Origin: a virus | Lineage: Duplodnaviria > Heunggongvirae > Uroviricota > Caudoviricetes | Virus record (IMG/VR): IMGVR_UViG_2529292922_000026 | Span: 1-13,550 of that record | Length of the DNA: 13,550 nt | Direction: 5' to 3' (one strand) | In this document: positions 1 through 13,550 of the stretch, piece by piece | Numbering within the stretch: position 1 is the first letter of the stretch | Layout of the letters: each line of letters opens with the position of its first letter | The notes under the pieces: generated by a model | What the model was told of the DNA's origin: nothing | What the model saw: the letters and a program-made list of their open reading frames with translations, nothing else | The model's database searches: none | Program-made: the position numbers and the translations under genes

Positions 1-1191
1 ATGCATCTGCTTGTCCATCCAAATGGTTCTAAGTACTGGCGTTTGCAGTACCGTTATGAGGGAAAGCAAAAAATGCTGGCACTTGGGGTTTATCCTGAAA
101 TCACACTAGCGGATGCCAGAGTACGTCGTGACGAGACGCGTAAGCTGCTTGCGAATGGCGTCGATCCGGGAGACAAAAAGAAAAATGATAAGGTTGAACA
201 GAGTAAAGCACGAACCTTTAAAGAAGTCGCGATTGAGTGGCATGGCACCAATAAAAAGTGGTCTGAAGATCACGCCCATCGTGTGCTAAAAAGTCTTGAA
301 GATAATCTTTTTGCAGCGCTTGGTGAACGTAATATCGCTGAGTTAAAAACTCGAGATTTATTAGCACCTATTAAGGCCGTAGAAATGTCTGGACGTCTTG
401 AAGTGGCCGCTCGTCTTCAGCAGCGCACTACAGCCATCATGCGCTATGCAGTGCAAAGTGGGTTAATTGATTATAACCCGGCACAAGAGATGGCTGGGGC
501 GGTTGCTTCCTGTAATCGACAACATCGTCCCGCGCTTGAATTAAAGCGCATCCCTGAGTTGCTTACAAAAATAGATAGCTATACTGGTAGGCCGCTAACC
601 CGATGGGCGATAGAACTCACTTTGCTGATCTTTATTCGGTCCAGTGAGCTGCGTTTTGCTCGTTGGTCAGAGATCGATTTCGAAGCGTCTATATGGACTA
701 TCCCACCGGAGCGGGAGCCTATTCCTGGAGTGAAACATTCCCATAGAGGCTCAAAAATGCGTACAACGCATCTAGTGCCTCTTTCAACGCAAGCTCTTGC
801 AATTTTAAAGCAGATAAAACAGTTTTATGGGGCCCATGACTTGATATTTATTGGTGATCACGATTCGCACAAACCCATGAGTGAGAATACGGTAAATAGT
901 GCGTTACGGGTCATGGGGTATGATACAAAAGTAGAGGTTTGTGGTCATGGCTTTCGAACAATGGCCTGTAGTTCATTGGTCGAATCAGGTCTGTGGTCTC
1001 GTGATGCTGTTGAACGTCAGATGAGCCACATGGCGCGAAATTCAGTGAGGGCCGCGTATATCCATAAAGCAGAGCATCTGGAAGAACGGCGATTGATGCT
1101 ACAGTGGTGGGCCGATTTTCTGGATGTAAACAGAGAAAGGTTTATCAGTCCATTTGAATATGCAAAGATTAATAATCCATTAAAACAGTAA
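1..1191 (+). CDS. P4-type tyrosine integrase, 5'-partial (ORF is open to the window edge, so the true start probably lies upstream)
   Basis: 396-aa ORF. N-terminal region (LLVHPNGSKYWRLQYRYEGK...LALGVYPEITLADAR) and C-terminal region (HGFRTMACSSL...RQMSHMARNSVRAAYIHKAEHLEERRLMLQWWADFL) match the architecture I recall for P4/CP4-57-type integrases. Confidence 0.85.
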   Translation: MHLLVHPNGSKYWRLQYRYEGKQKMLALGVYPEITLADARVRRDETRKLLANGVDPGDKKKNDKVEQSKARTFKEVAIEWHGTNKKWSEDHAHRVLKSLEDNLFAALGERNIAELKTRDLLAPIKAVEMSGRLEVAARLQQRTTAIMRYAVQSGLIDYNPAQEMAGAVASCNRQHRPALELKRIPELLTKIDSYTGRPLTRWAIELTLLIFIRSSELRFARWSEIDFEASIWTIPPEREPIPGVKHSHRGSKMRTTHLVPLSTQALAILKQIKQFYGAHDLIFIGDHDSHKPMSENTVNSALRVMGYDTKVEVCGHGFRTMACSSLVESGLWSRDAVERQMSHMARNSVRAAYIHKAEHLEERRLMLQWWADFLDVNRERFISPFEYAKINNPLKQ

Positions 1192-1195
1192 TCAT

Positions 1196-1222
1196 CCCGG
1201 GCAAATGCCCGGGAATTATTCT
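1196..1222 (+). terminator. Possible weak intrinsic terminator after the integrase
   Basis: CCCGGGC-AAAT-GCCCGGG perfect 7-bp stem directly after the TAA stop, followed by a moderately U-rich tail (AATTATTCT). Confidence 0.35.
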
Positions 1223-1591
1223 AGGATTATTTTCTTTGTTAAAAAAGACAAACGGTATTAACTGATGTATTTACTATTTACCGCTCCCTGCAGGGGGGAT
1301 TATTAGAATCCGCGGTTATTCATTATTTATATACATTCAATAAAAAAGTAACCTCATAAAAAATCCTGTACTCACAGGGTGATGCGGGATAACTGACGTA
1401 AGGAGTGCTGCAGGGATTTGATGGTCCCTTGTGCTGATATGAATACGGATATTTTATACAGAATACTTTTCAGTACAAGCGACTGTATTACAGTCTGCCA
1501 TATATGATTACCTGTGATCAGGAAGAATAAGTGGCTGAGGTTTCAAACTGTCTGCCGGTATATTCCTCTCTCCCTTAAAAACCATAACAGG

Positions 1592-5276
<3,685 letters not shown>

Positions 5277-5280
<4 letters not shown>

Positions 5281-5603
5281 CGACGTTAACTCAATGCCAG
5301 CAGCAGGTGCTGGATATGCTGATTTCTTATCAGAAAGAACGTGGCTTCCCGCCAACCAATCAGGAGGTGGCAACCATGCTGGGATACCGTTCAGTGAATG
5401 CAGCGGTGGAGCATCTTCGCGCACTGGAGAAAAAAGGCGTCATCACGATAAAGCGTGGCGTGGCCCGGGGCATCACGCTTCATACCGCGGTGAAGGACGA
5501 CGACAGCGAGGCGGTCGGGATTATCCGCTCACTGCTTGCCGGTGAGGAAAACGCCAGGCTGCGTGCAACCCACTGGTTACATAAGAGGGGCCTGAAAGTA
5601 TGA
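5277..5603 (+). CDS. LexA N-terminal DNA-binding-domain-like protein (winged HTH) lacking the S24 peptidase domain
   Basis: 108 aa. Residues 1-70 (LTQCQQQVLDMLISYQKERGFPPTNQEVATMLGYRSVNAAVEHLRALEKKGVITIKRGVARGI) align by eye with the LexA N-terminal domain ([63 protein letters not shown]). ATGA overlaps at both ends. Confidence 0.65.
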
Positions 5604-5989
5604 AGCTGATCCTGCCTTTCCCGCCCAGCGTGAACACGTACTGGCGACACCCCAACAAAGGGGCGTTTGCAGGTAAGAGCCTGATAAGCGCGGCGGGGCG
5701 AAAATTTCAGAGCGCGGCGTGCGCAGCAATAGTTGAACAGTTACGTCGTCTGCCGAAACCAACGTCGGCACCTGCTTCAGTGGAGATCGTGTTGTTTCCT
5801 CCGGATAACAGGATCCGCGATCTGGACAACTATAACAAGGCGCTGTTTGACGCCCTGACCCACGCGGGGGTGTGGGAAGACGACAGTCAGGTGAAAAGAA
5901 TGCTGGTGGAGTGGGGACCGGTTATCCCGGAAGGGAAGGTCGAGATCACTATCAGTAAGTACGAGAAAACGGCGGGTGCAGCTGCCTGA
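5600..5989 (+). CDS. rusA: Holliday-junction resolvase RusA
   Basis: 129 aa with the family motifs PPSVNTYW...DLDNYNKALFDALTHAGVWEDDSQV, the size and position of rusA in lambdoid nin regions. Confidence 0.85.
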   Translation: MKLILPFPPSVNTYWRHPNKGAFAGKSLISAAGRKFQSAACAAIVEQLRRLPKPTSAPASVEIVLFPPDNRIRDLDNYNKALFDALTHAGVWEDDSQVKRMLVEWGPVIPEGKVEITISKYEKTAGAAA

Positions 5990-6008
5990 TTAAGAGGAGA
6001 AACGAAGT

Positions 6009-6818
6009 ATGAATAATCTGATGGTCATTGATGGTATTGAAGTTCGTCGTGATGCTTATGGGCGTTACAGCCTGAACGATCTGCATCGCGCAGCAGTAGC
6101 ATCTGGTGCAAATGCCAGAACCAAGGAGCCAGGAAAGTTTCTTTCCAGCCAACAAACTGTTGAGCTTGTTCATGAATTAACCAACACCCAGAATTTGGGT
6201 GTTGACCCGGTGAGTGTGATTCATGGGGGAAATGAACGGGGAACGTATGTCTGTAAGGAACTGGTGTATGCCTATGCAATGTGGATCAGCCCGTCATTCC
6301 ATCTGAAGGTGATCCGTACTTTCGATATGGTAACCAGCGCGCCGGAAAAGTTATCCGGACAGGCTGCTGACAAGATGCAGGCTGGCGTGATCCTGCTGGA
6401 CTTTATGCGCCGGGAGTTAAATCTGTCTAACTCTTCAGTGCTTGGTGCCTGTCAGAAACTCCAGGAGGCTGTTGGCTTACCGAATCTGGCACCGCGCTAT
6501 GCCATTGATGCTCCTGCTGACGCGCCTGATGGCTCAAGCCGCCCGACACTGTCACTGAGTGCACTGCTGAAGCAGTATGGTATCCGCCTGACAGCTAATC
6601 AGGCATATCACCAGATGGCGAAGCTGGGGATCGTTGAACAACGTGAACGATACAGCCGTACCGCGATTAACAACATCAAAAAATTCTGGTCGCTGACGGC
6701 GAAAGGCTGCATGTTCGGCAAGAACATCACCAGTCCCGCAAATCCGCGCGAGACGCAGCCGCATTTCTTCGAATCCCGATTCCCTGAGCTGTTAAAGCTA
6801 CTCGATACCGTTCATTGA
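6009..6818 (+). CDS. KilA-N domain protein (Roi/antirepressor-like)
   Basis: 269 aa; N-terminus (MVIDGIEVRRDAYGRYSLNDLHRAAVASG) resembles the KilA-N DNA-binding domain; strong RBS GAGGAG; position between rusA and Q matches where roi-like genes sit. Confidence 0.5.
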   Translation: MNNLMVIDGIEVRRDAYGRYSLNDLHRAAVASGANARTKEPGKFLSSQQTVELVHELTNTQNLGVDPVSVIHGGNERGTYVCKELVYAYAMWISPSFHLKVIRTFDMVTSAPEKLSGQAADKMQAGVILLDFMRRELNLSNSSVLGACQKLQEAVGLPNLAPRYAIDAPADAPDGSSRPTLSLSALLKQYGIRLTANQAYHQMAKLGIVEQRERYSRTAINNIKKFWSLTAKGCMFGKNITSPANPRETQPHFFESRFPELLKLLDTVH

Positions 6819-6825
6819 GGTGACC

Positions 6826-6913
6826 GTGAGAGCACTACTGACCCCTGAAATTGCCCCGCGTATGGGGATCGTATTGTTCAGGCCAGGTTCAGAGCTGATG
6901 CCCCTGTTTATGC
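6826..6913 (+). pseudogene. 5' fragment of the DUF968 (YdfU-like) gene, separated from the gene body by the IS50-like insertion
   Basis: Frame open from GTG 6826 (RBS GAGG) or ATG 6862 up to the IS end. After removing the IS and one repeat copy the frame joins seamlessly to the ORF at 8468 (...PGSELMPLFM|QGRVLLEPEPE...). Confidence 0.5.
6906..6913. repeat. Direct repeat GTTTATGC flanking the IS50-like element (left copy)
   Basis: Perfect 8-bp repeat immediately outside both IS termini (left 6906-6913, right 8464-8471), consistent with a target-site duplication; 9 bp is expected for this family, so a boundary may be off by one. Confidence 0.6.
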
Positions 6914-8463
6914 CTGTCTCTTATACACAAATCCCCACCCGGGGATTTGTGATGTCTGTCAGTCTGCTTTAGGGGGACTCTTTCCATCCGGTAGTTTCCT
7001 TCCTCCCCGGCAGCGATTTTTTGAACTTTTTCCTCACCCGTTGATCTTCTCTTATATTTCATTTTCTTCGGGTCTGTTATGGTACTTTCTGATTGTTATT
7101 CATGGGCTAACGAGCAGTTTGGACATGCCCGTCTCGGTGATCCGCGTCGTACACGACGCCTTGTGTCACTGGCCTCTTCTCTCGCTCAGCATGCAGGTCT
7201 TTCTATTGTGAAATCATCCCAGTCCACTGCTCAGGTTGAAGGTGCGTACCGCCTGATACGTAACCCGTCTGTGTCCCCGCAAGCCATTGCCGAAGCCGGA
7301 TTTACCGCCACTGTAAGGGCATGTGAGGCTCATCCGCTGCTCCTCGCGCTGGAAGACACCACCACCATTAACTTCAGTCACAGTACGGCATCTGATGACC
7401 TGGGGAATACCACCACTAACCCGAAGACGCGCGGGCTGCTGGCTCACTCTGTCCTGATGTACGCCCCCGACAGCGCCCTGCCAGTCGGTCTTATCGAACA
7501 GCAGCGCTGGAGTCGTGCCACGGACACCTACGGTGTTAAGCACCAGCGAAAAGAACGTCCCTATGAAGAAAAAGAAAGTTACCGCTGGCAGCAGGCTTCG
7601 GAGCGCATGGCCGAACGGCTGGGGGAGATACAGAAACGGGTAATCACTGTCTGTGACCGGGAAGCGGATATCTGGCATTACCTGCATTATAAAGTCAGCC
7701 ACGGGCAGCGCTTCGTGGTGCGTGCAGCACAGAATCGCCGGCTGGAAGAAGCACCCGGCAAGCTCTTCGAACTGCCGGAAGTCCTGGCAACCGCGGGAAG
7801 CCACACGCTGAATGTGATGCAAAAAGGCGGGCGGGCAGCCCGCCAGGCCCGGATGTTCATCAGTTACAGCGAAGTCAGCATAAAAAATCCCGACAACAGC
7901 GGCCAGGCGCTCCCGCTCACGTATGTCTGTTGCCGGGAGCAGGCAGAGGACGGCGCCTGCTGGCATCTGCTGACGTCAGAAAAAGTGGCGAGTGCCGCCG
8001 ATGCGCGACGTATCGTCAGCCATTACGAGCGACGCTGGCTGATAGAGGAATACCACAAGGCGTGGAAAAGTGGTGGTACATGTGTGGAATCGCTGCGAAT
8101 GCAGACCCGGGATAACCTCGAGCGCATGGTGGTTATCAAGGCGTTTATCGCGGTGCGGGTGCTGGGCCTGCGGCAGGGCGGTATCAGTGAAGAAACACAA
8201 AATGACAGCTGTGAGAAAATACTGACGCCGACAGAGTGGAAACTGCTGTGGGTTAAGCTGGAAGGAAAACCGCTTCCGTCACAGATGCCGACACTGAAAT
8301 GGGCCTGTCTGAAACTGGCGAAACTGGGGCGATGGCATGACAGCAAACGCACCGGTCGCCCCGGTTGGGTAGTCATGTGGGATGGCTGGTTCAGACTTCA
8401 GGATATGGTTGAGGGTTACCTGGTGATGAAGTCTCTTGATCAGGAGATCTGATCAAGAGACAG
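6914..8463 (+). mobile_element. IS50-like insertion sequence (IS4 family), about 1550 bp
   Basis: Left end CTGTCTCTTATACACAAAT (6914-6932) resembles the Tn5 outside/mosaic end. Right end reverse complement CTGTCTCTTGATCAGATCT (8445-8463) is identical to the IS50 inside end as I recall it. Contains one transposase ORF. Confidence 0.8.
7079..8452 (+). CDS. IS4-family transposase (Tn5/IS50 Tnp-like)
   Basis: 457 aa; N-terminus (ARLGDPRRTRRLV...EGAYRLIRNP) and C-terminal YREK-type signature (SHYERRWLIEEYHKAWKSG) parallel Tn5 transposase; stop lies within the terminal repeat as in IS50. Confidence 0.9.
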   Translation: MVLSDCYSWANEQFGHARLGDPRRTRRLVSLASSLAQHAGLSIVKSSQSTAQVEGAYRLIRNPSVSPQAIAEAGFTATVRACEAHPLLLALEDTTTINFSHSTASDDLGNTTTNPKTRGLLAHSVLMYAPDSALPVGLIEQQRWSRATDTYGVKHQRKERPYEEKESYRWQQASERMAERLGEIQKRVITVCDREADIWHYLHYKVSHGQRFVVRAAQNRRLEEAPGKLFELPEVLATAGSHTLNVMQKGGRAARQARMFISYSEVSIKNPDNSGQALPLTYVCCREQAEDGACWHLLTSEKVASAADARRIVSHYERRWLIEEYHKAWKSGGTCVESLRMQTRDNLERMVVIKAFIAVRVLGLRQGGISEETQNDSCEKILTPTEWKLLWVKLEGKPLPSQMPTLKWACLKLAKLGRWHDSKRTGRPGWVVMWDGWFRLQDMVEGYLVMKSLDQEI

Positions 8464-8471
8464 GTTTATGC
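8464..8471. repeat. Direct repeat GTTTATGC flanking the IS50-like element (right copy)
   Basis: Identical to 6906-6913; contains the ATG (8468) used as start by the downstream truncated ORF. Confidence 0.6.
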
Positions 8472-9373
8472 AGGGGCGTGTCCTGCTGGAGCCAGAGCCG
8501 GAACGTTATTCATCTTTCGCCAGTGGTGCCGTTCCGGCGGCATCACAACCGCTGGCGGATGATCCTGCCGTTCGGACCGTGTTCCGCAATGAGGCAGTGA
8601 TCCGTCGTGCTGGTGGCGTGGAATGTCTTGAAAGCTGGTTACTTCGTGAAAAAGGTTGCCAGTGGCCTCATTCCGACTGGCACAGCGAGAACATGACCAC
8701 AATGCGACACACGCCGGGCGCAATCCGTCTGTGCTGGCACTGCGATAACCAGCTGCGCGATCAGTTCACGGAACGGCTGGAATCAATGGCAACGGATAAC
8801 TGTACCCGCTGGGTGTTGTCTGTTGTGCGTCGGGATCTCGGTTTTGATGACAGTCACGTTGTGACAATGCCGGAACTGTGCTGGTGGCTGATTCGTAATG
8901 ACCTGGCGGATGCCTTACCGGAAAGTGCAGCCCGTAAGGCACTGAGATTACCGAAGCCTGTTGTGCCGTCTGTCACCCGGGAAAGTGACCTTGTGCCTTC
9001 GGTTCCTGCCACCAGCATCATCCAGGATAAAGCGAAAAAGGTGCTGGCGCTGAAAGTGGATCCGGAGTCGCCGGAGTCTTTTATGTTACGCCCAAAACGT
9101 CGCCGCTGGGTTAATGAAAAGTACACGCGCTGGGTTAAGACACAGCCGTGTGCATGTTGTGGAAAGCCCGCTGATGATCCCCACCACCTGATAGGCCACG
9201 GTCAGTGTGGAATGGGTACAAAAGCGCATGACCTTTTTGTGTTGCCTTTGTGCAGAAAGCATCACGACGAGCTGCATGCGGATACCGTGGCATTTGAAGA
9301 GAAGTATGGCTCTCAGCTGGAGCTGATATTTCGTTTTATCGATCGTGCGCTGGCAATTGGCGTACTGGCGTAA
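8468..9373 (+). CDS. DUF968 family protein (YdfU-like), N-terminally truncated by IS insertion
   Basis: 301 aa; Cys/His-rich C-terminal region (CACCGKPADDPHHLIGHGQCG...LCRKHHDELH); located immediately upstream of the Q-like gene as in Qin-type prophages; its ATG sits in the flanking direct repeat. Confidence 0.6.
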   Translation: MQGRVLLEPEPERYSSFASGAVPAASQPLADDPAVRTVFRNEAVIRRAGGVECLESWLLREKGCQWPHSDWHSENMTTMRHTPGAIRLCWHCDNQLRDQFTERLESMATDNCTRWVLSVVRRDLGFDDSHVVTMPELCWWLIRNDLADALPESAARKALRLPKPVVPSVTRESDLVPSVPATSIIQDKAKKVLALKVDPESPESFMLRPKRRRWVNEKYTRWVKTQPCACCGKPADDPHHLIGHGQCGMGTKAHDLFVLPLCRKHHDELHADTVAFEEKYGSQLELIFRFIDRALAIGVLA

Positions 9374-9386
9374 GTGGAGAACGAGC

Positions 9387-10139
9387 ATGAACCTTGAAGC
9401 CTTACCGAAATATTACTCCCCGAAATCTCCAAAACTGAGCGATGACGCACCGGCGACAGGCTCTGGTGGTTTAACAATTACGGATGTGATGGCTGCGCAG
9501 GGGATGGTGCAGTCAAAAGCACCGCTTGGGTTTGCTTTATTCCTGGCAAAAGTTGGTGTTCAGGATCCTCAGTTTGCGATTGAAGGTCTGCTCAATTACG
9601 CGATGGCACTGGATAACCCGACATTGAATAAATTGAGTGAAGAAACCCGGCTACAGATCATTCCTTACCTTGTGAATTTTGCCTTTGCTGATTATTCCAG
9701 GTCTGCGGCAAGTAAGGCTCGCTGTGAGCATTGTGCTGGTACTGGATTTCATAATGTATTGCGCGAGGTGGTGAAACACTCCAGAAGCGGGGAATCTGTT
9801 ATTAAGGAAGAGTGGGTGAAGGAACTATGTCAGCATTGTCATGGTAAGGGAGAAGTCAGCACAGCATGCAGAGGGTGCAAGGGTAAAGGTATTGTCCTGG
9901 ATGAAAAAAGAACCCGGCTTCATGGCACGCCTGTTTATAAGGTTTGTGGGCGTTGCAATGGAAACCGGTTTAGCCGTTTACCAACCACACTGGCGCGGCT
10001 TCATGTCCAGAAGCTGGTACCAGACCTGACGGATTATCAGTGGTACAAAGGATATGCAGATGTCATTGATAAACTGGTTACAAAGTGCTGGCAGGAAGAA
10101 GCATATGCAGAGATACAATTGAGAAAGGTGACAAGATAA
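9387..10139 (+). CDS. Late-gene antiterminator Q-like protein (QuuQ-like) with four CxxCxGxG repeats
   Basis: 250 aa from ATG 9387 (RBS GGAGA 7 nt upstream), preferred over track start 9345, which overlaps the upstream gene. Position immediately upstream of a candidate promoter plus intrinsic terminator and tRNAs. Motifs CEHCAGTG, CQHCHGKG, CRGCKGKG, CGRCNGN. Confidence 0.6.
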   Translation: MNLEALPKYYSPKSPKLSDDAPATGSGGLTITDVMAAQGMVQSKAPLGFALFLAKVGVQDPQFAIEGLLNYAMALDNPTLNKLSEETRLQIIPYLVNFAFADYSRSAASKARCEHCAGTGFHNVLREVVKHSRSGESVIKEEWVKELCQHCHGKGEVSTACRGCKGKGIVLDEKRTRLHGTPVYKVCGRCNGNRFSRLPTTLARLHVQKLVPDLTDYQWYKGYADVIDKLVTKCWQEEAYAEIQLRKVTR

Positions 10140-10170
10140 ATGGTTTTCGCCGAAGATGACGACATGATGC

Positions 10171-10199
10171 TTGCATTTTTCAAAAAATATGGATAAGAT
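10171..10199 (+). promoter_or_regulatory. Candidate late promoter pR' (and overlapping Q-utilisation region)
   Basis: TTGCAT, 17-bp spacer, TAAGAT, about 30 bp after the Q stop and about 45 bp before an intrinsic terminator; position-based inference. Confidence 0.3.
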
Positions 10200-10245
10200 T
10201 TTCCCAACGATGGGCTTTGTATGTCTACCGTTGATAAGATTTAAG

Positions 10246-10270
10246 AACCCGCCGATGCGCGGGTTTTTTT
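10246..10270 (+). terminator. Intrinsic terminator, candidate tR'
   Basis: AACCCGC ... GCGGGTT stem followed by T7 (GAACCCGCCGATGCGCGGGTTTTTTTG). Confidence 0.6.
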
Positions 10271-10450
10271 GTACCCAGAATCCTGTGAGCTATACGGAAA
10301 GTACACAGAAAGGAAGGTGCGACCACAATTAATAACAAAATCTTAAAAATTGCACATGGCACTATTAGTTTTCTAAATATTGTGTATTTTTTGTATTGCA
10401 GGATGACCCTGTAACGAAGTTTGCGTAACAGCATTTTGCTCTACGAGTTT

Positions 10451-10479
10451 GCCAGCCTCCCCCAGTGGCTGGCTTTTTT
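10451..10479 (+). terminator. Second intrinsic terminator
   Basis: GCCAGCC-tcccccagt-GGCTGGC perfect 7-bp stem followed by TTTTTT. Confidence 0.5.
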
Positions 10480-10490
10480 ATGTCTGTAGC

Positions 10491-10601
10491 GTCAAAGCAG
10501 CAATGTCGCTGGGGCGTCGTGCAATTGGCGTTGAGCTGGAGACTGAACGTTTTGAGCAGACGGTCAGGGAAGTTCAGGATTTAGTCAGTCAGAACGGATG
10601 A
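10491..10601 (+). pseudogene. C-terminal remnant of a DNA methyltransferase
   Basis: Frame reads ...VKAAMSLGRRAIGVELETERFEQTVREVQDLVSQNG*. The GRRxIGxE segment looks like the C-terminal motif I associate with N4/N6 DNA methyltransferases; no upstream catalytic portion is present. Confidence 0.35.
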
Positions 10602-10641
10602 TATTGCAGAATTAGTTACGTACCGTTATTATCCTGCGCCC

Positions 10642-10717
10642 GGCCCTTTAGCTCAGTGGTGAGAGCGAGCGACTCATAATCGCCAGGTCGCTGGTTCAAA
10701 TCCAGCAAGGGCCACCA
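10642..10717 (+). tRNA. tRNA with anticodon CAU (Ile2/lysidine-type, ileX/ileZ-like; would be called Met by anticodon)
   Basis: 76 nt, acceptor stem GGCCCTT/AAGGGCC, anticodon loop CTCATAA, ends CCA; close to E. coli ileX as I recall it. Confidence 0.85.
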
Positions 10718-10724
10718 TCACATA

Positions 10725-10801
10725 CCGCCATTAGCTCATCGGGATAGAGCGTCAGCCTTCGAAGCTGGCTGTGCGGGGTTCAAGTCCCCGATGGCGGTCC
10801 A
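10725..10801 (+). tRNA. tRNA-Arg (anticodon UCG)
   Basis: 77 nt, acceptor CCGCCAT/ATGGCGG, anticodon stem TCAGC/GCTGG with loop CTTCGAA, T-arm CGGGG-TTCAAGT-CCCCG, CCA end. Confidence 0.85.
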
Positions 10802-10814
10802 TTATCAGCATCAT

Positions 10815-10891
10815 GCGTTGTTAGCTCAGTCGGACAGAGCAATTGCCTTCTAAGCAATCGGTCACTGGTTCGAATCCAGTACAACGCGCCA
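10815..10891 (+). tRNA. tRNA-Arg (anticodon UCU)
   Basis: 77 nt, acceptor GCGTTGT/ACAACGC, anticodon stem ATTGC/GCAAT with loop CTTCTAA, CCA end. Confidence 0.85.
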
Positions 10892-10904
10892 TATTTATTT
10901 ACTT

Positions 10905-10929
10905 GGCTCGCTTTTGCGGGCCTTTTTTT
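10905..10929 (+). terminator. Intrinsic terminator after the tRNA cluster
   Basis: GGCTCGC-tttt-GCGGGCC (one G-U pair) followed by T7. Confidence 0.5.
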
Positions 10930-10981
10930 GTATCTGCGTTACACCATTAACTAATAAATCGAGTGCTTATCAGGAGGCTAT

Positions 10982-11206
10982 GTGAAAAAACTGATGGTGA
11001 CGATTGGTCCGTTCGAAACAGAAGTTAGTTTTCGTGTTGTTCAGGGGGAGAGTGTACTTGTTGAAGATGTATTTCATGGAAAATCAACAGGTCCTTATGT
11101 AAAAGAATATCTTATCGACGCCACGGATGAAAATATTGAGGTGGTGTACGATTCCGTCAATCACCCTGATTTGATCATTAAGGCAAAATTGAAGCCACTT
11201 TATTGA
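10982..11206 (+). CDS. Hypothetical small protein (74 aa), no recognised domain
   Basis: ORF with AGGAGG 4 nt upstream of GTG 10982 (alternative ATG at 10994); sits where toxin cargo lies in Stx phages. Confidence 0.5.
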   Translation: MKKLMVTIGPFETEVSFRVVQGESVLVEDVFHGKSTGPYVKEYLIDATDENIEVVYDSVNHPDLIIKAKLKPLY

Positions 11207-11258
11207 TCTGACCGGGAGCAATCATAAAATATCTCTGGGTACCCACAAGGAGATAAAT

Positions 11259-11489
11259 ATGTTTGTTTCTGAAGTGTTAATGGAAGATAAGGACAACAAA
11301 GGATGGGTTAAAGGTTGGGCTGTGGTAAGAAGCTCGCCCTGGCATCTTGTTGGGGTTTTTGCGACAGAGGAAGACGCAGAAACGGAAGCAAGAAAGATGG
11401 GAGATAAGTACGAGGTTCACTATGGCTCGCATCGAACAGGAAGTGATGATTTTGTCTGGGGGAGTAACAGTCGTTTAACCCCAGAATAA
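11259..11489 (+). CDS. Hypothetical small protein (76 aa), no recognised domain
   Basis: ATG with AAGGAG 6 nt upstream; 3 of its 4 Arg codons are AGA, AGA and CGA; followed by a terminator. Confidence 0.55.
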   Translation: MFVSEVLMEDKDNKGWVKGWAVVRSSPWHLVGVFATEEDAETEARKMGDKYEVHYGSHRTGSDDFVWGSNSRLTPE

Positions 11490-11500
11490 TCCCGTAACTG

Positions 11501-11525
11501 AGGTCGCTATTGGCGGCCTTTTTTG
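11501..11525 (+). terminator. Intrinsic terminator after the small-ORF pair
   Basis: AGGTCGC-tattg-GCGGCCT (one G-U pair) followed by a T-run. Confidence 0.45.
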
Positions 11526-11656
11526 TATCCGCGCCACGCCCGGCGCATATCAACCACAGAGCCTTTCGGGGGTGAGCTTACGGAGTGGTCAGTGTGACTT
11601 TCTCTGTGGGCAGATCGCTCCCGGGCGTTGGCTCACCCACCCAAAGGAACGTCACG

Positions 11657-12088
11657 ATGTTTGGTATTTTTGGTAAAAAAGCCCGCCGAGCGGCAGTGGA
11701 AATTAAAAAGTTTGAGAAACGTGATCTGGCACAGGCGGTTATTAATGCTGCCTATCTGGTGGCCTATGCAGATGGTGAATGTGAGGCTTCAGAGAAAGCG
11801 AAGATCGAGCAGATCTTGCGTAACCAGCCTGCGTTGTCCGCGTTTACGTCAGAAATTAATGCGATTAGCGCAACCATTATCGGTCAGCTGGATACGAACT
11901 TTAAAATTGGTCGTCGAGCGGCATTGCGTGAAATTGAAGATGTGAAACACGATACGCGTGAAGCGGAAGATGTGCTGGATGTGGCGGTGGCCATTGCGGA
12001 GGCAGACGGCGAAATTGAGCCGGAAGAGCGCAAGGTGCTGGAAGAGATTGCCGGTGTTCTGGGTCTTCGTCTGGAGAATCACCAGTGA
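11657..12088 (+). CDS. TerB-like (tellurite-resistance TerB family) protein
   Basis: 143 aa from ATG 11657 (RBS AAAGGAA); two helical repeats with ADG motifs (YLVAYADGECEASEKAKIEQIL and AVAIAEADGEIEPEERKVLEEIAGVLGL), the pattern I associate with TerB. Track ORF starts at GTG 11585 in the same frame. Confidence 0.65.
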   Translation: MFGIFGKKARRAAVEIKKFEKRDLAQAVINAAYLVAYADGECEASEKAKIEQILRNQPALSAFTSEINAISATIIGQLDTNFKIGRRAALREIEDVKHDTREAEDVLDVAVAIAEADGEIEPEERKVLEEIAGVLGLRLENHQ

Positions 12089-12252
12089 CGGTAAAACTGC
12101 GCCTGGCTGTGGCTGCACTCCTGCTGTTTCTGGTGGTGATGGTGGATTTCACCAGCAGAATCATGTCGGTGCTGGCGGATGGGGTGCTGGTCTGCGGCAT
12201 TGTGGTATTGCTGTGGCCGGTGATAAAAAGAAACAGCCTGCATAATGCTTGA
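12085..12252 (+). CDS. Candidate small hydrophobic membrane protein (55 aa), translationally coupled to the TerB-like gene
   Basis: GTG start overlapping the TerB stop (GTGA); translation VTVKLRLAVAALLLFLVVMVDFTSRIMSVLADGVLVCGIVVLLWPVIKRNSLHNA has two hydrophobic stretches. Not in the ORF track. Confidence 0.4.
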   Translation: MTVKLRLAVAALLLFLVVMVDFTSRIMSVLADGVLVCGIVVLLWPVIKRNSLHNA

Positions 12253-12566
12253 TTTTTTTATTTGCTGTTTATTAAAAATACTACTGCATGGTGAATCCCC
12301 CTGTGCGGAGGGGCGATCAGCAACCAGGTATATGGGATAATCGCGGATTCAGGTGCTGATACTGAATTCACCGGGAGGCACCCGGCACCATGCTTTGCCG
12401 CAAAAGTGTTGTTTCTGTTTTTCTCAAACTATCATCGTTATCCCTTTATTTCCGGCTGCGCATGGCGTGGCCTTTTTTTTACGACCAGCCACTGGCAGAT
12501 GGCCATCCTGTAATTTGATTCCGGTTCCGGCTTTTTAACTCTGTTCCTGTACACGGGAGAAATTCG

Positions 12567-13550
12567 ATGTCGATTAAACATTATGATGTTGTCAGGGCGG
12601 CGTCGCCGTCAGACCTTGCGGAAAAGCTGACACACAAACTGAAAGAGGGCTGGCAGCCGTTTGGTAGTCCGGTGGCCATAACCCCTTATACCCTGATGCA
12701 GGCGATTACAGCAGAAGGTGATGTGGTGGTCAGTGGTGCAACTGAGCCGGATTGGTACTACGTCATCGTACTGGCCGGGCAGTCCAATGCCATGGCTTAC
12801 GGTGAAGGGCTTCCGCTGCCGGATTCATACGATGCTCCGGATCCGCGCATTAAACAGCTGGCGCGCCGCAGTACAGTTACGCCGGGTGGGGCTGCATGCA
12901 GATATAACGATATTATTCCGGCCGACCACTGCCTGCATGATGTGCAGGATATGAGTACGCTGAATCATCCGAAGGCAGACCTGAGCAAAGGGCAGTACGG
13001 CTGTGTCGGCCAGGGCTTACATATTGCCAAAAAACTGCTCCCGTATATCCCGAATAACGCGGGGATCCTGCTGGTACCATGCTGTCGTGGTGGTTCGGCA
13101 TTCACCCAGGGCGCGGAGGGGACATTCAGTGCGGACACGGGGGCCAGCCAGGATTCGGCACGCTGGGGTGTGGGTAAACCGTTATATCAGGACCTGATTG
13201 CGCGCACTAAAGCTGCATTACAGAAGAACCCGAAAAATGTGTTGCTGGCGGTGTGCTGGATGCAGGGAGAGTTTGACATGAGCGCCGCCACCCACGCACA
13301 GCAACCTGCGCTGTTTACAGCCATGCTGACACAGTTTCGTGCTGACCTCTCCGTGTTTAACGCGCAGTGCCATGGTGGCAGTGCTGCAGATGTGCCGTGG
13401 ATTTGTGGTGACACGACGTATTACTGGAAAAATACATACGCTACCCAGTACGACACCGTGTACGGCGGGTATAAAAACAGGGAGAGTGAGGGCGTTTATT
13501 TTGTGCCCTTCATGACAGACGGTAACGGCGTCAATACCGCCACTAACGCA
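12567..13550 (+). CDS. SASA-domain sialate O-acetylesterase, NanS-p/YjhS-like, 3'-partial
   Basis: Open frame from ATG 12567 (RBS GGGAGA) to the window end, 328 codons with no stop; absent from the ORF track because no stop lies in the window. Motif GQSNAMAYGEG; this gene family sits downstream of stxB in Stx phages. Confidence 0.8.
   Translation, partial: MSIKHYDVVRAASPSDLAEKLTHKLKEGWQPFGSPVAITPYTLMQAITAEGDVVVSGATEPDWYYVIVLAGQSNAMAYGEGLPLPDSYDAPDPRIKQLARRSTVTPGGAACRYNDIIPADHCLHDVQDMSTLNHPKADLSKGQYGCVGQGLHIAKKLLPYIPNNAGILLVPCCRGGSAFTQGAEGTFSADTGASQDSARWGVGKPLYQDLIARTKAALQKNPKNVLLAVCWMQGEFDMSAATHAQQPALFTAMLTQFRADLSVFNAQCHGGSAADVPWICGDTTYYWKNTYATQYDTVYGGYKNRESEGVYFVPFMTDGNGVNTATNA

Follow-up and report, generated by a model that had tools for sequence, protein, structure and literature searches.

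Insertion of ISEc13 at a palindromic target in codon 30 of a prophage DUF968 gene, with probable loss of gene function

The 13,550-bp stretch of Caudoviricetes DNA analysed here (the window) carries a transposable element between a short open frame and a longer DUF968 frame, which raises the question of what inserted, into which gene, why at this position and to what effect. We put at about 95% the reading that one transposition of ISEc13 entered codon 30 of the DUF968 gene, that target preference chose the site and that the function of the gene was probably lost. Both the element and the insertion event are already known, and the occupied locus already stands in public databases. We begin with the element itself, which has the following parts.

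6914-8463, plus strand: complete insertion sequence ISEc13, 1550 bp, IS4 family, IS50 subgroup
6914-6932, plus strand: left terminal inverted repeat of outside-end type, CTGTCTCTTATACACAAAT, matching the Tn5 outside end at 17/19 positions
8445-8463, minus strand: right terminal inverted repeat, reverse complement CTGTCTCTTGATCAGATCT, 19/19 identical to the IS50 inside end
6926-6951, plus strand: subterminal hairpin with an 11-bp stem, CACAAATCCCC / GGGGATTTGTG, and a 4-nt loop
8431-8461, plus strand: right-end hairpin with a 13-bp stem, in which the right end pairs with an inverted copy farther inside the IS and which holds the transposase stop codon (8450-8452)
7079-8452, plus strand: intact ISEc13 transposase gene, 457 aa, DDE/YREK Tn5-type

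The limits at 6914 and 8463 were set by comparison with empty sites. These 1550 bp agree at every base (100% identity) with copies from E. coli O127:H6 E2348/69 and from further E. coli; identical copies are annotated 'IS4-like element ISEc13 family transposase', and the name is taken from this RefSeq/PGAP label rather than from the ISfinder reference sequence. By ISfinder convention, one IS name covers copies of roughly >95% nucleotide identity. Full-length ISEc13 occurs in 874 complete E. coli genomes. Sequence identity thus places the window element as the catalogued ISEc13 and not IS50. The Tn5-like ends described in the initial annotation were confirmed by the matches listed above. The left end CTGTCTCTTATACACAAAT fits the IS50-subgroup end consensus CW------Y---CA-A--W- (PMC2266710), and both ends agree with it at positions 1, 2, 9, 13, 14, 16 and 19 (left CTGTCTCTTATACACAAATC; right, as reverse complement, CTGTCTCTTGATCAGATCTC). 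The length of 1550 bp and the 8-bp duplication likewise lie within the ranges that De Palmenaer et al. 2008 (PMC2266710) give for the subgroup, 1350-1550 bp and direct repeats of 8-9 bp. Two GATC sites lie in the right end CTGTCTCTTGATCAGATCT, and this end, being identical to the inside end, is expected to be Dam-sensitive. Folding of 6895-6965 gave -22.5 kcal/mol (z = -3.9) for the subterminal hairpin, and folding of 8425-8500 gave -37.1 kcal/mol (z = -5.0) for the right-end hairpin.

The transposase, WP_000244358.1, is also encoded by other ISEc13 copies. It matches the Pfam families Tnp_DNA_bind, DDE_Tnp_1 and Dimer_Tnp_Tn5, reaches 514 bits (cutoff 160) with NCBIfam NF033590 (IS4 family transposase) and aligns with the Tn5 transposase structures 1MUH/4DM0 at E = 6e-84 and ~42% identity. 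As in the rest of the IS50 subgroup, there is one transposase ORF without a frameshift and the DDE triad is present: the segments 'ALEDTT', 'VCDREAD' and 'LIEEYHKAWK' align with the Tn5 catalytic segments, which we take to hold D97, D188 and E326. The Y-(2)-R-(3)-E-(6)-K signature is found in 'shYerRwliEeyhkawK', aligned to Tn5 'iYthRwriEefhkawK'. IS50 proper is ruled out by the ~42% amino-acid identity and by a duplication of 8 bp, not 9 bp; the earlier label 'IS50-like' therefore holds at the level of the subgroup, within which the element is ISEc13.

The duplication consists of two copies.

6906-6913: left target-site duplication copy, GTTTATGC, abutting the left end of the IS
8464-8471: right target-site duplication copy, GTTTATGC, abutting the right end of the IS

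The repeat is perfect, as first reported, and exactly 8 bp long, the adjoining bases being different (T/G outside, C/A inside), which rules out a 9-bp Tn5-type duplication at this site. A chance match of 8 bp at a fixed junction has a probability of ~1.5e-5, and the single copy present at empty sites proves that GTTTATGC is a target-site duplication. Simple transposition is indicated by the same duplication on both sides together with a one-copy empty site in related genomes. The transposase dimer would have cut the target with an 8-bp stagger, and gap repair would have produced the GTTTATGC duplication, a chemistry proposed by analogy with Tn5. Other ISEc13 copies have duplications of 8 bp and sometimes 9 bp; since 9 bp rather than 8 bp were duplicated at four sites, the stagger of ISEc13 is not fixed.

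The interrupted gene is now in two parts.

6826-6913, plus strand: 5′ fragment of the DUF968 gene, with the GTG start, codons 1-29 and the first base of codon 30
8468-9373, plus strand: 3′ remainder of DUF968, an open frame of 301 aa counted from ATG 8468, which was codon 29 before the insertion, with the His-Me finger / DUF968 domain intact

Once the IS and one repeat copy are removed, the empty site is expected to read CCCCTGTTTATGCAGGGG, and 6826-6913 joined to 8472-9373 forms a 990-nt open frame of 329 codons, in agreement with the claim that an intact gene was split near its 5′ end. The reconstructed gene has the length and the GTG start of the annotated DUF968 CDS in three intact alleles (L001, L002 and L003), whose PGAP start maps to 6826, and differs from them by 28, 7 and 8 nucleotides, respectively, without gaps; this is the alignment that the initial annotation had proposed as a check. 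The joined flanks also occur in one piece in 2,268 E. coli records, annotated KilA-N and DUF968. At present the 5′ fragment runs on into the IS and ends at the stop codon 6970-6972; the resulting fusion ORF of 48 aa is listed by gene callers in L005-L007. ATG 8468 lies, as was noted at the outset, within the right copy of GTTTATGC, and the exact 301-aa product was called on 19 public contigs.

GTG 6826 and ATG 6862 had both been put forward as the original start. Homologues of 329-330 aa in Salmonella, Kosakonia, Phytobacter and Citrobacter, at 68-86% identity, can be aligned from their first residue onward, and M1, R2, L4, L5, P7, G14, V16, P20, G21 and F28 do not vary among them. Conservation of the 28 lost N-terminal residues, even in homologues of only 68% identity, identifies GTG 6826 as the true start; ATG 6862 is ruled out, as M13 is not conserved and all homologues begin MRALL. 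The break, earlier given as 17-29 codons from the start, therefore falls in codon 30. Residue 29 is H, R or M in the homologues.

Pfam PF06147 (DUF968) matches residues 132-298 of the remainder at 268.6 bits (cutoff 27.8), and there is a weak match to YbcO (PDB 3g27). DUF968 has been classed among the His-Me finger nucleases, group 7 (PMC5714182), and C256, C259, H267, H268, H272, H282, C290, H294 and H298 are invariant in the alignment of the family. Judged from these motifs, the product is a putative YdfU-like His-Me finger nuclease. The gene is located in the nin region of a lambdoid E. coli prophage, between the KilA-N gene and the Q antiterminator gene, and the RusA gene adjoins it.

The insertion cuts off the GTG start, the ribosome-binding site and codons 1-29, which are conserved, from everything downstream in the gene, and the expected outcome is a null or severely reduced allele plus a leftover 301-codon open frame. 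The initial annotation had suggested that the remainder could be expressed by read-out from the IS. In its strongest form, this suggestion would have the 301-aa remainder still made as a shortened active protein with an intact nuclease domain, by read-through from the transposase gene or from upstream phage promoters and with an ATG supplied by the duplication. The frame is indeed uninterrupted in the window lineage, a scan found no plus-strand terminator-like site within the IS, and re-initiation is conceivable with the transposase stop codon lying 16 nt upstream of ATG 8468. However, a consensus scan of 6700-9500 found no sigma-70-like promoter, no Shine-Dalgarno sequence lies at a useful distance from ATG 8468, and the strong 13-bp-stem hairpin ends 7 nt upstream of it, a putative intrinsic-terminator block to read-out at the IS end. 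The window has lost the early region of the prophage along with the promoters there, the deleted 28 residues are probably needed because they are conserved, and in L082, an occupied allele of independent origin, a frameshift has broken the decaying remainder. We consider continued production of an active protein unlikely and the read-out proposal unsupported; loss of function, most likely as a null or severely reduced allele, is our inference, and the still-open remainder may be translated at a low level from ATG 8468.

Why the element entered at this position is suggested by the sequence on either side of the duplication.

6900-6905: left arm of the palindromic ISEc13 target, the C-rich half-site GCCCCT
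8472-8477: right arm of the palindromic ISEc13 target, the G-rich half-site AGGGGC

Symmetrised counts over 11 independent sites with 8-bp duplications revealed that ISEc13 sites follow a palindromic CCYCY-N8-RGRGG pattern; positions -4 and -2 are C in every one of the 11 unique sites, and positions +2 and +4 are G. The motif is based on ~14 ISEc13 sites from a handful of strains; the window site is one of the 11 that define it, and the remaining 10 give the same core. The DUF968 site, GCCCCT-GTTTATGC-AGGGGC, is a perfect instance; no other full match turned up in the 11,992-bp window freed of the IS or in 41.7 kb of empty loci, against an expectation of 0.18 matches. The position of the insertion is not random, and target preference for this palindrome accounts for it. 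Many other ISEc13 sites are hairpin-like, terminator-like sequences between convergent genes.

The same junction is also occupied elsewhere, by an ISEc13 in the opposite orientation in L087 and by copies oriented as in the window in L082 and L088. Over 1300 nt of flank, L082 differs from the window at 35 positions and L087 at 38, against 20 for an empty allele; the IS of L082 has only 1 mismatch, and the empty allele nearest to the L082 allele matches it at 98.8%. All of these alleles could descend from one ancient insertion that was spread by recombination between lambdoid prophages, which are mosaic, and the shared orientation in L082, L088 and the window would agree with such a descent without a hot spot. 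An inverted copy at the identical junction is incompatible with a single event, though, and divergence of the flanks, at 2.2-2.9%, sets in within ~30 bp on either side of the IS, which itself shows 0-1 nt of difference. The window allele is, moreover, nearer to the empty allele than to the other occupied alleles, and other sites have likewise been hit repeatedly: ibs has been entered in either orientation, and at agp-yccJ duplications of 8 bp as well as 9 bp occur. A single ancient insertion is accordingly very improbable. With independence judged from the L087 inversion and the flank divergence, the same 8 bp in DUF968 alleles were hit independently at least twice, once inverted, and probably three or four times.

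Relatives of ISEc13 down to ~46-50% transposase identity were found in Scandinavium, Pantoea, Alishewanella, Colwellia and Alteromonas. We think it likely, with less assurance than for the insertion itself, that ISEc13 and its relatives form a clade within the IS50 subgroup that selects palindromic targets with C-rich/G-rich arms around 8-10 duplicated bp, and that the 5′ end of this DUF968 allele is a recurrent, sequence-directed knock-out site. The palindromic ISEc13 target pattern is new here; no description of its target specificity was found in the searchable literature, ISfinder excepted. The same literature contained no functional study of ISEc13 or DUF968, ISEc13 appearing only in passing mentions.

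The occupied locus, located by exact-protein look-up of the 301-aa remnant, is present in public E. coli assemblies including drafts of the DECA collection, at 100% identity over 13,550 bp in L004 and L007 and at >=99.98% in L005 and L006. Among 5,426 complete E. coli genomes no place covered >=80% of the occupied-site query, and the exact left junction was absent from the one-genome-per-species contigs. The ISEc13 flanks used above come from complete genomes, as the IS is mostly reduced to 1.5-kb contigs in species-representative drafts (L014 and L015); the search of species-representative contigs supplied the distant relatives. Comparison of the assemblies shows which event came first: ISEc13 stands alone in L005, an IS100 in dam with a 5-bp duplication joins it in L006, and the window has in addition lost the left IS100 flank. 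The ISEc13 insertion thus predates the IS100 insertion and the deletion and is therefore clone-wide rather than strain-private, so that the event, first called recent, is recent only in a relative sense.

Two further explanations carry almost no weight. The continuity of the frame might be coincidental, DUF968 starting naturally at ATG 8468 and the IS lying in an intergenic spacer; ATG 8468 does open a 301-codon frame that gene callers accept, with the Pfam domain wholly downstream of it, but in intact alleles the annotated CDS begins at the position that corresponds to 6826 and runs unbroken across the junction, and the homologues have invariant residues within the first 28 and no conserved start at M29, instead of beginning at the equivalent of 8468 behind unrelated upstream sequence. 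Junctions made when two ISEc13 copies recombine, or when an assembly joins unrelated flanks, have precedents in L008 (left flank replaced by hydN-hypF DNA), in the E2348/69 copies L067 and L069 (no duplications) and in L083 and L084 (duplications swapped), but both window flanks share the 8 bp and rejoin exactly into the sequence of thousands of empty sites, and the identity of the occupied locus in several independent assemblies, including one 5.1-Mb contig, rules out an assembly artefact. A single cut-and-paste transposition, placing one intact ISEc13 in codon 30 of the DUF968 gene, would account for the locus.

In itself the event matters little, as another case of a gene broken by an IS in an E. 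coli prophage that is decaying. The insertion, the later IS100 and the deletion nevertheless provide a lineage marker for near-identical E. coli assemblies, DECA-collection drafts included, and the 301-aa 'DUF968 protein' of these assemblies is best annotated as a truncated pseudogene remnant whose true start was GTG 6826. The palindromic pattern suggests a natural Tn5 relative with strong, simple target specificity; it could help to predict ISEc13 insertion sites and might inform efforts to alter the target choice of Tn5-type transposases.

Compared with known systems, YdfU (Qin prophage, DUF968) and YbcO (DUF1364, PDB 3g27) share the C-terminal Cys/His motif; the family has no experimentally defined function, and no nuclease test was found for it. 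Unlike the YdfU-type family, the window copy lacks the first 28 residues and its own translation start. The window element shows no differences from the ISEc13 of E2348/69, down to the same 457-aa protein, and only its insertion locus, found also in the public assemblies, is particular to it. ISEc13 resembles IS50 / Tn5 in having a single DDE/YREK transposase with an N-terminal DNA-binding and a C-terminal dimerisation domain, and in its ends, the right one equal to the inside end including both GATC sites and the left one close to the outside end. It differs in its ~42% identical transposase, in a duplication of 8 bp against 9 bp in Tn5 and in its length, IS50 measuring 1534 bp. Tn5 moves by cut-and-paste through hairpin intermediates, and ISEc13, by analogy, presumably uses the same pathway. 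The arms of the ISEc13 target lie outside the duplication, whereas the Tn5 consensus A-GNTYWRANC-T, as given where PMC1525189 cites Goryshin 1998, lies inside it. Palindromes and target-arm specificity are described for several IS families (PMC1525189, PMC2266710), and IS231A (GGG-N5-CCC), ISRm22 (IS4 family, REP targets) and IS1397 / ISKpn1 / IS621 (REP targets) are like ISEc13 in using inverted-repeat targets with the duplication centred between the arms. ISEc13 differs from them in that the CCYCY ... RGRGG arms with 8-bp spacing are its own and those of its relatives, in that its targets are not a single REP family and in that the window target lies within a coding sequence.

Comparison of the window with public sequences confirmed that an insertion sequence occupies the DUF968 gene and supported, with refinements, the interpretation first given to it. 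The features concerned are listed below, the limits of the inserted element being read from the window sequence.

1-1191, P4-type integrase gene, first 6 codons missing at the window edge
1958-2404, possibly up to 2853, minus strand, CptA-like phosphoethanolamine transferase pseudogene fragments
2820-4773, complete IS100 (IS21 family), with istA at 2906-3928 and istB at 3925-4707
6826-6972, 5′ stump of the DUF968 gene, a 48-aa fusion ORF ending at 6972
6914-8463, ISEc13, 1550 bp
7079-8452, ISEc13 transposase ORF, 457 aa
8468-9373, 3′ remnant of the DUF968 gene, 301 codons
9387-10139, Q antiterminator gene
10642-10891, cluster of three tRNAs downstream of the Q gene

The initial annotation described an IS50-like element with Tn5-like ends and a perfect 8-bp direct repeat, and both marks are present: the left end CTGTCTCTTATACACAAAT agrees with the Tn5 outside end at 17/19 positions, the right end (reverse complement CTGTCTCTTGATCAGATCT) agrees with the IS50 inside end at 19/19, and the octamer GTTTATGC adjoins both ends (6906-6913 and 8464-8471), the repeat being exactly 8 bp because the adjoining base differs on each side. 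Searched by megablast, 5,426 complete E. coli genomes yielded 100% identical copies of 6914-8463, and the 30 matching places in E2348/69 are all annotated as 'IS4-like element ISEc13 family transposase'. The 457-aa ORF contains the Pfam domains Tnp_DNA_bind, DDE_Tnp_1 and Dimer_Tnp_Tn5, scores 514 bits against the NCBIfam IS4 model (cutoff 160) and matches the solved Tn5 transposase (E = 6e-84, ~42% identity), with the DDE-triad segments and the Y(2)R(3)E(6)K signature aligned to their Tn5 counterparts. Its size, ends and repeat length all fit the IS50 subgroup that De Palmenaer et al. 2008 defined (PMC2266710), with a size of 1350-1550 bp, ends CW------Y---CA-A--W- and direct repeats of 8-9 bp. 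The subgroup label was correct, but the identical copies and the distance from Tn5 transposase identify the element, by sequence, as ISEc13 and not IS50 proper.

Joining 6826-6913 to 8472-9373 yields a 990-nt open frame, and the empty site occurs in one piece in 2,268 E. coli records (95-99% identity to the joined 600 + 600 bp flanks), annotated 'KilA-N domain-containing protein' and 'DUF968 domain-containing protein'. In the three records compared closely, L001 (O177:H21), L002 (O26:H11 11368) and L003 (CD45), a single copy of the octamer is present and the DUF968 CDS is 990 nt long, differing from the reconstructed gene by 28, 7 and 8 nucleotides, respectively, without gaps, which bears out the proposal that an intact gene was split. 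Homologues found by protein search in Salmonella, Kosakonia, Phytobacter and Citrobacter (329-330 aa, 68-86% identity, full coverage) share invariant residues from the first position (M1 R2 L4 L5 P7 G14 V16 P20 G21 F28) and do not begin at the equivalent of 8468; M13 and M29 vary among them. Either GTG 6826 or ATG 6862 had been proposed as the start. The gapless alleles, whose GTG maps to 6826, and the conserved N-terminus show GTG 6826, preceded by GAGGTGA, to be the original start, and ATG 6862 (M13) was dropped. The insertion lies after nucleotide 88, within codon 30, and the right repeat copy does supply ATG 8468, at original codon 29. Residue 275 of the reconstructed protein (9290-9292) is Cys, in place of an almost invariant Gly of the motif GHGQ-G-GMGTKAH; since intact L002 and L003 also have Cys, this is an allele feature rather than decay after insertion.

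In prophage nin regions, DUF968 and YbcO (PDB 3g27) are grouped as putative His-Me finger (HNH-type) domains (PMC5714182, PMC4118853). The DUF968 domain is retained in the remnant, and a consensus scan found no plus-strand terminator within ISEc13. Expression of the remnant by read-out from the element, as once suggested, is nevertheless improbable: the remnant lacks 28 conserved residues and the original start codon and ribosome-binding site, the same scan gave no sigma-70-like promoter anywhere in 6700-9500, no Shine-Dalgarno sequence was found at a useful distance from ATG 8468, a hairpin with a 13-bp stem (8431-8461) ends 7 nt upstream of this ATG, and the prophage early region is also absent from the window. 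The interrupted allele is therefore most likely null.

An exact-protein look-up located the 301-aa remnant on 19 public contigs; among complete RefSeq E. coli genomes, no occupied site was found. The entire window is matched at 100% identity by L004 (GCA_900448265.1, on a contig of 5.1 Mb) and by L007 (GCA_000249095.2), whereas L005 (GCA_000249155.2) carries the same ISEc13 insertion but has an unbroken dam gene and its whole early region, and L006 (GCA_000249055.2) carries it together with IS100 in dam as a simple insertion with the 5-bp duplication ACTGA. The E. coli DECA collection (PMC3558956) includes accession blocks AIEV-AIHS. The IS100 of the window, of which many E. coli have 100% identical copies, also breaks the phage dam methyltransferase gene, leaving the C-terminal part alone (4774-5280). 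In the window, L004 and L007, its left flank is replaced by unrelated DNA (the integrase and phosphoethanolamine-transferase fragment), and 1-2819 has no similarity to the intact prophage versions (L001, L003, L005, L006), so the early region was removed by deletion or IS100-mediated rearrangement. The most parsimonious order is ISEc13, then IS100, then the deletion or rearrangement. Near ISEc13 the carriers are all the same, and the few differences between them are concentrated beyond position 12,200. Those against L008 and L013, otherwise identical carriers, cluster at 12220-13401, within the SASA-family esterase gene and in the region ahead of it, which suggests local recombination patches. 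On an evolutionary scale the insertion can fairly be called recent, in view of its perfect duplication, the identity of ISEc13 to active-looking copies and the open remnant, but it is clone-wide and predates two later rearrangements. Downstream, the first tRNA of the cluster is tRNA-Met (CAT) by ARAGORN, its equivalent in L002 and L003 being tRNA-Ile in RefSeq; the others are tRNA-Arg (TCG) and tRNA-Arg (TCT).

Four occupied DUF968 contexts were found. In L082 (GCA_045344535.1), where the allele lies beside a different Q gene, ISEc13 occupies the same 8 bp; the element has 1 mismatch, flank mismatches start ~30 bp from each end and the remnant is frameshifted. In L087, a metagenome contig, the junction is identical but ISEc13 points the other way. 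L088, an IMG/VR contig, has the orientation of the window, but its DNA ahead of position 6805 is unrelated. The 1300-nt upstream flank of the window has 35 differences from that of L082 and 38 from that of L087, but only 20 from that of empty L003. Judged from these orientations and flanks, the site was certainly hit by two or more independent insertions, and probably by three or four. An ibs site also carries ISEc13 in both orientations (L071, L072), and the agp-yccJ site has an 8-bp or a 9-bp duplication (L074, L079), a difference that a one-base sequencing error could explain.

Comparing the flanks of ISEc13 copies gave 11 unique sites with 8-bp duplications, that of the window among them, preceded by CCYCY and followed by RGRGG, with C at -4 and -2 and G at +2 and +4 in 22/22 half-sites; four sites have 9-bp duplications. 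The DUF968 site, GCCCCT-GTTTATGC-AGGGGC, is a perfect instance of CCYCY-N8-RGRGG, and neither the 11,992-bp IS-less window nor 41.7 kb of empty prophage loci contains another match (expected 0.18); the relaxed core CYCY-N8-RGRG adds one unoccupied locus in the IS-less window (about 12297-12313, CCCCCTGTGCGGAGGGG). Complementarity between the six-base arms averages 4.7/6 positions, compared with 1.5 for random positions. The constant 5′ position of the C-rich arm speaks for recognition of specific bases and not of a hairpin alone, and relatives with 46-77% identical transposases (Scandinavium, Pantoea, Colwellia, Alishewanella, Alteromonas) show the same arrangement. A subterminal hairpin just inside the left end (6926-6951) has arms ATCCCC/GGGGAT, the arm sequence of some targets (e.g. 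the site L081), with a 4-nt instead of an 8-nt spacer, and might act as a decoy or influence self-targeting.

Some copies show signs of rearrangement. Two inverted ones in GCA_045344535.1 (L083/L084; CP148541.1, about 2.30 and 2.36 Mb) have swapped 8-bp duplications, CTCCCCAA and CGAACCAG, the signature of a ~60-kb inversion by recombination between them. Copies at L008 (ADUL01000048.1, 4885-6433), L067 and L069 (E2348/69 chromosome and pMAR2) lack matching duplications, which points to IS-mediated rearrangement or misassembly; L008 retains the right junction on the DUF968 side, with hydN-hypF DNA on its left and a frameshifted transposase.

The literature searched, ISfinder being outside that search, contained no mention of CCYCY-N8-RGRGG for ISEc13. 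Public data already contained the element and the event, both of a known kind, to which the palindromic target preference and the repeated hits make a small, testable addition. Both within the IS4 family and outside it, elements with palindromic or arm-specific targets are known, such as IS231A, ISRm22 and the REP-targeting IS1397, ISKpn1 and IS621 (PMC2266710, PMC1525189).

What the first reader, a model, noticed from the sequence alone, without database searches (positions are those of the whole stretch)
10931..11530. Two uncharacterised small ORFs occupy the slot where Stx phages carry stxAB
In Stx phages the block Q, pR'/tR', tRNA trio, cargo, nanS-p, lysis genes carries stxA/stxB as cargo. 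Here the same slot holds two small ORFs (74 and 76 aa), each with its own strong RBS and the pair followed by an intrinsic terminator. I recognise no domain in either and neither has a signal peptide. Cargo at this position is transcribed from the late promoter at induction, and this slot is a hotspot for toxins and other morons, so this pair is a prime candidate for an undescribed phage-carried function (toxin/antitoxin, anti-defence or host-modulating factor).
Basis: partly seen in the sequence, partly recalled or inferred. Interest (0 to 1): 0.75.

Follow-up and report, generated by a model that had tools for sequence, protein, structure and literature searches.

The report
Small phage cassette in stx slot
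Two real but uncharacterised small phage genes sit exactly where Shiga-toxin phages carry stxAB; the second is a free-standing copy of a small domain that other bacteria fuse to TIR, protease and nuclease proteins in defence-gene neighbourhoods, which makes it a testable lead for phage-host conflict rather than a toxin.

Summary
ORF1 (10982-11206, 74 aa) and ORF2 (11259-11489, 76 aa) are real genes with RBSs and a terminator. They form a ~595-bp insertion (10939-11533) that starts at the same breakpoint after the tRNA trio as stx2A in an Stx2a phage.

Neither matches a named family. ORF1 is a confidently modelled small beta-sandwich. Its relatives usually follow the spanin gene Rz, and one paralogue type occurs in 23% of complete E. 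coli genomes. ORF2 belongs to a proteobacteria-wide family of ~300 clusters.

ORF1 lies directly upstream of ORF2 in 86 related loci, usually after the lysis genes. But each gene also occurs alone, and they recombine apart. They are neighbours, not an obligate pair.

New here: ORF2 looks like a self-contained moron. It has an invariant TAnnnT -10 element, a hairpin that pairs with its own Shine-Dalgarno sequence, and a terminator. Its domain recurs as the C-terminal module of TIR, trypsin-like protease and Mrr-nuclease proteins found among defence genes.

My best reading, which is inferred, is a binding module used in phage-host or phage-phage conflict. A toxin-antitoxin pair or a secreted toxin is not supported. 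Interest is moderate.

The parts
10642..10891 (+). tRNA trio (Met/Ile2-CAU, Arg-UCG, Arg-UCU) that defines the left side of the cargo slot
   Evidence: ARAGORN; Rfam tRNA 56-72 bits; the same trio precedes stx2A in LC567840
10905..10938 (+). Resident intrinsic terminator plus 'GTATCTGCG'. This is the last sequence shared with Stx2a and cargo-free prophages and marks the left junction of the cassette.
   Evidence: Terminator scan; -13.8 kcal/mol, z -6.1; three-way alignment breaks after this point
10939..11533 (+). The inserted cassette as a whole (~595 bp). It is absent from O157 prophages, which go straight from the tRNA terminator to TerB. It is bracketed by two similar terminator+GTATC(T/C)GCG copies.
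   Evidence: Alignment with NZ_CP028629; present in 110 of 5426 complete E. coli genomes at >=95% identity
10972..10977 (+). ORF1 Shine-Dalgarno sequence AGGAGG, 4 nt before the GTG start
   Evidence: Read from the sequence
10982..11206 (+). ORF1, 74 aa: a small soluble all-beta (six-strand sandwich) protein of PHROG 2571. It is a member of an Enterobacterales phage family usually encoded right after Rz.
11203..11230 (+). Putative sigma-70 promoter of ORF2: TTGATC (11203-11208, overlapping the ORF1 stop codon), 16-nt spacer, TAAAAT (11225-11230)
   Evidence: Consensus scan. T1, A2 and T6 of the -10 hexamer are invariant in 44 distinct leaders. A TTG/TTT hexamer lies 16-18 nt upstream, matching 3.36 of 6 positions against 2.53 in shuffles. 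No transcript data.
11231..11254 (+). Leader hairpin: anti-SD arm AUCUCU (11231-11236), palindrome GGGTACCC (11237-11244), SD arm GGAGAU (11249-11254)
   Evidence: -7.5 kcal/mol in the window. Across 44 leaders 91.9% of cells are paired against 86.6% in shuffles (0/500) and 43-66% in slid controls; compensatory UA<->CG and GC<->UA changes occur. The SD is fully paired in 30 of 44 MFE folds. The motif is followed by an ORF2 gene in 38 of 40 IMG/VR matches.
11259..11489 (+). ORF2, 76 aa: a free-standing copy of a ~55-aa alpha/beta domain (motif GW..GW.V.R..PWH..G...(helix)...G..Y...YGSHR.GSDDF), PHROG 4280
   Evidence: The same domain is C-terminal in TIR, Trypsin_2 and Mrr_cat proteins. The AlphaFold model is only low confidence (pLDDT 54.7).
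11500..11533 (+). The cassette's own intrinsic terminator plus 'GTATCCGCG' (right junction). Homology with cargo-free prophages resumes here.
   Evidence: A terminator-like hairpin with a T-run, identified by eye, follows the ORF2 homologue in most of the related enterobacterial loci listed.

Best explanation
The 600 bases are a mobile accessory cassette of lambdoid phages that has landed in the stx slot. It holds two separable genes.

ORF1 is a small cytoplasmic beta-sandwich protein. It has no promoter of its own and lies downstream of several terminators, so it should be made only when Q antiterminates late transcription.

ORF2 is a self-contained moron. It has a conserved sigma-70-type promoter in the ORF1-ORF2 spacer, a leader whose 5' arm pairs with the ORF2 Shine-Dalgarno sequence, the ORF, and its own terminator. 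By the geometry, the anti-SD arm lies upstream of the predicted transcription start. The hairpin would therefore mute ORF2 translation on long read-through late RNA but not on the short promoter-derived RNA.

The ORF2 protein is a non-enzymatic binding module. The same domain serves as the C-terminal (sensor, autoinhibitory or docking) module of TIR, trypsin-like protease and Mrr-nuclease proteins encoded among defence genes. I infer that the free-standing phage copy binds the same ligand or partner in trans. That would put it in phage-host or phage-phage conflict. It could act as a decoy or antitoxin-like inhibitor of such effectors (slightly favoured), or as a lysogen-expressed factor that sequesters a component of an invading phage.

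Shown: gene reality, cassette borders, conserved adjacency, leader and promoter conservation, domain fusions and their gene neighbourhoods. Inferred: promoter activity, the two-transcript logic, binding, and the direction of the conflict role.
For: Cassette borders, and the same breakpoint as stx2A. The ORF1->ORF2 adjacency is kept in 86 loci (54 distinct pairs), including Xenorhabdus, Yersinia, Scandinavium and Pseudocitrobacter. Moron features of ORF2: TAnnnT is invariant in 44 distinct leaders, 27-32 nt before the ATG in 42 of them under the best-scoring assignment, with a TTG/TTT hexamer 16-18 nt upstream; a terminator-like hairpin with a T-run follows ORF2 in most of the listed loci; and the Pseudomonas phage homologue lies on the opposite strand inside a tail-gene cluster. 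Hairpin: paired cells and covariation exceed the shuffled and slid controls, half the sequences use G-U at one pair, which fits RNA rather than DNA pairing, and the SD is paired in most folds. The motif is specific to ORF2. Domain fusions: of 20 long family members scanned, 7 are clean Trypsin_2 fusions, 2 are TIR, 1 is Mrr_cat and 1 carries DUF6538; an eighth Trypsin_2 hit (P0166) is weak and sits in what looks like a chimeric gene call; Bordetella petrii L029 is a further Trypsin_2 fusion. Their effector parts match PADLOC TIR (ThsB, PDC-S66, SAVED-TIR) and retron/Lamassu-type protease models. Their neighbours are Mrr plus an AAA_13 ATPase, MmeI restriction-modification plus HEPN_AbiV, ThsB_TIR, and a PDC-S59-like gene. 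Free-standing homologues elsewhere lie next to a Panacea antitoxin-domain gene and a Gp49/HTH toxin-antitoxin pair. At least four terminators lie between the candidate pR' and ORF2, so read-through needs Q.
Against: There is no experimental or transcript evidence for the promoter, the hairpin or any phenotype. The promoter's -35 element is weak in most lineages, and RNAalifold on the MAFFT alignment predicted no consensus structure. The hairpin in the window alone is not exceptional (z -1.3). The ORF2 structure could not be modelled with confidence, and fold search gave nothing, so 'binding module' rests on size, the lack of invariant catalytic-type residues, and domain architecture. None of the fusion proteins recovered came from Enterobacterales, so a host target for a decoy in E. 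coli is not shown. Seven of the 20 long family members have no recognisable partner domain. ORF1 has no functional lead beyond its fold and position.
Confidence: 0.4

Rival explanations
1. Late-stage or lysis-associated accessory function. ORF1, and perhaps ORF2, would tune lysis timing, envelope disruption or the lysis-to-packaging transition, and the stx-slot copy is simply a displaced lysis-module appendage.
Against: There are no membrane segments, signal peptides or lipoboxes. In the window the pair is about 5 kb upstream of the lysis genes. ORF2 homologues in Pseudomonas phages lie in tail clusters on the opposite strand, and others lie in non-phage contexts. The family is absent from many lambdoid phages, so it is dispensable for lysis. 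The XepA match is no better than dozens of unrelated beta-sandwiches.
Confidence: 0.2
2. Two unrelated 'filler' accessory genes with separate and possibly host-physiology roles. Their adjacency would reflect shared recombination junctions (terminators) rather than function, and the domain fusions would reflect a generic oligomerisation or stability module with no role in conflict.
For: Each gene occurs without the other. Identities are discordant, for example ORF1 89% against ORF2 53%, and ORF2 93% against ORF1 39%. Similar terminator sequences flank the cassette.
Against: Adjacency and order are kept across genera down to ~57% ORF2 identity. Divergences of the two genes are correlated (r 0.74, Mantel p 0.001). 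The partner domains of the fused forms are drawn from the classic defence-effector repertoire, and their neighbours are defence genes.
Confidence: 0.2
3. Type II toxin-antitoxin pair.
For: Two adjacent small genes on one strand in a prophage.
Against: There is no hit to any TA family in Pfam, NCBIfam or PADLOC. The candidate promoter lies between the genes, not upstream of both. The spacer is 52 nt, with no overlap. Each gene is common without the other. ORF1 is a plain beta-sandwich.
Confidence: 0.04
4. Secreted toxin or virulence cargo analogous to StxAB.
For: Same slot as stx, and the carriers are EHEC lineages O145, O26 and O103.
Against: There are no signal peptides and no similarity to AB5 or other toxins. 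The family is widespread in non-pathogen phages such as mEp237, Xenorhabdus prophages and environmental proteobacteria.
Confidence: 0.02

Closest known systems
Phage morons (promoter-gene-terminator units inserted between late genes of lambdoid and HK97-like phages; concept recalled from the Hendrix/Juhala literature, not re-read here)
   Same: The cassette shows a presence/absence polymorphism between otherwise collinear prophages. ORF2 has its own terminator and a conserved sigma-70-like promoter directly upstream. It sits in the late operon. Pseudomonas homologues lie in opposite orientation inside tail clusters.
   Different: The cassette carries a second gene (ORF1) with no promoter of its own. 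The ORF2 leader holds a conserved SD-pairing hairpin and a palindrome, which are not general features of morons. Expression in lysogens is untested.
stxAB cassette of Stx-converting phages
   Same: Identical insertion point after the tRNA trio and its terminator. Two small adjacent genes on the late strand, upstream of nanS-p and the lysis genes.
   Different: No sequence or fold similarity. No signal peptides. This cassette's usual home is after the lysis genes rather than in this slot.
Small non-enzymatic modules attached to varied defence effectors: effector-associated domains (EADs; Kaur et al. 2020, PMC7159879), the promiscuous Panacea antitoxin domain, and the C-terminal sensor/antitoxin domain of fused toxin-antitoxin proteins such as CapRel (the last two from memory)
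   Same: The ORF2 domain is small, shows no catalytic signature, and is joined to unrelated effector domains (TIR, trypsin-like peptidase, Mrr nuclease) in defence-rich neighbourhoods. It also occurs free-standing. PMC7159879 describes EADs as small domains without enzymatic features fused to such effectors.
   Different: EADs are defined by a second copy on a core NTPase, vWA or GTPase component. No such copy was seen here. No motif of the ORF2 family occurs in that paper's held supplement. No sequence link to Panacea or CapRel was found.
Anti-CRISPR (acr-aca) type counter-defence operons of temperate phages (from memory)
   Same: A small, fast-evolving, unannotated protein with its own promoter embedded among late genes, and a palindrome at the promoter.
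XepA/YomS beta-sandwich proteins of Bacillus prophage lysis cassettes
   Same: ORF1-family genes are small beta-sandwich proteins encoded at the end of a lysis cassette.

Membership tests
Moron (autonomous promoter-gene-terminator insert in a phage late operon) | Present in some and absent from other, otherwise collinear, phage genomes with sharp junctions | tested here: met
   595-bp indel relative to O157 prophages; the junction is shared with the stx2A insertion; alternative slot contents
Moron (autonomous promoter-gene-terminator insert in a phage late operon) | Own intrinsic terminator downstream | tested here: met
   11500-11525; a terminator-like hairpin with T-run follows ORF2 in most of the related loci listed
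Moron (autonomous promoter-gene-terminator insert in a phage late operon) | Own promoter, active in the lysogen | tested here: inconclusive
   A consensus match TTGATC-16-TAAAAT lies upstream of ORF2, and TAnnnT is invariant in 44 leaders. None was found for ORF1. Activity cannot be tested with these tools.
Type II toxin-antitoxin system | At least one partner belongs to a known toxin or antitoxin family | tested here: not met
   No Pfam, NCBIfam or PADLOC hit above threshold
Type II toxin-antitoxin system | The genes are obligately co-inherited | tested here: not met
   ORF1 type in 1244 E. coli genomes against 127 for ORF2; ORF2 occurs alone outside Enterobacterales; discordant identities
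AB5 / Shiga-like secreted toxin cargo | Signal peptides and similarity to the A or B subunit | tested here: not met
   No N-terminal hydrophobic segment in either sequence (read by eye; no predictor run); no PDB or Pfam similarity
Effector-associated domains (EAD1-11, PMC7159879) | Small non-enzymatic domain fused to diverse effector domains | tested here: met
   C-terminal to TIR_2, Trypsin_2 and Mrr_cat
Effector-associated domains (EAD1-11, PMC7159879) | A second copy of the same domain on a core NTPase/vWA/GTPase component in the same operon or genome | tested here: not met
   No large NTPase carrying the domain appeared among the 150 best family members. Neighbours in L115-L117 and L029 lack it. 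Only four neighbourhoods were examined.
Effector-associated domains (EAD1-11, PMC7159879) | Sequence membership in one of the published EAD alignments | not testable with these tools
   The alignments are not available here; the motif search of the held supplement found nothing
Known defence or anti-defence protein families (PADLOC-DB 2.0) | Profile match of ORF1 or ORF2 | tested here: not met
   Only a chance-level Cas7c hit for ORF2 (E 0.017) and none for ORF1
PHROG 2571 (ORF1) and PHROG 4280 (ORF2), both 'unknown function' | Significant profile match | tested here: met
   E 1.9e-26 and 4.2e-41
Pfam DUF7336 | Score above the gathering threshold (25 bits) | tested here: not met
   16.8 bits over 24 residues; 5 of 14 family members match weakly, best E 0.0022

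The most novel reading that the evidence does not exclude
ORF2 would found an unnamed domain family (call it X) that is a widespread trigger-sensing or autoinhibitory module of single-chain abortive-infection effectors (TIR-X, protease-X, Mrr-X). Temperate phages would carry free X copies as trans-acting decoys or antitoxin mimics. Those copies would be expressed from a dedicated promoter, and the leader hairpin would silence translation only on late read-through RNA. This would give a new sensor domain, a new family of phage counter-defence (or exclusion) proteins, and a transcript-isoform-specific translational switch.
Probability: 0.2. Interest if true: 0.75.

Novelty: new member of a known kind. 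Interest (0 to 1): 0.5.

Why it matters
The stx slot is the best-known cargo site of pathogenic E. coli prophages, so it is useful to know what else travels there. These two genes are not toxins. ORF2 links a common, unannotated phage gene family to the effector repertoire of bacterial immunity (TIR, protease and nuclease fusions). That gives a concrete handle on an unnamed domain, and on a set of candidate single-gene defence proteins, that current defence catalogues miss. The conserved promoter, hairpin and palindrome upstream of ORF2 form a compact and easily mutated regulatory element. It could show how a moron is kept translatable in lysogens but muted during late transcription.

Tried and rejected
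- Megablast of the 600 bp against INPHARED phages found nothing. Protein-level tblastn was needed.
- The word-indexed protein search with ORF1 alone found only near-identical copies. A four-sequence profile was needed to recover the family.
- PDB sequence searches with both family profiles gave only chance-level hits: jacalin domain of nitrile-specifier protein E 0.56, 2lyy E 0.67, DamX SPOR E 6.3.
- RNAalifold on the MAFFT leader alignment predicted no structure. A hand-given structure and per-sequence folds were used instead.
- Rfam has no family at the ORF2 leader.
- The small gene downstream of Mrr-X was checked as a possible free X copy. It is not one.
- A conserved partner gene next to distant ORF2 homologues was sought and not found.
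- Literature searches by accession, locus tag, PHROG and DUF names found nothing. The 'mEp237' search was swamped by unrelated DOIs.
- Toxin-antitoxin and secreted-toxin readings were considered and rejected, as set out above.
Full report
**1. The observation**

The window holds two forward-strand ORFs at the stated place.
- ORF1 runs 10982-11206, starts with GTG and encodes 74 aa. AGGAGG lies 4 nt upstream.
- ORF2 runs 11259-11489, starts with ATG and encodes 76 aa. AAGGAG lies 6 nt upstream.

RefSeq annotates the same two CDS as hypothetical proteins in E. coli O145 RM9873-C1, which is 100% identical over the 600 bases. An intrinsic terminator follows at 11500-11525.

In order they are:
- a Q antiterminator at 9345-10139;
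- a methylase remnant;
- the Met/Ile-Arg-Arg tRNA trio at 10642-10891;
- the pair;
- TerB, DUF3927 and the nanS-p esterase.

In Stx2a phage LC567840 the same trio is followed by stx2A. A three-way alignment shows that the window, the Stx phage and a cargo-free O157 prophage are alike up to 'TATCTGCG' (window ~10938) and then diverge. The pair therefore sits at exactly the stx insertion point.

Compared with O157 prophages, the pair is a clean insertion of about 595 bp (10939-11533). It is bracketed by two similar copies of a terminator plus GTATC(T/C)GCG. Other prophages have this slot empty, or filled with DUF3927+IraM, TerB+DUF3927 or stx2AB.

**2. Are they genes, and of what kind?**

Neither protein passes threshold in Pfam, NCBIfam or PADLOC. 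Both belong to PHROG families of unknown function: 2571 for ORF1 and 4280 for ORF2.

*ORF1*
- It has a ~41% identical paralogue immediately after the spanin gene Rz in Stx1 and Stx2 phages. The same is true of the RefSeq O145 prophage that carries an identical copy of the cassette.
- A profile search gave 100 clusters, all from Enterobacterales and all unnamed.
- With 46 sequences, AlphaFold gave a confident six-strand all-beta model (pLDDT 89.2).

*ORF2*
- It has homologues in phage mEp237, Salmonella, Xenorhabdus, Yersinia, Citrobacter, Pseudomonas phages, Ralstonia, Azotobacter, Bordetella and alphaproteobacteria.
- An exhaustive profile search found 296 representative clusters.
- About a dozen residues are invariant, in the pattern W..PWH..G...G..Y..YGS.R.GSDDF. 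In distant members the His, Arg and Asp positions vary, which argues against catalysis.
- Its AlphaFold model is poor (pLDDT 54.7; predicted beta-beta-alpha-beta), and fold search was uninformative.

**3. Is it a pair?**

In mEp237 an ORF1 homologue (gp060) and an ORF2 homologue (gp061) lie in the same order, with a similar spacer and a terminator. There they sit after the lysis genes.

I searched 109 fetched loci that hold an ORF2 homologue with profiles of both families. An ORF1-family ORF lies directly upstream on the same strand in 86 of them (54 distinct pairs). These include Xenorhabdus, Yersinia, Scandinavium and Pseudocitrobacter.

The usual site is holin-endolysin-Rz, then ORF1-ORF2, then the small terminase gene. 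The EHEC-type site (tRNAs, pair, TerB) and a site between Q and the lysis genes are less common.

The two genes are nevertheless separable:
- The post-Rz ORF1 type is present in 1244 of 5426 complete E. coli genomes. ORF2 is present in only 127.
- ORF2 homologues outside Enterobacterales have no ORF1 and no other constant neighbour.
- Divergences of the two genes are correlated (r 0.74, Mantel p 0.001). Clear discordant cases still show recombination between them, for example ORF1 89% with ORF2 53%, and ORF2 93% with ORF1 39%.

I read them as habitual neighbours, not an obligate two-component system.

**4. A regulatory element in the spacer**

The 44 distinct ORF2 leaders share the following features:
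- An invariant TAnnnT element (TAAAAT, TAGCAT, TAACAT, TAGTAT or TAATCT), 27-32 nt before the ATG in 42 of the 44 under the best-scoring assignment.
- A hexamer starting with TTG or TTT, 16-18 nt further upstream. It matches 3.36 of 6 consensus positions against 2.53 in shuffles, and reaches >=4/6 in 19 of 44 against 14% expected.
- Directly after the TAnnnT element, the sequence ATCTCC-GGGTACCC-AAA-GGAGAT.

In the window the consensus scan finds TTGATC-16-TAAAAT at 11203-11230. The -35 hexamer overlaps the ORF1 stop codon.

The outer arms of that sequence pair, and the 3' arm is the ORF2 Shine-Dalgarno sequence. The evidence for pairing is as follows:
- On the alignment, 91.9% of cells form pairs. 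Shuffles give 86.6% (0 of 500 reach the observed value), and slid controls give 43-66%.
- Compensatory changes occur (UA<->CG at pair 18-42; GC<->UA at pair 25-28).
- One pair is a 23:21 mix of C-G and U-G, which fits RNA rather than DNA pairing.
- Minimum-free-energy folds pair all four SD bases in 30 of 44 leaders (mean -8.2 kcal/mol, mean z -2.0).

There are caveats. The window's hairpin alone is unremarkable (-7.5 kcal/mol, z -1.3), and RNAalifold gave no consensus on the MAFFT register.

The motif is specific to ORF2. Of 40 exact matches in IMG/VR, 38 are followed by an ORF2-family ORF. Rfam has no family there.

One geometric inference follows. If the -10 element is real, transcription starts near 11237. 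The anti-SD arm (11231-11236) would then be missing from the promoter-derived RNA but present on read-through late RNA. The hairpin would mute ORF2 only on the late polycistronic message. This is inference and needs 5'-end mapping. The role of the palindrome at +1 to +8 (GGGTACCC, or GGTTAACC or GAGTATTC in other lineages) remains unexplained.

Upstream, a candidate pR' (TTGCAT-17-TAAGAT, 10171-10199) is followed by terminators at 10243-10270, 10451-10478 and 10905-10930. No promoter-like site was found for ORF1. ORF1 should therefore depend on Q-mediated read-through.

**5. The functional lead**

Among the 150 best ORF2-family representatives, 25 are longer than 140 aa, and most of these carry the domain at the C-terminus. 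Pfam scans of 20 of them gave:
- Trypsin_2 peptidase in 7 (P0164, P0170, P0198, P0244, P0255, P0223, P0258);
- a weak Trypsin_2 fragment hit in P0166, which looks like a chimeric gene call;
- TIR_2 in 2 (P0129, P0135);
- Mrr_cat restriction endonuclease in 1 (P0193);
- DUF6538 in 1;
- nothing in 7.

The Bordetella petrii locus L029 is another Trypsin_2 fusion.

The effector parts match PADLOC models. The TIR proteins hit PDC-S66, ThsB and SAVED-TIR. The proteases hit the retron type XI RT-protease and LmuA.

Four neighbourhoods were examined, and all hold defence-type genes:
- TIR-X lies next to Mrr_cat and an AAA_13/SMC-like ATPase.
- Trypsin-X lies next to an MmeI-type restriction-modification gene and HEPN_AbiV.
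- Mrr-X lies on a contig that also holds ThsB_TIR and DACNV genes.
- The Bordetella protease-X is followed by a PDC-S59-like gene (E 3.7e-28).

Free-standing homologues outside Enterobacterales also lie among accessory genes:
- In Pseudomonas saxonica, one lies next to a SocA/Panacea antitoxin-domain gene inside a prophage tail cluster.
- In Azotobacter, one lies next to a Gp49/HTH toxin-antitoxin pair.
- In a Pseudomonas phage, one lies on the opposite strand to the tail genes.

The ORF2 domain is thus a small non-enzymatic module that evolution attaches to classic immune effectors. In such proteins the non-effector domain normally senses, docks or autoinhibits.

**6. Mechanism, with what is shown and what is inferred**

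Shown:
- a mobile two-gene cassette at the stx breakpoint;
- ORF1 as a small beta-sandwich of a lysis-linked family;
- ORF2 with a conserved promoter-like element, an SD-pairing leader and a terminator;
- the ORF2 domain fused to defence effectors.

Inferred:
- ORF2 is expressed from its own promoter, as a moron.
- The protein binds in trans the ligand or partner recognised by the fused forms.
- It therefore acts in conflict. It may be a decoy or antitoxin-like inhibitor of such effectors (slightly favoured), or a lysogen-expressed factor that sequesters a component of an invading phage.

I put 0.4 on this family of explanations. The main weaknesses are these:
- There are no expression or phenotype data.
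- There is no confident ORF2 structure.
- None of the X-fused effectors recovered came from E. coli or its relatives.
- ORF1 has no functional lead.

Rivals:
- a lysis or late-stage accessory role (0.2), based on position and on translational coupling of ORF1 to Rz;
- two unrelated filler genes whose adjacency reflects recombination at terminators (0.2);
- a toxin-antitoxin pair (0.04);
- a secreted toxin (0.02).

**7. Comparison with known systems**

The nearest known category is the phage moron. The cassette meets the presence/absence and terminator criteria. The promoter criterion is met only at the consensus and conservation level.

It resembles effector-associated domains (PMC7159879) in being a small non-enzymatic module on varied effectors. 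The defining second copy on a core NTPase was not found, so I do not file it as an EAD. It is not a member of any TA, AB5 toxin, PADLOC or named Pfam family.

**8. Verdict**

- It is not a toxin.
- It is not a toxin-antitoxin system.
- It is not an obligate pair.
- It is not special to the stx slot.
- It is a real, conserved, uncharacterised cassette, and its second gene has a credible link to immune-conflict biology.

Novelty: a new member of a known kind (moron cargo), carrying an unnamed domain family. Interest: 0.5.

Noticed in passing
window 12260-12429 (+): Strong Rfam match to the sRNA STnc100 (102 bits against a gathering score of 47, E 2e-22). It lies between DUF3927 and nanS-p and ends just before the terminator at 12454-12472. 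This is a further non-coding cargo element of the same late region.
   Followed up: no
window 1-8452: The prophage looks defective. An integrase (1-1191) is followed by a sulfatase gene fragment on the minus strand, an IS21 element (istA 2906-3928, istB 3925-4707), a Dam methylase, a LexA-DNA-binding-domain protein, RusA, KilA-N and a Tn5/IS4-type transposase (7079-8452). DUF968 and Q come next. No repressor or replication genes were seen, so Q-dependent expression of ORF1 may rely on another prophage.
   Followed up: partly
window 11455-11489: The ORF2 C-terminal tail (…FVWGSNSRLTPE, 76 aa) differs from the form found in most of the other related sequences examined (…FVWGGVTVV, 73 aa) by a 1-nt length difference in a G-run. 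Only one complete E. coli genome shares the window's version exactly. The tail lies outside the conserved domain.
   Followed up: yes
L001 19051-19275; L004 6001-6225: The post-Rz paralogue of ORF1 (WP_000735655.1 type) carries four conserved cysteines (GKC, VEC, KC, PVC) that the window's ORF1 and the mEp237 type lack. It is present in 1244 of 5426 complete E. coli genomes, almost always without ORF2.
   Followed up: partly
window 11237-11244 and the equivalent position in 44 related leaders: An 8-nt palindrome (GGGTACCC; GGTTAACC in the Yersinia-type lineage; GAGTATTC in one Xenorhabdus) sits at the predicted +1 to +8 of the ORF2 promoter. It keeps its symmetry through double changes. Whether it is an operator or an RNA element is unresolved.
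   Followed up: partly
window 10171-10270: Candidate late promoter pR' (TTGCAT-17-TAAGAT, 10171-10199) and a strong terminator (10243-10270, -14 kcal/mol) lie just downstream of Q. The layout would give a short terminated transcript, as described for Stx phages (PMC7547250 abstract). It was not detected by the consensus promoter scan.
   Followed up: no
L029 4996-7758 (Bordetella petrii NSA17): A two-gene unit: a trypsin-like protease with a C-terminal ORF2-like domain, followed by a 467-aa protein matching the PADLOC candidate PDC-S59 (E 3.7e-28). This is a possible uncatalogued defence system variant.
   Followed up: partly
window 10905-10938 vs 11500-11533; L002 4240-4275 and other loci: The terminators that follow ORF2 in many phages, and the resident terminator after the tRNA trio, are similar in sequence (GCCTCGC..GCGGGGCTTTTTT(A/G)T). 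This similarity could provide the short homology by which the cassette moves between late-region sites.
   Followed up: no
window 10449-10601: A remnant of the DNA methylase gene that is full-length (about 1 kb) between Q and the tRNAs in Stx2a phage LC567840 and in E. coli U13A. Only the C-terminal ~50 codons survive here.
   Followed up: no

Follow-up and report, generated by a model that had tools for sequence, protein, structure and literature searches.

The TerB-family gene and the small DUF3927 gene towards the end of the window (the whole stretch of 13,550 nucleotides that was analysed, positions 1 to 13,550 of IMG/VR record IMGVR_UViG_2529292922_000026) are almost certainly a copy of tciA-tciB, an already named and routinely annotated phage accessory operon. 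The one element of the locus that looks undescribed is the leader RNA in front of tciA, which comparison with its relatives suggests is probably a real structured RNA. As first described, the finding matters little: the accessory operon is very common and already has its name and its annotation, and the question of its function goes back to the 2004 P1 genome paper. The leader, with its conservation across genera, its covariation and its lack of an Rfam family, is the part that could repay follow-up. Identity, leader and function taken together, we lean, if only slightly, towards the account given here as the best overall explanation of the region.

The prophage and its late region

The DNA of the window comes from a lambdoid E. 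coli prophage, and between positions 11200 and 12600 it does not differ from E. coli O145 RM9873-C1 (100% identity). An integrase stands first on the left and is followed by an IS21-family insertion (istA/istB), Dam, a LexA-like gene, RusA, KilA-N, an IS4-like transposase, DUF968 and the Q antiterminator at 9387-10139. Downstream of Q lie three tRNA genes (10642-10891), two small genes for hypothetical proteins, the TerB/DUF3927 pair and the first part of a SASA (nanS-p type) esterase gene; the esterase is followed by holin, lysozyme and head genes in the identical RefSeq region. The original prediction had called the pair late-expressed cargo, and its position after Q and before the lysis genes, both here and in other species, fits this; "late-operon cargo" is a fair description of the pair in temperate phages. 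In Stx phages, the site that tciAB occupies here, after Q and the tRNAs and before the nanS-p esterase and the lysis genes, is the stx slot. The prophage as a whole is probably defective and its tciAB block intact. Two insertion sequences, the IS21-family istA/istB and the IS4-like transposase, are found in its early region (window 2906-4707, 7079-8452). The tRNA gene at 10642-10717 is reported as tRNA-Met (CAT) by ARAGORN and the identical gene is tRNA-Ile in RefSeq; in P1, an ileX-like tRNA-Ile2 (CAT) adjoins the tci operon.

The left edge of the conserved module is formed by an intrinsic terminator (11500..11520, plus strand) that was found by a consensus scan and consists of a 9-bp stem followed by a T run. 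Another terminator, at 12454..12472 on the plus strand, closes the block with an 8-bp stem, six pairs of which are GC, and a T8 run. The nanS-p-type (SASA) esterase gene then starts at 12568, SASA being annotated in the identical RefSeq region. It is exactly at the first terminator, at about 11501, that the sequence becomes similar to O157:H7 prophages, and the 76-aa gene upstream of that terminator (11259-11489, phrog_4280) is variable; position ~11501 is a mosaic boundary at a terminator. Directly after tciB, outside the protein pair and within the same conserved block, lies an STnc100-family sRNA related to PasD (12260..12429, plus strand; Rfam RF02076, 102 bits). PasD sRNAs were described as related to STnc100 in a 2026 preprint. 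Among 5426 complete E. coli genomes, about 2850 have a match to the ~125-nt core of this sRNA.

A scan for sigma-70-like promoters between 11520 and 11657 found none, and the -35/-10-like hexamers that can be read by eye before tciA were rejected for their poor spacing or for a missing conserved T6. With a terminator upstream and no sigma-70-like promoter, tciAB would most likely be transcribed as part of the Q-modified late transcript, the Q-modified polymerase reading through the upstream terminator into the two genes.

The TerB-family gene tciA

The first gene of the pair, tciA (11657..12088, plus strand), encodes a soluble TerB-family protein of 143 aa (RefSeq WP_001299632.1). That the protein has a TerB fold with two ADG repeats, as had been predicted, was well supported. 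TciA matches Pfam PF05099 (TerB) at 61 bits against a cut-off of 24.4 (E 1.7e-16) and phrog_632 at E 1.2e-68, and its profile aligns over the full length with the solved TerB structure 2JXU (E 2.4e-13, residues 14-137 against 20-144), with both motifs in register. These two A-D-G...E motifs, A38-D39-G40..E46 and A116-D117-G118..E124, are found within ADGECEASE and ADGEIEPEE, and are aligned with SDGVSSEE and SDGNFDDDE of 2JXU as paired acidic D-G-x5-E motifs. The AlphaFold2 model of TciA is all-helical (pLDDT 89.3, pTM 0.84), and its best neighbours in the PDB by Foldseek were the TerB-like 2h5n (probability 1.0, TM 0.55-0.63) and 2ou3 (probability 0.90), with E-values that are weak at 0.017-1. 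The C-terminal half of the protein also bears a weak similarity to DjlA (NCBIfam, E 5e-7) and to DUF533 (Pfam, E 6e-5), both of which fall below cut-off.

The TerB-family reading frame is open over 11585..12088, and the gene had originally been taken to start at 11585. On comparison with homologues, the true start of tciA is the ATG at 11657 and not the GTG at 11585, because the RefSeq start is placed there, the homologues all begin with M-F/L-G(-I/F), and an AAAGGAA lies 8-9 nt upstream. The 24 codons between the GTG and the ATG are non-coding leader, in which the relatives carry indels that are not divisible by three.

The small membrane protein gene tciB

The second gene, tciB (12085..12252, plus strand), encodes a DUF3927 mini membrane protein of 55 aa (RefSeq WP_000216636.1). 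Its GTG start lies inside "cacca-GTGA-cgg", overlaps the tciA stop codon by 4 nt and has a GGAG 8 nt upstream. The GTGA overlap of this start with the TerB stop is as first reported, both open frames being found where they had been placed. Other statements about the small ORF have to be corrected: it had been said to be absent from the six-frame track, and it is present in the six-frame listing; it had been expected to escape routine annotation, and PGAP calls it "DUF3927 family protein" beside TerB in all of the RefSeq records listed. The novelty that this implied also falls away: P1 has the genes under the names tciA and tciB, each of them has its Pfam and PHROG family, and of 5426 complete E. 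coli genomes 803 have them annotated, with a median of 6 copies of the 596-bp pair by megablast.

TciB matches Pfam PF13064 (DUF3927) at 62.3 bits over residues 3-51 (cut-off 25, E 4.3e-17) and phrog_1470 "TciB-like" at E 4e-30 over positions 1-54 of 54; no holin family was among its Pfam or PHROG matches. An exhaustive profile search for DUF3927 among 1.84 billion representative proteins returned only 111 clusters (at 50% identity), nearly all of them standalone proteins of 50-65 aa, the few longer ones being frameshift chimeras, and a sequence search of the PDB with DUF3927 gave no match. Across distant phages, residues D21, F22, D32, G33 and P45 are invariant. The median dN/dS of tciB is 0.23, with synonymous sites near saturation, and judging from these codon comparisons the gene is under purifying selection. 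A chance reading frame is what the small size and GTG start, and nothing else, would speak for; given the Pfam match, the dN/dS value, the 111 clusters and a conserved start context, the ORF is practically certain not to be one.

The description of TciB as a two-helix hydrophobic protein stands only in part. Two hydrophobic stretches are evident in the 19-residue Kyte-Doolittle maxima (2.36 at residues 2-20 and 2.47 at residues 29-47), whereas the AlphaFold2 model is one continuous helix (residues 3-54, pLDDT 92), so that hydropathy is what speaks for a two-helix hairpin. The possibility that TciB is a mini-TerC was rejected, as the DUF3927 profile aligned with K. pneumoniae TerC at an hhalign probability of 0.1%. 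Apparent natural TerB-DUF3927 fusions (P0127, P0184, P0248 and P0287) were likewise discarded as evidence of interaction, their scrambled junctions marking them as frameshifted or chimeric calls.

Pairing and distribution of the two genes

A DUF3927 profile scan of one genome per species identified 18 loci in the Enterobacterales, which include Pseudescherichia, Franconibacter, Rosenbergiella, Enterobacter, Buttiauxella, Pantoea, E. albertii and others. The original prediction had proposed to check whether the two genes co-occur with the overlapping start in other genomes, and an intact TerB gene is indeed found immediately upstream of DUF3927, with an overlapping or abutting junction, at 14 of the 18. 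With this conservation and the hydrophobic stretches of TciB, the original prediction survives the refuting tests that it had set itself. At the other four, TerB is cut to its last 66 residues (one locus), keeps its last 9 codons (one) or is missing altogether (two). The intact junctions are all GTGA, TGATG/TAATG or TAAATG, with the exception of an 8-nt overlap at a TTG start (locus L018), and a GGA(G) lies 8-13 nt upstream of the starts of the tciB homologues at these junctions. Because junctions with a 4-nt overlap, a 1-nt overlap or no gap are conserved in this way, tciB is probably translated through coupling or by re-initiation at the GTGA junction, and the synthesis of TciB would then depend on that of TciA.

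The upstream neighbours of the pair in the 18 genomes are mostly Q-like antiterminators (7+3+3 members), and those downstream are holins (5+4+3), endolysins and spanins. The pair is also present in the virulent N4-like phages Pollock and FSL SP-076, in Erwinia jumbo phages (ChrisDB) with a diverged TciB, in Actinobacillus phage pPE4, where it comes directly before the holins, and in Fostie and Evi. In P1, the N4-like phages and the Erwinia jumbo phage, it is located far from the lysis genes.

TerB and DUF3927 genes can each be found without the other. Loci L015 and L019 and phage 434 have DUF3927 and no TerB, the TciB gene of 434 sitting behind an unrelated 247-aa membrane protein; TerB occurs alone, followed by a terminator hairpin, in the Pseudomonas PMBT3, Vibrio K481 and Rhizobium TM16 phages. 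At L015, from E. albertii (2854-3153), a deletion took all of tciA except its last 9 codons and left the leader fused straight to tciB. In Pseudomonas phage AF (locus L109, 1632-1853), an unannotated ORF for a 73-aa single-span membrane protein overlaps the TerB stop through GTGA; it is not DUF3927, and may be an analogous, unrelated small membrane partner of TerB. A conserved third component comparable to TciC of P1 was also considered and rejected, since the downstream ORFs of 434, Pollock, SP-076, Fostie and ChrisDB, none of which has a Pfam match, are unrelated and for the most part not hydrophobic.

A probable structured leader RNA upstream of tciA

Across genera, the stretch of 135 nt that separates the terminator from the tciA ATG is better conserved than would be expected of an untranslated region, and the putative structured 5' leader RNA of tciA (11524..11659) matches its covariance model at 146.7 bits. 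The elements of the leader are all on the plus strand. Comparative analysis places a hairpin, H0, at 11531-35:11542-46, followed by helix A (11554-61:11602-09, CCACAGAG:CUCUGUGG), helix B (11570-78:11630-38, GGGUGAGCU:GGCUCACCC) and helix D (11582-90:11613-21, GGAGUGGUC:GAUCGCUCC), with a small hairpin at 11588-91:11595-98. Helices B and D form one long two-part helix. Just 5' of B, an anti-Shine-Dalgarno (anti-SD) sequence CCUUU (11562-66), which is almost invariant, can pair with the Shine-Dalgarno (SD) sequence AAAGG just 3' of B' (11643-47). Helix A crosses B and D, which means either alternative folds or a pseudoknot; since the 3' strand of A sits in the loop that D closes, A:A' is incompatible with full B and D pairing unless a strained pseudoknot is formed. 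In constrained folding, the SD-sequestering fold came to -52.5 kcal/mol, compared to -38.7 for the A:A' fold. The Shine-Dalgarno sequence would be hidden in the more stable fold (B, D and CCUUU:AAAGG) and exposed when helix A:A' forms in its place.

The case for this structure is a comparative one, because folding of the single sequence gives only a weak signal, with a minimum free energy z-score of only -1.7 and a fold that differs from the comparative one. In a MAFFT alignment of 21 distinct leader sequences, 93.2% of the cells pair, compared to 40-50% when the partners are slid against each other. In the model-fitted alignment of 46 distinct sequences, which leans towards the model, the figures are 94.9% and 31-49%, and compensatory change is seen in 13 pairs compared to 4.5 in shuffles (0/500), a statistic that is inflated by the relatedness of the sequences. 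The SD and anti-SD are so nearly invariant that this pairing has little covariation of its own. A TerB gene lies within 700 nt downstream of 170 of the 173 matches to the leader-core pattern in the viral contigs and other loci examined. No match to the leader was found in Rfam 15, where searches at the gathering threshold and at E<=10 gave noise of 14 bits or less, and a literature search with the leader core sequence gave unrelated matches only. In the phage records LC567818, LC567822 and others, the match to the leader is confined to its first 49 nt, beside an annotated ISEc20 (IS110 family), which suggests that ISEc20 inserted into the leader in the PPompW prophages.

Diverged copies of the leader were detected with the covariance model in front of other genes. 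One subtype, present in 276 phage records that are mostly Stx phages, precedes a KilAC-domain antirepressor (Ant), and others precede a KilA-N/ORF11CD3 protein, an HNH endonuclease, a 53-aa ORF, and a 246-249-aa protein of unknown function that comes after the lysis cassette. Such copies lie at 8850-8993 in L133, 5045-5165 in L009 and 12122-12238 in L141, and on the minus strand at 1348-1493 in L173 and 1790-1930 in L130. Every leader copy found elsewhere has a terminator before it, and the diverged copies all have the same anti-SD...SD arrangement at their end. Helices A, B and D differ in sequence among the copies yet stay complementary, and for helix A the best-stem score summed over 11 subtypes is 73, compared to a shuffle mean of 55.6 and a shuffle maximum of 69.5 (0/1000).

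From this arrangement we infer a regulatory role for the leader, as a translation gate or a processing site for late-operon cargo. As the late antirepressor gene of Stx phages has it too, the leader may control several late-operon cargo genes, and if it is true that it gates their translation or processing, it would be a common control element that includes the late antirepressor of Stx phages among its targets. The wider proposal, which we regard as plausible without thinking it probable, is that of an undescribed class of cis-RNA (~120-145 nt, post-terminator), switchable between the A:A' fold and the long B and D helix that hides the ribosome-binding site and shared by otherwise unrelated accessory genes in temperate phages of enterobacteria (tciA, Ant, KilA-N, HNH and genes of unknown function) and, separately, of TciA/TciB as a minimal TerB membrane-surveillance or exclusion system.

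Possible roles of the protein pair

By analogy with the ter operon, it is tentatively proposed that the two proteins make up a membrane-docked TerB module that is active in lytic growth, a suggestion that we consider possible and still doubtful. TciB would insert in the inner membrane and there dock or partner TciA, as TerC does TerB. At the membrane during lytic growth, the pair could exclude superinfecting phages or colicins, or else buffer membrane stress until programmed lysis, and it would be dispensable for plaque formation. Superinfection exclusion or lysis modulation by such genes is an idea already in the literature (PMC7824862, PMC4319500, PMC9603915), and Iyer and colleagues proposed that phage Ter genes, standalone TerB included, serve in competition with superinfecting phages (PMC7824862).

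Roles in lysis timing, in host-protective conversion or as toxin and antidote are also possible, and are less well supported than the membrane partnership. That TciB is small, has two hydrophobic segments and basic ends, and is encoded with TciA directly upstream of the holin and endolysin genes in temperate phages would suit a holin- or antiholin-like TciB with TciA as its cytoplasmic regulator, together tuning the downstream lysis cassette. However, only the TciB/DUF3927 families, and no holin family, match TciB, and the related prophage represented by the identical RefSeq region already has a class II holin, lysozyme and lysis protein of its own; the distance of the pair from the lysis genes in P1, the N4-like phages and the Erwinia jumbo phage, and the fact that P1 knock-downs still form plaques, also make such a role in timing unlikely. 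We give about as little credit to lysogenic conversion, in which the pair would confer tolerance of tellurite, oxidative stress or colicins as the ter operon does. The homology to TerB of terZABCDEF, from which the P1 name was given, and the multiple copies in EHEC-type genomes (median 6) are in keeping with it, but TerB is one of seven ter genes only, and tciAB has a terminator upstream and no match in the promoter scan. The virulent N4-like and jumbo phages that carry the pair make no lysogens (PMC3728262, PMC4319500), and its presence in these strictly lytic phages argues against any purely lysogen-protecting role.

A still less probable reading, to which we would give very little weight, makes TciB a membrane-damaging peptide that is held in check by TciA, with their ratio fixed by coupled translation. 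TciB is tiny and hydrophobic and has conserved acidic residues within a hydrophobic stretch, and the junctions point to tight translational coupling; against this, no toxin-antitoxin families match, and an unchecked toxin is unlikely because TciB persists alone in phage 434 and E. albertii. The membrane-docked TerB module has evidence against it as well: PADLOC gives no match, DUF3927 is unrelated to TerC, the AlphaFold2 model of TciB is a single helix, either gene occurs alone, and P1 forms plaques without the pair.

Comparison with known systems

Phage leaders that sequester the Shine-Dalgarno sequence and are processed by RNase III, such as the lambda N leader, have the ribosome-binding site within a long imperfect helix and lie inside a polycistronic phage transcript. 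The tciA leader would resemble them in both respects, but has no sequence or Rfam relationship to them. Among the proteins, DjlA and YebE/DUF533 provide examples of a TerB-like domain that shares one chain with its inner-membrane anchor. The weak similarity of the C-terminal half of TciA to these proteins is one likeness, whereas the anchor here would be a separate polypeptide and there is no J domain.

The closest relative is the tci operon of P1. As cited in PMC4319500, the names tciA and tciB date from the 2004 P1 genome paper of Lobocka et al., and the P1 record contains tciA-tciB-tciC, each gene overlapping the previous one by one base. As in P1, a TerB homologue (TciA, 42% identity) is followed by a DUF3927 homologue (TciB, 50% identity) and the stop and start codons overlap, although through GTGA here and through a single nucleotide in P1. 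P1 also has tciC, for a 35-aa TM peptide, whereas after 12252 there is no such ORF here and an STnc100-type sRNA and terminator are found instead. The pair here is located in a lambdoid late operon and has the structured leader; the P1 operon adjoins ban and tRNA genes and is without that leader. In both cases this is an accessory gene pair: P1 tciA, tciB and tciC were all non-essential in a CRISPRi screen (PMC10695390), and the tci operon is a variable region of P1-like phage-plasmids that was lost in nearly half of one subgroup (PMC9603915). In the Pollock genome note, the role of TciA in a lytic phage was stated as unknown (PMC4319500).

With the ter operon (terZABCDEF), the pair shares the TerB fold and acidic motifs, and also a membrane-protein gene directly after the TerB gene, as terC directly follows terB there. 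TerB of the ter cluster was reported to bind the membrane protein TerC (PMC11003894). Here, by contrast, the partner has 55 aa and is unrelated to the 346-aa TerC, and terZ, terA, terC, terD, terE and terF are missing from both the window and the 26-kb RefSeq region.

TerB domains are also part of the validated defence systems Bunzi and Shango (bioRxiv 2022.05.11.491447) and Dionysus (bioRxiv 2025.09.30.679545), in which TerB, reported to be membrane-associated, was proposed to be a membrane-surveillance domain. The defence models of PADLOC-DB 2.0 gave no significant match to the pair, the best being PDC-S48 for TerB (E 0.0056), with nothing for TciB. The combination of a TerB domain with a membrane protein is common to these systems and to the pair, but DinA/DinC and the other system genes are absent here, and the pair is phage-encoded rather than located in a defence island. 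Given that TerB occurs in validated defence systems, the two-gene phage version, at roughly 600 bp, would be a convenient minimal model of TerB at the membrane.
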